From contig CDRNVI010000003.1 of NCBI GenBank assembly GCA_977017575.1, positions 310,001 through 374,000 of the forward strand: a DNA stretch of 64,000 nt, written 5' to 3'. Made by a program: the position numbers and the translations under genes. Of the stretch, positions 1-64,000 are shown piece by piece. Source of the stretch: Paramoeba atlantica (lineage: Eukaryota > Protista > Discosea). A model generated the notes under the pieces. The model was not told the DNA's origin and did no database searches. It worked only from the letters and a program-made list of their open reading frames with translations. Position 1 is the first letter of the stretch, and each line of letters opens with the position of its first letter.

Positions 1-294
1 TGTGTGTGTCTCTCCGTTCGCATCTGGACGATCCCCGAGTTGAACTTTCTTTGAGAGGTACCACCACCAAAATATCCCAAACGCAAACCCAACAAGTGAG
101 GTTAGTACGATAAAGGAACATGCACCAGCGGCACCCATGGCACTGTGTGCAATATAACTAGGGTTGCTGGGCAACGTATCCATCTCTACAGGAACGGTTT
201 GATTGGCTTCCTCCGCACAGCTTACTAGAAAGGATAATTGGTAGAAGCAAGCTATCACAGCGTAGGGCGTGAGAACAAGAGATCTATGTAACAT
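1..294 (-). CDS. Partial ORF running off the left edge; putative signal peptide plus one TM helix
   Basis: My translation from ATG at 294: MLHRSLVLTPYAVIACFYQLSFLVSCAEE...FIVLTSLVGFAFGIFWWWYLSKK..., open to position 1; same strand as all host genes. Confidence 0.45.
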   Translation of the reverse strand, partial: MLHRSLVLTPYAVIACFYQLSFLVSCAEEANQTVPVEMDTLPSNPSYIAHSAMGAAGACSFIVLTSLVGFAFGIFWWWYLSKKVQLGDRPDANGETHT

Positions 295-431
295 GCTAAT
301 ATTAAAGTTAAAAAAAGTGTTTAAATTTGCATATGAAAAGGTTGCAATCGTCAGAAAAGCGTTACAATTCCTTATGGTACTTATAAGTTCGAATCATGGT
401 AGAATACACCTGTCGAAAAGACAGCAAGATA

Positions 432-2660
432 CTAGCGATCAGCATCCTCCCGAACTTCTATGCAGTCAGTACATCGAATGTCAAACTCTCGCATAAGGTC
501 TTCTACTTGCTTGTCCTCTAAGGTAGTCTTGTTTTCTTTTCTACATGATGTGCCAGCACATTCGTCGGAAGACAATGAAAGATGAGACCTTCCCACTGCC
601 ACATGATTCAAACTTTTATGTGTGCCAATTCTCAAAGATAGCTCAAAATGTAATTTCCGCAGAGAGTCAACAAGCGCACAATTTTCATTTAATAGAAAAT
701 ATAATTTCTGCACAAGACACTCTTGCATGAGCTGAGAAAGCGCAGAACTTTTACCAATGGTGCTCAGTTCACCAATCCTATTTTCGAGTTCCTTTCTTTC
801 TTTCTGTTGAAGTAGAAGACTTTCTTTCATAAATTTATTCTGAGTTTCCAGTTGCCATTCCTGATTACTCGTAGAACACGCAAGTTGAAAGACGTTATTC
901 TCGAATTCGACAGGGGTGCTTCGGGTAATTTTTTCTAACTCAACATATTCCTCATAGGGAAACTCATACAGTGCTCGGATATAATCTACATCTGTCCCGC
1001 ATGATATGCTGCACTCATTTTTTCGGTGGATTGTGATCGGACATGGATATTGGGTGTTTAAAGTGATGTCCAGATTTTTCGAATTCGCGGTGAGAGTTTT
1101 GCTCATTACTTTCAAGTCGTGATCACGAGTCATGAGCAGTGCACGCAGATTTTCGCATTCGTTAGGTGATGTGCAGATCTCAACGTCTCTCGTTTCGCGC
1201 TCGTAAGGAGGTGTTTGCATGAGTTCTTGAAACACTCGGCAAAGTGGTTTTATTCGCGGTGTGATGGACGCAATTTCGCTTGGAAAATGTGTTTCTAATT
1301 GATGTGTACCAGAATGTTCGTATTGAGTCTGAGTAGACCGAGTTTCGTTTTTAGACGGTAGACGATTGCTCTGTACTTCAATTTCTAATTCTGCGCATCG
1401 CTTAGTCATACTATTTACCTTTTGCTCGAGAGAAGTCTTCATATTATTGAATTCATCACGTTCCTCGTCGAAAGTGGCAACTACCTCATAAAAGGCTTCG
1501 CGTTCAATTTTTAAGCTCAGATGGGAGCGATCACCTTCCGAAATTGCTGTAACTGACAAGTCAGGGGTTAAGGAATTAGTTTTCTCCACCAATGTGTCAG
1601 AAATAAGATCACTTCTAGGAGTTGAAATGGTGGTAATCTTCTCCTTTTCGGAAATATCTAAGTCGCATTTTCGTGATCTTTCTAAAGCAAAGCCAATACT
1701 CAATTGATGGTGTTCCGTAGAATTTTCTTTCTCATTTTTTTGCGTGTTACTGTTTTCAAGAGGCGAATTCTCTGACGTTTCTTGTAGGGCGTCAGTTCTT
1801 GTGGATAAAAAATTCTCCGAGGAACTTAGCTGATCGGCTATGTCAGAAATGGATGTAGACTTGGGAAAATTGATGTCTTCAGTGGATTTTGGTTGCGGTA
1901 GTTGCGGAGTCGTCATGCCGCGTGACATAGTATCGAGCTCGAAAAAAGTGTCAATGGCCATATGGGGTTGAGAACTAGCCAACGGAAGGTCAGAATTAGC
2001 CCCCATATCATTTACACCTCTGCCTACGTGAATCAAAAGGGGAGTATCTGACTCTTCTAGACTTCTTGTAAAAGAACATGAAGCACTCGGTGCATCTTGC
2101 CTTCGTGGTGAGGATTCCGAACGAGATATAGGCCATCGTTCAGTGCTGTCCTCTACGGATGAATCACTAGATGGGTGTTCATCCCCATGAGTCTTGGGCC
2201 CCAAACTCTCGACTTCCCGTGTTACACCATCACTAAGGTTTATGAAAACAGAAGTTTGCGTTTCATTTCTAATTTCGCCACATGCCGCAGTTGGATGGTA
2301 AGATTCTGCAGATGGTAATAAAGGATTCTTCCTTTCCTTCGCGTTTTCGTATTCAATCTGACGTTTCGTAATCTCGACACGCGCAAAACAGAACTCACAT
2401 AAAGAGACTGGTGTTGTAATTACATGGGGCTGAGGTAAGGTAGTGTTCTGATCGATGCATCCGGTGCAGCATACTCTACCGCAAAGCGGACAGTTAAATC
2501 GAGAAGAAAAATATCCAAATTCAGAGTGACACACATCGCAATCGGTTGCATCCCGCTTGCTTTTCCATTGCTCGGGGGGAAGCAAGGGGAACGCGGAATT
2601 GGAAGTGTCAATGCTCAATGTCGTAGGCGTTTCCATGGTGCAAAAATATTGTGGCCTCAA
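432..2660 (-). CDS. FYVE-like zinc finger protein with C-terminal coiled coil
   Basis: 742-aa ORF; W...CDVCHSEFGYFSSRFNCPLCGRVCCTGC...LCEFC gives 8 FYVE-spaced Cys; the R(R/K)HHCR motif is degenerate. Confidence 0.75.
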   Translation of the reverse strand: MRPQYFCTMETPTTLSIDTSNSAFPLLPPEQWKSKRDATDCDVCHSEFGYFSSRFNCPLCGRVCCTGCIDQNTTLPQPHVITTPVSLCEFCFARVEITKRQIEYENAKERKNPLLPSAESYHPTAACGEIRNETQTSVFINLSDGVTREVESLGPKTHGDEHPSSDSSVEDSTERWPISRSESSPRRQDAPSASCSFTRSLEESDTPLLIHVGRGVNDMGANSDLPLASSQPHMAIDTFFELDTMSRGMTTPQLPQPKSTEDINFPKSTSISDIADQLSSSENFLSTRTDALQETSENSPLENSNTQKNEKENSTEHHQLSIGFALERSRKCDLDISEKEKITTISTPRSDLISDTLVEKTNSLTPDLSVTAISEGDRSHLSLKIEREAFYEVVATFDEERDEFNNMKTSLEQKVNSMTKRCAELEIEVQSNRLPSKNETRSTQTQYEHSGTHQLETHFPSEIASITPRIKPLCRVFQELMQTPPYERETRDVEICTSPNECENLRALLMTRDHDLKVMSKTLTANSKNLDITLNTQYPCPITIHRKNECSISCGTDVDYIRALYEFPYEEYVELEKITRSTPVEFENNVFQLACSTSNQEWQLETQNKFMKESLLLQQKERKELENRIGELSTIGKSSALSQLMQECLVQKLYFLLNENCALVDSLRKLHFELSLRIGTHKSLNHVAVGRSHLSLSSDECAGTSCRKENKTTLEDKQVEDLMREFDIRCTDCIEVREDADR

Positions 2661-2969
2661 ATTAGACGAAACAGCATGTAAATCGAAATACGCAATCTTT
2701 TTTATTGTGCATCACTTTATTGTGCATTTTCTTTCCGTGCCAAAGTTTTAAATTTATCTAATTTAGAGTAACGAAGGACGAATGTCTCCCTATATAGTGT
2801 TCTGAAAAAAGGATTCTTATTTCAGAGATCCTATTTTTATTATTTCAGAAATCCTGTTACAGAAATGGGGGTCATGTAGCCCGCTTTTCCTTCGTTGAAA
2901 ATTCAAGTAAGTTTGCGCTGCTCATTAGAGCAGTGTATTAAAATATTGGGGCTACGCGTTCGCAAAAAG

Positions 2970-3860
2970 TCAACCTCTGCGGTTGACGTGTCCGTACACC
3001 CAGTACGGTATTTTCTGCGAGAGGTAGTCATAGGTCACCATGTAGATCGCAATATTCGGGCACGCACGTAGCAAATTCAGAGTCCACCCGCGATAGAGCC
3101 CATGCACTACGCCCTCCGCTCGATAAATTTTAACTACGCCATCATAGATCCCGGCATAGGGAGGGACTTTCGCATCAGAGATCTGCACCCTGCGGCGGAG
3201 GATATCAGTCGGGTAACATACTGTTTGGGCAAGTGCCCCAGCGAACGCTCCCGAGAGGACTCGGGGGAGAAACGAAAGATCCCTCTCGTTCTGCAGACCA
3301 AGAAAGTTAACAAACCTTCCTTTAAGGCTATCATACGTGCCAAACTTTACCCCGTCGTGAACTGCAATGGCTTTTAACGTGATGGGAGCGCCGGCAAACA
3401 ATGACCGGTAGCCTTTTTCAGACACAATATGACGGCACATGTCTCGATAACCGTACGTGGGTGCTCGTGAGACAGCCATGCGACAACGCATCAGGTCCAT
3501 CGGGTAAGTCAGGGCTGTGGCAGTGACCCCGGCCAGCGAGCCCGCGAGAAAAGTGTTTGCATTGCGCAGGCTGTCAAAAGACGAAAGTAAAATTTTGTAC
3601 TGCTCCAAAGCCATGAACTTAAATCCCATATACGGAGCTATACGAAACAGTGCGACACCGATTCCTTTCCAATAGGCACCCACTCCTTCATTTCTGTATA
3701 TTGAAACTGTCAGAGAAATAATTCCTTGACTAGCGTGCTTCTTCTCCACCTGGTACAAAATCTTGACCCGTTCAATAGGTGCAACCACAAGCCTTGCAGC
3801 TACCGCGGCGGTTCCTCCTGATACAGCATCGCAAAAGGGATACGCATGAGATGAGGTCAT
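2970..3860 (-). CDS. Mitochondrial carrier family protein (resembles the CoA-carrier/SLC25A42-LEU5 group)
   Basis: 296 aa; three Px[DE]xx[KR] motifs: PIERVK, PMDLMR, PTDILR. Confidence 0.9.
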   Translation of the reverse strand: MTSSHAYPFCDAVSGGTAAVAARLVVAPIERVKILYQVEKKHASQGIISLTVSIYRNEGVGAYWKGIGVALFRIAPYMGFKFMALEQYKILLSSFDSLRNANTFLAGSLAGVTATALTYPMDLMRCRMAVSRAPTYGYRDMCRHIVSEKGYRSLFAGAPITLKAIAVHDGVKFGTYDSLKGRFVNFLGLQNERDLSFLPRVLSGAFAGALAQTVCYPTDILRRRVQISDAKVPPYAGIYDGVVKIYRAEGVVHGLYRGWTLNLLRACPNIAIYMVTYDYLSQKIPYWVYGHVNRRG

Positions 3861-4028
3861 AATAAACGTTTCAGTTCAGAGTAAAATAATTAGTAATAAA
3901 ATACAATAGTAATTTATACAATAACAATTTTATATCAATCCATTCGCGCCTCAAAGCCCCCTGATTAGTAAAGATTTTCAAGAGAGAACCGAACTACAAT
4001 TTACGTGTATACAACCTATCACCATGTA

Positions 4029-5355
4029 AACCCCTCGACACAATAAAGCACCCCCCTCTAAAATTTGTATGGTAAGTCCGTTTGAGCTAATTCTTGTGGC
4101 ATTTTGCAGATCTCAGTGAATAGACTTTGCGCACCTTGTAAAATTGTCCTGGGGTGAATAAGGTAAAATATAAGTAGACGATTACCACTTTTTCACTTTT
4201 TCTCCCTTGCGCTTTACGCAGGCTTCTAGTCGACGATCGAAGCTTAAAACAGTTTTATTTACTTGCCTTCGGGAGATTTCTTCAAATGCTTTTTTTACAC
4301 ACCTAATAAGCGAAGTAGTACTGGAGGGGTTCATTCCACATACTCGTTGCTGTATCATTTCCCATACATTTTCTATAGGATTGAGGTCAGGTGAGTTGGC
4401 AGGCCAATTTTTGATATACTGAATTTCTGATACAAAAAGATAAGACTTTGTCATTTCTGCAGTGTGTGCGCCTGCTCCATCTTGTTGAAAAATAAAATTA
4501 CGGGGGAAAGGAGTCTTACGCAGGGTTTTAATATACTTTCCGCTCGTAATTGAGCTGTCATTGGGAAGAATAGCTAGATAACGCCACCCAACTCCAATGG
4601 CACCCCACACATGGTATTTTGGGGCCCAACGCATTTTCTGCCTTGAAGCAGCCTTTTCGCCCGGGGCAACCCACATTTTCTTACGCATGTCATTAGTATC
4701 AAAGATTTTTTCATCAGAAAATACAAGTATGCGTGAATCCCCATTCCATGCTAAGGCAAACTCAACCCTTTTAGCCTTCTGACGTTCGGTCAACGCCATA
4801 GTAACATGGCGTGGGGAATAAGTATATTTCATTGCTTTTAAGTCACGTTGAACAGTGCGTTTTGTGACATGTACCCCCTTTTTACTCAATCTCCCCGCCA
4901 TGCATCTAGCGCTGCTGTGTTTCGGCACTCCAGCAAGGTCTTTTGGTGAAATAATGGTTACTATTTTTTTCTGCGACGTAAAATAATTTTTTTCGGTGTA
5001 AATATTTTGGTTTTATTGGTTTCTTTTGCTTTCAGATATTGCCTCACATATTTTACTGAAATATTAAATTATCGTGCAAGTTGCTTCTTTGGGACACCGT
5101 CTTCGAACCTCAGGCGCAATAATGTCTTACCTATAGGGGTCATCCCCCCCTTTGGGGGACGGTACTTGGATTTTACCATGAAAGTTTAGAAAAAAAAATA
5201 TTTCTGGAACTCATTTTTTTAAAAGTTTTAAATGAAGCTAAAAACCCCGGGAACGTGCAGATCTCAAAATTGTGGACGATAAAGTGGTGCTGCAACCCCC
5301 ATGGGTCCCCGCACGCAAAAAATAAAGGGGGGTGCTTTATTCGTGTCGAGGGGTT
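4029..5355 (-). mobile_element. Tc1/mariner-superfamily DNA transposon, 1327 bp, with TIRs and TA target duplication
   Basis: Left TIR 4029-4057 AACCCCTCGACACAATAAAGCACCCCCCT; right TIR 5326-5355 is its reverse complement with one extra base; TA at 4027-28 and 5356-57; transposase inside. Confidence 0.9.
4182..4928 (-). pseudogene. Tc1-like DDE transposase; N-terminus apparently frameshifted
   Basis: VFSDEKIF, FQQDGAGAH, NSPDLNPIENVW motifs; no ATG at ORF start; the frame extends upstream to a stop, and a basic N-terminal segment lies in another frame across an A7 run near 4964-4970. Confidence 0.85.
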
Positions 5356-5491
5356 TATATACTGGGGGAGTATACGGTAGTTTTCAACATAAAGGCTCTG
5401 AACCTTGCCGGCAATCTTAGAGTACATTATCACACTAAACAAATCATAAAAGAAACTGGATTAGCACACTAAAAAATTATAAAAGAAACTG

Positions 5492-6109
5492 CTACATTAG
5501 TAGACAAGCTGTATCCGTATCGGCTTTTCGACTCACCTGCTTAATCATTGTTTCCTCAGAGAAAAATTGAAAGTCAGGTAGCACAGCTGACATGTCAACT
5601 TCGCCTTCTAAATTCGGATTGTGGCTCAGGCAAAGATTTTTTAGTTGTGAAGGGAGGTGGTTCAATTCTATATGCCCATCAAAGTTATTGAAAGCAAGCG
5701 TAAGGCTCTGCATTGTATCTGGTAAAGCGCGAAAGTTCAAATTTCCGAAAAATTTATTATTACATACATCAAGAACCCTCATGTTGCGTGGTAATTCTTC
5801 CACGACAAGCAGTCCAGTTAGGTCATTCGTTGGAAGATACAATTTTTTAAGACCTCTGGGTAGGCATCTCCAATGGAGAGTCCCTTGTAGTCCTAGGTCA
5901 AACCAGTTGATTACCGTGACTTCCCGATCAACATTACATTTTACGGCATACCAAGCACACGCAGTGTTATTTGTATTCCAGGATGATTGGGGGTTTTTAA
6001 CATTCTGCAAAAAATGAGATAGCATGTATTCCTCTGGAAGTGCGGATGAAGCTCTTCCCAATCGACTCAAGGTTGAGTCCTCCCCCTGAAACAGCAAAAT
6101 ATTGAACAT
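5492..6109 (-). CDS. Short leucine-rich repeat protein (family member 1)
   Basis: W..V.C N-cap followed by LP..L..L.L..N.L.G repeats. Confidence 0.85.
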   Translation of the reverse strand: MFNILLFQGEDSTLSRLGRASSALPEEYMLSHFLQNVKNPQSSWNTNNTACAWYAVKCNVDREVTVINWFDLGLQGTLHWRCLPRGLKKLYLPTNDLTGLLVVEELPRNMRVLDVCNNKFFGNLNFRALPDTMQSLTLAFNNFDGHIELNHLPSQLKNLCLSHNPNLEGEVDMSAVLPDFQFFSEETMIKQVSRKADTDTACLLM

Positions 6110-6862
6110 CGCAAAAAAAGAAGAGAATCAGAGCGGGCTGAAACTTTACGCAAACTATGGAAATTTTAAAAAAGTCTATAGAGACATAATCACAGCAAAT
6201 ATTCGTTTTCTATCAGAAAACAACGTGCCCTTGATTATATTTCAGAGTAAATAATAATGTCACGCATAGTTCGTTTGTACGCTGTAGGCACAACAAGCGC
6301 ACGATATCGATCAAGGAATCAGAATTTACATAACAAACATAGCAATATTAATTTTTTAGAAGATTGCCAGTTCGAAGAAAAGCCAAGTTTATGGCACTCC
6401 CTCGAAGGTCTGTAATGTCGTTAATTATCTTATTCTTTCACAGTTAACGATATAAATGTCATTGAACAGAAAAAAATCACACATCTGCTATCCTCTTATA
6501 CATTGTTTTCAGATGTAGAATCGAAATCAACGTGAAAGCAAGAGAACTTACCGACAATATTTAAGCACAATATTAAAATATTTACTGATGTTTCTTGTAT
6601 GTAAAGCAGTATGGGGTAGCAAATCTTTCTCTAACATCCGTTCTGATACGTGATGTATTTATCGTACCGATCATGTAGAAATATAATTCTCCAGGAAACT
6701 ATTTTTTGCTTCTAAAATACTCTTTCAAGATGTATACATCAGATAAATATAACTGACGAATATTCTATAAGTTTCTTATATGATTACAGATAAATAAGAA
6801 TATAGAAAGTAGAGCAGTTTTTAATAGGTGCGTATCAAAAATCTAATAGCCGCTATCATATT

Positions 6863-9800
6863 CTATAAATCCGAGACACTATTACGAAGTAAATATGGTT
6901 TCCACCCGTCATTGTGATAACGCTCGATATGAGCGCCATCGCTTATTGTACATAAATCTCCGAAAATGCACTCCCTGCATGCTGACACCGTCTTCCGAGA
7001 TATTCTTTTTTCAGATGAAAATTCGTCGCGTGGCTGCGCTGCTGAAACGCTACTTCCAATTTGAGTCGTGTCACCACCTTGCGGTAAAATGGAATCTGTG
7101 CGAAGTTTCTTAATTTCATTGGCTTCTCTTATTGAAAGCGAAAGGCACGCTTGAGGTGGATTAGATTCGACGGTAGGAATGCTTTCACTCTGTGTAAAAT
7201 CTCGCTTCTCTTTATTTATGACGGACACAAACTCATGAAAACCAAATGAGGCCAAGGTCTCTTTCTTGATAGGCGACACCTTTTTCGGAGGCTTAATGGT
7301 GAGCCGACCCAATGCTTTGACGCTGCCATCGAATTCCACTCGATCATTAACATTGTTTTCCACAACCTCTTGGCTGCCTTTCTTCTCTAGTATTTTCTTT
7401 TTGAGAACAACTTTGGTTCTCTCATCTGTTGCTTTTTGCGTAGTTCTCCCCTCTGGTGTCACTGCTTCATTGTTTTGTAAGTTAACAGACAGAAACTTTT
7501 CAACAGCTCCTCGAACATCAAGATCTGCTTTGTAAGCCGTAGCGTCAAATTCTACTCGATCGTTAACACGGTTTTCCACAACCCCCTGACTTCCAGATTG
7601 AGGGCGCCCTAGTATTTTCAGTTTGGAAACAAATTCGGTTCCCGACTCAGTTAATTTTCGTGTAGTTTTCCCCTCTGGTGTCACTGCTTCATTGTTTTTT
7701 AAGTTAACAGAAAGAAGCTTTTCAACAGCTCCTCGAACATCAAGATCTGCTTTGTAAGTCGCAGTATCGAGTTCCACTCGATTCTTGACACGGTTTTCCG
7801 CAATCGCTCGACTTCCAGAAGGAGGGCGTTCTAGTATTTTCTTTTTAGAAACATTTTCAGCTCCTGAATCTGTTGACTTTTGTTTAATTTTCTCGTCTTG
7901 TGTCACAGCTTCAGTGTTTTGTAAGTTAACAGAAAGAAACTTTTCAACGGCTCCTCGAACATCAAAATCTGCTTTGTAAGTCGCATTATCACTTTTTATG
8001 ACTTTCGCACCTTTCTCATTCTGTTGGATATCGTTTTCAGTATCCATCCATAAGGTTTGTAGCTTTTCTTTGAGTTGTACAGTATCTTCCGGACTGCTTT
8101 TCGAAGTTCCATATCTGGTCACAACCAACAGCGCGCTCTGCCGCAATATTACCGCACGATTGCTCTCGAGCCTTCCCTCCGCTGAGACACAGCCTGGGTG
8201 TTCCTCATCCATCACGACCTCTGCATGCTTGTGATCCCCCAGAAGACGTACGATCAAACCCCGGGATCCGAAAGGGACACTGCCATCTGTATCACAATAC
8301 ACCACACGCTCCAGTACCCCTCGTACCCGATGTTGTACTGGAATGTCTCCAACACGTATACCAGCTGTGCTTTCCGTGCGGGGAATTAAAAGGCAGGAGA
8401 GTTTTACATGCTTTACGTTGATTCGACGCACGTTCGGGAGCTCACGGCACTTGAAGTTGAAAGAGATTACTGCCTTTTCCACAGCTGCCAACACTTTGGC
8501 CGTTAGCAACTCATCACATGCAGGAACAAAGGCCTCCTCTCTGTAGGGCAAGGTATGAAGGAAGGAAGTTATTTTACCAAGAGCCTCAAAAATGTCAGTT
8601 CCAGCCCATTCACCACGCATCATATGTGCCGGATCAAAAGCAAAAATGTCGAATCGGCCATTGCACAGTGTATCAATCAGCGGCTTAAATCGAGTCCAGT
8701 ATTCAAAGAGAATCCTTATCCCTGCTTCTGTAAAATACCATTCGCCTTTCGCGCTGCTGGAGTCCGTTGATTCCGACAACGAATTAAAATTCTTTTGAGC
8801 GCTATCAAGCAATGCCCCATCATCAGCACTGGAAGAAACATACTTCGTATAGCCCGCTCTTGCCATCTTTTGTTTCGTATTTAACATTCCCAACCCGATT
8901 TCCATTTCTCCATGAAATTTGTTACAACTAATATTACCCATGACGGCTAACACGACTCGAATCGGAGCATGAAGTTTTGTGGATACGAGGCTCACTGAAA
9001 ACCACTGAACGTTCGGTGTGTGTTGCTCAAGCGTAGGAGTAAGCAAAGAGGAAAATGACTCTGTACAACGTGACTCGTAATCGCGAAGAACAAGGTCATA
9101 CGTGACACCCGAATCCACATCATTGCACTGCACGACACTGCCAACACAACCAAAAAGACTTTGAATCCCCGTGCTTCCTGAATGAGGAACAAAAATAACT
9201 TCGGACAAAGTAGAGACAACCTTTCCAAGGACCTTGTTAGGAATATCGTATTTCGGATTCGGACGACAGGGATATTGTTCGGCGTTAAAAACGAGTTGCA
9301 CTGGATATTTCTCCGTGTTCTCCGAAAACTCATACTCAAAGGTACGATTCTTTGTGTATTTCACTCCAACAACATGGCGGACGTAGACAAGTACCCGGAT
9401 CGATGCCAAATCAATTCCTTTCTTTGATATAAGCTTCCGGTAAATGTCTTCGACCTGCTCCTCAAAAAGATCCATATCCTCTTCGCTGTGCTCAGATTCC
9501 TGAATGTGCTTCAAAATACAACGTGAATTTAGTGTACCTAGTACAGAAATTTCAACGTCACAGACAGAAGTCACACGTGCTCGTTTGAGGTAGGGGAAAC
9601 CCACAAACACATCATGTCCAACTAAGATTTTAGAAACTTCACGCGCGCTGGTTGAGGCTTCGTATGGCACATTCAAAAACAAAGAAGGCTGTCGTGTGAC
9701 GTGCAAGAATACCTTCACAGCACTACTCCGAAGCTCTGTTGAAACCGTTTTCACCAAAGGAGAGAGAGTACCGAACCCTTCTGATGGGGTATCGAATACT

Positions 9801-11593
9801 GACACGCCATCACAAAGAGTTGCGTTGAAAGGTGCACACATTTGTAGCTGGTACTCAACCCCGTGAACGTTACAAGGACGAATGTCACGCATGCTGCGGA
9901 GGGGCGCGATATGCGTCTCAGAACTCTCCCCGAGCCTATATTCATACAACCGCGCCGATATTCTAGTGTTATTTTTCTTTTCGCTGTCATGAAGTGCGTG
10001 CACAACTTGTTCGTAGGCCTCTTTCAGCACGGACTCTTGTAAAAAAGGAAGACATACAACCCCCTCCCATGGCATTCGACAACCCTCTCTATCAATAACA
10101 ACTTTGTCCAAATCAGGATAAAATGGTTTCAGAAGAGACACATCGGAGCGCATAAGTTCCCAGTACGTTTGCGGAACACTACGGTAACTAGCGGGCGGAA
10201 GAACGGCTAGCAATTGCTGGTGAGGGGTAAAAGGCTCTCCTGAACTAAAATTTATCTCTTTACTAAGGGATACAAGATCGACCAAGTCACTTGCCAAAGG
10301 AGAGTAATGGTATGGATAGTACCACCCCCAGCTGCAGCACCCCTCATAGTAGTACTCCATGATCCATTGCAGACCCTCTACGTAGGATCTACGGAGATAG
10401 TGGTGATCTATTGGAGTAAACGTGTTCAGCTTCTTTCCATAATACTCTGCTTTGTATTGTCCAAGAGTGGATGCGTTGTCCAGTATCGTTTTTTCTACAG
10501 ATTCGGACTCACCTCTCCTCTTTTTATTTGCGCTATTTCGTTTCTTGCACAATAATTCCCATTCTCGTGAGCCCAAATTACGAAGCATATCTTCCAACAC
10601 ATCCCAGTTAATGCTCTTCTGCTGTGTGAGATAGCGATTTTTACGAACGCACTCGGCTTTGTAAACGTCGAATAAGAGAGATAACGAACCCTCCCCTATG
10701 TCAAGAGAAGGTAGGGCAGGAAGAAAATCGTTCCCCACGAAGAAACAAAGGAAAATAAAATCATCTATACAACGCTCCAAGTTTTCTGGGCGGAGGTCCA
10801 GACAGAGATACTCCCGCAGTAAATGAATGTGCAACAGGACAAATTTCGAAGGCGCGTCAAAACGCTTGTCCAACACAATACCTCTCTTTTCGTCACGCTC
10901 CTGAAGCTCACGCTCTCGCTTCGGGGTGCCAAAAGATACAATTTCTCTAAGCAGGACGAAATTTGGCTCATGCGAAGCCAGAGCGAGCATAATGAGGTCT
11001 GCATCCAATCCATACATACAATGCGTCTCATGAGAAGAGTACCCTGGTTGCATTTTGCGAGTACGAATAAACGACATTATTTTGTGCTCCCCTTCCCCTG
11101 GATCTTGATGTCCTGAGTACACCACTTTGCATTTCCTCCACGATGGAAAATTCTGAATTTTATAGTGGATGAAGTATTCTAGGTATCTGCTTAACGCTAC
11201 CATAAATGTAGTTCCTGGCGTTATACAATTGCTATCGAACCCAATCGTTGTGTCTACCCCCGCTTCTTGCATCTCCATCGCCTTTCGGTACCGACGTTGA
11301 CGTTGCTGGTTCATCTTTGCCCGTGGCGCAACTCCGTCGACAGCCATAAAAAAGTACTGTTTGGGCTGTATGAAGGAAAATATTCGGTCAAGATAGGAAA
11401 AAACTTCACGAGCAATGGACTCATCCGAGCGTTGTACGGTGCTAGTGCTGGTCGCATTACTACGCGCGCAAACGTGAATGATACCATTCATGTCAAGGTA
11501 GAGGTTGTCAATGGGTGGAGGATCCTCAGTTATCGGACAAAGTATAGTGGGGTATCTTTCTGCACACCAACGAAAGAACTTGGGAATTCCCAT
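6863..11593 (-). CDS. XRN1: 5'-3' exoribonuclease XRN1/XRNA
   Basis: MGIPKFFRW, DNLYLDMNGIIH, AVDGVAPRAKMNQQRQRR, FDSNCITPGT, PGEGEHKI, GLDADLIML, GNDFLP motifs; 1576 aa. Confidence 0.95.
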   Translation of the reverse strand: MGIPKFFRWCAERYPTILCPITEDPPPIDNLYLDMNGIIHVCARSNATSTSTVQRSDESIAREVFSYLDRIFSFIQPKQYFFMAVDGVAPRAKMNQQRQRRYRKAMEMQEAGVDTTIGFDSNCITPGTTFMVALSRYLEYFIHYKIQNFPSWRKCKVVYSGHQDPGEGEHKIMSFIRTRKMQPGYSSHETHCMYGLDADLIMLALASHEPNFVLLREIVSFGTPKRERELQERDEKRGIVLDKRFDAPSKFVLLHIHLLREYLCLDLRPENLERCIDDFIFLCFFVGNDFLPALPSLDIGEGSLSLLFDVYKAECVRKNRYLTQQKSINWDVLEDMLRNLGSREWELLCKKRNSANKKRRGESESVEKTILDNASTLGQYKAEYYGKKLNTFTPIDHHYLRRSYVEGLQWIMEYYYEGCCSWGWYYPYHYSPLASDLVDLVSLSKEINFSSGEPFTPHQQLLAVLPPASYRSVPQTYWELMRSDVSLLKPFYPDLDKVVIDREGCRMPWEGVVCLPFLQESVLKEAYEQVVHALHDSEKKNNTRISARLYEYRLGESSETHIAPLRSMRDIRPCNVHGVEYQLQMCAPFNATLCDGVSVFDTPSEGFGTLSPLVKTVSTELRSSAVKVFLHVTRQPSLFLNVPYEASTSAREVSKILVGHDVFVGFPYLKRARVTSVCDVEISVLGTLNSRCILKHIQESEHSEEDMDLFEEQVEDIYRKLISKKGIDLASIRVLVYVRHVVGVKYTKNRTFEYEFSENTEKYPVQLVFNAEQYPCRPNPKYDIPNKVLGKVVSTLSEVIFVPHSGSTGIQSLFGCVGSVVQCNDVDSGVTYDLVLRDYESRCTESFSSLLTPTLEQHTPNVQWFSVSLVSTKLHAPIRVVLAVMGNISCNKFHGEMEIGLGMLNTKQKMARAGYTKYVSSSADDGALLDSAQKNFNSLSESTDSSSAKGEWYFTEAGIRILFEYWTRFKPLIDTLCNGRFDIFAFDPAHMMRGEWAGTDIFEALGKITSFLHTLPYREEAFVPACDELLTAKVLAAVEKAVISFNFKCRELPNVRRINVKHVKLSCLLIPRTESTAGIRVGDIPVQHRVRGVLERVVYCDTDGSVPFGSRGLIVRLLGDHKHAEVVMDEEHPGCVSAEGRLESNRAVILRQSALLVVTRYGTSKSSPEDTVQLKEKLQTLWMDTENDIQQNEKGAKVIKSDNATYKADFDVRGAVEKFLSVNLQNTEAVTQDEKIKQKSTDSGAENVSKKKILERPPSGSRAIAENRVKNRVELDTATYKADLDVRGAVEKLLSVNLKNNEAVTPEGKTTRKLTESGTEFVSKLKILGRPQSGSQGVVENRVNDRVEFDATAYKADLDVRGAVEKFLSVNLQNNEAVTPEGRTTQKATDERTKVVLKKKILEKKGSQEVVENNVNDRVEFDGSVKALGRLTIKPPKKVSPIKKETLASFGFHEFVSVINKEKRDFTQSESIPTVESNPPQACLSLSIREANEIKKLRTDSILPQGGDTTQIGSSVSAAQPRDEFSSEKRISRKTVSACRECIFGDLCTISDGAHIERYHNDGWKPYLLRNSVSDL
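7324..7986 (-). repeat. Three in-frame 222-bp (74-aa) tandem repeats in the XRN1 C-terminus
   Basis: GCTTTGTAAG anchors at 7527, 7749, 7971 (spacing 222); the peptide YKAD[FL]DVRGAVEK[FL]LSVNL recurs three times. Confidence 0.95.
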
Positions 11594-12071
11594 TGTGTAT
11601 TTATTATTATATAGAGAAATTATTTCTGAGCCGAATTAAGGAAACGTGAAAAAAGTCTTAAAACTGCACATGTTCCAGATTTATGTTGAAAGTACATGTC
11701 GAAAGGACGGTATCTTCAATCTATAATAAAAAACGAGTCTTATTTCAGCATGCCATAACAAACTACGATATAAAATAGCACATGTGAGGAATAATTTGAC
11801 GCTAAACAGACATGCATTTTCATAAACAATACGTGCATTTGTCCATGTGTAAGTGCTACGTGTGTAGCGCACCTTCTTTGTAGAAAAACAATTTTGTGAA
11901 CCTTCCGTATTACCCTTGTGAAAAAATATACTTGCAAAAAAACATTAGCATAATTCTACTAAATCTAAATACGATTTTTCAGTCAATAACTCATAAAAAT
12001 CTTTTCTAAATATCGAATTGGCCTTTAAAAAACAAAACAAAAGACCATCAAAACGTCCTTTGTACCATCCT

Positions 12072-13424
12072 TTAGTATTCATCCATATCATCGCCTTCCA
12101 TATCCGCTGAATCCGCACCCACCTCCTCGTAATCCTTCTCCAGGGCGGCGAGATCCTCCCGTGCCTCACTAAACTCCCCTTCCTCCATCCCCTCACTCAC
12201 ATACCAGTGCACAAACGCTCGTTTCGCATACATCAAATCAAACTTATGATCAATCCGCGCAAACACCTCCGCGATCGCGGTCGTGTTCGCAATCATACAC
12301 ACCGCACGCTGCACACTCGCCAAATCCCCCCCGGGCACCGCCGTCGGGGGCTGGTAGTTAATCCCACACTTAAACCCCGTGGGGCACCAGTCCACAAACT
12401 GGATCGTTCGTTTGGTCTTGATCGTGGCCACCGCCGCGTTCACGTCCTTCGGGACCACATCCCCGCGGTACATCAGACAGGCCGCCATGTACTTCCCGTG
12501 GCGCGGGTCGCACTTCGCCATCATACTCGCGGGCTCGAACACGCTGTTGGTGATCTCATGCACACTTAACTGCTCGTGGTAGGCCTTCGCGGCACTCACC
12601 ACGGGGGCATAGCTCGATAACACGAAATGGATCCGGGGATAGGGGACCAGGTTGGTCTGGAACTCGGTGACATCGACGTTGAGGGCGCCATCGAAGCGTA
12701 GGGAGGCGGTAAGGGAGGAGATCACTTGGGCGACTAAACGGTTGACATTGGTGTAGTTCGGCCGGTCAATGTCGAGGTTGCGTCGGGCAATGTCGTAGAT
12801 GGCCTCGTTGTCGAGCATCACGGCGACGTCGGTGTGCTCGAGGAGGGAGTGGGTGGAGAGGACACTGTTGTAGGGCTCCACGACGGCGGTGGAGACCTCG
12901 GGGGAGGGGTAGATGGTGAAACCCATTTTGCTTTTCTTGCCGTAGTCCACGGAGAGACGCTCGAGGAGGAGGGCGCCGAGACCGGAGCCGGTGCCCCCGC
13001 CGACGGCGTGGAACACGAGGAAGCCTTGGAGACCGGTGCAGTTGTCCGCGAGTTTACGGATGCGGTCGAGGCAGAGGTCGACGATTTCTTTGCCGATGGT
13101 GTAGTGCCCGCGGGCGTAGTTGTTGGCGGCGTCCTCTTTGCCGGAGATGAGCTGCTCGGGGTGGAACAGCTCGCGGTAGGGCCCGGAGCGGACCTCGTCG
13201 ATTACGGTGGGCTCGAGATCGACGAACAGAGCTCGGGGGACGTGACGACCGGCACCGGTTTCCGCAAAGAAGGTGTTGAAGGCGTCGTCCTCAACTACGG
13301 CGCCGGTTTCCTGGGGCATGGTGCCGTCGGGGTTGATGCCGTGCTCAAGGCAATAGAGTTCCCAGCAGGAGTTACCGGTTTGGATACCCGCCTGACCGAG
13401 GTGGATGGAGATTACTTCACGCAT
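12072..13424 (-). CDS. TUBA: Alpha-tubulin
   Basis: [20 protein letters not shown], acidic tail ending EY; [21 protein letters not shown] is euglenozoan-like. Confidence 0.99.
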
Positions 13425-13650
13425 TGAAAGAGAGAAGAAGGAGAGATGGAGAGATGCTAGGGGTACAATGTGATAACGGTAAAGGATATTAAAAATCGAA
13501 AATTAGAAAAGTAAGAAATGTAACTTGTGCCCGAGTTGTGCTACAACTCATTAGTGCGTTGCAAGTAACCGAGCTTTTGCGGAAAATACAGCGAAAAGCG
13601 TCTTCTGTAGCTTCACGGACATACCTAAACGAAAATACGCAAGGGTACAT

Positions 13651-15393
13651 TCAATCTGCAGCATTTTGAAAAATGCCTGGGTATAGAACACCGGGTTTTA
13701 ATCCGATTCCAGGAGCAAAAGTCGAGACTGGATCCTTGTGTGGGGTTCCTTTTGAAAGAGTGAGCGATGTAACTGCTACCCATGTGGCATCCGCACATAA
13801 CAGTAGTAGTAAACGTGAGGCGTGTTCACTCGTGCAAACGCCATTGACACTTGGAACTTTGTTTTCCATAACTTCTTGCTTGTGGTGGGATAAGTAAACT
13901 GTTCCAGGTCGAATAGAAATAGGTTCTGAAATGCGTTCTCCATTGGATTGCATGCCTGATAGCAACTCTTTACTTTGAATCAAGGTATGTGACCTAGAAC
14001 AGTATACGGCAGGGAAGTTTGAAGTCCCACTAACAGCCTCTGCATTCTGGGAAATTGTTTCTATAAGGGTGATGTATTTTGTGATATTGCTAAGCTCCTC
14101 ACGGAGGGTCTCTGGCAGTCTGGAATTGAACAAATCACATGATCGAGTGGTATTGTCGGAATGACTGTAAATACATTGAAGAGAATTGAATACACAATGA
14201 ACACCTGTGACGGGCGTTACAGTTTTGAGTTGACCTTCTGGGCATCCTTTTTCTCGTTTTCTCTTCAGTATTGCATTAGAAGGAGAGAATTCTCTATGAA
14301 AATTGCAACTCGCTTTACCACGTTCCATGTGCAGTGCGCGCCATTGGTTGTATACCACGTGTGCATTGGATTTGCAGAGACTCAATAATCCCGAAGCTTT
14401 AGATATTTTGGGGGCTGCTGGAACGGCCCCTACATGACTTGTAGGCCGAGCTTGTGATTGCGCACAAGCTAGTAAGCTGTTCAAATGATTTTGTCCCTGG
14501 CACAATGCATCCACGATGCATTCTGCCGTCAAGTGAACCACGCGAGAGAAATACTCACGCAGCATTTCACTGGACGGTATATCTATCTGTTTCTGGAGGA
14601 GAATATCTCCAGTATCGACCGAGGTTCGGTCGTTTGTCGCTCTATTGTAAGGAATTGTGATCAGGGTGGCTCCTCCAACACGTTCTCCATGTAACAGAGT
14701 GGCGTGAATTGGGCTTGGTCCACGGAAGCGTGGAAGAAGCGAAGGATGAGCGTTGATAAAGGGCACTGGGTAAAAATTTCGAAGAAATTGGATAGGGAAA
14801 AGATAACGAAACGATACTACAAGCGCAACGTCAACAGCATTTTCCCTCACAGGTGCCGATTTCCTTGCGGAAGTTGTAGTTTCTCCAAAAGATGAGAGTT
14901 GACCTTCATACATTTCGTTTTTCTGCCTACTGAATGAGGTACGCATCTTTTCGAGCCAATCGGGTGGAATGGTAGGAGTTATCTTGGCTGTATCGGTCGC
15001 ATTTTTGCCCGTTGTTGAAGTGGTATGCGGCTCTCCCCAGAAGCCTCGTAGCGTAAGGGGATCCGGAGGACTATACACAGGAAGATTAACGATATCTTCA
15101 CAGTATCTCCGGAGCAAATTTCTTTCTCCTGGAGGACAAATTACGAAAATAGACTGTATCGGCGTGGATACACCGTTTCTAGTGTTGAAATACACAGAAG
15201 AGCCACATACACTCTTTTGTAGGAGTGGATATTTTTGTAGTCTGTCTTGGACGAATCTCTCAGCTGAATCTATCTTATTGCCTCCATTTTTATTCAGAAA
15301 AGACAAGCCACCATGTTTCGAAACCATATTGCGAACAAGACAATGCAAGCAGTAGAGAGAAACTTCGTCGCCACCAAAGAAAAGTACTCTCAT
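13651..15393 (-). CDS. FMT: Methionyl-tRNA formyltransferase (mitochondrial type) with large insertions
   Basis: MRVLFFGG, INAHPSLLPRFRGPSPI, GATLI, DTGDILLQ. Confidence 0.85.
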   Translation of the reverse strand: MRVLFFGGDEVSLYCLHCLVRNMVSKHGGLSFLNKNGGNKIDSAERFVQDRLQKYPLLQKSVCGSSVYFNTRNGVSTPIQSIFVICPPGERNLLRRYCEDIVNLPVYSPPDPLTLRGFWGEPHTTSTTGKNATDTAKITPTIPPDWLEKMRTSFSRQKNEMYEGQLSSFGETTTSARKSAPVRENAVDVALVVSFRYLFPIQFLRNFYPVPFINAHPSLLPRFRGPSPIHATLLHGERVGGATLITIPYNRATNDRTSVDTGDILLQKQIDIPSSEMLREYFSRVVHLTAECIVDALCQGQNHLNSLLACAQSQARPTSHVGAVPAAPKISKASGLLSLCKSNAHVVYNQWRALHMERGKASCNFHREFSPSNAILKRKREKGCPEGQLKTVTPVTGVHCVFNSLQCIYSHSDNTTRSCDLFNSRLPETLREELSNITKYITLIETISQNAEAVSGTSNFPAVYCSRSHTLIQSKELLSGMQSNGERISEPISIRPGTVYLSHHKQEVMENKVPSVNGVCTSEHASRLLLLLCADATWVAVTSLTLSKGTPHKDPVSTFAPGIGLKPGVLYPGIFQNAAD

Positions 15394-15509
15394 TAAGTGT
15401 CATTGAAAATAGAACACAGCACTCTTTTAAGCTTCGCTACCAATAAATATACAGTCGAGAAAAAATATACTAAAAAATTATTGAATTTTGTAAGCAAAGA
15501 ACTACAATT

Positions 15510-16973
15510 CTATGTTTTGCGACAATTCATCTTGCTAGATAAGTATCGATACCGCTGCATGCACTCATTCCTTGACTTCCCCTCGACGCGAAGAGCTATT
15601 TCTGACCACTTGTCCGACCCTTCATAGCACTCTAACTCTCGGAGAGCATTCTCGAGTTGACGCTGCTGGACGGAAGTCCATTCCTTAGCATCCTTGATAG
15701 CTATTTCAGTTCGCGGAGTGGAATTTACTTCACTTTCTATCTTAGAATGATGAAGAAACTTCGAAATGTTTGCTCGTATGCCCTCCTCCGTGAGACTTGG
15801 ATCACCGATACAATCTACTATGTGCTGCCACCGATTTACCGTTCCCGGGGGATACATTCGTAACGCTGTAGTCAACTTATGACATAACACAGAGGAGTCC
15901 AATGTGAGTTCTGAAGAAACTACAGATGATGTAATCAACGAAGTGTGCTTGTGAATGGGCACTGTTGACTTGCTGGCATCCACAGATAAATTCTCTGCAT
16001 CTGGACCCCCAGAGACGCCAAAAGCTAAGCCATCTGTCCTGCTTGATTCAATAACATTGACGTCTTCTTTGTCACTATCGGTTGTATCCGGCTCCGAACC
16101 AGCTTCAAGAAAAGTGGACGTAGAGCCTTTCTCAGAAACCTCGTCTCTATGGCTTGTAGATTCATTGTATCTCAAATAAACTTGTTCCTTCGCTAACTTC
16201 GGCGAAGAATGCGCACCGAAAGTATGCCGACGTGCTAGACGCGTGCTATCTCCCCTCACAGCACCTTCCACCGGAGAATACAACAACTTTTCACACAACA
16301 TCGACCCGATCCACAGCAAGTAATTCCACAGAAGATAACACACTACCGCAGTCAACAGAAACACATCCCACATGCCCTCCTTCCACAGAAACCCCAACGA
16401 GAGCCACGCGAACAAGACCACCAGCATCAACAACCGCAGCGCCACAACCAGCGAACGTGACACACAAGAAGGCAACCACTGAGGTCCCCACTGCAGGAAC
16501 TCAACCAGCAGAAAAAGAACAAACAGAGCCGGAAGGTGAAGAAGAAACAAACCCGTGCAGGCCACACGGGAGCAGGCCCCGCGCACGACCACGAACTCAG
16601 GACACATGAGGTAAAAGAGAAACCCATCGGGCCAGCCGGTCGCGAGTAGGCCGTAGGCAGAGGCTTTGTCCAGTAAGGCATCGTAGTCGGCTCGGCGGGT
16701 GGGGTCGATTAAAATGTGCTTCGCGTGGTTGAGCTTTCGCATCGTCGCTGCATTATTGGAGGGGGCGACGTCGGGGTGGTTGTGTTTGGAGAGGGAACGG
16801 TAGGCGGCACGAATTTCATGGGAGGAGGCGCCACGAGGTACGCCAAGGGTGTGGTAGTGATTGGTGATCTCGGCGAGGAGAAGGGGGAGTTGGGGAGGGG
16901 AGCTACGAGAGAGGAGGAAAAGGACAAGCCCGAGGAAACTCAGTGAGGGGATAAATGGACAACGTCGTGGCAT
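15510..16973 (-). CDS. Membrane J-domain co-chaperone with C-terminal SANT/Myb repeats (DNAJC1/ERdj1-like)
   Basis: N-terminal hydrophobic segment, J domain with HPD, several TM stretches, WTSVQQRQLENAL...KWSEIALRVEGKSRNECMQRY. Confidence 0.8.
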   Translation of the reverse strand: MPRRCPFIPSLSFLGLVLFLLSRSSPPQLPLLLAEITNHYHTLGVPRGASSHEIRAAYRSLSKHNHPDVAPSNNAATMRKLNHAKHILIDPTRRADYDALLDKASAYGLLATGWPDGFLFYLMCPEFVVVRGACSRVACTGLFLLHLPALFVLFLLVEFLQWGPQWLPSCVSRSLVVALRLLMLVVLFAWLSLGFLWKEGMWDVFLLTAVVCYLLWNYLLWIGSMLCEKLLYSPVEGAVRGDSTRLARRHTFGAHSSPKLAKEQVYLRYNESTSHRDEVSEKGSTSTFLEAGSEPDTTDSDKEDVNVIESSRTDGLAFGVSGGPDAENLSVDASKSTVPIHKHTSLITSSVVSSELTLDSSVLCHKLTTALRMYPPGTVNRWQHIVDCIGDPSLTEEGIRANISKFLHHSKIESEVNSTPRTEIAIKDAKEWTSVQQRQLENALRELECYEGSDKWSEIALRVEGKSRNECMQRYRYLSSKMNCRKT

Positions 16974-17242
16974 TCGAAACTCACATGGATAGGGTAGCTA
17001 CATGGAAGAATGTAATTTTTTAAGAAGTATCCCCTCTGGCTAAACAATCGAAATTGAAAATAAAATTTTAGAATACACGATGTACAAAAACTAAGGAACA
17101 AATTTTCTTTTCTTGAATTCAACTTGTATCCTTTGAGTCCAAAGGTACAGTTCTAGCCTTACGAGACATACGTGTTGAATAATCGGTTCCATGATACAAT
17201 CCACAAGAGTGACCTTGAACGCAAGTAAACGCCCAAAAAAGG

Positions 17243-20200
17243 CTACATGAGGGTTACGTGAGAATCAGGCACGATTTCAGATAGAGTTTTCCCATCCAAC
17301 GTCTTCTTACGTCGTAGAATTCGATCAGCAATACGTTCATGCCGCAATCTCTCACTCTCAGATACGGAGGAATTCAAAGAATCCAATGCAGCTTTTAGGT
17401 GCATATCTTTCAAGACTATTTCTGTATTTTGTGAATCTTGATTTCCAGATATGCTCGAATTTTGTTTTTGAGATTGGAAAAAAGTCGTTGAGTCAAAACT
17501 TTCTGGTGAAGAAGAAATCTTTTTCGCAAGTTTATCCAACTGCGACTCTAAGTCTCGTCTCTCCTCGGCACTTAAAGTAAGTTCTCCTTCACAGATCTGG
17601 TATGAACAGTTTTGGTTTATCACATGATTCAGATGCATTGCAGCCTTTTCAGCTCGCAAATCCACACTGTCCTTGACGCATAGCATGTAAGCTGTTGAAA
17701 TTACCCCACAAAGATCTGCATGGCTCCACCCTTCAGTAAGATCAGAGATTTCTTCACAAACGGCGTCATTTTCGAGCTTCAAATTTCGAGCGAGAGAAGC
17801 ACACCGAAGTACCTCTATTCTTTCCTCTCGAGTAGGAAGAGAACAATAAACTAGCGAATCTAATCGGCCTGGGCGCAGTAATGCTAAATCGAGCATCTCC
17901 GGTCGTGATGTCGCCCCGACGACGAATACGCCTGCGCGGCTCTCCACTCCATCAAGATGACAAAGGAGCTGATTTACTACTCGATCTGTAACCCCTGTGT
18001 GATCTTGCCCACGTTGTCTTGCGCATGCGTCGATTTCATCAATAAACAGAACACAGGGCCTTGCGCGGTGTGCTTGCTCAAAACATTCGCGTACCTTGGC
18101 CTCAGAGGATCCAATGTATTTATCTAACACCTCCGGTCCATTCAGCACAACGGAGTTGAGTCCCAGGGATTGAACGAATTGTGTCACGAGATGAGTTTTG
18201 CCACAACCAGGAGGACCGAAGCACAACATTCCACTGCGCATCTTGATGGGGAACGAGGAGTACAATTTTGGATTCTGGGTGGGAAGCGTAATCATATTGT
18301 GTAATTTTTTCTTAGCCTCCATCATACCACCCACGCATTTATCAAGATCGGTCGTTTGAGAAACGTTTTCCTCTCCTCTTTCTCTATCAATTTGCGAAAA
18401 CAGGTGCAGTTGGCTTAGGGCTAATGGAGAGAAACCTTTTTTGATGCTGCGAAAACGTTTCTCGGAAAGAAAAAGACCATTCAAGCTTTCATTTGATCCA
18501 CGCTCAGACATGACCACTCGTCCTGCCAAACTAAGAATGTCCTGAGGAGTGAAATTTACAAGGTATGAAGCCAAATTCTTCACTAGATCTTCGTCAAGAT
18601 GGATGCCATGCGAACGCATACTGCTTGCAAAAAAATCCCTAGCGGTTTCAGAAACAGGAAGAGGTATTTGGAACGCACTAGGAAACAGAGAGCCCAGTCT
18701 TGCTCGTAGCGTAGAATGCACCATGTCGGGCTGCGTTACAGATGCTATAACGAGATGCCGCCTCCTTTCCTGTGCAAGACGAAACAGCTCAACTAGTAGT
18801 AATGCCAAATGGTCAACATTCGCGTCCTTTGTTGGTGACATGCCTGGTATGTTGGGCGTTGAAGGTAGTATGATATGTACATTGTCCAAGAGCAAGGCAC
18901 TGCGAGAGGAGCTACATGAAAGAAAGACGGAACGGAGCATGCGCTCCTTGATTTGAAGTGAATCGGACGCAATATTTTTGCAATCAAAGTAGATACTTGG
19001 TATTTTTCGAACAATATGCTTCAGAAAATGGGTCTTACCTGACCCGGTTTGCCCACTTAACAGCGTATTGGCACCGACATCATGATCGTAGCTGCGGAAT
19101 ACTCCCCCACATATCTTGTCAAAAGCTTCCCTGACAGAATTGTCGAAAAGTAAACATTGATTTTTTTCTGCTAAACTGTTTCGAGAAACGAACGATTCAA
19201 CGGATTCGAGAATATGGCGGTTGTGCTGCTTCCTTTGATGGATGCGGATAAATAATGTAAGGCCCCACGTAAGGCTCCAGCCAGGGAGCATACATTGTGT
19301 GTATGTGCCGATGAAAAAGATGCGTACCCTCGACGCCCGACGGATTGTCGTCTGAAAGAGCATGCTGCTGGCAGTATATGCAATTCTCATGGTATCTACG
19401 AGCATCTGAGTGCCATACATTCAAACCAAAGTTGTCCGGGTCTACGATTTTAATTCGTCCGCAAAGAGTTTCCCGCACTACGGCGTTTGAAGTCCAAATG
19501 CCATTCTCCTGTTGTAAAGGCGAAGGGTTCTGATGCACTAACGTATCAAGGGTGACGAAACCAAGCTTGTTCGCCGCGATAACTCCCACCAAACTACCGT
19601 CAAGCCACCCGTTACGGGATGCGGTCTCCTGTGTAAGATACAACAACCCCTTCTCGCCACACTCTTGTGTTTCACCCGGCGGCAAGGAATTTTCTGCAGA
19701 GATGATGTTGTGGATAAACCCCGGTTTGGGATCTACTGCTTCAATGTCGGAGTCATTCATACGCATCCGTGTTGCTACGATAAGTTCCGTTCCACTCATC
19801 ATGACATAACACGGGGCATCGGAGCGGTTCCCGCGTATATTGTCCACTTCAAGTTGCACCTGTACGCCCGGAAAAACGGTTACTAAAAACTTCATACCAT
19901 CAAAAACAACTTGAAGTTGACGAAGAAGCGTATCCTCGATTCGTCGCTGGTTTGTTTCCACTATTTCTGAGTCATCTACAGTACACGGAGTGACATGTAC
20001 GGCAGATGCGACACCAACACCACTGACAGCAAATGCTGTAATTTCATCCTGCTCGTGTAACCCCCATGCGGACGCTAGTTGGGAGCCGATTCGTAAAGTT
20101 CCCGCTGGAACACTTGCTGCGGAGTGCACCCCTACATATAGAAACTTTGAACTAGCCGATTTTAAGCCAAGTAGAGGAACTGGGATTGAACATCCAATAT

Positions 20201-20297
20201 AACTGTTCCGCAATTCCTCGTAGCTAGAGGGACTAATCTGCGCATTGCTGTTGGTTTGATGTGAGTCACAACACAAACGGAGCCGCTTTCGAAACAT
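17243..20297 (-). CDS. PEX1: Peroxin PEX1 AAA+ ATPase, split over two overlapping frames
   Basis: ORF 19197-20297 resembles the PEX1 N-domains; ORF 17243-19420 has D1 GQTGSGKT, D2 GPPGCGKT, FIDEID and RGQDHTGVTDRVVNQLL...DG (PEX1 signature). Confidence 0.85.
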
Positions 20298-20765
20298 GAA
20301 GCACTACATAAAAGAGAAAGTGTAATTCGAAATAAACAGATGGAAAAAATAGACTCACCAGTGTTTCAATTCATAAAAAAATCTTGGAAATTAGAAATTT
20401 CTTAAAAATAATGCATATGGACAATTGGATGGATATGAACGTTCTAAAACACACTATAATTATCGCCGAGTGAAACAACCATTTATACACAACAAGTTTT
20501 AACGAAGAAGCAAAAAAGAGATGGAATTCTCATACGAAGCCTAATCAACATCTACAGAAATAGAGTAAATTTGACCACAACGTAAAACAAACACGCATTC
20601 GTAAGAAGAGTGTATATCAAAGAATGTACTTCGCACCTGGGTCAACACACATAGCACATGGGTCAACGGGATCAACCAAGAAGCCTATCGTGACACAAAC
20701 TACGATTTTACACACCCCGCATTATTGTACGCAAAATAGATAAAAAGAACTACCAAGACGCAAGA

Positions 20766-22877
20766 TTAAGGCCCTGCAATAAAGGCGTACATATCCTCTA
20801 TGCATTCACGGTATCGACTATCGATTTCTCTACGCTTCAATTTCATTGCAGCTGTCAAAGCCCCATTTTCGGGTGTCCATTCCTCTTCCGGGATACCACC
20901 GAAATATACGCTTCTTAGAAGCTCAAAAGACTTCTTCCCCGCACCTTTAGCTGTTTCATTCAAACTGATTAACGCTCGGCGCAAAAATTCAGAATCCTTC
21001 AGAATATCAGGATATGATCCACCAATTTTATGCTTTCGGGCAAATGCCTTTGCTTTAGATTCATCGGTCAGTGCTACAGCCACAATGTGCGGCTGGTGCT
21101 CATTCACGCATATACAAATTCCGTTCGGGATAACGAGCTCGTTGATTGCATACGTAGCCTCAAGAGCCTCCAGTGCGATGTACTCGCCATGCGAGTTCTT
21201 TGCGAGTGCTTTTACTCTACCAATAATCCGCAACGTGCCGTCCTCTGCCCACTCGCCGACATCTCCAGTTGCGAACCACTTGTTCGGGAGGTACACCTCT
21301 TGTGTCATCTCTGGTTGCTTGTAGTACCCGAGCGTAATGTTCGGCCCACGAATGAGTATCTCCCCCTGGGGAGGGTTGTGACTGGACGTCCACACGTCAA
21401 CATCCCGCAGTTTGACCTCAATCGCAGAGGTGAGCCCTCCCACATTTTCTTTTTGTAAGTCCCAGAACCGTTGAATCGTCGTGATGGCGACGGTCTCCGT
21501 GAGTCCGTAGCCCTGACCCACGGGGACACCAAACACCACCGTGAGGAACTCATGCGTCGACGCGCTAAGCGGGGCACCCCCACAGATAATCATCTTTACC
21601 CGGCCCCCTAGAACGGACCGGATTTTTTGAAACACTTTGGTGTTCCAGTACGGGGTGTCGTAGCCTCGCGTCAGGGCCTCCCTGCGGTCGTCATAGGCCC
21701 GGTCATAGATACACCGACGGAGGGAACCCTTGGGGGGTAGTTTCGCCTCCACGGCTTTTTTTATGGTATCAAAAATACGTGGTACCCCGACAATCATATG
21801 GGGCTTGTACTCCTCCAGATCACCATGGGGGATTGTATAAGTGTTGGTGAGCGTGCGTGGGTGGCCATAGCACACCATCGAGCCTCGACTGAACAGCACG
21901 TTCTCCGCCGTGAGCTCAAGGATATGGGCCAGGGGGAGATAGGCAATGTAGGACTCCTCCGGTCCAGGTTGCTTCCCCAGCATGGGCGTCACCCGTCGCT
22001 CCAAAATGGTGACCCCGCTGAGTAGGTTTCGATGCGTCATCATTACCCCTTTTGGCTCTCCGGTGGTCCCGGAGGTGTACATAATCATCGCGAGCTCATG
22101 TGAAAGAGGGGAGAGGGAAGGGTGGGAGCACTGCGTGCGCTGTCCCTTACGTAGGAGGTCCGCAAACAGGACGACCTCAACGTTGGGAGGCAGTGCGGTG
22201 CCTGGTGGGGGAGCCTCGAAGGCAATAAGGTAGCGAAGCGACGGCATGCCCCCTAAAGAGGCGAGATGATGGATATTTTTCTGACCGACAAAGATTGCTG
22301 AGAGCTCGGCTTCTTGAATGGCGTGCTGCAGAGCACTCGTGCCTAGGTTGGCGTACACAGTGACAGCCACTGCGCGTTGTGTCCACATACCATAAAGCGA
22401 GACTATCCACTCCCAACGCGTTTCCTCATAAATTCCCACGCGGCAATTTTGCCCCGTGAGGCCCAGACTGGCCAGGCCGGCGCCAAGAGTTTCGATTTTT
22501 TCCCAAAAATCCACGAAAGACAAGTAACATGTCTCTCCCAAGCGCACGTATGTCATGTCCTTTACGCGTCCGTTGTCATCCGTGATAGGCTTCTTGAGCT
22601 CCTCCAACCAGGGACGGTACGCAATCGCGCGCCGCTCTCCAAATTTCTCACAAGCGCTCTGTATGATTCCAAGAAGAGAGGAATGCTCCAGGCCAAGCAT
22701 TGTCGCTTCATCGGTTTCAGAGAAAGAGGGAGAACGACGTATGGGCCCGTGACCCACACCCCCATCGCCGATTTCAACGGATTGGTGTTCCATTTTGCGA
22801 ATGTCCATGAGATCAGGGATTGGCACTTCGCTGATCTTGTTACGGTAGCTCATGCATGACGAAACGCAGCCTCCCAT
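20766..22877 (-). CDS. Long-chain fatty acyl-CoA synthetase
   Basis: IMYTSGTTGEPKG, GQGYGLTET, FATGDVG, IIGRVK; likely start MGGCVSSC (myristoylation/palmitoylation-like); ORF is open to 22931. Confidence 0.95.
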   Translation of the reverse strand: MGGCVSSCMSYRNKISEVPIPDLMDIRKMEHQSVEIGDGGVGHGPIRRSPSFSETDEATMLGLEHSSLLGIIQSACEKFGERRAIAYRPWLEELKKPITDDNGRVKDMTYVRLGETCYLSFVDFWEKIETLGAGLASLGLTGQNCRVGIYEETRWEWIVSLYGMWTQRAVAVTVYANLGTSALQHAIQEAELSAIFVGQKNIHHLASLGGMPSLRYLIAFEAPPPGTALPPNVEVVLFADLLRKGQRTQCSHPSLSPLSHELAMIMYTSGTTGEPKGVMMTHRNLLSGVTILERRVTPMLGKQPGPEESYIAYLPLAHILELTAENVLFSRGSMVCYGHPRTLTNTYTIPHGDLEEYKPHMIVGVPRIFDTIKKAVEAKLPPKGSLRRCIYDRAYDDRREALTRGYDTPYWNTKVFQKIRSVLGGRVKMIICGGAPLSASTHEFLTVVFGVPVGQGYGLTETVAITTIQRFWDLQKENVGGLTSAIEVKLRDVDVWTSSHNPPQGEILIRGPNITLGYYKQPEMTQEVYLPNKWFATGDVGEWAEDGTLRIIGRVKALAKNSHGEYIALEALEATYAINELVIPNGICICVNEHQPHIVAVALTDESKAKAFARKHKIGGSYPDILKDSEFLRRALISLNETAKGAGKKSFELLRSVYFGGIPEEEWTPENGALTAAMKLKRREIDSRYRECIEDMYAFIAGP

Positions 22878-23063
22878 TTTGAAGAGCAAAAAGTAAAATG
22901 TACGGTGTAGAGAAAAGTTGTCAAGATACAAGGCAAATCGACAGTATACAATGTGAATCTACTACAAGTGAATCTACTTCAAGTAAAGAGGGGCTCCTCT
23001 TGAAGTATAAAGAGATGGGGGGTGACATGTATCTGTGTTGATCGGCAGAATAATTTTCTAATA

Positions 23064-23180
23064 ATTTCTTTTTTAGGCTCTTCGTTAAACGCGGTGGTTG
23101 GTTTCAACTTAGAAGTCACTCATGCTGTGCGCTTCGCGTTGAAAACTACCTCCGCGTTTAACGAAGAGCCAAAAAAGAAA
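23064..23180. repeat. Intergenic fold-back: perfect 19-bp arms with imperfect extensions
   Basis: GGCTCTTCGTTAAACGCGG (23076-94) / CCGCGTTTAACGAAGAGCC (23152-70). Confidence 0.9.
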
Positions 23181-23878
23181 AATCGCCAAAAGGTCATGAA
23201 TAATTTATTTTTTGGATGAAAAAGCTCGATTTTTTGGTGAAAAAATTGCGAAATTTTACTCCGAATTTGGGCCGTTTTTGATGCCTTACCAGTAGGGGTA
23301 GGAGGCGAATCTCTCGAAACAAACGTCGTAGAATGGTAGCTGAGGTCCACAACTCTTAAAATACGTTTTAGGAGTCGATTTTGGAAAATAATACTTTTTA
23401 CTTTTTTCAAGTTGTTTTTTGGTCATCCCTAAAATTTCGGAAATTTTGACCTTGTCGGACCCCTCCTGCGCGTACCAGGGGGGGTACCCCCAGGTGGGGG
23501 GTGGCGCGGCATACTCTAATACTTCCCTGCGCTCGATTTTGAAAAGCAAAAAATTCGAAAAAAAATTCGCGAGGTATGCCCCCACTGGACCCCCCATTAT
23601 TTTCAATTTTGGACCACCGGAGCCCCTTTTATATTTTTTTCTTCTATTATGTTACTGTGTTCCTCTTATATTTTCACTGTTTTTGTTCACTTTTTTTTCT
23701 AATAATTGAGGGTAGAGCGGTAGTTATACAACCACCGCAATATGACAGAATACTTTTAAATTGGAGATGCCCCCCTATACCACTACAGTATAGTGACTTT
23801 GTATACATGCAACATAATTCTTTGACCCCAAAGTGCATATCGCAAGGATTCATGCTTGACATGAGAAATCTCAAAATG

Positions 23879-24517
23879 TTAATAGATTTGGACACACCTA
23901 GGAACAGAGCCGTTAATGTCCAATCCTTTAGAGATTGTCAGTTTTTGCAGTGATTTCGGAAGAGCATCGAATGACACCTTTCCAGAGAACTGATTTCCCC
24001 GCAAACTAAGTGTCTGAAGATGTGGTGGTAAGGCGTTTAAGCAAAGAGGTCCTTCAAAATTGTTATCTCTTAATCCGAGAAAACGCAAAGATGGGGGGAG
24101 GCGCTCTGCGTCAAAAGTGCCAGAAAATGAGTTCCCAGAGAGCGCAAGCGATTGCAGCTCGTGATGTAAGGCCGCGAAGTTTACACATCCCGTTAGATAA
24201 TTATAGTGTGTTAATCCAAATTTGCTGTACACGCCAAGGTTCAATGTCGTAAACATTTCTGGGAGACAACCCCAATCAGGAATCGTACCCTTTAACTTTC
24301 GACCGAACCAAAGAATTTGCCAATCATCTGTGAATGGGTTGCGTTGAATCCCTTCCCACTGATCCGGCGAGTTGTCCTCATGCCACGATGCCGAGGGGTT
24401 CGATATGTTTTGTATAAATCGTGCAAGTCGGAATGAAGGGGGGAGTGATTGGAGACGTACTCGAGCGACTCGGGTGTTGGAGTTCGATGCGTCAACGCAA
24501 GTAATAAGCATGTTCAA
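23879..24517 (-). CDS. Short LRR protein (family member 2)
   Basis: WEGI N-cap, LP..L..L.L..N.FSG repeats. Confidence 0.85.
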   Translation of the reverse strand: MNMLITCVDASNSNTRVARVRLQSLPPSFRLARFIQNISNPSASWHEDNSPDQWEGIQRNPFTDDWQILWFGRKLKGTIPDWGCLPEMFTTLNLGVYSKFGLTHYNYLTGCVNFAALHHELQSLALSGNSFSGTFDAERLPPSLRFLGLRDNNFEGPLCLNALPPHLQTLSLRGNQFSGKVSFDALPKSLQKLTISKGLDINGSVPRCVQIY

Positions 24518-24568
24518 ATGTTGTTATGTTGAAAACAGATAGAACCTACCGCCAAAACTATTCAATTA

Positions 24569-25830
24569 CTGTCCCCCCGTTTAAGCGCACCGGTTCTGCC
24601 CCCCACCCGTTTACGCGCACATTTTGGAAACGAAATTTCCTCGTATGTTTCTGTCAAACAGATAACATACATCTGTCAAACAGATAACTAGGGGGGGTAG
24701 GGGTGTGACAGATAACTAGGGGGGGGGTCCGACATAAAAAAAGGCAGAGCATGTAATTACAGAAACGGTATAAAATAGCATCACGCACGATCATTCGCTT
24801 GAAACACAAAAAGAAAAAATGTAAGTTTCGTTTTAAGAGTTTTTTGGAAAAAAAGTAATTTACCTATTTTTAAAAGGTGATAGATAACCAGGGGGGATCG
24901 ACGAAAAAAGGAATCGAAGCGCCAAAAAGTGACAGATAACTAGTCGACGAAAAAAGGAATCGAAGCGCCAAAAAGTGACAGATAACTAGTCGACGAAAAA
25001 AGGAATCGAAGCGCCAAAAAGTGACAGATAACTAGTGGGAGTGACGTGTGACAGATAACTAGTGGGGGTGACGTGTGACAGATAACTAGGGGGGGTACAG
25101 TAACTTATTGTGTATTTTATCTTCTATAGAAGCTTGTATATCTTAATGATAATCTTAATTATTTTCATCTTTAGTAATCTTATAATACGTATATGTAGAA
25201 TCGATTTCTCTTTTTCGTTTTTGAATAATGCCCACCCTTGATTCATGGATAACCTTTCGGCGTCCATTGCCGAGGGTTAGTGAAGTCGTTGTACGAAGTC
25301 AAAGCTCATCCAACCTAGCAGAACCCTCGCCTCCAAGGAAAATCGCCGATTCGACTACGAAGAAAACTATTCCTAAAGGTTCTGATACCCATGCCCCCAC
25401 AAAGCGAAATCGCTTGGAGATTTGCCGCTCCCCTCTAAGCGTAACTCAGCTACACAAATGTATGTCACAAATGCGGAACAACAAGATGGACGATTATGAG
25501 GACGAAAAGCAAAGGTGGGGCTCACTACCATGCTCACATAAATCGAGGGGGACGGGATAGAAAGCGGGAGCGTGCTTTTAACAGCGAGCGTCAGTTGGCC
25601 AAGGAGAAAGTGAATGACAAAATGGTAAAGACCGTGGACGGGAAATTTGCCTTCACGAAGCAGTTTGTCTTCGAGCCTATGGAGAAGCATGGCGCTCTTA
25701 AGGAATCCTTGTAGGAAAAAGCGAAGGAAGCGTAATTTGTTTTTCGGGGTGGTGGTGATAGAATGCGTCAGAGCCCCCCTTTAAGCGTACTTTTCACGAA
25801 AAGTGAGGTGCGCTTAAACGGGGGGGGGAG
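24569..25830. mobile_element. Non-autonomous TA-flanked TIR element (Tc1/pogo-like), 1262 bp
   Basis: TA|CTGTCCCCCCGTTTAAGCGCACC ... GGTGCGCTTAAACGGGGGGGGGAG|TA; an extra internal right-end-like motif GGGGGGGTACAG|TA at 25089-25102. Confidence 0.8.
24651..25095 (+). repeat. Subterminal repeats: CAGATAAC motif cluster including three exact 46-bp tandem units
   Basis: TCGACGAAAAAAGGAATCGAAGCGCCAAAAAGTGACAGATAACTAG at 24898, 24944, 24990; further CAGATAAC copies flank them. Confidence 0.9.
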
Positions 25831-26445
25831 TATTCATAACTTATAAGTATTTATTGTCGGAGCTATGAAAGTTCTAATGCAAAATTACGGTAGATTAATT
25901 GTTGACAAAGTGATGTGGCCTCCGCTTATTTTTCACCACGACAATGAGCACCGCACTCGTTCGGGGCACAAGAATCAGCGTTGCGCTGCATGACTAAGCT
26001 TCTACCTTTCTCGGTGCGATTTCCGGCGTGGTACATTTATGACTTCCCTTTTATCAAACCCCTGTAACTCTTGAGTAGGGGGAACTATCATACTTTGGCG
26101 AGTACGGTGAGTACTTAAAAAGGATGGAACATGTACGTGATCTAGAGAAAACTCGCTGTACTCGGTTTAAGTATGAAGTATAGACTGTGCTTGCGGAAAC
26201 TTCTTTTCTATAATAGAAGATTCTTATAAATAGAAGATAAGAATGCAGCGCTCTCAGCAAAGCAAATGATATTATGATAGATGGAAAAAGAATCTAAGAA
26301 TTTTCCGATAGCAACACAAAAAGAAACGAATCAAAATTATTTAAGGTACAACTTTTCAGTTCCTGTTATCGAGCGGGTAAACGTGGGTAAGGCGGGTAAA
26401 CGGGTAATTTACCCGGGTAAATACCCATTTATTCACTGGTCGAGG

Positions 26446-26525
26446 GCCGCTCCGTAACTCCGCATTACCCAGTCCCAAGCCTGGGGAAGGTCTTCGCTAA
26501 GGCCGGGGGAGGAGGGAGGAGAGGC
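26446..26525 (+). ncRNA. Twister self-cleaving ribozyme (type P1, with P5 hairpin); predicted cut between U26455 and A26456
   Basis: P1 GCC.CTCC/GGAG.GGC; UAA; P2 CTCC/GGAG; T2 GC/GC; P4 CCCAG/CTGGG closing loop TCCCAAGC; P5 GGTCTT-cgct-AAGGCC; conserved GA followed by GGG (T1 with CCC). Confidence 0.85.
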
Positions 26526-26625
26526 GTTAAGGATTTTTACTTCGAATTGGCAGACATACAGTGTAGTTCATCAACATGTGGCTGATTGGCGTCGCTCATG
26601 TTTATGTTCCGACCTGAGAAATATT

Positions 26626-27660
26626 GGATCTGTGGTACGTTAATTGGCTCTGTGTGGCCCGTTTGTTGGATCTGTGCGATCCGGTTGTTGGATCTGTGTG
26701 GTGCGTTGATTGGATCTGCGTGATTCGTTGATTGGATCTATGTGGTCCGTTGATTGGATCTGCGTGGTCCGTTTATTGGATCTGTGAGGTTGGTTGTTGG
26801 ATCTGTGTGGTCCGTTGATTGGATCTGTGTGGTCCGTTTGTTGTATCTGTGTGGTCCGTTTGTTGGATCTGTGTGGTCCGTTGATTGGATCTGTGTGATA
26901 CGTTGATTGGATCTGTGTGGTCCGTTGATTGGGTCTGTGCGGTCCGTTTGCTGGATCTGTGTGATCCGTTTGTTGGATCTGTGTGGTCCGTTGATTGGAT
27001 CTATGTGGTCCGTTTGTTGGATCTGTGCGGTCCGTTGATTGGATCTATGTGGTCCGTTGATTGGATCTGTGTGATTCGTTTGTTGGATCTGTATTGTCCG
27101 TTTATTGGATCTGTGCGGTTGGTTGTTGGATCTGTGTGGTCCGTTGATTGGATCTATGTGGTCCGTTTGTTGGATCTGTGTGGTCCGTTTATTGGATCTG
27201 TGCGGTCCGTTGATTGGATCTATGTGGTCCGTTGATTGGATCTGTGTGGTCCGTTGATTGGATCTGTGTGGTCCGTTGATTGGATCTACATGTTGTATGT
27301 GGTCCGTTTGTTGGATCTGTGTGGTCCGTTTGTTGGATCTTCGTGGTCCGTTGATTGGATCTATGTGGTCCGTTAATTGGATCTGTGTGGTCCGTTAGTT
27401 GGATCTGTATTGTCAGTTTATTGGATCTGTTCGGTTGGTTGTTGGATTTGGGTGGTCCGTTGATTGGATCTGCGTGATACGTTTATTGGATCTGTGTGGT
27501 CCGTTGATTAGACCGGTGTGGTCGTTGATTGGATCTGTGTGGTCCGTTTGTTGGATCTGTGTGGTCCGTTTATGGGGTCTATGTGATCCGTTTGTTGGAT
27601 CTGTGTAGTGGCTCATTGCAGGAGAGTGTCCGATGTGGGATCTGTGGGGTCCGTTGGATC
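26626..27660 (+). repeat. Tandem array of about 45-47 degenerate 22-nt units (consensus GATTGGATCTGTGTGGTCCGTT)
   Basis: GGATCT-like cores counted by eye; shorter GGTTGGTT variant units near 26780, 27110, 27425. Confidence 0.95.
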
Positions 27661-27699
27661 AGTGCGGACTGCAGGCTCGATCTGTATCCCCATGCTTGT

Positions 27700-27871
27700 A
27701 TGCGGAGTTACGGAGCGGCCCTCGACCAGTGAATAAATCGGTGTTTGACGGATCGGCCGTTAAACGGAGGTTTGTTGATGGTCGACGGCCGTGTAGTACG
27801 AGCGTTTGGGGTTGGTTAGGAGGTAGGCCTAGGTGGCAGCTGGGCCCAGCACTCCCCGTTCCGGCTAAAAA
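27700..27871 (+). other. Internal complementary region (ICR) of the YR retroelement
   Basis: 27700-27738 is the exact reverse complement of 26427-26465 (39/39); 27734-27871 is the reverse complement of 31802-31940 (3 substitutions, 1 indel); the two halves share TAAAT. Confidence 0.9.
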
Positions 27872-28153
27872 TATATATATATACATGTATATATATACAT
27901 GTTGTATATAGGAAGGAATTAAGTACACTATTGAGGAGGAAAGTTATCAAAATAGTACTAGTAGCAAGAGTTGGAATGCCGTGCTTCCATCTATTTAACG
28001 TAGCAAGATCTCACACGCGCTCCTACGTGATATTTGACCTAAGTTTGTTGGGACTGTTTTTAGAGATTCTCCACCTAAAGGATAGATCTAGAAATTCTGT
28101 ATCACTGTTTAGTTTTATAGCGAACTACACTCTGTATAAAATTTGTTTATTTC

Positions 28154-29119
28154 GTGCTTATGAGCTCTAAGCGAAAGCGTACTCCCGTGGAAGAACCTAG
28201 GACTACATTAGAAGGTTCTGATTCGAATGTGGTAAACACAGTTTTTCGAGAGATATCAAAAGCGATCTCCCATTCTTCTGACACGAGTCGTTGCACGCAT
28301 AAGAATGATTTATGTGGCGCGATAGTGTCTGAGGTGCATGAATGGGTTGGAACCGCGGCCATTCCAAAGGCCGAAGTTTCAGATGTATTCCGCGTGAAGC
28401 TAGAAGAAGTATTTATCAAGTGTCGTCAGGGTACCTGCGACAAGGACAATAAGGAAGCCCTGGAAAGCAGAATTAGTTTCATAAAGGGCGACGAGTATTA
28501 CATGTCAATTGTTGAGGATTTTGTCGCAGACAAAGCAGGTATGAGATTCTGGCCCTCTATGCATGCGACGGACAAAGCTAAACTTTATTCCGTCCTTGTG
28601 GAACTTGCCGTTGTTCTACAGCTGCATGCTTTACCGAAAGGGCTAAGCTTTCAATGCCCTGATGCGATGTATTACGCCACCGTAATTTCTTCGGCAGCCC
28701 GAGCGGCGTATGTGGGAAAAGAAAATTTTAAGAAAAGTACACCTTCCCCTTTAGGTGAGCGGATTCTTGCGAAAAAAGTATACGAAAAAATGGACTCAGT
28801 GGAAGAAATGTCTGCTTTCGTGAACACATTAACTGCATGCACGTATAATGTTACAAAAAGTTCTTCTAATCATTTTCGACCTCTTGGTCAGTCCTTCCGC
28901 TCTTCCCGACATTCATTTTACGGTGCAGTGTCGCCGCCAAGCTGTTCGGGATGTGGGGGTAATGGACACCAAGCTAGAGAAGGGGGAGCGTGTCCAGCTT
29001 GGCGTCCACATCTCGCAAAGTGGAAGTCTCGCTCTTGCGGTGGAAATGGGCACAAAAATATGTGGTGCCCATCGGCGAGCAGCCGTGCGACTGAGGAACC
29101 AAACAAATCACTCAACTGA
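28154..29119 (+). CDS. Gag-like protein of the YR retroelement
   Basis: 321 aa; C-terminal knuckles CSGCGGNGHQAREGGAC (CX2CX4HX7C) and degenerate SCGGNGHKNMWC. Confidence 0.7.
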   Translation: MLMSSKRKRTPVEEPRTTLEGSDSNVVNTVFREISKAISHSSDTSRCTHKNDLCGAIVSEVHEWVGTAAIPKAEVSDVFRVKLEEVFIKCRQGTCDKDNKEALESRISFIKGDEYYMSIVEDFVADKAGMRFWPSMHATDKAKLYSVLVELAVVLQLHALPKGLSFQCPDAMYYATVISSAARAAYVGKENFKKSTPSPLGERILAKKVYEKMDSVEEMSAFVNTLTACTYNVTKSSSNHFRPLGQSFRSSRHSFYGAVSPPSCSGCGGNGHQAREGGACPAWRPHLAKWKSRSCGGNGHKNMWCPSASSRATEEPNKSLN

Positions 29120-29734
29120 AAAGTACGCGCCATAAACCGTACTGAAGTGTGGAACAGGATAACGTAGTGTAGACGAAGATATCTTTTAAGACATTAACTT
29201 ACTCTGTGATGGAAGTAGCACTTTTTGCTTTCTGATACATGGGAAGGCTGTATGGAGGCGCGTAAAGGCTGTGTATGTATCTAAAACATAAATATTTTAT
29301 CTAAACGTACGTGTATGTTGTTGATTGCAACTTAGAGACAAACATTAACTAAAGATTTATTTTCTGGAATGGAAGGCTTATTAAAGCTAAGGGCGTACTT
29401 TGACATTTATAGTAATGCTCAAATGGTATCTAACTCCTTATACAGTATGATGTCATTTTATTTGTACAGTAAATAGACATTGAATGCACATTCAATGTAG
29501 TAAATAAGTATTTTACGTGGTGGACAATGTTTTGTATATTTTGTTTTCTGCTGTCTTTGGTATTTTCAATGCAGCAGTCCGTATAATAATTGAACTACCC
29601 TTAGCCTATAATTGAGCTACCGTTAGTATGATAAGTCGGAAGGACATATGGGGGTACGCAATACTCAAGGGTACGTAGTTTGAGTTGGCAGTGCGCGGTG
29701 TACCAGCGTATTGTTTAGATTTTTTTAGTCTGTT

Positions 29735-30741
29735 TTGGTTATCCTGACACGTACAGTATATTTGGTTATTAGTCAACTCAAGATAAACTTTATGTACCGA
29801 AAAAACAAGAGTCGAACAGGTTTTAAGTCGACTAATATAGTTCGGGTGACAAGTACTGAAGCGTACAGTGAATTAGTGGAAAGTTCGGTGCGATGCTCTA
29901 CATCCAGGAAATATCATTCGTGCGCAAATACATTGAGAATTTTTTTGCGCACATACCGTAACCTTCCGGATACCGCACCAGTCGATATTACAAGCTTCGA
30001 AGAAAGTGAGTTTGTAGCATTTCTAGTAAATTGGAAGCGACAAGGTTTGGCTTCGCCACGCTTGTATCATGCCGCCTTGGCTCACTTCAAGCTTCAAGCG
30101 GCTAAGCGCGAAGCTTGGCTACACACACGAGAAATTCAAAAGTTAATTAAGGGAGCCGGTGTGAATGGCGAAAGAAATGAAAAAGGCGTTCTTACATGTG
30201 AAATGCTTCGTGAATTATGTAACTATATTGAAAATAGAGTTGTTCTCCCCACAACGTGTATGAGTTGTAACAAAAAAGGGATTTGTCAGAAACAGGGTCT
30301 GCGGGATATTCTTACAACAGCAATAATGCTTTTCATTGATTGCCCTATTCGGCCTGAGAATTTGCAAAATATAAAGTGGGATCATATCCAGCTATCAGAT
30401 TCAGAACTTTACTTGCCACGCACAAAAACAAAGAACGGTGGTAGCACAATTAAGTGTGGGAGAATTGTGCTTGATCGGATGAAAAATTTGCCAAAATATG
30501 ACGAGTGTTTTGTTTTAGTAACCCGAAGTGTACACGGATGCACTTGTCCAAGGTGTTAGCAGGGGCGAAAAAGCATTTTAGCTGGCCTGAATCACTTACG
30601 GTTTCTGTACATTGCTTGCGCCACACTGGGCATAGCGCTCGAAAAAATCAGGTAAGTGATCTGATAGGAGCGTTTGTGTCTGATACTACGGTTTCGACTT
30701 TTCGGCATTATACGCGCTCTAATGCCGCCAGATTAAACTGA
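29735..30741 (+). pseudogene. Tyrosine recombinase, frameshifted near 30505-30550
   Basis: First frame has an SAM-like N-domain, PIRPENL (Arg) and PRTKTK (Lys); second frame (30505-30741) has HCLRHTG and FRHYTR (Tyr). Confidence 0.85.
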
Positions 30742-31061
30742 ACGAAAATGTAAGCTTGTAGCAGAATTTGACACACAGTATAGGAGATACATACATGTAC
30801 TATGTATGTTACTGTACTATACGTGCTATGTATGGTACACTTGTATTCGGTTTAGTGCGGCTCTGATACAACTGATAAGTATAAGAGTATTCGGAAAGTA
30901 CGTGTACAAGGATAGAACCTTCACCATGCGACTCAGTCTCGCATGAAAAGCGACACAACTGTACTTTGACATTAGTTTAGGCACTACTTTTTTAACACAA
31001 TATACAGAACCAGACTTCGCGCAGTTCCTACAACACTGCTGATTTAAACGGATGGATACTC

Positions 31062-31748
31062 ATGCTACGTAGTGCAGGTATCTATTTTAGTTCTTTACCA
31101 ACGGGGAACGGAATAAATTTGGGTGACTACGATCAAACGGCTCGAAAAGGTCAGTGGGCAATCCCGACGGACCCTCTTGAAGAATTGGTTAATGTGGGGG
31201 GCGCTAGATTGATTCTTGGTGAAACATTGGCAAATGTCCCCTTTGTAAAGAAGGCATTACATCTAATTTCTACAGCCGCTGTCCAAGGCTTAACAATGGA
31301 AGGTCAAAATCCAAGCGAGTGGAATACGGATCGCTGGAGCCGCCATATTCTTTATTTAATAAAGGTCGGGGTTTTGGAGAAATGTTGCACAGACTCAGCT
31401 TTAAGCCTTGATAAGAGTCCTATCTATGGTCGATACGCCGCCGTATTGAAAGATGAAAATAAGGCTCGGGCAATTTTTGACCTCAGATTTTTGAACAAAC
31501 ACTGCCCGGGAACGGGGATACAGTTTTCTTTAGTAAGTGCAGGAACACTGATCTCTCTTCTTCGAGAGCTCTTAGTCACAAAGTTGAGGTTGCGAATAGT
31601 ACACTGCGATATTAAGAACGCATACTACCAGTTCGCGATCGAAAATGATCTAAGACAGCAATGCTGTGTATACATGCATGATATATTTTCTTTCAGCCCT
31701 GTATACTGTTTCTTTTGCGGGATATTGTCAAGGGCCTTGACTCTGTGA
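31062..31748 (+). pseudogene. Reverse transcriptase, N-terminal half only
   Basis: KARAIFDLRFLN and IVHCDIKNAYYQ motifs; no YxDD or RNase H seen in any frame before the right terminus. Confidence 0.8.
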
Positions 31749-31801
31749 GAAGGAACACGTGTCCCCCCAATCGGATAAAGGAATCCTGCCTTATCTCTCC
31801 G

Positions 31802-31940
31802 TTTTTAGCCGGAACGGGGAGTGCTGGGCCCAGCTGCCACCTAGGCCTACCTCCCAACCAACCCCAAACGCTCGTACTACACGGCCCTCGACCAGTCAAC
31901 AAACCTCCGTTTAACGGCCGAGCCGTCAAACACCGATTTA
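31802..31940 (+). repeat. Right terminal sequence of the YR element, inverted relative to the ICR
   Basis: 139 bp, reverse complement of 27734-27871; ends in ATTTA. Confidence 0.9.
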
Positions 31941-32212
31941 CCCGGCAGGGGTATGTATAGTACGCACCAGAAAAAAAATGCTACATGTAAAGAAAAAAAC
32001 CGCCACATGAATGAGGAGAGAAAAATTGTTTTATAGATTATTTTTCCCGATACGATTTCCACGTTCGTCGGACCAGTTCGTACTTACACACTGTATATTT
32101 GAGATCGACAGCCCATAGGCACTTCAAAAGCTAAGTTTCCAGAATCCCATGGTGACAACTTTTCCTCAGTCATAAAGATAGTACAACCACCATAATTGTT
32201 TTTCACGTAGCT

Positions 32213-32509
32213 CTATTTACTGCGCGGTGAAGCAGTGCCCTGACTTACTTGCTGCCCTCTCACACACTGCTCCATTAATCCCTCTTTGAATCCCGAGAAA
32301 AATATTTTTTCATGAGATGATCCAGGCGGAACATCAGTGGGGCGTAGTAAGCGAGAACTTACTTCCGTAAACCCATCGCGCACACCTGAAGCGTGTAACC
32401 TGCGGTCATGTGCTTCGTGATCCTTCCTACAGATCATGACATCTATATCACCCTCATTTTTCGAGCTGTCCTCAGTTGTAAAGACATCATCCCACGAATA
32501 CGTAAGCAT
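32213..32509 (-). CDS. Small protein, possibly YAE1/LTO1-like
   Basis: HDRRLHASGVRDGFTE...FFSGFKEGL resembles the Yae1 N-terminal GxxxG repeat pattern. Confidence 0.4.
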   Translation of the reverse strand: MLTYSWDDVFTTEDSSKNEGDIDVMICRKDHEAHDRRLHASGVRDGFTEVSSRLLRPTDVPPGSSHEKIFFSGFKEGLMEQCVRGQQVSQGTASPRSK

Positions 32510-33139
32510 TCAAAACAGATAATGTGCAAACAAAAAATCACCAAATACAGGATAGAAAACTTTAAATGATGCATAATCTGTATGATGCAAACTGCAGATG
32601 TATAGAATGTTAAAGGGGGTCTCGTTTATCATTAAAAATTTTTTGGTGCATTTGTTCCTAATAATAATCGATCCTTTTCAACCCCCCAATGGGCCCTATG
32701 CAGTCACTGTGCCACAGAAAATAACAAAACCTTTGACAAAAGTAGGGGCACGATTTTAGCTTACGAAATTATTCTTATTTGTTTCGTTTGGCGTTTGATC
32801 TAGGGCAATTAAGGTGTTACACTTGACATACAGTGGTTTCAAGATATCTTCTCCCCCTGTGGAAATTTGTTTATTTGTTTATTTTTGCAGCATTTTTGCA
32901 GCATTGGTGGTTTGTCGCTTTTTTTGTAGGGACCCCCTGATATCCGATATGAAAAAATATGTTTTTTTAGATCATTTTCTGGAAAACAGACAATTGTTTA
33001 CATTATTACCTTTTTTCATTTTGATTTTTTATCCGTGTTTGTTCATTGTTTCAGCATTGGATAGTCTATCCCGTTTTGTTCATGGGTGCGTTGATTTTCT
33101 CTCCTGCCATCCCCGCAACTACGCCATTCGCCATCATAA

Positions 33140-33228
33140 CTACGCCATCGTAATCATCCTACGCCATCGTAATCACCCTACGCCATCGTAATCACCATAA
33201 CTCTATCATAACTACGCCATCGTAATCA
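33140..33228 (+). repeat. Four exact copies of CTACGCCATCGTAATCA, mostly with 19-bp period
   Basis: Copies start at 33140, 33159, 33178, 33212. Confidence 0.9.
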
Positions 33229-33333
33229 CCCCCACCCCGCTCAAGCACCCCCATCCACCCAAACACCCCCTGCCCCCTCCAACCACCCTCCCGAACTAAA
33301 TAGTATTTGGCTCACACAAGTATTTAATACTTG

Positions 33334-33380
33334 TTACTGGGGGTCAGCCCAAAAAGGGCCGAATCTCTGTTACTGGGGGG
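33334..33380 (+). repeat. 47-bp dispersed repeat, copy A
   Basis: 43/47 identical to 35227-35273. Confidence 0.85.
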
Positions 33381-33484
33381 GGGTCTATTACTGAGGGGCA
33401 TACGGTAGATAAAAAGGCAAGTGAAAATTTCTGAAAACTAAGATTACCACAGACTCGTATAGTACATTACACGTAAGGTAAACA

Positions 33485-34909
33485 TTATAGTGCTGGTGGC
33501 GAATAATCCGTTATTGTTTTGATAAATCCAGGAGCTGTAAACATCGAAGTTGTGAGAATTCGAATCCTAGGAAAAAGCTTTTGCCCATCCTCTGATAAGG
33601 TACGAATTAAAGCGAGCTCTTCCCAAGAGAGCCCCCCTAAAAAAAGTATTGTTACATTCATGGCGCTTTCGTTATTTGTTTCTTCAAGATTGGTATTAAA
33701 ATTTCTAGAAATGGTAGGAATGATGCAATCAAGGAATTTATTCAATTTGGATAACCCAGCAAGAGATGCGCGCAGCATACTAGGAAGTAGACTAAACGTG
33801 GTATCGTCTTCATGTTGTGTGAATGAGCACTTCGCATCTTGAGATTGATTCTTTTGTCCTTGTACCCATTGCGCAAACCGGGTTTGTGAAGAAAATAGTG
33901 TTTTACTGTTCCTTTCTGCCATCCAGTGCGGTATTCCCTCTCTGTTGCGCCGTAGCAGAAAGAGTTTTTCCATCCTTTGTACACTGCTGATTACATGTGG
34001 CGTGCAGAAGCGGCGTGTAAGAAGGTGAATACTTTTGTCGTATAATTCGGTTGTCCAATTTGAAGAGTTCAAGTAAACCAGCGAAAGTAACCGAAGCGAC
34101 TCACCTAGGGATTTTGTCGCTAGTAGTACATCCTCTAGCCTACGCCAATCAACGAAATCTTGTGAAGCGAACTGAAATGAATTATTTCGTTCTCTCTTAT
34201 CTAGAATGCTTTGAAATAATTTTGTATGCACTTCTAATTCTTCTTTATACTGTTGCCACGCAGGAACGACCTGTACAAAATCACGCAATGCGGCAATTTC
34301 TGATTGAAATTTCTCTGGCCGAAAGGAAGATTTGATGTTCACACATGCGTTTTCCAAAACTTGAGGAATTGCGGTAATATTAAGATCACGGAGATCAGCA
34401 AAAAGTGTTCTGCATTGAGATGTCTTTATTTTGGCTACCTTTGGAAGTAACGTACTACTCGTCAGCCCATGGACTTTGGATGTCAAATGTTTGGGAAAAT
34501 CCTCGGTAACCATGCTCTCATGTAAAGAAGCGAGGTAAGTATTAGGATCTCTTAGGACCGTATACATATCCAAGCAGCGATCCACTACGAGGAGCGTTGA
34601 CGATCGGCAAGTTTCTCCTCGATGTCCGGTGTCCCGAGTCTCTACATTGTTGCTGTCTTCCTTCTTCCCTTTCCGAACTTTGTCGAATGCATCGACTTGA
34701 TGAAGCTGCTCCAAATACTCCGCCACATATACAGCCTGAGAACCTACTGCCCAAATCGATTCGTATCGTTCTCCGGTCTCTCGCTCTAACTGCAAAATGG
34801 CACGTGATACCTCATTCAGAGCAACCCAGCAACCTGCATAAGAAGTGTGTACGTAGAAGGAGGACTCTTCTAAGGACAGGACGCTTTCATCTACGGAGGT
34901 AAAACGCAT
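33485..34909 (-). CDS. Sec1/Munc18 family protein, VPS33-like, lacking most of domain 1
   Basis: SVLSLEE, LLVVDRCLDMYTVL...TY, ILFLGGLSWEELALIR...ILTTSM. Confidence 0.7.
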   Translation of the reverse strand: MRFTSVDESVLSLEESSFYVHTSYAGCWVALNEVSRAILQLERETGERYESIWAVGSQAVYVAEYLEQLHQVDAFDKVRKGKKEDSNNVETRDTGHRGETCRSSTLLVVDRCLDMYTVLRDPNTYLASLHESMVTEDFPKHLTSKVHGLTSSTLLPKVAKIKTSQCRTLFADLRDLNITAIPQVLENACVNIKSSFRPEKFQSEIAALRDFVQVVPAWQQYKEELEVHTKLFQSILDKRERNNSFQFASQDFVDWRRLEDVLLATKSLGESLRLLSLVYLNSSNWTTELYDKSIHLLTRRFCTPHVISSVQRMEKLFLLRRNREGIPHWMAERNSKTLFSSQTRFAQWVQGQKNQSQDAKCSFTQHEDDTTFSLLPSMLRASLAGLSKLNKFLDCIIPTISRNFNTNLEETNNESAMNVTILFLGGLSWEELALIRTLSEDGQKLFPRIRILTTSMFTAPGFIKTITDYSPPAL

Positions 34910-35226
34910 GTATATTTTTTCTTCTGCAACGTAAGAATCAAAGTCAGGACTGAATATAAGAAAAATGGGATACTAAAAACCAAACCGTAGACCCCTAGTA
35001 AGAAAATGTGCTTTGGGTCAAAATTCTCTTGCTGGGGGGTATGCTTTTTGGGCCAAGCTGCTCCTTTCTCTCAACTTTTTTGACAAAGTTTCCCTTTCTT
35101 TTCCACGTTTTTTCTTCCGAAAACGTGTTAAAACGCTATTTGGGTTACCCCCGAGGCCCCCAACATGCGGACACCCACCACCTACTCCCTATACACCTCC
35201 TGTGGGTCTCCCGAATCAAATCTTTC

Positions 35227-35375
35227 TTACTGGGGGTCAGCCCAAAGAGGACCAAATCTCTCTTACTGGGGGGTCGACGGTAATACCGGTACCACCTAAT
35301 CGTACTGGGGTATGTCCAGGATATCGTATATAGGGAAATAAAGAGATTTGGCCCCTTTTGTGCTGACCCCAAGTA
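35227..35375. repeat. 47-bp dispersed repeat copy B plus an inverted copy, forming a MITE-like unit of about 150 bp
   Basis: TACTGGGGGTCAGCCCAAAGAGGACCAAATCTCT versus the reverse complement of 35341-35375, TACTTGGGGTCAGCACAAAAGGGGCCAAATCTCTT. Confidence 0.7.
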
Positions 35376-36186
35376 TTAGAGATTTAGCTCGGGGGCTGGC
35401 TGACCTGGGAGGTTGTGTGGGTGAGGGTGAGTAAGGGATGGGCGGGTGAGGACGGCTGAACTGCGGGGTTGACTTAGCAGAAAATCAACTTCCTTACATG
35501 TCGTCGGATACAATATCATATAAGACAATGAATTGGGTCGAAAAATGGAGGTAAAATAATTTCAAAATTTGCAACTACCAATGGGACACTTGTTAAATTG
35601 TGGAGGAACGTAAAAATTGCTCCGGACGATCGCTGGAACAGCAAAAAACTCTTCGGACGAGAAAAACATTCCTCTCGACGGTTCCGCCCAATCCGTGGCT
35701 TTCAAGTGTTCCGAGTTTTTGAAGTACCGTTGTTCTATTTTTCGCAGTGGATATCTGATTTAGACCAAAGGGAGTGCAGAGGTATCACTTTTCCCATCCT
35801 AGTATTAGTATTTTTAACCTTTTTACACATACCTACCTGTATGTATGATATGCATTTATCTCACACATGTGTATGTATTCTGTATGCACACATGCATCTG
35901 TATGCATTCGTCATTTTTCTTCGCCATGTTTCCTGTATTTTCTTGCATGCTGTCTAATTCATAGTAATCGAGAGTGGATCAGTAGTTACAGACTACTGCA
36001 CATTTGTTTATGCTCTATAACTATTTTAGAGCCTTGCATTTTGGATACCGCGTTGTGAATGCAGTATATTCACAGTAAACTAACCGCTCATTTAGATTTC
36101 ACTTTCGATATCGATGACCCAATTGCAATCGTGATAAAGATGAGAGAATAATGCCTTTTTCGGATATCTTTTGCAGGCAAATTCTC

Positions 36187-37506
36187 TTATTCTGCTTTTG
36201 ATACTTTTTTCGACTTTATTGTTTTGTATATCATCTCTATACGGCGTCGATGCTCCATTTCTACATCTGTAATCCACACTAGTCGACCGAGTCGACTGTA
36301 TAAAGGAGATATTTTTGAAGACCGTTTTCTTGTAACTCCTTTCGATGTTTTCATTGGAATCTTGTTTTCGTTTAACTCTACGTCGGGCAGCTCTGGTGGA
36401 GCTTCTTCAGACATAAGAAAAACGAAACCTGATTCAAAACTACGACAAATGGATGAAAAGTAACGAGTCGCGGACGCGGCATTATTATCTTCGTTGCACG
36501 GATCTCGAATGAGTGGTCCGCGATTTAAGTCGTCTGTCTTCTTTATCAGCGAACCGCCTTTTGCAATACGAATACCTACATTTATGAAATTGCAATAACT
36601 TCCGTAGTAGCGTAGCAAATCAACGAGCAACATACCAAGCGTTACTCTTCGGCGTTGAGAGGGAGGAAGTAAGTTGTATGGATGGTGCTGCAGAAAACTA
36701 ACGACTAATAGTGCCGTGGCATAACTACCAAGACCACCATAATAAGTTTCGTTCATTCGTCGTCGTTGAAGAAAATATTTGAGAAAAATAATGAGCGGGT
36801 AGGACGCTGGATATGCCCGAAGCATTTCACGAATGATCTCTGTGTTCGCTAGTCCTTCTTCTGAATTTATGCTAATATCAATACTGAAACTAGTAAGTGC
36901 GTCTCGGTAGCGAACGATTGGCACACGAGTATTCAAGATTAGTTCGGGAGCCACATGCTCACAAAGTTTTGCTGCCTTAATCTCGTCAGCAAGGTCCGCC
37001 AAAGCCTCGTTGACAGGTGCAGTTACATTGCTGATACACAAATCAACGTCACTCATTGGAAGGAGAAGTTTTGTTTTCAGACTACCAAACGCTTGCGTGA
37101 CACTTTCGGGCCACAGCTTTTTGCAGATTTTTGAGACCGTATCAACTATGTGCTTTCGGACACCTGTTTCGGCCTCCGTAGGACGAATGTATCGTACGAA
37201 ATCAATGAGTTCTTGATGCAGAGCTACCCACTTGTCTTTTGAGTAACTTGACGTGATCCATGGAGCTTTGCGGCGCTCATCTCTAGTAAGATTCGTTGTG
37301 AGCTTATTGCACTCATCTTCATCGTGAAAAGAAGTGTCTTGTACATTAGTTTTTGATTGAAAAAGTTTGTCAGATAGCGTAGCCAGTTGCGCTTTGACTT
37401 TTTCTGTAATGGGGGGAGTCGGCAGAGTGTCATCTCCCTCAAGCGCGGGATCGCTTTGGAGATCCCGATGTGCAGCAAAACGTTCGAATAAGCTCACATG
37501 CGACAT
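36187..37506 (-). CDS. Non-canonical poly(A) polymerase, TRF4/PAPD5-like
   Basis: FGSLKTKLLLPMSDVDL, RVPIV, DIS, GGLGSYA, IRDP; likely start MSHVSL (ORF open to 37560). Confidence 0.9.
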   Translation of the reverse strand: MSHVSLFERFAAHRDLQSDPALEGDDTLPTPPITEKVKAQLATLSDKLFQSKTNVQDTSFHDEDECNKLTTNLTRDERRKAPWITSSYSKDKWVALHQELIDFVRYIRPTEAETGVRKHIVDTVSKICKKLWPESVTQAFGSLKTKLLLPMSDVDLCISNVTAPVNEALADLADEIKAAKLCEHVAPELILNTRVPIVRYRDALTSFSIDISINSEEGLANTEIIREMLRAYPASYPLIIFLKYFLQRRRMNETYYGGLGSYATALLVVSFLQHHPYNLLPPSQRRRVTLGMLLVDLLRYYGSYCNFINVGIRIAKGGSLIKKTDDLNRGPLIRDPCNEDNNAASATRYFSSICRSFESGFVFLMSEEAPPELPDVELNENKIPMKTSKGVTRKRSSKISPLYSRLGRLVWITDVEMEHRRRIEMIYKTIKSKKVSKAE

Positions 37507-37696
37507 ATTAAAAGGATAGAAAACGTAAAGATGTCGAAAGCATTTTAAAAATAAAAACATGATGGTTTTCAGTTTTAGTTTGAAGTACCTAATTCCCTTT
37601 GTTACTTGTTTCGTCTACGAGGCATGGTCCTCTATTCCTATTTCTTGTGTGTGGGAAGACAACCGAGTCCCTTATTTCTTAACCAACAATAAGTGA

Positions 37697-40600
37697 TTAG
37701 ACCTTTGAGCCCCATGGACTACGGCATGTTGGACAAGTGCGTAAAGTACTTTTCTGAAACCAATCTATCAGACACCGGCGATGGAACATTGAATGGGTGC
37801 AAACCTTACAGGAAAGCTCCGGAAGAGTGCGGGACTCAGAGTGTACAACTGCGTAACATATCGGACATGGTTCCACACCGTCAAAGTGTTTCCGAAGATT
37901 CGATGTCCACAGCTCAATAATGTCCCACAGAGACATACTCTTCGAGACAAGAGCTACGCTAATCCGAAGCAACCACTTTCTTAGCACCTCTCTGCGAACC
38001 CCGACGAGAACGCGGTGAGTATCCATATTCATCACTGTCGCCTTCAGAGGCTGAAGTGGATAGATTTCTGGATATTCAAACCGTATCTCAACCTTCTGGC
38101 CGTCCGCTTCAAAGATCACGACAACCGCTTCCGTAGACACGCGAATGGTTGTGTTTTCCAAAGCATGAGAAGTATCAAGAAGTTGAGACCGTACGTGGGA
38201 AAGCTCCTGAGTGATAAGTATCGGAGAACAGACCGAACGAATGGTAGAGCGCAAATAACTTTGTATGTGTGAGGGAAGATCTGTATACCATGAACGTAAT
38301 GACAACGGAAGCACTTTGGCGAAACGGTACAACACAAAAGAACTTAGTTCACCCAGAGAAATATCGGGAGTAAAATATTTTCGCATTCCTGTCGTGTGAG
38401 AGAAAAATTCGACCGCTTGGGTGGAATCCCTATGTGACGTGAGTATGAGTAAGAGTTTAACTAGCAAAGTAAAGTCAAATCTCTCCAAGTAAGAAACCAT
38501 TGCCTCGCGACACGATGTTCTATGTTCGTCTTCTATCCATTTTAAGAAAAGCAGCCAAATCACAAGATATACATGCAAAATATCAGTGTTCAGAATTGAC
38601 TGAAAAGCGCTTTTAACTTCTTGAGGCGAAGAGGATCGAATTTCTTCAGCGTAAGGAACAGTTTCGAGTAGCCGTTGCAACATGTCCGAACATTCTGACA
38701 ACGATCCGTCCGAATTTAGCATGATAGGCTTTGTTTGAAACAAAGAAAAAATCATTAGAAAATGCACCTCGATATCTTCGACTGAACGCTCGTCCTCTAA
38801 CTCCCATTTTAACATTCGATGTTTCAAGCCTTGAAGGTAGTTCGACACCATCCAAGGCATTTCGTGCCACACAGAACTCATACACCCCAAAAGCGAATCA
38901 GAGACAAGTACGCTGGAACACATGCTAATGGCACCAGCTATTCTTCGCCGAGTATACCATTCTAGTGTCGTTGCTAATCCCAAAGAATACACTGCTAGAA
39001 AGTAAAGCGTGCAAACCATTATGAAAGCAGCAGTACGTCGATTCGATATTGATTTTGTGAATAAATCTTCCTTCGTGCTCAATGTGATGATGCATTCACA
39101 AGATATGTACAACAAGCGAGAGTACGTTTCATCACATTCAGAAACGAATCCATCAAAGGAATGTGCACGATTCACACTCAGAAATGCGTTGTGCATTCTG
39201 AATAAAAGATCTAAAAGATGGGCATCGTGATGTCTGGCGCAAACTCCTACAGCATTTTGAAGTCCGACGAATGCTTCTAGACAAGAGATATAGTGAAGCG
39301 CTTGTTTGCTACAAGAATTCCAGTCTTGCACATTAAAATTTCGACTATGACGCAGCAATCGCACTCCGAGACCGTCCAAAGACTCTATGCGCGTTTTGTA
39401 AGTATTAATCGCGCGTGTAAATTGTCGTATTTTGGCTCCATTTCCGAGCCATTGCTCATTTTCAGTTGCAATCTGAGTTAACAAAGTTTGATCCGAGATA
39501 TAGGAGCTCATAGTAGAAAATCTGCTGATCAAGTCAAGGATTGCACCATACTCCTTGTGTTTACGCATCTCCCAAAAGTGACGAGCGATTGAGTTGTGCC
39601 AGTGCTGGAGAGAAAGATTTCTCAACATCCACACAAGTATCAGAGGATCTTCATTAATGAATAAATTAGCATGCAAGAAGGTTTTAATATCAACAGAGCA
39701 AAGCTTGTCAAGGTAAGTTAGTAGTGGACCCATACCTTTTGAAGGAAAAAGGTGACTTCGATAGGGAACAAGAGACAATAGAATTGACGCATTCTCCTTG
39801 GTTACGTTTTTCTCTAGAACACCACATATGCGCCCCAGCTTTCTTCTGACCGGTTCCGTATGAATAGGCATCTCCGATACTGTACTCGTCGTCAGTGGCC
39901 AGAACATTAAGGCTTCATCCTGGATTCGTACGATCGATAGACTATCGACGGATGTCGTGACAATGCCTCCAAGCTCATGGGTGCAGAAAAATCGCTCGAC
40001 AAGCCGTTCTATTTGCTCTGAAGAAAGACAGCAGTATTTTGTTTCAAGCACCTCCAACAAAATATTCTTGTGCTCAGGTTTGACTTGGGTCATAATATCA
40101 TCAACTAGTGTACTTGAGGCGGAAACGCTTTTTGAAGTTAAGGCTGCGCGAAAAAAACTAGCTTGGATGGAAGCCCATGAGGCTTCACCAGAAGGATTTT
40201 GCTTGAGATATGAATGTACTCCCAGCAAAACGTTCCGTTCGATATCTCCGTCATCCAATGCTTCCAATATTACTTCCTTCGCCATATCAATTGTATTGTC
40301 TTTTTGAAAAATCATTAAGCAATGAAAGACGGAAAAAGATTTCATTTTAGCGAGAAGATCCGTCTTGCTTTTCACAGAGGCGAATGCTAAGTCGAGTAGC
40401 ACATGTGATCTTTGTTTTTCAGTGACTGAAGGTAATTCTTTCGCACTTAGTTCGGAGAATAACCGAACTGATTCTACAGAGAGATCTTGAAACGAACTTG
40501 AGTCTAGGAAAGTAGGCTTGGCAAAAAGAACACTTATCAAATCAACAGTATTTTGGTACAAAACCTCGTCCCCCAAAATCGAAATACCAATATCACGGAT

Positions 40601-42010
40601 TTTACTGTTGGGTACAGCTTTGTGCGAACATTCACTTAACAGCGAAGAAATCACTTTGACGCACCTAGATAGTACCATACCATCGAGATCGCTATTTTTA
40701 GAACAAATTTCAGAGGAAGAGAGATCAAAAGGAGCGCAACATTTTAAGATAACATCTTCAACAGAGTTTCCCACTTCATCACTGAATAGATTTCTCTGAG
40801 ATCTCAATATGATCTCACAAAGTCCAAAAACGTGCCTTGAAGTACTTGATGAGATGTTTCCGCCTAGAAATGCGAAATCATGTATGATTTTAGAGGCATA
40901 AGAGGACACCAGCAGAATCCATAGTTCTCGATTATGAAGTGATGAACTGTACGAAACAATGTTTTCACACGCTTTCAGACAGATGTCCTTGTTATTCGAT
41001 GTGCACTGACTCGCATGCTGTTCCATCGCAGTTATCCAACTTAAAATTTCTTCGCATGTAACTTGAAAGGCTGCGTGCTTATCTTCTACAAAATCAAGCA
41101 GAGCACAATGATCATCCGTTACGAAACCCGTGATTCTAATAAGTGAGGGTATGGCGTTACGCAGACTCTCAAAAAGATCTTGATGTGATACCATTGCGAG
41201 CGAGAGAATGGTAATACTCGATGCTGAGACCAGGAGTTCAGTCCCGAGTTCGTAACTATGTACTGCATTTTTCAGAAGATGCGTGGCGTCCGCAACGGCG
41301 GAATTTGACGTAGGTATCATCATTGTGCTGAGCAATTCCAAAAGAGAGCTCCTGCTCTCAAAGCCGATGTCGCACTTTTGCTTGACGTTCAAGTAGAATT
41401 CCATTAGAGAGGACCCCAAAGAAGTTTCTTGGTTTACGACTTTTAGCCCACGTATAATGCTGCTGCGTAAATTATCCAAATAGGCTTCAATTTCATCAAT
41501 GCTAATAGAGTTTCTTTCCTTGAGATACTGAGGTGTATGTTCCTCAAAGAGTCTAGTAGCAGTTGCAAGAATATGGACGCCGAAATGTGTTAAAGCTACA
41601 TGTGCCTTTTCAACACTCTTAAACGCTATGGACCAGGACAACCGTGCGATTTCGCAAACCTCAGTTTCCTTATCGAATTGAGCGGCAATCCACCCGAGTA
41701 TAATATGTTTTATATGTGATGCTACTTTCAGCTTTGCTTCAACTGAGAACTCTAAAATTTGGTGTAAAATTTGTTGTATACGTTTTCTTACTAAACGATG
41801 AGGATGCATCCAATGCTCTTCGTAGGCCAGACAAAAACTTTGAACATTTTCAAGTAGAGACCCATTTCTCTGGGCAATACATACACTGATTTCGTTGAGT
41901 GATCTTAACTTTGTCACACTGTCCCTCTTTGCAAGTTTGCGAAGTGCTAATCCTACGGAGCAAGATGTTGCAGTCTCGGAAAAATCGTTTTCAAGAAATA
42001 GTTCTTCCAT
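37697..42010 (-). CDS. LTN1: E3 ubiquitin ligase listerin (ribosome quality control)
   Basis: N-terminal LRKLAKRDSVTKLRSL; C-terminal RWD-like region, FDGVEPCPICY...CKVC...FHRRCLIDWF...CPTCR RING. Confidence 0.92.
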   Translation of the reverse strand: MEELFLENDFSETATSCSVGLALRKLAKRDSVTKLRSLNEISVCIAQRNGSLLENVQSFCLAYEEHWMHPHRLVRKRIQQILHQILEFSVEAKLKVASHIKHIILGWIAAQFDKETEVCEIARLSWSIAFKSVEKAHVALTHFGVHILATATRLFEEHTPQYLKERNSISIDEIEAYLDNLRSSIIRGLKVVNQETSLGSSLMEFYLNVKQKCDIGFESRSSLLELLSTMMIPTSNSAVADATHLLKNAVHSYELGTELLVSASSITILSLAMVSHQDLFESLRNAIPSLIRITGFVTDDHCALLDFVEDKHAAFQVTCEEILSWITAMEQHASQCTSNNKDICLKACENIVSYSSSLHNRELWILLVSSYASKIIHDFAFLGGNISSSTSRHVFGLCEIILRSQRNLFSDEVGNSVEDVILKCCAPFDLSSSEICSKNSDLDGMVLSRCVKVISSLLSECSHKAVPNSKIRDIGISILGDEVLYQNTVDLISVLFAKPTFLDSSSFQDLSVESVRLFSELSAKELPSVTEKQRSHVLLDLAFASVKSKTDLLAKMKSFSVFHCLMIFQKDNTIDMAKEVILEALDDGDIERNVLLGVHSYLKQNPSGEASWASIQASFFRAALTSKSVSASSTLVDDIMTQVKPEHKNILLEVLETKYCCLSSEQIERLVERFFCTHELGGIVTTSVDSLSIVRIQDEALMFWPLTTSTVSEMPIHTEPVRRKLGRICGVLEKNVTKENASILLSLVPYRSHLFPSKGMGPLLTYLDKLCSVDIKTFLHANLFINEDPLILVWMLRNLSLQHWHNSIARHFWEMRKHKEYGAILDLISRFSTMSSYISDQTLLTQIATENEQWLGNGAKIRQFTRAINTYKTRIESLDGLGVRLLRHSRNFNVQDWNSCSKQALHYISCLEAFVGLQNAVGVCARHHDAHLLDLLFRMHNAFLSVNRAHSFDGFVSECDETYSRLLYISCECIITLSTKEDLFTKSISNRRTAAFIMVCTLYFLAVYSLGLATTLEWYTRRRIAGAISMCSSVLVSDSLLGCMSSVWHEMPWMVSNYLQGLKHRMLKWELEDERSVEDIEVHFLMIFSLFQTKPIMLNSDGSLSECSDMLQRLLETVPYAEEIRSSSPQEVKSAFQSILNTDILHVYLVIWLLFLKWIEDEHRTSCREAMVSYLERFDFTLLVKLLLILTSHRDSTQAVEFFSHTTGMRKYFTPDISLGELSSFVLYRFAKVLPLSLRSWYTDLPSHIQSYLRSTIRSVCSPILITQELSHVRSQLLDTSHALENTTIRVSTEAVVVIFEADGQKVEIRFEYPEIYPLQPLKATVMNMDTHRVLVGVRREVLRKWLLRISVALVSKSMSLWDIIELWTSNLRKHFDGVEPCPICYAVVHSESRTLPELSCKVCTHSMFHRRCLIDWFQKSTLRTCPTCRSPWGSKV

Positions 42011-42440
42011 TTTGCGCTACTACAAATTTTGTACTTGCCAGGTGAAGATACTGTATTTCTCTGCTAAATAGTTGAACATAAATAGAAAAACAGTAGAAAA
42101 GAGTTCACGATCTTTAACAGTTTGCACCACTTAAAATACAATTTAGGCTGCATACTTATAAAGCATAGCATTCATAGACATCAAGTTAGAGAACACAGGA
42201 ACTCTACTTTAAAGATTGAACTACACAAATAGGAGAAGTTTGTATTAAAAGCGCCCATATTATCTATACTCCATGTACCCATAGTCTCCCATAAATTTAC
42301 GTATCTAGCTATTTTCATGCTTTTACACATGACTCTATGCGCTCATGCATATAAGAAAGTTTATAACTTAATAAATTGTAAAACTTCTTTTGCCTCATCG
42401 CAACATAAAAAAAGTAAAGTGTGCTCATATTTTAGGTTTT

Positions 42441-43094
42441 CTACTTTGTGTGTGACTCATTTAGCTTTGATAACATACGTTCCCGATTTTCCACATTGAG
42501 CTCATCGAATAATGTCATAATCGCATTAAACATTGCCTGTTGTTCATGCTTCGGCTCACCCGTAGGGGTAAGAGCCTTTTGCTCTGTGGTATTTAATGCC
42601 TCGACGTCAACGTGTGGACTCGTTCCATCAATACCTGGTACTTGAACATCTGATGATGAAGAAAGAATATTGATGATATCACTGGAGGTAAGATTTTTCG
42701 CATGTTCCCTCTCCTCAGGGGTAACGTCAATGTTATCCAATTTCTGAAGAGAAGGACAACATCGTATAGTAAACGAACGGTAATTTTCATTTTTCGTGCA
42801 TGGATTGTCGCACAGCCACAACACACGTAGAGGAAGAGAGCTTAGATATGCCACTTGGGCGAGATCGGAGACGTTATTCTTCCTAAGATACAATTCCTTC
42901 AACTGATTGCACTTTCGAAGGGGTCTGAGCGAGTGCACTTTGTTTACGCTTAAAGACAACACTTCCAAGTTTTGTAATTCCTGTAGAATTTCAATATTAT
43001 CAAGTTCCTGACCCCACAAGCTAAAATTTCTAACCTTCAAGAGCGACCCTGCCTTTGACTTGTCTAAAATGTCTTCTGCAGAAAGAATGGCCAT
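42441..43094 (-). CDS. CFAP410: CFAP410/C21orf2-like LRR protein
   Basis: SLWGQELDNI, LEVLSLSVNKV, LKELYLRKN, LRVLWLCDNPC, YR...LQKLDN...VTPEER. Confidence 0.85.
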   Translation of the reverse strand: MAILSAEDILDKSKAGSLLKVRNFSLWGQELDNIEILQELQNLEVLSLSVNKVHSLRPLRKCNQLKELYLRKNNVSDLAQVAYLSSLPLRVLWLCDNPCTKNENYRSFTIRCCPSLQKLDNIDVTPEEREHAKNLTSSDIINILSSSSDVQVPGIDGTSPHVDVEALNTTEQKALTPTGEPKHEQQAMFNAIMTLFDELNVENRERMLSKLNESHTK

Positions 43095-43381
43095 GGTGCT
43101 GTAAAACTCTATTTTTAATATTGTATTGTACCACGTCAGTTTTTTAGGTTTGCAAAACAAAGGAAAAAATAAATAAATAAATTTAGTTTCAGAAACAAGA
43201 ACTAAAAGTAGCTTAAAAACAGATGCAGATTCAAAAAAGTGTAAAGCAGTGTATCTGCTACTAAGTAAGTAAGTGTACTTACTTAGTACACTGTACGTAC
43301 CTACATGCTGTCTATGTACAGTGTGTATCTGTTCTATGTAGAACGACCAGGTGCAACGTAGTCAAAATTTCTGGACATGCT

Positions 43382-45118
43382 TTAAAGGTTACATCCTTGA
43401 ATCAACAAAGCCAAGGCGTATGCGTCCCAAACAGGGTTATGCGCATCACTATCCGATACAAGTGTTTTAATGCGCTTCTTCAGTAATGATAGAGGTGCAT
43501 AGGACGAAAAAAGAGGGCCACTGTTCCAATCGTCGTTTGCCATGAGTTGCAGCGCCTCATGAAGCTTCGGTATTCGGTTTCCAAAGTGCTGGTAAATAGG
43601 GTAGAATGCTGTGTCGTGAGTGAAGTCAATCATATTGCGTAGAAGTCTTACGACATGAGGTTCAACTTCAACGGACTTTGGTACTGAGGCCTCAAGAGTT
43701 TCTATCAGCGCACTATGATCAGAGTTACCATAACAATACATCTTCGTATTAGGACACAGTACTGCTTGCGTGTGTAAGTATCGATACAACTCTTTTCCCA
43801 GATGTTCAAGAGAATTACAGCAACGCACTCTTGGCAAGCACAAGGAGGAATCAGATTCCGATTCAGCTTTTAAGCACTCGTAATCACCTAGATTTTGTGC
43901 CGAACTTCCGAGCAGTGACTGATCAAAGTTTTCAAAGGAAGAGGTACCCATATTAACCATTTTTGTGGAGGATGATAGGGTCGAAGACGAATATGAGTCG
44001 TAGCGTTGAAAGATTTTATGCATTCGTCTAAGTTCCTTCTGACTTAGATGATAGCATTGATATAGACCCCAAATGAGAGCTTTTGCTTCGTTCGTATAAG
44101 GTTGCGCGGCTCTTTCGAAAAGTCGATACAATTTCATGGACCCTAGCTCGTCAACTCGATTCAATAGAGAAGTGCATAATTCAGCATTTACATCCTCCAA
44201 CGATACGCTCTTATTAAGAGTGCGAATATTTGGAAGAAAGTAGGCAGCCTTCGTATTCAACTCAGTATGTAAACTTGACAGGATGTCGCATCCCATAACT
44301 GGCTCTGCAGTATTCGCCAAGTTATATTTCTTTTCTTCGGATGGAAAACCAGACTCCATTTCTGTAGCGAAGTTTTGACATCTGAGCACGGCATTTTTTC
44401 CGCTGCGTAACGCATGACCAGCTGGAAGGATGTGTGCCAGTTGTAAGGTTGTCGAAGGCCGAAGCGTATAGATAATCGTAGGATACGGAGGATATAATAT
44501 TGAATTATCGTTAGCGCTTTTTTGTTCCACAATTTTTTCACCACACAACGAATATGAATTTGCTCCGGTCTCAGGAATCGCGGTAAATGCTGCCGTTCGA
44601 ATCATAGTTTTCCGGTCAAAGCGCACAAACTCGAAATCTAAAGCTATTCTTTGGGGTGCCGTATGATTGTAATTTTGGCACCGTCCATTTCGTTGCACAG
44701 GAGATTTATTGACATTGTGAGCTACACTTTGTATGAAGTTCGATGCCTTACTTATTTCCTTTGAAAACGGTATCGAAACTGGAATAGCTCTTTCCAATGT
44801 ATTTATCCGTTCCACAGGTTTTGATCCACATGTGGATGAAATACTTGTAATTCCGGATGACTCCACATGCGAAAGGGTGGTAGTCTTACCCGTTGTCCGA
44901 GGGACTGCAGATTCGGAAGTGCAGGATTTTATGAAAGGTGCATTAATTTTCCTTTTGCCTTCCTTTCCGTTCGATGGCGAAACCTCAAGCGGAAGAACAT
45001 CAAAAGGCCCGTAAAACCATTTTAATACGGGTTTAATGATACCCATATTGGCACAATCGCGATGCTTTTTCGGAAGCCACATTTCATTAGCGCAGAACGA
45101 TGCGTCGAGGTCTTTCAC
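43382..45118 (-). CDS. Putative DEDDh-family 3'-5' exonuclease with long insertions
   Basis: ExoI IALDFE, ExoII YCYGNSD, ExoIII HNPVWDA. Confidence 0.55.
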   Translation of the reverse strand: MKDLDASFCANEMWLPKKHRDCANMGIIKPVLKWFYGPFDVLPLEVSPSNGKEGKRKINAPFIKSCTSESAVPRTTGKTTTLSHVESSGITSISSTCGSKPVERINTLERAIPVSIPFSKEISKASNFIQSVAHNVNKSPVQRNGRCQNYNHTAPQRIALDFEFVRFDRKTMIRTAAFTAIPETGANSYSLCGEKIVEQKSANDNSILYPPYPTIIYTLRPSTTLQLAHILPAGHALRSGKNAVLRCQNFATEMESGFPSEEKKYNLANTAEPVMGCDILSSLHTELNTKAAYFLPNIRTLNKSVSLEDVNAELCTSLLNRVDELGSMKLYRLFERAAQPYTNEAKALIWGLYQCYHLSQKELRRMHKIFQRYDSYSSSTLSSSTKMVNMGTSSFENFDQSLLGSSAQNLGDYECLKAESESDSSLCLPRVRCCNSLEHLGKELYRYLHTQAVLCPNTKMYCYGNSDHSALIETLEASVPKSVEVEPHVVRLLRNMIDFTHDTAFYPIYQHFGNRIPKLHEALQLMANDDWNSGPLFSSYAPLSLLKKRIKTLVSDSDAHNPVWDAYALALLIQGCNL

Positions 45119-45628
45119 CTTTTACGACTTGTACTGAAAAACTTTTGGATCACATGCGGTTTTACGCACCAATGGACAGTAGAAGACACGAATGGAAAGA
45201 GTAGAGCACAGAAACATCTATTGTATAGAAAAGGTCTAAGCGATACGGAAATACTCCATTAGGATACATGGAAAGGTAAAACTATGCTTAAACATTGTAC
45301 ATGTCATACACTACCTAAAATAAACACACTATTGTTTTTACAGATTATTTCTTTTATACTTGAAAAACAGTTTTTTCTCATCCACAAATTCGCAGTTGCT
45401 CCTACGACTCAGAGATCTAGACTCTACCCCTTTACACAGCGTAGAGGACACTTGAGCCTTCTTATCAGTGTGCCTAGCGAACGCTCCCTTTGACTCAATT
45501 ATGCATGCCCGCTTTGTCTATAGCTGATACCTCGATTATAAGGAAGCTTTTAGACATTTTCAACTCGGCTAAACCCATCATGAAAAGACCATTAAGAACA
45601 TGGACAGAGGAAGGCAAAGGGCGTTGTG

Positions 45629-45689
45629 ATTAGGCGTACATCACTACACTGTAGAGAATTTAAATATTCTCTAGTGATGTACGCCTAAT
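45629..45689. repeat. 61-nt near-perfect hairpin
   Basis: ATTAGGCGTACATCACTA / TAGTGATGTACGCCTAAT (18/18) plus inner GAGAAT/ATTCTC. Confidence 0.9.
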
Positions 45690-45765
45690 AATTCTATAAT
45701 TCAATATCAATCTCGGTTTGTAAGGCAGTACACATGCAACAAAAATTCGAACTAGTTAGAATATA

Positions 45766-46578
45766 TCAGAGCCCAGTAGTCCTATGTTTTCGATTTATTT
45801 TCAAAGTAGGACCTGTTTTGCGGTAGCATGGTTCGAGTATTTCTTCTCTTAAGGCCGTTGCAAAAGCGACCGAATCGCGGAACAGTTCTTCATATCGATC
45901 CCTAACCTCTTCAGTGGTAGAAGCAGTATCAATCGAAAGATCGACAGCTTTACGAAAAGGTACAATGGAAAAACGAATACCCGCTTTTTCGGATATGCGG
46001 AACTGCGCTTTCGCTCCCCCGGATTGCTCACTTAGTAAGACCTCAACTCGGAGTTCCATGGCTTGCCCTCTCGGTGTGAAGTCTGTCACAACACATTGCA
46101 CGTTGTGCTTTACTCGCCAGCTGCGATGCTTAGAAAGAGTCATCTCTGCAAGGCTGAGATTAACAGATTGTTGTTGTTTTAACCTAAACTCCGGAGTCAA
46201 ATCCCTGGGTAAACAAAATATCACGTGGTTTGTAGCGGTTGGCTCGTTGTTCAGGTAAATTGACCCACTTACGAAGTCAATACATAACTTTAGTTCATTC
46301 CACGAAATATCAAGATTCTTAGCATATGGAGTGCTGGCTATGAGCTTTGTAGCCCAACATATGGCGGTACTTGCCGATTCCAGAGAAGGGGCCCCCAGAA
46401 CGGAGAGCACACCTCGAGGGTAAATTTGGACTGGTGAAAAGCGAGGGTCCCGAAGGATAAGGTGTTCGGTGCTATCCTGAATGTAATAAATGACATTCCA
46501 CATATCATTCGCAAGTTGCCGAAGTTCTAGCGCAGTGTGTAAATCGCATGAAACTTTCATGCTATGCAATGCAATCAT
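45766..46578 (-). CDS. Divergent TBP-fold-like protein
   Basis: LELRQLANDMWNVIY...LILRDPRFSPVQIYPRGVLSVLGAPSLESASTAI follows the TBP repeat pattern; a weaker second repeat follows. Confidence 0.5.
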   Translation of the reverse strand: MIALHSMKVSCDLHTALELRQLANDMWNVIYYIQDSTEHLILRDPRFSPVQIYPRGVLSVLGAPSLESASTAICWATKLIASTPYAKNLDISWNELKLCIDFVSGSIYLNNEPTATNHVIFCLPRDLTPEFRLKQQQSVNLSLAEMTLSKHRSWRVKHNVQCVVTDFTPRGQAMELRVEVLLSEQSGGAKAQFRISEKAGIRFSIVPFRKAVDLSIDTASTTEEVRDRYEELFRDSVAFATALREEILEPCYRKTGPTLKINRKHRTTGL

Positions 46579-46970
46579 TCTATGTCTCGAATGCTTGCGA
46601 AGAATTAAAGGTCAGAAATTGGAACGAGTTCAAGCAACAAGAAGAAACATGAAATGTAACAGCTTCTGTCAAAATACCCGAAACACGTATTCGTCAGTGC
46701 GATTTAATGGATGAAAAATTGAGGTTGTTTAAACACGGGGTCTTCAGAAAATCGTACAACTATTTTAATGCTTCCTTCCACATCTCTTGACATTAGTATC
46801 TCAACAGATACTAATCCAGTAATCGGCAAGTAGTTTACAGTAGACTACAGAGTGTCTTCCTTCAAAACAACTAGCTTTAAACAAACAGCACGAAATTAGT
46901 GAGTTCCATAGAATTTTGTAAACATTGTAGCACATACAAGTGCATACAGTAAAGCCTAGCTCGATAGAAT

Positions 46971-47450
46971 CTAAGTCACAGATTTTATTTCGCCATTCTC
47001 TGTAGATGTGAGTCCGGATATTACATCTTGTAAGAAGGAAATACAGTTTGATACCTCTTTCTCACTAATGACCCCCGGTTTCTTTCTTGAAGGTGATGCA
47101 TTTAGTTGCAAATTGTCAGCAGAGCTTCGATTCAGAGCACCGTCACTCCGGTGTCTTGATAAAAGTGTAGAATCTGCTAATCTGACACCAGTTTCGAGTC
47201 CAAGAGAATAAACTAGACGATGATTATCTGCCTGAAGTGCTTCTACCATGCGTGATGCGGTATGAGAATCAGAGACCGAGAGAAACATTTTTCCTTCAAA
47301 GGAGTCCATAGATTCTAGCTGAGACTGATATAAAGGAAATTCTTTGCGCAGCTTGTCAAGAAGCAGGTCATTTCTTGCCCTCATGATGCTCTCAGGAAGC
47401 AGTTGTTGACCCTCCTTGTGCGGCAAGTTAAATTCAAGAACAGTCACCAT
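46971..47450 (-). CDS. Hypothetical protein (weak RRM/calcipressin-like pattern)
   Basis: 159-aa ATG-initiated ORF on the coding strand; SFEGKMFLSVSDSHTASRMVEALQ. Confidence 0.55.
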   Translation of the reverse strand: MVTVLEFNLPHKEGQQLLPESIMRARNDLLLDKLRKEFPLYQSQLESMDSFEGKMFLSVSDSHTASRMVEALQADNHRLVYSLGLETGVRLADSTLLSRHRSDGALNRSSADNLQLNASPSRKKPGVISEKEVSNCISFLQDVISGLTSTENGEIKSVT

Positions 47451-47769
47451 AAAATAATCGCCACCAATACGAAAAGCTATTAGTATTTGTTTTGCAAGAA
47501 GTAATTATGGAGAGTAGGCCAAATGGTCGAAACAATTCAATGAATTTCTATTTAAGATGATAATAAAAAAGTATGCAGAAGTGCAGTGAGTCCTCACTAT
47601 GCTGCTAACCTACTAAAGAAGAAAAACTAGGGTGTGTACAATGCAAGTAAAAATGTTGAATTACCTACCCAGAGGTCAGAGAACCGTAGTAAAGTTAGGA
47701 TGTTATGAATAAGGTGTAAGTTGTGTTTAACGAGCACCACACCACTTTCACCTATTATAGTCCTGCAAA

Positions 47770-49677
47770 TCACTTGAGTGTGGCCTGCTGTCCATTTCCG
47801 TGCCGCTGAATCCACTTGTTGCGCACACGGATCATCGCATCACATACTTGTAACTTAAATTGAAGCATGTGCGTACGATCAGATAAGAGTGCGTTCCTTT
47901 GTTCAGCTTTACGCAGTTGGACGCGCAAGTTGCAAATCTCTTGATTATGCTCTAGCAAGAGATCACTTTCCTTGTTTTCAGGAAATTCCTGGGTTGTTGA
48001 TGGCTCGGCTTCCGGCTCAGTGAGTGGAACATCGCTGTCGCGTGTAACTTCAGAATTTGCAGGGGAAGAAGCTTCAGATTTGAAATCGGCTTGCCCGAGT
48101 GTATCTTCAGCTTCGTCTACATCTACACGAAACATGTCCTTTGCGTGCATACGAAGAACCTTGTTTTCCAATTCCAGGCGATGTATCTCTTTACGAGCAC
48201 ACGAGAGTTGGGTCAAAAGACTTTGTATTGTAGGAACTGAGGCGACAGAAATACGGTTTTTGACATTTCGAGCCGTTGACCCGAATCGAAGAGTGGAAAG
48301 TGTCTCGGAAATATCAGACTCATTCGAGGACACACAAAGCACAAGAGTGGTGTGCGCGTTACCTCCCAAAGATGGTTGCAGTAGTCTCGTAAGTTTGGAC
48401 TCACGAAAGGGGCAATGGTGCGTTCGCTTTCGGGGAGTTGTGTTCGAGGCAGAAAGCGCAGCAATCACGCGTCCTAAGGTCAACAAACTGAGGTTGATGT
48501 ATTTTGCTTCATCGAGCTGTGTGCCCTCGGCAAGTGAACGAGATACCTTTTCGGAACCCGCGAGATCGACAAAGGTAAGAACTCTATGTACAACTTCCGG
48601 GTCTGCAAGGGAACCATCAAGGCTGGTTCCACAGGTCGTTGCGGAGCAGTGGAAGCTCGTAATTGCCACGAACGCAAGAAAGTGACTGCGGCTGCTGGAC
48701 TCATTGACGCGTGTAGCATCGGTAATGCGCCGCTCGTGGGATTTTGTAATGACGTCTTGCAGTTCGGCGGCGGAGGACACAGAGACGTATTGAGCGTTTC
48801 CATCGCTGTGCCCTGCGGCATACACTTGGGATGACATACCAATTTTACTCGGGGAAGCCACGGGAGGTTTCACCCTTTGCTTGGAACCCCTTTGACTCCC
48901 GAGATAACGAACCCGTTCATTGTAGATCTCCAAGCAACATACAGAGACGGTATACCCGACCAACGGAGAACTTAACACGGAACTAACGCTTCCTCTACCC
49001 TTCTCCGGCGTGGTATACCCTGTCGACACCTCACCACTCCTATCCGATACCCCTCGAGCCGAATTCACAACCCTGGACCTCACCGGTGTATCCCCATCCT
49101 TTCTCAACCCTCCTACCGGGGTGGTGGGTACACTACTTGATTGGGGCATCCCCCCCTCTCCCTCCCTCCCCACTTTCTCTCCTTCCCGTTCCCTTTCCCC
49201 CTCCTCTCCCCCCCCTCCCCGTTGCTTCACCCTCTCCAGCTCCTCAAACAGCCACCCGGTACACTGCGGCAGCAGCGCCCCCACCATGGTGTGGGTCTTC
49301 CCACTGCCGGTTTGCCCGTAGGCAAACACCGTAGCGTTGGTCCCCTCCGCGACGCAGGCGTGGACCAGGGGGCGCCCGACCTCTGCGGCCACGGTGTGCT
49401 GCGAGACACGGGAGGGGAAGACGTGGTCGAAGGTGAAGGTTCTGCGGAAGTGTGTGGAGCTCGAGGAGGAAGAGGAGCTCGAGGAGGTCGTGTTGTCATA
49501 GGGGGAGGCCGTGGGATCGGGGAGAACACGGGAGAGTTGGACGTGGGTAGAGCTAAGGGGTTTGAGAGGGGGACTGGGTGATAGGGTGGTGGGGGTGGGG
49601 GATGAGGAGGTGCCGACATGGGAAAGGGGTGGGTAGGGAGGTCGGGGACGAAGAACAACTCGGATGCGTTCCTCCAT
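47770..49677 (-). CDS. Kinesin motor protein (N-terminal motor, coiled-coil tail)
   Basis: RIRVVLRPRP, FAYGQTGSGKTHTM, NESSSRSH, DLAGSE, HCPFRESKLTRLLQPSLGGN. Confidence 0.95.
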   Translation of the reverse strand: MEERIRVVLRPRPPYPPLSHVGTSSSPTPTTLSPSPPLKPLSSTHVQLSRVLPDPTASPYDNTTSSSSSSSSSSTHFRRTFTFDHVFPSRVSQHTVAAEVGRPLVHACVAEGTNATVFAYGQTGSGKTHTMVGALLPQCTGWLFEELERVKQRGGGGEEGEREREGEKVGREGEGGMPQSSSVPTTPVGGLRKDGDTPVRSRVVNSARGVSDRSGEVSTGYTTPEKGRGSVSSVLSSPLVGYTVSVCCLEIYNERVRYLGSQRGSKQRVKPPVASPSKIGMSSQVYAAGHSDGNAQYVSVSSAAELQDVITKSHERRITDATRVNESSSRSHFLAFVAITSFHCSATTCGTSLDGSLADPEVVHRVLTFVDLAGSEKVSRSLAEGTQLDEAKYINLSLLTLGRVIAALSASNTTPRKRTHHCPFRESKLTRLLQPSLGGNAHTTLVLCVSSNESDISETLSTLRFGSTARNVKNRISVASVPTIQSLLTQLSCARKEIHRLELENKVLRMHAKDMFRVDVDEAEDTLGQADFKSEASSPANSEVTRDSDVPLTEPEAEPSTTQEFPENKESDLLLEHNQEICNLRVQLRKAEQRNALLSDRTHMLQFKLQVCDAMIRVRNKWIQRHGNGQQATLK

Positions 49678-50688
49678 GGTGACGGAGGGTGGGGATGGTT
49701 TTGGTGATGGAGTGAGGTGTTTGGTAGAGGGATGAGAAGAAAGAGAGGGTATAGGAGAAGGAAGGAAAACGAATGAATTAAATGAAAGGTCTACGAGATA
49801 TTGAAAAAAAACAGGAAAACGTTGACAGACGCACCAAGTGGAAAGCAAGTGTATCTAGCTCTCATTAGTAATTATAGTCCTTTAAAAAAGCTAGTTTACC
49901 GAAAATAATGAAATTCTAATTCAGAAACTCACTTTTACGATTATGAATTCCAATTTTTCAGTACCTAACATGAGCTCCAGAAAGCGGAGTTTAGAACGAT
50001 GGACAAATGCCTTGTTCTTCTGTTTCAGATATATTTTCTAGTGTCGTCAAGCTATTTCCGATAGGGATAACTTTGCATATTCATCACGAAGTGTAATTAG
50101 ACCGTAAAATTTGGCTTTATCTCCATTTGTGGCGTCCATACATAGACAACATTCTTTGTAAAGATTCTTGACAACATTCTAAATGACATTCTCCCATGAT
50201 CAAAAATAGATGAAAATCCAAAAAAAGACGAAAATTTCTCCTTTTATTTTCCTATATTTCGATCAGGCTAGAGAAAGTAAATCGGGTGTACAGTTATTTC
50301 ATGCACAATTCGTGTCTGTTTTGGGAGGTGCCATGATCAAAAATAAATACATAAGGATAAAATATAATGAAAAGATCTATTGAATTTGTTTGTAAGAGGA
50401 AATTGACTAAAGTGACCGATAATGGTGAACAAAGGATAAAAAAGAGGTGAATGAACCTCCATGCATAGTACAGACCCATGATAAAAAAATGGAACAAACG
50501 TTGTGAGAGCTCCGGGCAAGCTTTTCAACTAATTTCTTTGACATAAAAGGGGAACCTCTGTGCATAACAACGGAAAAATACTGTAAACCGTGTTTTTCGA
50601 ACATACTTTTCGAACATACATGTACATATATATTTTTTACATTTATATATATTTTTTTTTCCCTTTCTCCCTAAACCCCATCGCCCAG

Positions 50689-51690
50689 CTAGCCTCGTAC
50701 CCCGCGGCGGTACCAGTCTTGTACTGCCGCCTGTACAATCTGGGCATTACCTTTCTGGATGGCCACCCCTATGGCCATCAGAAGGTGGGACATGCATCCG
50801 TTCTTGTCGGATGTGTGGGCCCGGGCCACCTTGGTTAGGAAGTTCAAGGTCTCTGGGCCCGGGATCCCGTACGTGGTGAAGGCCAAGGGGTAAAATTCCA
50901 TCCCTCGGGCGGTCGCCATCTCATCGTGTGAGCGTCGCTTGTTGGCCTCCGCCATCCTCAGAGTATGAGAAGGCTCTGCGGCCTCCTTCTCCACGTAGGA
51001 CGGGGCCAGTGGGTTCACCACGGTGACATCAACTAGGGCAGTCTTCCGTCCCAGCTGGAAGCATATGTCGGGCCCCCGTCCATTGTCGAACCTCGGTTCG
51101 TGTAGGTCCGGTTTGAAACCATATTGCACAAGAAGGTTTCGAAAGGTTTCCTTGACCTCCTTGTGGCGGGAGGCCTGGGTTTTCCCCTTAACCTTCTTGC
51201 AATCCAGTGCGTGTACGCAAAACTCCTCATTGCGGAGGGTTGCACCGCACACGCACTGGAGCTCAGGTTCCGAGGTGGGGGCGACCAAGTACCGGAGACG
51301 GGCCGCAGTCTCTCACTGCGGGTCCTGCATGTAATACTCCGGCCTGTTGGGCCATGCGTTCATCCACTTAGTGGAGTGAATGTTCTGGGTCTGTCGCATG
51401 CAGACCAGTTGGGTGGCCGTCGGGGCTTTCCTCAACGCGGCCTCACAGAGGTTGCGCCGCTGTTCCTTGGCTGACATGCCTTGGGGTCGGCCCTGTAGGG
51501 CGTTCTTCGCCTTGGCCTGCATGTCTTCCGCCTTATGCTCGAAGGAGATGGTCCCCAGGAAATCTGCCGTGAAAAGGTTATTGGAGAACGGCGTTTTCCC
51601 CAAGGAGCCCATCCCCCCGAGCAAGGCCTCAGCACATGCCAGGACGGCTTTGTCGACCTGGGTATTGGCCACTTTAGTGACCGACTATTC
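50689..51690 (-). mobile_element. 3' fragment of a non-LTR retrotransposon with restriction-like endonuclease (CRE/SLACS-like)
   Basis: CVCG...HALDC knuckle, RHKEV, PDI, LVDVTV, EANKRRSH, FYPLAFTTYG; the two listed ORFs are one frame broken by TGA at 51313-15; A/AT-rich tail at about 50600-50670. Confidence 0.85.
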
Positions 51691-52123
51691 TTGGGTAAAA
51701 TATTATGTTTTTTTGGGGTTTTTCGGGCACAAGGAGATCTGTCACTACTTTTCTCGAAAAGTAATAAGGAACATTCTTTGCTACTGTTAGACTGCTGTGT
51801 TCTTCGAGTACGGAGAATTTTTTGGAACTACTTTCTAGACTTTTTTAATCACTTTGTAATTTTTCCCTTTCAAAGGGAGGGTCAGTGAGTACATTCCCGG
51901 GTGAGGCCGTACCCAAGGGACCTGCGAAGGTCTCCCCTCCCTATCCTAGCGTTGCAATGGTACCCTCCTTATTAGCGTTGCTTTTGAGACCCTGACCCTT
52001 GCCGTAACGCAATTTGTTTTACCACCCTCTTAGAGTTGCTTATACCAGACTCGGAAAACGTTAGGATAGGAGGCAGTATGATTCTAATGATTTAGGAAGG
52101 TTTAAACCTTTGTGATTTAATTA

Positions 52124-52185
52124 TACTGTCCCCCCTATTTAGTGTTGAGTGAAATTCGGAAAAATTCAACACTAAATAGGGGGGA
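52124..52185. repeat. Mini hairpin with perfect 20-bp arms, starting with the TACTGTCCCCCC terminus
   Basis: TCCCCCCTATTTAGTGTTGA (52129-48) / TCAACACTAAATAGGGGGGA (52166-85); 52124-35 is identical to 24567-78. Confidence 0.85.
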
Positions 52186-52351
52186 TAAGAAATCTCCTCC
52201 CCTCAAAAAAAAAGCGCGCCGCTTTGCGGCGTATTGTTTTCAAAACCATGATCGTAGTATTTTTTCTCTCGGTTAGGGATACATCTTTATGAGCTCTGTG
52301 GGGCATTTGTAGAAAAGCCCTGTGGGGGGACATATTTTACAAACAGAAAAA

Positions 52352-52881
52352 AAACCTGCCTTGATTCTTCTCTTGGATTGCTGCTCTGTACATACCACGC
52401 GCTCTGTACTTGTCACGCGCAGCGAAGACACTTTTTCATGGTTGCGAATTGTGTACATTCCAGCAAAGTGCACATGAAGACTTCAGCCTTGCGATGTGGG
52501 TCTCTTTAACCGTTTGAAGCCAAAACTATTATAAACTACCGAACCATGGCCTTACTGAAATACTGTCAGACCCAATACACTGAGGGAAAGCGAATCGGTG
52601 ACACTCGGTCGATCGGAGCAAAAGTAAGCAAAGCACAGCTTCTTGACAGTATTATGAAAACGTACGCCCACCTTAATAATAATCGGCAGAGGTATGCCAA
52701 TGTTCAAGCGTGGAGTAAGGTCGGAATTTCGCCGGAAAGTCTAAGTAAGCCAGAAAACATACTTGAAGCGATTCGCCGCGCGAGCGAACTGTTTACAGTG
52801 ATACCGGTTCTTGATGCAGCAGAAGAAAATCAAGAGGACGTAATTTCCCCTGAAAGTGCTGATCACCCCTTTGTTTTGTAA
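52352..52881 (+). pseudogene. Pogo-family (DDE_1) transposase remnant
   Basis: My translation: LLLDCCSVH...LRIVYIPAKCT*RLQPCDVGLFNRLK; after a frameshift, ...VQAWSKVGISP. Confidence 0.85.
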
Positions 52882-53007
52882 AAGCCTTCGTAAATTTATT
52901 TACCACCAGTAGTTAATTTTTTAGATAAATTTGATGTTAGGAAGAGCGATTCTCTCGACGCACTTGTTTAAACTGAGAGCCACGTTTTACGACCTTGTCT
53001 GACAAGG

Positions 53008-54759
53008 TCACTTGAAATGCAAGTGATCGATATAAAAAGTGCGAAAAGTGAGCCAGTGGAAATCCATCATGCAATGTATTTCCGAGTAAAAAACCAACAA
53101 GTCCTTGCATACAGGACCCCTAAGGGATAGAGATTTAGCGCTTTCAGCGAGTTCAAGTTCTGTGAGCGGCGAACAGTCGTTTGACGACTCAAAGGCTGAC
53201 ACCTTCATCAAAAACTGGAGGATTCGCTTTTCGTAGAGCCTGTATTCGGCGCACTGGAGCGCCTTTTCAATAACACCTGTTTCGTCGTGTTTATGGCTCA
53301 GATCTGTCCTTTTGCGCTTCATACCAACTGAAGTACCTTCAGGAAGTGCATCAACTTCGCCATGTATTACCATTCTCTCACACAAACCTTCAAGATAAAT
53401 GTAGTCGCACGACTGCAAGTGTACTCCGGGTGGAAGGAGACTTGACGCAAAGCCGGTGACGCATGTCTTCACGGCACCCAATCGAGGAGCTCCCCATGGA
53501 ACATCACTTTCATCACTCACCTCGTCTGTACCATTTCTAGAGACGTTTCCAAGCAGTCTACATAGTTCTTCATCGAAAGCAGCTGAACATTTCCCGTGTG
53601 GCTTTATTTGAGCTCCGTACTTAGAAATTGTAAGAAAGACACACTCCAAGAGCATAGTCCGAATGGTGAGTAATTGAAGGACGTATGCAAACGAAAAAAT
53701 GTTAGCCCTGTCAAACTCAAAAATCTCCCATGGAATATCTTCTAATTTCGGGGGCGAAGTGATGTGATGTAGTAATTCTGATTGAAAAGCTTGCCTAATA
53801 ATTCCATTGCATTTCTCATTGTCCTGAGGGTTTTGCTCAAAACTCGACAGCTTCGAATCCGTATGTTCTTCCGGTAATATCTTTGTTCTCGTATGCACGT
53901 TCTTTATCCAGTCTAAAACAGAGCGCGAAGGAGATAGTAATCTCGATTTATAGAATTCCGACACTTTCTCTATGGCCCGCGTCCTATCCACGTGGGTAAC
54001 CAAAAGTGAACGAAATTTATTAATAGACTCGCGAAGGTGTTGCAAACGTTTGCATATAAAGTCGAGCAAAAGTAAAGTTATAGAGTACAAATTCTCAAGG
54101 GACGGACAATCTTTCGTATCAGATCGCGCCGTAGAAATTGTAGGAATGCTTGTTAGGATTTCTTTAAAATTCAAATGCATTTCATCCAATTTTCGCAGTG
54201 CTTCGTCAATTATTTTGTAAACTCGTTCGAACTCAACTTCATCGGCAGGAGCTTGTAACTTTCTCATGTGGCACGCAAAAATATGGAGGAGCTCTCTCAT
54301 GGAGGTCACGGGGTGTGATTGCCAAGCCAAACTTTCAACACTGAGCGTATCCTCCAACTTACTCCGCACTTCGTTACGAATCCGCAGGGGGTAGAATGAG
54401 GACAGTGAGTCAACCACGTACTCCAAGAATCTACTTAGCATTTCCGTATCTCTATGCAAGAAAATTGACATAATATTGGTAACGGCTGCAAAGTCGTTCT
54501 GCCGAGCGTACTTTTCTCTACTGACAGATCGACACCAAGAGCATGACACACACATATCGTAGGAATGCTGCGCGTGAACTTTTATCATATACAACTCATC
54601 GACGTCGTACAGAGGTTTTTTAATAGACGGAGAAACATTTTCAACGGTATACTTTGAGGAACCATCACTCAAATCTTTACCTGTGACGGTTTTCGCGGAA
54701 CTTGTGCTCTGAGAATTCTCCCCAATTTCTTTCAAAGTCTCATCGTTTCTGGTATCCAT
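53008..54759 (-). CDS. TCP11 (T-complex protein 11) family protein
   Basis: Motif order recalled for TCP11: LRIRNEV..L, M.KLQAPADE, PWEIFEFD, and C-terminal H..W.TF..FY..HL. Confidence 0.55.
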   Translation of the reverse strand: MDTRNDETLKEIGENSQSTSSAKTVTGKDLSDGSSKYTVENVSPSIKKPLYDVDELYMIKVHAQHSYDMCVSCSWCRSVSREKYARQNDFAAVTNIMSIFLHRDTEMLSRFLEYVVDSLSSFYPLRIRNEVRSKLEDTLSVESLAWQSHPVTSMRELLHIFACHMRKLQAPADEVEFERVYKIIDEALRKLDEMHLNFKEILTSIPTISTARSDTKDCPSLENLYSITLLLLDFICKRLQHLRESINKFRSLLVTHVDRTRAIEKVSEFYKSRLLSPSRSVLDWIKNVHTRTKILPEEHTDSKLSSFEQNPQDNEKCNGIIRQAFQSELLHHITSPPKLEDIPWEIFEFDRANIFSFAYVLQLLTIRTMLLECVFLTISKYGAQIKPHGKCSAAFDEELCRLLGNVSRNGTDEVSDESDVPWGAPRLGAVKTCVTGFASSLLPPGVHLQSCDYIYLEGLCERMVIHGEVDALPEGTSVGMKRKRTDLSHKHDETGVIEKALQCAEYRLYEKRILQFLMKVSAFESSNDCSPLTELELAESAKSLSLRGPVCKDLLVFYSEIHCMMDFHWLTFRTFYIDHLHFK

Positions 54760-55144
54760 TCTTGATTGATACCCTTAATGAATAAGGGAAGTCGATCTGT
54801 ACCACAAAATCCACTATTAAAATTTATGAAAAATAGTTTTTTCCTTGAACGCTCTTTCTTTAAGAGTTTTTCTTTGTGAAAGATTCAGCACACATTGTCC
54901 TATGCTGTGAAAATTATTTAGAGATTACTTCAAGAAGATCACCTTAGTATAGTGTAGTAAAAGTACATACCTTTCCTTGAAGTATCTGACTCATAAATCA
55001 ATGATGGGAACCAATTTTAGAGTTCTCTTTACCAGACTGAATATGCACAGGATGTCATAAGTCAACGGGGTACAAAAAAATCTACAAGTTGTGGGGTCGC
55101 AATAATTAGTGGCAAAACATATTTGTTCATACATCTCAAAAAAA

Positions 55145-55474
55145 CTACGCTACCTCATGGGCCATCGAGTCATCAGCCCGTTTGCTAAGCTCGTCACCTA
55201 ATCTGGCTTTTGCGCTACGGTTTTTTAGATACATCTCCTCAAAATGGGGTTCCTTCAATATTTCATTAATATCATCTTTCCACAGAGAGAACAAGTAGTA
55301 GGGCCACGAGGTGAGTTCCATGGCATACATGTACCCTCCAATGACTAAAGTGGTAAATCCCCAACGATGAATGTATTGATATCGGTCGTAGCGCCATACC
55401 ATTCTCAGACTTTTCCATCTTTTCGTTATGGACAAGGGTAAACGAGAAGGAGGTTGAACTAGTGGAGGGGGCAT
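55145..55474 (-). CDS. Small single-TM hypothetical protein, possibly mitochondrial
   Basis: MPPPLVQPP...IHRWGFTTLVIGGYMYAMEL; basic N-terminus. Confidence 0.6.
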   Translation of the reverse strand: MPPPLVQPPSRLPLSITKRWKSLRMVWRYDRYQYIHRWGFTTLVIGGYMYAMELTSWPYYLFSLWKDDINEILKEPHFEEMYLKNRSAKARLGDELSKRADDSMAHEVA

Positions 55475-56125
55475 GTACAACAGATTTTTTTTCTCGAAGA
55501 AAAAAGATGTTTTATTCGAAAAGGAATCCTTAGAAATACCATTCTTTCTGAAAATCGCTTGTCAAGTGTACAAGAATATAGTAAAATATTAGCTTTAATT
55601 AATGTTACGATTGTAACTTACAGTTTTGTAAGTACATTCGTAGGATTCCTAAGTACAGTGCCCCCAGTGTATCCAAACCATTCTTCAGGTGAAAACAGCT
55701 TCTTGGGATTTTCATGATTCACCGTCAATACTTCAGTAATTTGTGTTCTTGTGGTATCCGAAATCACCCAGAATGGAAGTGATTTTTTATTGAATTCCAC
55801 TGAAAAAGCGACATTATCTTTTGAAACCAAAACCTTTAAGACAGAAGCAATGATTTTTTTCTGGAGAAGCTATTGTTTGAAAAGTAGTAGAGGTATCTAA
55901 TTATCAAGAAGTCGTCGCAGCTCAAGAGCCCCCTTAAGTAAAGTTGAATGTACTCATCAAAGTTGAGACTCATCAAATTCGGGGGAAAGTGACGGAAGCG
56001 CACTTCACCAGAGAATCAATTTTCGATAAGATAAGAGCGCAATACTGGTAAGTGAGCCATCAGAATAGGGAAAAAGGCTTCCATAACCACAATTTCCCAT
56101 GACAGCGAAAAAGGATTATCATATT

Positions 56126-57559
56126 TTACAGCTCCATATTTCCTTTCTCTCCGCTGTTCCTCTGGCCTTCATGCTCCTCCATGGCCACTGTGACACGAAG
56201 GGTTTGTTCTCCACCAGGGACATATCGAATTATGCAGTATGGTTTGGATTCATATACCTTACCATCCTCCGTGCTATTCTGTGGACTAGGAATCACATCC
56301 AGGCTCACACGAAGGGCAGTCGAGGAGGGTTTTGACAGACGCTTCACGTATCGCCAAGTCGTCGTCCAAAACGACCCGGTGGAATCCTCCACTCCTAAAC
56401 CAGGCCCTCCCGCCGCCTCCCGCTGCCTCTGTTCCCCCAGTAGCTGCGACACCGCGCGTATAAACGGGCCATGGACATTAACATCCATAACTTTATCCAC
56501 CTCCCTGCCATTCCTGCGCGGTAACCCACGCATCAGCTGTTGATACAAAAACGACACCACCACCTCCTCATCGTAGTCCACCCTCGACACATGAATCGGA
56601 ACCCGCTGGGACGACCCGAGCACTGCCGTCCCCAACGCCTCCCCCCACCCCTCCCTTCTACGGTACGCACACCCTAAGGTCCGTAGCCGGTGCCGCAACG
56701 CATCCTGGAAACTCCTCGGGCCCAACGACAGAAACGGGACAATATTCGCCTGTCGAATATGCGGCAGTCCATCATAGGTCGCATTCACCACATCCCACAC
56801 CAGCCCCCTCACCTCCTCGGGGCCCATCCCCACGGTACGGCCATCACTGCCAAAGTCACTGGTGAGCAGCATACACACCCCCGCCAGCGAGACCCCATCG
56901 ATAGCGGTCCCATGGCTCACGGCCGCGAACAGCGGACTGAGTCGCATCACGAGCCCGGGGTGCATCTGGGTGATCTCATCCAGCAGGACGACGGAGGCGT
57001 GGGGGAAGGCACGGACGTGGTCGAGTACCCGCGCGGTGATGTCGTGGGCCGCGGCGGTGAGACGCCCCTCACAGGCCCCGTCCAGCAGGCAGTACTGCCC
57101 CCCGGGGAGCAGCAGGAGGTTCTCCCCGGCACGGGGGAGGTGGGGGTGGGGGTGGAGCGAGAGCGCGGAGGAGAGGAGGGAGGCGGTGAGGGTTTTCCCG
57201 ACCCCGTTGTCCCCGACGAGGTGGACGAGAAACCCGGTACGGGGGTCGGCGAGTTTGCGGCTGATGTGACCCAGGAGGGCACGGAGGGCGTGGGTTTGTC
57301 CCTCGATGGCGGCGAAAAGGGTGTGGAGACAGGCGTGGACGTGGCCGAGATCGGTGTTGGAGGTGGATCCACGGAGGGGGGTACCGGGAATGCGCCAGCA
57401 GCGGGGTTCGAGGAGTTGTGCCGCGCGGGTTTCGCAGGGGAGGGTACACCCACAGTGCTCGTACAGTGTATCGGGTGTGGGGTTTTCACAGCGAAGCGGA
57501 GAAATATGGTACCCGAAGGGTGGGCCACCTCCAACGATAGCGAAAACGAAAACAAGCAT
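56126..57559 (-). CDS. Torsin-like AAA+ ATPase with signal peptide
   Basis: MLVFVFAIVGG; GQTHA; LHLVGDNGVGKT; LLDEITQMHPGL; LLTSDFG; VPFLSL. Confidence 0.7.
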   Translation of the reverse strand: MLVFVFAIVGGGPPFGYHISPLRCENPTPDTLYEHCGCTLPCETRAAQLLEPRCWRIPGTPLRGSTSNTDLGHVHACLHTLFAAIEGQTHALRALLGHISRKLADPRTGFLVHLVGDNGVGKTLTASLLSSALSLHPHPHLPRAGENLLLLPGGQYCLLDGACEGRLTAAAHDITARVLDHVRAFPHASVVLLDEITQMHPGLVMRLSPLFAAVSHGTAIDGVSLAGVCMLLTSDFGSDGRTVGMGPEEVRGLVWDVVNATYDGLPHIRQANIVPFLSLGPRSFQDALRHRLRTLGCAYRRREGWGEALGTAVLGSSQRVPIHVSRVDYDEEVVVSFLYQQLMRGLPRRNGREVDKVMDVNVHGPFIRAVSQLLGEQRQREAAGGPGLGVEDSTGSFWTTTWRYVKRLSKPSSTALRVSLDVIPSPQNSTEDGKVYESKPYCIIRYVPGGEQTLRVTVAMEEHEGQRNSGEKGNMEL

Positions 57560-57938
57560 GTATAAGTTTGCGCATTTCAAAGGGACATGTTGCATTGATA
57601 ATGTGGAGAAGTGTTTGTGAAAACGAGTTTGTAGTCATAAAGCTAGTCAGAAATGGGAAAACTATGAAGCGAAACGCATTTTATGTATGGGAAAGAATTA
57701 AGTCCTTCGATAAAGGGCGGTATTTTCATTCTTCTATAGGTTTAGTTTATTATTCTATTATTTTGTTTTAGTGTTAGTTAACATGCCGGGGGGGCATGTT
57801 ATCGTGATATAGGCATGTTTTAACCCGTGCCCTCGTTGATTAATTATTTTCGGCCAATTTCCGGTAAAAAATAATTATTTTGTTAATTTGTGCTTTGTTA
57901 ATAAGAACATTGTTATTTAAATTACGTTCGAAAGTGCG

Positions 57939-58682
57939 TCACCGGTAAACAGCACCCCGGGTTAATTGAACCGATTTAGGAACTGATCCGTCAACAATAA
58001 GTCCTGCTTCGTCAACACGTAATACGCTCATGCTCGTGGGAAGGTGTGCAAAAGTCACCGTGCCACTAAACCTGTTCTCCGAAAGACATAGGCGGGTTAA
58101 TCCATCTGGCAAGCGCGTGAAGTCCAATGAACCCGATAACTGGTTCCCAGAAACATTTAGGCTGCACAGTGCAGGAGGAAGTTGTGTTAGATCAAACTCC
58201 CCCGAAAAGCGAGTTCTTGGAGATGAAAATTCTTGTAGCCCTCGTGGTAGAAGGGAAGTTTCAATTCTACCCTCTAGGTAATTTTTCGCCAGTAGACATC
58301 CCTTGAGGGCAATCCCGAGATGAAGGTATGTAATAGTGGAAGGAAGGTATGCCCAGTCCAATGTCCCATATAAATCGCGACCACCCCAACGAACCGCTGT
58401 AATTGTCGCGGGATTCGCACAATGGACTCCAGCCCACTCCGTCACGGATTTCTCTGTCGTCCAAGTCTTATGACGTCCGGTGATATTTGCGATAAAGCGA
58501 GAGAGCTCGTACTCTGGGGGAAGAACGTTCCCTCTGACTTTGCCTGCACGAGACTCTGTGGTGTCGGCGCAGAAAGGTGAAAAACAAAAGCGAGGTACTC
58601 CGTTCATAGTCTTATGAGGAAATGTTAAATAGTTCTTTGGTGAAAAGGAATTTTCTCTTGAAACATACAGGGGTGCGCACAA
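57939..58682 (-). CDS. Short LRR protein (family member 3)
   Basis: EWAGVHC N-cap, LP..L..L..S.N.LSG repeats; probable start MNGVPRF at 58607. Confidence 0.85.
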   Translation of the reverse strand: MCAPLYVSRENSFSPKNYLTFPHKTMNGVPRFCFSPFCADTTESRAGKVRGNVLPPEYELSRFIANITGRHKTWTTEKSVTEWAGVHCANPATITAVRWGGRDLYGTLDWAYLPSTITYLHLGIALKGCLLAKNYLEGRIETSLLPRGLQEFSSPRTRFSGEFDLTQLPPALCSLNVSGNQLSGSLDFTRLPDGLTRLCLSENRFSGTVTFAHLPTSMSVLRVDEAGLIVDGSVPKSVQLTRGAVYR

Positions 58683-59209
58683 AAATGTGGGGGGTCAAAT
58701 ATTATTAAAAACATGGCAAATCTTGTAAAAGAATGAACCATTCAAAACCTTTCATTAATAATGATACTTGCGGTAGTTGTAAACTTATAACCACGGCTCG
58801 GATGCCTGGAGCGCAGGTGGACTTTACGGCAAAATTGCAAAAATCTCTTGTCGGAGGTGATGAACGAACCCAAGCGGCGCGAAATGCGATAGAAGACATG
58901 AGCAAAAATGATGAGCACAACGGACAAACAGCAAAGCACGTCGCGGAAAAGTTATGTGACGTCAACAGCGCTCCCAGTTGCGCACAGTGAAACTAAAAAG
59001 AAACCTTCGAGAAGAGAAACATCTCGTGCCGGCCATACAGGTGCTCATATAATGAGGAAATGCGTAGCTGGTGCAGACCGAGCGGTGTGCGTTAGTCTCC
59101 GCCACGGCAAGGCCATTTGGTTTACCACCTTTTTCCAAACAGTCAAATTGGAACCCAATTGGATTCAAAAAGTGTGACCTATGCGGTAATAGCAGTGCGC
59201 AATTTTCAT

Positions 59210-60082
59210 TTAACTTGAATCCCTGTATAATGTACATTGAAATTCGTCAACGACCTTGGTGGCTTTATCGATTTCACCATAGAGCTCGGTATTCTCCTCT
59301 AGGCGCAAGGCGCGGAATTGTGCAGGAATATTTTCAAGCACTACTAAACCGGAGAAACAATTTTTATTGCAATGCAGTTCTATAAATGATGCGGGAAAAT
59401 CCTGCAAAGAAATTGATCCAGTGAATTTGTTATTCGACAAAGAAACATATCTTATCTTCTACGGTAATTCGGACAGATTAACACCACCAGAAAGCTGGTT
59501 ACTGCAGAGACATAAATATAATAAGCTTAATGGCAAATGTGACAAGTCGACACTACCTTCGAAACGATTATAACCTAGATTGAGCGTCTCTAATGTATGC
59601 GGCAAATGGTTTAAGAGCAACTCACCCGAAAAAGAGTTGCATGTTAACCAAAGGTACGTGAGCTGCGGCGGCAATAAATCAAGTTGTATAGTCCCGGTAA
59701 ATATATTACTATCGAGATTACAAGTGAGTAAGGATCGCGGCAAACTGTCCCACTGTAGAAATCCCACGAGGTTCATGTGTCTCCAACTAATTTCGACAAC
59801 TTCCCCATCCTGACATTTCACACCTTCCCAATCGCACGCAGATGTGGACTTGTTTCTCCCAGACCAACTCTTCTTTGTACTGCGCCACGTCTGGTGCTTT
59901 ACGGTTATGTTTTCGATGAAACGTTCTAGCATATCAACCTGAGGCAGTAGCATTGCATTCGCTTTTCCGCGACGCGTCTCATACATGTATTTATCCATAC
60001 CACCAGTCTTGTAAAAGACAAGAAAAGATCCGTTGGAAATTACACGCACCCAAGTTGAAAAATTAAAATAGATGCATTTCAA
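59210..60082 (-). pseudogene. Short LRR protein (family member 4) interrupted by one in-frame TAG
   Basis: ...LSELP*KIRYVSLSNNKFTG...: TAG at 59459-61; the downstream ORF 59210-59440 is the same frame and continues the LRR register. Confidence 0.8.
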
Positions 60083-60193
60083 TGCTTGTACTTGGACTCG
60101 AAAATTAAAAATACAGTATAGTTAGCAAGCCTCCTATCAGAAAAATAGCAACGATCAATCACTTTGACTTAGTCCGCCCAAATATGATAGCAT

Positions 60194-60961
60194 TCAAACG
60201 TCTTTCCGATTCTGTGAAAAATTCGATGAAGGAAAATTTCTAGTTCTTCGCCGCCCCTTCATCCATAAATAAAGTCCTCCAAGAAGCAACCCAAGTGGCA
60301 AAAGAAATGCAGTCAATGACATAAACCAGACAGCCGCCCCGGTAAATATATCTGAAAAGGAAGAACTGTACGCCCAAATCGTCGTAGGCGTCACCCACGC
60401 CAGGAAGTACGCCCCCGCAAAAGGATAAAGCACTAAATAGGACATAAGCCACTCCAACAGAAACCCCATAATAGCCTCTGTAAAGGATTCTGCGCGACGG
60501 GAGAACACACTACTCCACCATGCGCTGTTGTAGCTCGCGTCATGCACTACCTCAAATGTCTTTTTCAGCGACGCCTTGTGCTCGTGATAGAATTCCGGAC
60601 TCCATACCCCGTAGAGAGGTTTCAGACGGGATCGCAGGTCCAGTGCCTTACGCTCGACTCGTGCAAGGCTGTACTCTGCCACACGAAGCTCCTCACGTGC
60701 CGCCGCGCGTCTGTCTTTTTCAGATGCTGAGGGAAACCACCCTATGGAGGATTCAATGGCGGAGAGTCGTGTGCGGGATCTCTGTACCGCATCGACGCTG
60801 GGAAACACCTCTTTGTCTTGGAGTCTCTCCAGGGCGTTCTCGAGTTCCATAATTTTGTAGTCGCGTGTGGATAGCGCGGTAGATCGGCAATGCACAGTGT
60901 TTGAAACGGAGGTAAGCGAGAGGAGTGCGAGGTACATCGGGGTCAAAGTGGAAAGTAACAT
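60194..60961 (-). CDS. Hypothetical membrane protein (signal peptide, coiled coil, C-terminal TM helices)
   Basis: 255-aa ORF on the coding strand with hydrophobic ends. Confidence 0.7.
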   Translation of the reverse strand: MLLSTLTPMYLALLSLTSVSNTVHCRSTALSTRDYKIMELENALERLQDKEVFPSVDAVQRSRTRLSAIESSIGWFPSASEKDRRAAAREELRVAEYSLARVERKALDLRSRLKPLYGVWSPEFYHEHKASLKKTFEVVHDASYNSAWWSSVFSRRAESFTEAIMGFLLEWLMSYLVLYPFAGAYFLAWVTPTTIWAYSSSFSDIFTGAAVWFMSLTAFLLPLGLLLGGLYLWMKGRRRTRNFPSSNFSQNRKDV

Positions 60962-61123
60962 GGGTACGTAAGTAAAAGAAAAATAGTCGAGCTTCGAATC
61001 CTAGTATCCGAAAAAAGACATTCACATGTTTTCATACTTATTTTTTCGCTTTCTTCGCAGCAAAAATTTATCTTTAAAAGAATTTAGAATTAGCTTATTT
61101 ATTCCGCACTACACGCAGGCTAT

Positions 61124-63937
61124 TTACCTAACTCTTAAGTACTGCACTGGTGCGCCGTCCGTACGGGTCAAATTCCCAACTTCGGCGAATGTCTTTTTCC
61201 GGTATTCTCCCACACTCCACTGCTGGAGCGTGTTGTCATAGAACGGACTGAAAGGGTTCTCTGATCCCCCTCCAACACTCGCGACGTGGACTTCCTCTCC
61301 CACACGGAGAATCTGACGTAATGCGGGACCGATTCTCCTCACGTGACTGGCTCCGGGACGTCGCCCGCGCATCATATTCAACGAAGACTCGTCTCCGCCC
61401 AGTTTTCTTGGGTAGCGGTTCCCGAAACACCGAAAGGGGGTAAGGGCGAGGGTAAGGTGAGGGAGTTGCACGTAGCCCCAGTCCTCCGTCCAGCCCCCGA
61501 CGGGAGCGTAGATGGCCTGTTCCCAGGCCCGTTCTAACGCCACACTCCCGGCGTGGTCCACACTCCAGTAGTATCCTAAAATAGGATCCACCGGTGCGTG
61601 GTCCCGTCGTTTTCGTCCCTCAAACGCAATCTGTGTCACAATGGAGAGATACTCCCACAGCACAGCAGGGTACCGACACCCGGGAACCACCGCTCCCTCC
61701 CACCGTGTGTACATTTCCTGAAGAAACGGATGACGAAGCCGTAACCCGGGCTGAGTCTGTAACCAGGGGCGAAACAACGTAGTCCACAAATTTGACTGGT
61801 TGTCCAGCTGAATCTCCGCTGCTCGAGAAACACTGTCGCAGCCCCTTCCAGCAAGCATCTCCGCCATACGCGTCGCACGGAAATAGGGAAAATAGTCATA
61901 CCCCAGTGCGTAACGGTACGCCAGAGGATACATTTTATTATTCCCCGCCGTGATAAAATCAACCTCTTTCCCCCCACCCCCTGCCGCCTCCGCCGGCACA
62001 ACCTTCCACGGCAGCTCCCTCATCGGAATCTCCCCCACCGGGTCAAACGACCCATTCCCCGGCATCGGGTACCGCCCCGTGTGCCCGGGTCGCCGAATCC
62101 GGTGCCTCCCCGTCATCCCCCACCCATACCCCCCGGCGTGATCCCCCAGGACCACACTCAACGCGGGGGCCGCGATCCGTTCCAGGCAGGCCTCCCGAAA
62201 CCCCCGGACCGTCGCCACCTCCCCGGTGACCATCAGCAGGAACCCCTCCAGGGTCCTTGCCGCACTGCCCCCTTGCAGGGCCGCATTCCACATGGCCAGC
62301 AACACACCCGAGTTAGCCCCAGCCACCCCGGGAAGGTGATGAACCAGTGGCCCGTAGTGGGTGTCCCGAAGCTGGAGAGCCACGGGTCGTTGCTTCCCGC
62401 GGACCACAACCCGTTCGTGTCGGGTGCGGTAGGGGAGGGAGGTTCCGTTGTGGAGGTAGTGGGACTGGGGGCGACTCGGGTCGGGGGTGATGACGTAGAG
62501 GTCGCAGAGGTCGGTCATGGCCAGGGTGATGCCCCAGGCGAGGGTGGTGGAGGCCCCGACGGTGATCCCGGGGAGTCCCGGGGGGGAGGCCCCGAGGAAG
62601 GTTTGGTTGGTGTCGGTGATGTGGAGGGCGAGGTAGTACCAGCTCCCGGGGAAGTACATCTCGAGGTGGGGGTCGCTGCCGAGGGTGGGGGTGGGGGCGG
62701 TGGGGGAGCGGGTGACCCAGGCGTTGGAGCCGCCGTGGGGGGTGAAGGCGCCGGACCACCAGGATGCGCGGGGGGGAGGGAGAGGGGAAGGGTTGGGGGA
62801 GGCAGGGGCGTCCGGCTTTAAGGTATTGTGGGAAGAAGGATCGGTGCCGAGTTGAAACCAGCTCAAGGTCATGTCTTCAATATAAGAACGGAAGGGTACG
62901 AAATCAAAGAATTCCCAGCTTGAGTCGGATGGTTTTGGAGCAGGGTGTTTGTCCTCAGAATCATGAGATGTGCTGTGTGGGGATAAATTCAATCCGTCAG
63001 GTGCCGCAGACGCATCAAGCGGAGGCACAGGAGATATTGAAGGAATTTCTTCCGTGTGTGGCGTTTCGATTTGAAACGGCACTGTGCGTTGACGCCATTC
63101 GCCCAACATTTCGTCGTAAACAGCTTTTTCGCGTTGAAAGCTATGATCCTCCTCCATAGCTCTAGTGTGTCGACTTTTAGAAACGTGTGGAGTGCAGTAG
63201 GGACCCGCTAAATCCTCTTCGGTAACTGTTGTGGTAAACGGCTTGCCCTCAAAATCACGAAGATAACGGTGAAACGGGTAAAGTTGCTCAACTTTGTCGT
63301 AATCGGTTCCACGAGAGCTATTTGAAAATAAGGTAGACCAGCGATCGATTTCATTCTGACAGTTGCTAGATAGTTCTGACTGAATTTGTACCAAAGACAG
63401 ACACACATCATGCGCCGTCCACGGTTCCACCTTAGCCACGTTTTTAAAAGGTCCATAGTATAGTAACATATCGGGGGGAGGCTTCGGATGCCGGCTTCGG
63501 TATAGATTTACCCCCGCTGCGTAGGATTCGATACAAGACCGATGCTGTGGAGAAATCCCTTCACACATTGCCCGGGCGACAGCGTCAAAATTCAGCGTAC
63601 GGACCCGAATATCATTTTCCAAGCCGGCATTACCTAATATTTCGCTCAGGCGTCCTTGCGAAGCGGCGCGACTTAGAACGAGTTGAGAGAAACGCTCCTG
63701 GGCATGGATAAATCCTTGTCCAAAAAAGGCGTCACGATGTGATTTTGCTTGCAGCTTCGGTGTACCATCCTCTCCCCACTCAATTCGGATCGTCCCATCC
63801 AATCCCTCAACGTTCCCATGACTTCTCTGATAATTTGCGGAACTTTGAGAAACGTATATGAGAACGAAAGTCAGAATACCGCCTGATACGAGAGCTACAA
63901 TAAGTAGTACGAATATGGGAATGTACAGACCTCTCAT
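61124..63937 (-). CDS. Penicillin amidase / acyl-homoserine-lactone acylase family Ntn-hydrolase (peptidase S45), N-terminally anchored
   Basis: FGQGFIHAQERF..L..SR...GRLSEILG; beta-chain start G|SNAW; GWGITLAMTDLCDLY; PFSPFYDN.LQQW. Confidence 0.9.
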   Translation of the reverse strand: MRGLYIPIFVLLIVALVSGGILTFVLIYVSQSSANYQRSHGNVEGLDGTIRIEWGEDGTPKLQAKSHRDAFFGQGFIHAQERFSQLVLSRAASQGRLSEILGNAGLENDIRVRTLNFDAVARAMCEGISPQHRSCIESYAAGVNLYRSRHPKPPPDMLLYYGPFKNVAKVEPWTAHDVCLSLVQIQSELSSNCQNEIDRWSTLFSNSSRGTDYDKVEQLYPFHRYLRDFEGKPFTTTVTEEDLAGPYCTPHVSKSRHTRAMEEDHSFQREKAVYDEMLGEWRQRTVPFQIETPHTEEIPSISPVPPLDASAAPDGLNLSPHSTSHDSEDKHPAPKPSDSSWEFFDFVPFRSYIEDMTLSWFQLGTDPSSHNTLKPDAPASPNPSPLPPPRASWWSGAFTPHGGSNAWVTRSPTAPTPTLGSDPHLEMYFPGSWYYLALHITDTNQTFLGASPPGLPGITVGASTTLAWGITLAMTDLCDLYVITPDPSRPQSHYLHNGTSLPYRTRHERVVVRGKQRPVALQLRDTHYGPLVHHLPGVAGANSGVLLAMWNAALQGGSAARTLEGFLLMVTGEVATVRGFREACLERIAAPALSVVLGDHAGGYGWGMTGRHRIRRPGHTGRYPMPGNGSFDPVGEIPMRELPWKVVPAEAAGGGGKEVDFITAGNNKMYPLAYRYALGYDYFPYFRATRMAEMLAGRGCDSVSRAAEIQLDNQSNLWTTLFRPWLQTQPGLRLRHPFLQEMYTRWEGAVVPGCRYPAVLWEYLSIVTQIAFEGRKRRDHAPVDPILGYYWSVDHAGSVALERAWEQAIYAPVGGWTEDWGYVQLPHLTLALTPFRCFGNRYPRKLGGDESSLNMMRGRRPGASHVRRIGPALRQILRVGEEVHVASVGGGSENPFSPFYDNTLQQWSVGEYRKKTFAEVGNLTRTDGAPVQYLRVR

Positions 63938-64000
63938 TTTTCTTCTGAAAGGGAGTTCAATGTCATAAAACAGCGTGAAACGGTACGCAAGGAGAGGAAG

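Follow-up and report, generated by a model that had tools for sequence, protein, structure and literature searches.

Within the 64-kb window examined here (the whole stretch of DNA that was analysed), positions 26427–31940 of the plus strand probably represent, at a probability we put at roughly 0.7, a defective copy of a tyrosine-recombinase (YR) retrotransposon, DIRS-order and VIPER-like, in a kinetoplastid-like protist, inserted as a single unit at an ATTTA within another repeat; the cycle of its family is inferred. The block consists, in order, of an ATTTA, a twister ribozyme, a hairpin array, an internal complementary region (ICR), ORF1, the YR, the RT, the right terminus R and a second ATTTA. 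An initial annotation had proposed this order on the plus strand, and every part of it was recovered at the positions given there. The layout is a variant of the DIRS/VIPER kind. For recombinase-type retrotransposons, we found no paper in the literature searched that describes a twister head combined with a leader ICR mirroring the joined ends. Nor did that literature contain a paper linking a ribozyme with YR retroelements, in line with the earlier statement that no described YR element with such a combination was known.

The element had also been said to lie antisense to the host genes. Indeed, all 20 other ORFs of at least 250 amino acids in the window are on the minus strand, and a Pfam scan of five of them showed ordinary eukaryotic genes. 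Because the host transcription unit runs opposite to the window copy, read-through at this locus would yield no sense RNA.

Insertion as one unit at ATTTA

The left flank (26226–26426, plus strand) is the end portion of a dispersed repeat unrelated to the element. This 'repeat X', into which the insertion took place, has about ten copies at 89% identity in the genome, with one paralogue at 94%. The genome contains 36 occurrences of the uninterrupted repeat X site, the 17-mer CCCATTTACCCGGCAGG, one of them at C30:923228-923244. At this paralogous empty site a single ATTTA (C30:923231-923235) lies between flanks that match those of the element. The right flank (31941–32220, plus strand) has only one other copy, C30:923236-923514 (98%), and it is located directly 3′ of that single ATTTA. 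The presence of one ATTTA between the same flanks implies that the whole 5.5-kb block was inserted as one unit at ATTTA.

The element had been annotated as flanked by ATTTA on both sides. Both pentanucleotides are present on the plus strand, at 26427–26431 and at 31936–31940 (the last 5 nt of R), but only one belongs to the element: two flank it, whereas there is one in the empty site and one in the junction encoded by the ICR. We take ATTTA to be the target and crossover pentanucleotide, although a 5-bp target-site duplication would explain it equally well. Other copies of the family terminate in ATTTA or (G)TTTA, as seen at the left ends on C37 and C35, the right end on C30 and the ICR junction on C18. 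Copies without these boundaries would have refuted the original reading; both the other copies and the empty site upheld it. In public DNA contigs, loose ends fall at 31937–31940.

Twister head and mirrored leader

The twister ribozyme placed at the left end by the initial annotation is present (26446–26526, plus strand), although its cleavage remains an inference. It is of type P1, with P5 present and P3 absent. A search with Rfam gathering thresholds returned no match in the window; below threshold, twister-P1 (RF03160, clan CL00120) matches 26451–26520 with 37.5 bits (E = 1.5e-5 in 6.5 kb; gathering score 67.2), a low score explained by the missing P3 and an 18-nt insertion in P5. The conserved core (U^AA, GC, GUCCCAAGCC, GAGGG) is intact, and there is a G-A mismatch in P1 adjoining the loop. 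Cleavage is predicted between T26455 and A26456. Minimum free energy folding does not set the isolated twister apart from shuffled sequences (z +0.5), which is expected because the ribozyme is pseudoknotted.

Support for the structure comes from the genome as a whole, which contains at least 147 twisters with compensatory changes in P1, P2, P4, P5 and the pseudoknot T1. In an alignment of 26 of them, 89.8% of cells are paired, compared with 40–52% when partners are slid. Compensatory changes affect 14 of the 20 pairs, including a change from C-G to A-U in T1 in six sequences, and the observed covariation score was not reached by any of 500 shuffles. Thus, helices P1, P2, P4, T1 and T2 have the covariation support, along with the conserved core, that we required of a twister.

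The left terminus L (26427–26465, plus strand) comprises a 29-nt leader (26427–26455) that the ribozyme could remove, followed by the first 10 nt of the predicted cleaved RNA. L is complementary to ICR positions 27700–27738 at 39 of 39 positions, and the match stops 10 nt past the predicted cut. The copies on C37 and C35 begin at the same point as L. At the other end of the element, R (31802–31940, plus strand; 139 nt) is complementary to ICR positions 27734–27871, ends in ATTTA and contains a hairpin of 10–11 bp at 31908–31932; the C30 copy stops at the same ATTTA. The entire ICR (27700–27871, plus strand) is therefore the reverse complement of an R+L circle junction that contains ATTTA once. 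When this reverse complement is compared with R (31802–31940) joined to L (26432–26465), 174 nt align with three mismatches and one indel. The twister itself sits within the terminal sequence mirrored by the ICR. Both the 5′ ICR and the 139-bp right terminus are thus as originally described.

Between the ribozyme and the ICR lies the 1-kb hairpin array of the initial annotation (26623–27606, plus strand), a 22-nt tandem repeat of about 45 units (TRF score 1206). Each unit is able to form a GGAUC/GGUCC hairpin, and 110-nt pieces of the array have folding z-scores of −5.1 and −6.2. The array of the C37 copy has 27.6 units. Most twister families also possess a hairpin-repeat array, and in other families these arrays are unrelated but occupy the same position, between the twister head and its inverted copy. 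The array is a conserved part of the leader whose role is unexplained.

The head/ICR pairing is likewise not confined to the window copy. An inverted copy of the twister head lies 65–1364 nt downstream of it in each of families A, A2, C, D, F, G and H; every one of them mirrors its own head, over a span that extends from 9–25 nt upstream of the cut to 8–30 nt past it. This observation bears on the idea that the ribozyme and the array are mere passengers inherited from an ancestral element, without a role in transposition and with nothing functional in the window copy. Such an idea could draw on the broken state of every family-A copy and on family E, the twisters of which reside within tandem gene arrays and have neither an ICR nor an RT close by. 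However, compensatory changes keep the twister structure across families whose flanks cannot be aligned, and each family keeps a head/ICR pair spanning its own cut site. Both features are hard to explain without selection, and we consider simple inheritance improbable.

Coding region, other copies and relatives

ORF1 (28154–29119, plus strand) is gag-like by position and has one CX2CX4HX7C (CCHC-like) knuckle; no Pfam family matched it. Its identity with the family D ORF that comes after the ICR is 26% (E = 3e-9), and its C-terminus is similar to the CCHC ORF of a metagenomic relative. In a related subfamily on C18, a gag homologue also follows the ICR, so that the ICR-to-gag order is kept. 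The YR is split by a frameshift (29735–30559, then 30502–30738, plus strand) that results from 5 extra nt at about 30517–30522 relative to the C30 copy. It displays the RxxxxL, K, HxxR and Y motifs, weakly matches the Pfam family Phage_integrase and has homologues among the YR ORFs of metagenomic relatives (E from 1e-12 to 3e-23). Only the N-terminal part of the RT is present, in an ORF fragment at 30996–31745 (plus strand) in which homology ends after 31680; Pfam did not recognize the RT fragments. The copies on C35 and C30 continue into the rest of the RT and RNase H, both of which the window copy lacks. Hence the annotated order gag-YR-RT was correct, but the three ORFs are not all whole. 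With its YR frameshifted, its RT cut and RNase H missing, the window copy is, to judge from its sequence, dead and unable to move by its own means.

No intact family-A copy was found in the assembly, although some other families retain open RT frames, for example at C71:72-78 kb and C12:299-305 kb. Besides the window copy on C3 with its YR and RT lesions, the copy on C35 is missing both array and ICR along with the 3′ half of the twister, the copy on C30 is 5′-truncated, and the copy on C37 consists of the head only and has a C-to-G change in the twister core. These remnants raise the question of whether the twister, array and ICR form a separate ribozyme element that came to lie, by chance or by nested insertion, upstream of an unrelated gag-YR-RT element. 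The C37 locus is a head block without gag-YR-RT, C35 combines gag-YR-RT with a mere 58 nt of head sequence, and both break at 27890–27895. Yet these breaks coincide with a TA-rich microsatellite (27872–27910, plus strand) that behaves as a rearrangement hotspot, with C35 joining 26485 to 27890 and C37 diverging at 27895. Since C35 still starts with L and half a twister, a break there fits secondary deletion. Moreover, the ICR in the head block mirrors the R terminus beyond the RT, and in the empty site 26432–31940 is absent as one block, a test that two neighboring elements fail.

The association between ribozyme block and gag-YR-RT, inconsistency of which would have refuted the initial annotation, also recurs in many families. 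A same-strand twister is found 4.1–7.1 kb upstream in 17 of 29 RT matches, as opposed to 0, 1 and 0 at three control positions, and this is a lower bound, as the other 12 matches are merely without a listed twister. Family D has a twister, array, ICR and gag homologue, and then an RT 4.9 kb downstream; the ICR-to-gag order on C18 agrees with this. We therefore regard two unrelated elements as a scarcely credible explanation.

Among 1.84 billion representatives, 81 relatives of the RT were found. The ten sampled came from ENA, JGI or Logan, and no named or NCBI-sourced protein was present among these ten or in two word-index searches, with the RT and the YR, which returned metagenomic relatives only. 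The nearest Atlas clusters are Euglenozoan, although no reference VIPER/TATE sequences were included in the comparison. The trypanosomatid spliced-leader 3′ pattern was not found in the genome. In metagenomic relatives the gene order is YR-CCHC ORF-RT and, as far as these contigs indicate, the gag-YR-RT order is not fixed within the clade. One of them, L076, seems to have an HDV-like ribozyme at the same head position. Contigs L072-L075 and L080-L085 end before the element head and are uninformative on the presence of a ribozyme.

A proposed ribozyme-dependent cycle and its counterparts

These features suggest how the family may propagate. The element would be transcribed from upstream, and the twister would cut 29 nt inside it, thereby determining where the genomic RNA begins. 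Once this RNA has been reverse-transcribed, the ends of the cDNA may anneal to the copy of the ICR, the mirror of the right and left ends, and the 10 nt common to the ICR and the cleaved RNA could prime re-synthesis of the lost 29-nt leader. The ends would then be joined into a circle, and the recombinase would carry out a crossover between the ATTTA of the junction and one in the target, so that the insertion has ATTTA on either side. In other words, a leader mirroring the joined ends could rebuild the piece severed by the ribozyme. There are no RNA data for the element, and both self-cleavage and ICR-templated repair are thus inferred. Public runs contain the locus only as DNA contigs and never as RNA, and they provide no starts, ends or circle junctions; the one 'opposite strands' joint in them corresponds to the inverted repeat formed by ICR and R.

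The twister might instead do a different job, cutting unit-length RNA from read-through, tandem or rolling-circle transcripts for circularization (retrozyme-like) or for translation, with the ICR serving RNA cyclization or packaging and not DNA end repair. At the RNA level, base pairing is possible between the ICR and both the 139-nt 3′ end and the initial 10 nt that remain after cleavage, hairpin arrays resemble protein-binding or packaging sites, and twister cleavage permits downstream translation in Perere-3 reporters (PMC8501958). On the other hand, the ICR covers 29 nt no longer present in the cleaved RNA, which makes sense only if it acts as a template. Furthermore, given the established biology of kinetoplastids, RNA that has a 5′-OH and no spliced leader should be translated poorly in an organism that trans-splices. 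In DIRS-1, the ICR is needed after cDNA synthesis (PMC7192593). Consequently, we view this alternative as unlikely, though it cannot be dismissed lightly.

The inferred end repair through the ICR resembles what has been described for DIRS-1 of Dictyostelium and for other DIRS1-like YR retroelements. In DIRS-1 the ICR is essential for retrotransposition, lies near the right end, and the junction nucleotides, common to the target, have been proposed to flank new insertions (PMC7192593). Both elements have an ICR that is a mirror of the joined termini, and in both this ICR would restore the extreme left end expected to be missing from the transcript. Both also insert into other repeats, flanked by junction nucleotides that occur in the target as well. 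The differences are equally clear. The window element has no long inverted terminal repeats (ITRs), as already claimed initially, only a 22-nt inverted match (91%) between L and the interior of R. Its ICR resides in the 5′ leader, 1.27 kb from the left end, instead of adjoining the right repeat, and its genes follow the order gag, YR, RT instead of gag, RT/RH (with or without MT), YR. The 5′ end of its RNA would be set by a ribozyme and not by a promoter in the ITR, and five nucleotides, not three, make up the shared core.

VIPER and TATE share with the window element the order gag-like, YR, RT/RH, a kinetoplastid-like host, a CCHC box in gag and an expected lack of target-site duplication, but the published descriptions give them split direct repeats (A1 ... 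B1-A2-B2) and neither an ICR nor a ribozyme (PMC6681497, PMC12278014). No direct repeat joining the head to the 3′ region was found in the window element, which accordingly lacks the VIPER-like split repeats; it does not conform to the Ngaro/PAT-like type either (split direct repeats; gag, RT/RH, YR). For the ribozyme, a parallel is Perere-3 of Schistosoma mansoni, in which twister variants co-transcribed with upstream sequence process the 5′ end and cleavage defines the element RNA (PMC8501958). However, Perere-3 is a non-LTR element using target-primed reverse transcription, and the 5′ strand of its P1 derives from the target-site duplication, whereas the 5′ strand and leader of the window element are its own and are stored in the ICR. 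HDV-like ribozymes of R2, RTE and L1Tc (the last a kinetoplastid element with a 5′ HDV-like ribozyme; PMC12278014, citing Sanchez-Luque 2011) similarly trim read-through transcripts to the element 5′ end, but they cut at their own first base, so that no element sequence is lost, and their host elements are non-LTR.

Extending the proposed cycle to the family's relatives, we tentatively envisage, at slightly less than even odds, a whole Euglenozoan clade of YR retroelements with a ribozyme-dependent cycle. In such a clade, the RNA end would be set by a ribozyme (a twister here, apparently an HDV-like one in the metagenomic relative), the leader ICR would be the obligatory template restoring the terminus and the recombination site, and variable hairpin arrays would serve packaging or timing. 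Such a design points to ribozyme classes as modules that can replace one another.

Among retrotransposons, YR elements are the least understood, and the definition and repair of their RNA ends is largely a model. To our knowledge, canonical twister ribozymes have no settled biological role yet. The two problems converge in the present element, which yields exact sequence predictions for the cut site, for the 29-nt leader, for the 10-nt overlap that would serve as primer and for the crossover at ATTTA. If true, the proposed cycle would be the first ribozyme-dependent mechanism of YR retrotransposition and would give canonical twisters a natural biological role. It would also account for the defined RNA ends of elements that lack a promoter and reside in genomes with long polycistronic transcription.

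Anatomy and insertion site of the element

The initial annotation had read positions 26427–31940 of the window as a ribozyme-capped retrotransposon with gag-like, tyrosine recombinase (YR) and reverse transcriptase (RT) regions, and all of the features that it listed were found. On the + strand, the element comprises ATTTA (26427–31), a twister-P1 match in Rfam (26451–26520), a tandem array of about 45 units of 22 nt (26623–27606), an internal complementary region (ICR; 27700–27871), a TA-rich microsatellite directly after it (27872–27910), the gag-like ORF1 (28154–29119), the YR (29735–30738), an RT fragment (30996–31745) and a 139-nt right terminus, R (31802–31940), which includes the second ATTTA (31936–40). 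Pieces of the array fold much more stably than shuffles (z of −5.1 and −6.2). The ICR is the reverse complement of R followed by the left terminus, L. When its reverse complement is aligned with R and L joined through a single ATTTA, 174 nt match with 3 mismatches and 1 indel, and the L portion is identical (39/39). A repeat comparison revealed no split direct repeats in the element, and the only inverted repeat between L and the interior of R is 22 nt long and imperfect. The window copy, in which the YR has 5 extra bases relative to the copy on contig C30 and RT homology ends after 31680, is inert.

About 300 nt of ORF1 (28252–28568) recur with 85–92% identity as a solitary fragment of 300–390 bp at no fewer than 12 loci (L006, L008–L019), where the fragments share about 78 nt of further sequence upstream; contig depth is raised over the same stretch. 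This may be either a small gag-derived repeat or a repeat captured in frame by gag.

The left flank (26150–26414) has a second copy at C30:922966–923230 (94%), and the only other copy of the right flank (31941–32220) lies at C30:923236–923514 (98%). A 17-mer consisting of the end of the left flank, one ATTTA and the start of the right flank is found exactly at C30:923228–923244 and at 35 further places, so the pre-insertion site carried one ATTTA. Since the flanks are joined through one ATTTA in the C30 paralogue, the entire 5.5-kb block, from ribozyme through right terminus, was inserted as one piece into a dispersed repeat. The junction encoded by the ICR likewise has one ATTTA. Such a pattern would be expected if the YR had recombined the junction of a circle with a target core, an origin also proposed for the trinucleotides of DIRS elements (PMC7192593). 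A 5-bp target duplication would also leave ATTTA on both sides, and cannot be excluded from sequence alone. The proposed ATTTA boundaries are matched in other copies: the C37 copy starts with ATTTATTCAC, the C30 copy ends with GATTTA, the C18 ICR encodes GATTTATTCA and the C35 copy starts with (G)TTTATTCAC.

The target repeat itself (26226–26426 and 31941–31949) ends in ...ACCCATTTACCCGGCAGG, with 36 exact copies in the genome. Many of the copies form inverted pairs separated by 2–3.3 kb (such as C71:200579/203499 and C63:158859/161772), a pattern suggestive of a TIR-type element whose class is unknown.

Damaged copies and genomic setting

All family copies beyond the window are damaged. In the C35 copy (98% identity), position 26485 is fused straight to 27890, and half of the twister is thereby lost along with the array and ICR; this copy extends further into the RT and the beginning of RNase H. 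The C30 copy lacks the 5′ part and retains RNase H and R. The C37 copy, which diverges at 27895, retains L, the ICR and a shortened array, and its twister has a C-to-G change in the core. The breakpoints of two independently rearranged copies, C35 and C37, both fall inside the TA microsatellite (27872–27910), which fits secondary deletions. At the start of contig C18, a more distantly related subfamily still has gag after its ICR. A second YR retroelement family, which is GC-rich (L031:2726–4266 on C35 and L032:5989–6766 on C30), adjoins the C35 copy, and the right end of the C30 copy breaks into it; the insertion is thus nested within another YR element, as with DIRS-1.

The window covers positions 310001–374000 of contig C3 in an assembly that comprises 45.7 Mb in 248 contigs. 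As initially proposed, the element is antisense to the host unit: outside it, all 20 window ORFs of at least 250 aa lie on the minus strand. Five of them were scanned against Pfam and proved to be eukaryotic genes without introns (acyl-CoA synthetase-like, AAA ATPase, Sec1, Cid1-type nucleotidyl transferase and listerin). This layout is the polycistronic arrangement of kinetoplastids; a genome search found no trypanosomatid spliced-leader pattern. In the gene-free stretch 5′ of the element, a motif that ends in GTGACAGATAACTAG is repeated at 24630–25110, partly in tandem and partly dispersed, and an LRR/FNIP ORF fragment lies at 23879–24517 on the minus strand.

Twister ribozymes and inverted heads across the genome

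The window twister is sub-threshold in Rfam (37.5 bits against 67.2; E = 1.5e-5). It lacks P3, possesses P5 and keeps the full core; P1 has one G-A mismatch and can reach 8 bp by outward extension. The predicted cut, T26455/A26456, is 29 nt within the element. The Rfam model yields 47 matches in the genome, and a model built from 26 of these yields at least 147. The 26 form about nine sequence groups with flanks that cannot be aligned between groups. In their alignment, 89.8% of cells are paired, compared with 40–52% after sliding of the partners. Two-sided changes occur at 14 of the 20 pairs, the covariation score is reached by no shuffle, and six sequences have A-U in place of the pseudoknot pair C27-G85. 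On these grounds, the twisters are judged to be genuine.

The ribozyme–array–inverted-head architecture is general in this genome. In twister families A (which includes the window copy), A2, C, D, F, G and H, the element's own head recurs inverted 65–1364 nt downstream of the twister, mirroring a span from 9–25 nt upstream of the twister to 8–30 nt beyond the cut. Most families have tandem arrays between the head and its inverted copy, made of unrelated hairpin-forming units (22, 25, 28, 63, 78 and 124 nt) in numbers that differ among copies. In family D, the ICR is followed by a gag homologue. A same-strand twister lies 4.1–7.1 kb upstream of 17 of the 29 RT matches, compared with 0, 1 and 0 in three control configurations.

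Family-E twisters occur every 6.5–21 kb at C54:594–702 kb and C99:43–78 kb, without an ICR within 1.5 kb or an RT match nearby; apparently, these twisters are relics that were copied together with a tandem gene array.

Proposed cycle and relatives in other data

The following cycle, from cleavage through end restoration and circle formation to integration, is inferred, with no RNA evidence. Transcription would come in from upstream, and twister cleavage would strip the 29-nt leader. In the minus-strand cDNA, the ICR position would present R+L in the sense orientation. The 3′ end of this cDNA, complementary to the 10 nt with which the RNA begins, could anneal there. The annealed 3′ end would be extended over the lost leader as far as the annealed 5′ end, and end joining would give a circle with an R-ATTTA-L junction, to be inserted by the recombinase at a target ATTTA. 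The scheme is that of the Cappello model for DIRS-1, except that the RNA start would be set by a ribozyme rather than a promoter. The DIRS-1 ICR is experimentally essential (PMC7192593). Ribozyme trimming of 5′ ends is known in non-LTR retroelements (PMC8501958), L1Tc being an example cited in PMC12278014. A full-text literature search found no paper in which ribozymes are linked to DIRS, Ngaro or VIPER elements, and a survey of twisters (PMC11662667) is silent on both kinetoplastids and recombinases.

Only 81 proteins among 1.84 billion representatives matched the RT fragment. The 10 that were looked up, and all word-index matches, are unnamed proteins from ENA, JGI or Logan assemblies. The nearest clusters to a full-length relative are Euglenozoan. 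The VIPER/TATE affinity of the element is based on gene order and host lineage rather than on a tree. Metagenomic relatives have the order YR, CCHC-knuckle ORF, RT. Upstream of the same YR protein, a 50-nt array has opposite orientations in metagenomic contigs L080 (78–377) and L081 (1–245), either through inversion between head and ICR or through assembly choice. In L078 (ENA ERZ27280234 k141_1102935), a near-complete twister-like sequence, its first 13 nt identical to the window twister, lies inverted upstream of the YR (183–243), possibly as part of an ICR. The 6.6-kb contig L076 (ENA ERZ27280257 k141_2665780) carries, upstream of the YR at 81–1080, a head of 113 nt, then a 24-nt array and an inverted version of the head. 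At 160–238, it has a sub-threshold Rfam match to an HDV-like ribozyme (RF02682; 26.9 bits, E = 0.013), in which P1 and P2 (7 bp each), P3 and a GGCGAA J4/2 are readable. If this candidate is real, a different ribozyme class would occupy the same position, with the inverted copy again spanning the cut site.

Follow-up and report, generated by a model that had tools for sequence, protein, structure and literature searches.

The analyzed window, a stretch of 64 kb, comprises one long unidirectional cluster of host genes and a retroelement that forms its only plus-strand coding stretch. Of the 28 ORFs of at least 220 aa listed for the window, 22 are host ORFs located outside the element, every one of them on the minus strand; the six on the plus strand consist of the element's three (28154-29119, 29735-30559 and 31062-31748) and three others positioned inside longer minus-strand ORFs. 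The retroelement copy, which is defective and 5,509 nt long, occupies positions 26432-31940 on the plus strand. An empty-site paralogue at G000:C30 follows the window sequence to 26414 and resumes it at 31932, and in three copies of the window subfamily the shared sequence begins at (A/G)TTTA-TTCACTGG, the DNA upstream of this point being unrelated. The left junction reads ...ACCCATTTA followed by TTCACTGG, the right junction ...ACCGATTTA followed by CCCGGCAGG, and the empty target ...ACCCATTTA followed directly by CCCGGCAGG. Common to both junctions and to the empty target is the core ATTTA, found at 26427-26431 on the left and at 31936-31940 at the right end. The junctions and the empty site together therefore delimit the element as 26432-31940, with ATTTA at both junctions, where it would be the expected remnant of a recombinase crossover within a short shared core. 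The insertion site belongs to a multicopy host repeat of ~235 nt (window 26226-26431 and 31941-31969), of which ~206 nt precede and ~29 nt follow the element; this repeat recurs at 84-94% identity on at least ten contigs, and the target at the insertion point forms a small palindrome, GGGTAAAT-ACCC-ATTTACCC. The repeat is not an obligatory target, because other copies of the subfamily sit in unrelated DNA.

All three genes of the element are encoded on the plus strand. The first, ORF1 (28121-29116), codes for a Gag-like protein with CCHC-type knuckles and is related at E 3e-12 to ORF1 of another family, which has a sub-threshold zf-CCHC match of its own (E 0.001; 19.5 bits, the cut-off being 20.8). 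The second, a tyrosine-recombinase (YR) gene at 29729-30738, is split by a frameshift, such that frame 0 runs to 30556 and the catalytic part, HxLRH...Y, is carried in a different frame at 30502-30738. The third, a reverse transcriptase (RT) gene at 30996-31745, is truncated and covers the first ~216 residues of an RT/RNase H ORF of 590-621 aa, to which it is 45% identical. Pfam searches with the element's single ORFs were almost blank, and an AlphaFold model of the RT ORF was unusable (mean pLDDT 39.6). The family profile of the recombinase matched XerA (5hxy) at E 3e-4 over the catalytic domain, Pfam Phage_integrase was matched by six of seven recombinase relatives, and residues R179, H265, R268 and Y298, corresponding to the R, HxxR and Y pattern, are invariant in the family. 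An exhaustive profile search for the RT returned 1,088 relatives, half of the distant ones tested matching RVT_1 near 1e-5, and the widened family profile aligned with solved reverse transcriptases (8r0s, Ty3 and HIV RT) at E values of 1e-17 to 1e-11; the invariant residues D452, E500, D524 and D573 of the RT ORF family are compatible with the RNase H pattern. The presence of RT/RNase H, recombinase and Gag-like genes therefore identifies the element as a tyrosine-recombinase retrotransposon whose genes are arranged in the order Gag-like, YR, RT/RH. Judged from its sequence, the window copy is a defective relic in which the recombinase is frameshifted and most of the RT is deleted, and the conserved nucleotides of a ribozyme near its left end are intact.

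This ribozyme motif, at 26446-26525 on the plus strand, is a twister of type P1 that lacks P3 and has P5; its limits rest on direct reading of the sequence, with the Rfam alignment spanning 26451-26520 and model R1 spanning 26447-26524. The initial annotation had described a complete twister at the left end of a tyrosine-recombinase retroelement, and both its structural reading and its placement agree with what we found: every twister element lies at the positions it gave, and the motif begins 15 nt in from the element's left end. In P1 (26446-26454 with 26517-26525), two G.A mismatches (26449.26522 and 26454.26517) accompany seven Watson-Crick pairs. The scissile bond is predicted, from the alignment to the Rfam model, to lie between U26455 and A26456 within UAA, so that the 3' product would begin at A26456; this cut falls 24 nt inside the element, or 29 nt if ATTTA is counted. 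There follow P2 (CUCC/GGAG, 26458-26461 with 26508-26511), the P4 hairpin at 26468-26485 (CCCAG/CUGGG, 26468-26472 with 26481-26485, closed by loop UCCCAAGC), and the optional P5 hairpin (GGUCUU-CGCU-AAGGCC, 26489-26494 with 26499-26504, including one G.U pair). Pseudoknot T2 joins G26462-C26463 to G26479-C26480 in loop L4, and pseudoknot T1 joins CCC at 26474-26476 in the P4 loop to GGG at 26514-26516, the latter forming the 3' half of T1 within GAGGG of internal loop L1 (26512-26516).

By definition, twisters require P1, P2, P4, T1 and T2 and a U-A cut site, with P0, P3 and P5 being optional (PMC5408937). The window motif shares with type P1 (Rfam RF03160; PMC5408937) the stems P1, P2 and P4, the L4 loop sequence, GAGGG in L1, both pseudoknots and the U-A cut site with its conserved A, and its lack of P3 and possession of P5 fall within the described range of optional stems (PMC5408937). 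The G.A mismatches in P1 are not disqualifying, since P1 is dispensable for cleavage in the twisters studied (PMC5408937). It differs from the curated type in its score and in the P4-P2 junction (GAA and GGG around P5), which departs from the Rfam consensus UAAA and varies among families, as well as in its host, a kinetoplastid-like protist, a group with no twister report in the literature searched. With all conserved nucleotides kept, the segment 26446-26525 is, on sequence criteria, a real twister motif, and the covariance-model search located no other twister site within the 64-kb window.

How well the motif scores depends on the threshold applied. In a permissive scan, Rfam twister-P1 (RF03160) aligned over its full length (1-68) to 26451-26520 with 37.5 bits and with all of its highly conserved positions matched, corresponding to E values of 6.3e-7 in a search of 271 nt, 1.5e-5 in 6.4 kb and 2.6e-5 in the whole 45.7-Mb genome. 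A default Rfam scan of the window at the gathering score of 67.2 listed nothing; this cut-off is an annotation threshold rather than a structural feature, and the motif scores below it because it lacks the P3 stem and carries an inserted P5 of 18 nt. The initial annotation had named the Rfam model as a check on its reading, and this check is borne out by the full-length alignment and the genome-wide E value, but not at the level of the gathering cut-off. The sub-threshold score raises the alternative that a G-rich stretch resembles the twister consensus by chance. Also in keeping with a chance resemblance, weak twister-P1 matches at E<=10 occur in 10 of 14 control genomes, and the minimum-energy fold of the motif region is no more stable than that of shuffled sequence (z 0.05). 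Set against it are the genome-wide E value and the evidence from related copies, described below, namely their number, their compensatory changes and their fixed position relative to the element genes.

The genome searched comprises 45.7 Mb in 248 contigs, across which Rfam twister-P1 had 56 matches at E<=10. A covariance model built from 13 copies recovered at least 51 sites at E<=0.01, and a model built from 42 copies recovered at least 138; both counts are lower bounds, as 150 of ~8,500-9,400 candidates were scored per search. The copies sort into at least six sequence families. Covariation was counted on 41 distinct genomic copies in a model-based alignment, into which T1 and T2, absent from the model, were written; a MAFFT alignment of all copies was rejected, its 3' halves being misaligned. 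Standard pairs form in 88.5% of cells in the 41 copies, compared with 37-51% when the partners are slid by 1-3 columns, and cells changed on both sides number 208, compared with 71 in shuffles, none of 500 shuffles reaching the observed value. In these copies, all six counted pairs of P1 covary, as do two of the five pairs of P4 and all six of P5, the latter stem ranging from 16 to ~60 nt in length across families; all four pairs of P2 are changed on both sides, yielding the forms CUCC/GGAG, ACAC/GUGU and CCCU/AGGx. Because the copies were aligned by fitting to the nested helices, the count favours these, but T1 is independent of the fit. At the inner T1 pair (columns 36-146), 28 copies have C-G and nine have A-U, which amounts to a change from CCC/GGG to CCA/UGG, with the L4 loop UCCAAAGC accompanying GAUGG in L1. 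Both T2 pairs are invariant in all 41 copies and are neutral for the covariation case, and alignment A1, which holds 26 copies, shows no variation in the AA of UAA. One sister ribozyme, on the minus strand of G000:C37 (3326-3403; L008:1497-1574), is identical to the window motif apart from a C-to-G substitution in its T1 loop (UCGCAAGC) and could serve as a naturally occurring inactive control.

The twister also occupies a fixed position in the element family. A same-strand twister lies 3.5-6.5 kb upstream of 13 of the 14 full-length RT-like loci, defined as matches extending from profile position <=31 to >=587, for which the chance expectation is ~0.01 per locus (138 sites x 7 kb / (2 x 45.7 Mb)). 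Recombinase homologues with 28-35% identity are likewise found 3-5 kb downstream of twisters, on the same strand, in five families, and the same twister-element layout is seen in a second, independently produced assembly from ENA (protein identity 97%). Compensatory changes in every helix and in T1, the twisters upstream of RT loci and the presence of at least 138 related sites contradict a chance match, which we accordingly reject as extremely improbable.

For relatives elsewhere, nine metagenome or read-assembly contigs with related RTs were searched, most of them lacking a 5' leader, and a candidate twister was seen in one only. This contig (L077; ENA ERZ27280294) has a weak twister-like match at 52-127 (20.3 bits, E 0.003 on a rough calibration), located on the right strand 560 nt upstream of ORF1, and encodes related Gag-like, YR and RT ORFs, the RT being 33% identical. 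In this candidate, L4 is a 10-nt loop, the loop reading is UGCAAGC, L1 is GAGCA, and T1 would become UGC/GCA. Rfam found nothing on this contig or on L071 and L073-L076, and L078-L081 were searched with the genome-derived covariance model alone. The candidate hints at a divergent relative, in which case the pairing of twister and element may extend beyond the source organism.

Between the ribozyme and ORF1, the leader of the window element carries two further features. At 26587-27660, 1.1 kb is taken up by an array in which a 22-nt unit (TTGGATCTGTGTGGTCCGTTGA-like) recurs ~45 times, and this is followed at 27700-27871 by an internal complementary region (ICR), the reverse complement of both element ends. 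ICR positions 27700-27746 are the reverse complement of 26419-26465, hence spanning the predicted cut, with a 100% match over 26427-26465, and positions 27734-27871 are the reverse complement of the right end, 31802-31940. The ICR thus holds the complement of the 29 letters that the cut would remove together with that of the first ten letters of the cleaved RNA, and runs straight into the right-end complement. In three families, the ICR extends across the predicted cut, covering 27-29 nt on its upstream side and 6-13 nt on its downstream side. No split direct repeats were seen among the element's repeats, and no second ribozyme was found at its 3' end. A 22-nt inverted match between 26428-26449, which includes the 5' strand of P1, and 31882-31903, 40 nt inside the right end, is the element's only feature resembling an inverted terminal repeat (ITR), long inverted terminal repeats of the DIRS1 type being absent.

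This architecture can be compared with those of two groups of known elements. With DIRS-1 and the DIRS order (PMC7192593; PMC6681497), the window element shares Gag-like, tyrosine-recombinase and RT/RNase H genes and an ICR matching both ends; it differs in that its inverted terminal repeat is only ~22 nt and that the ICR is placed ahead of ORF1, within the leader, and in the ribozyme, which is not described for DIRS elements in the literature searched. With VIPER and TATE (PMC6681497), it shares the kinetoplastid host group and the gene order Gag-like, YR, RT/RH; in a comparison by description only, those elements differ in having split direct repeats, no ICR and no mention of a ribozyme, a word with zero occurrences in the VIPER/TATE paper (PMC6681497).

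We propose, with a probability of roughly two in three, that a type-P1 twister is a built-in 5' module of DIRS/VIPER-type YR retrotransposons in a kinetoplastid-like host, that it serves to free the element RNA, and that the ICR templates the repair of the end lost in the process. We infer the cleavage, transcription and repair steps of this mechanism from sequence. Because only 24-29 nt precede the cut, leaving no room for a promoter upstream, the element would be transcribed from outside. The ribozyme would fold during transcription and cleave the U26455-A26456 bond, giving an element RNA with a defined 5'-OH end and free of upstream RNA, by analogy with R2 and Perere-3 (PMC8501958). The cut would come at a cost, in that the 24-29 letters at the head of the element would go with the upstream piece, and these letters might be rebuilt from the ICR in reverse transcription: minus-strand cDNA ending at the complement of A26456 would pair with a same-strand copy of the ICR and be extended across the joined ends, and the recombinase would insert the completed joined-end DNA at an ATTTA-containing site. 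A joined-end role for ICRs has been proposed in DIRS elements (PMC6681497; PMC7192593). A counterpoint is that slow folding could allow the 47-nt ICR complement to trap the 5' half of the ribozyme in a duplex; the ICR could compete with ribozyme folding unless the cut precedes transcription of the ICR, 1.2 kb downstream, and the 22-nt array might be a spacer that delays transcription of the ICR until the ribozyme has cut. In the broader formulation, a superfamily of YR retrotransposons would set the 5' end of its genomic RNA by a canonical twister and have an ICR tuned to rebuild the 24-29 removed letters, a generalization for which we regard the odds as about even.

The orientation of the window copy bears on what this ribozyme could do at its present locus. 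The initial annotation had envisaged excision of the element RNA from a polycistronic transcript, a role that does not fit the window copy: the element is on the plus strand and the surrounding cluster on the minus strand, and with all host ORFs outside the element on the minus strand, host read-through would yield the antisense strand and not the ribozyme. No promoter was found for the window copy. The motif may therefore be a true twister by descent that is silent at this locus, a reading with which the opposite orientation of the host ORFs, the frameshift in the recombinase and the reduction of the RT to its first ~216 residues all agree. In agreement with it, too, a search of RNA runs did not detect the locus, the one possible RNA run yielding nothing. 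Sister copies are decaying as well, one through the C-to-G change in the T1 loop noted above (L008) and another, on C35, through a deletion that begins within the ribozyme, removing its 3' half, and also takes away the array and the ICR. A silent relic nonetheless seems to us unlikely, as the window ribozyme retains all conserved nucleotides and pairings, and defective DIRS-type copies with intact ends and an ICR, as here, can be transcribed and mobilised in trans; moreover, such a reading bears on the window copy and not on the family.

The C35 copy (L067; G000:C35:53681-57518, minus strand) is 98% identical to the window element and joins window position 26485 straight to 27890, and its RT gene is retained further than that of the window copy. 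Ends of DNA-assembly contigs at 26456 and at 26484/26485 were considered as RNA ends and rejected: they are assembly branch points, at which families share a conserved core or the C35 deletion joins.

Elsewhere in the genome, twister sites form dense same-strand clusters, as at G000:C54:594179-701291 and G000:C99:43396-78466, and at G000:C54 three of them (646347, 652878 and 659406) follow one another at a regular spacing of 6.53 kb. Such regular same-strand clusters suggest tandem arrays of elements. RT fragments on C87 recur every 2,922 nt.

Arrays of this kind would accommodate a different function, in which the main task of the ribozyme would be to cut unit-length RNA out of tandem or circular templates, at both ends of the unit and in a rolling-circle-like manner, rather than to release the element from host transcripts; a unit cut at two successive twisters would hold every letter of the element, in permuted form. 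The window copy and several others are, however, solitary, with host or repeat DNA on both sides, and no second ribozyme was found at the 3' end. Furthermore, an ICR conserved across the cut would be needless if permuted unit-length RNA were the rule. We therefore hold unit-length trimming to be a distinctly improbable main function, and return to release of the element RNA with ICR-templated repair as the preferred reading in comparing the window element with other ribozyme-headed retroelements.

The components of the proposed system are individually known, namely the twister type, twister variants heading one non-LTR element (PMC8501958), the ICRs of DIRS elements and the YR elements VIPER and TATE. 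What is new is the combination of a twister with a YR element, a cut placed inside the element, and an ICR that matches it; in line with the initial annotation, which knew of no such case, the literature searched contained no report of a twister in kinetoplastids or in YR retrotransposons. Self-cleaving RNAs of another class are familiar at retroelement 5' ends, as with the HDV-like ribozyme of L1Tc, an element of Trypanosoma cruzi. The ribozymes that head R2 elements, also HDV-like, are among the precedents cited in PMC8501958. As proposed for the window element, the ribozymes of R2 and L1Tc define the 5' end of a read-through retroelement RNA; they differ in ribozyme class and in heading non-LTR elements, and they cut at or upstream of the first base, which leaves nothing to rebuild. 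The nearest precedent within the twister class is Perere-3 of Schistosoma mansoni, a non-LTR retrotransposon whose 5' end is processed by twister variants (PMC8501958). Both systems have a twister-type ribozyme at the retrotransposon 5' end and a proposed role in processing co-transcripts, but Perere-3 moves by target-primed reverse transcription, and its target-site duplication provides the 5' strand of P1 (PMC8501958). In the window, by contrast, a YR element encloses the whole ribozyme, P1 included, with the predicted cut 24-29 nt in from the element's left end, and the ICR keeps the letters that would be lost.

Twisters are among the most widespread self-cleaving RNAs, and yet their only demonstrated natural job is in one flatworm non-LTR element (PMC8501958). 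In the genome analyzed here, many diverged families belonging to another class of retroelement consistently carry canonical twisters, with clean covariation, at their head, and the ICR seems to compensate for the cut. If the proposal is correct, the twister would gain a natural role in a second, unrelated retroelement class, and the replication of promoter-less elements in genomes transcribed as long units would be explained. Both the purpose of the twister in eukaryotes and the regeneration of ends by DIRS-type elements are thereby made testable by simple assays, and the covariance model offers a ready marker for the 5' ends of twister-headed elements in protist genomes.

Host features other than the element relate to the nature of the source organism. 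A spliced-leader-like sequence ending CAGTTTCTGTACTTTGTTG is present in ten copies on different contigs of the genome, compared with none in the control. These matches resemble retro-copied trans-spliced mRNAs; a reading as spliced-leader (SL) RNA genes was rejected, and Rfam gave no hit. Taken together with the 64-kb one-strand gene cluster, the SL-like copies fit a kinetoplastid-like protist. At one site (L031:1478-1560; G000:C3:645487-645569), a poly(A) run, a 39-nt spliced-leader-like sequence with the same ending, a 5' UTR and an ORF starting with ATG follow one another, and this arrangement looks like a retro-copied trans-spliced mRNA.
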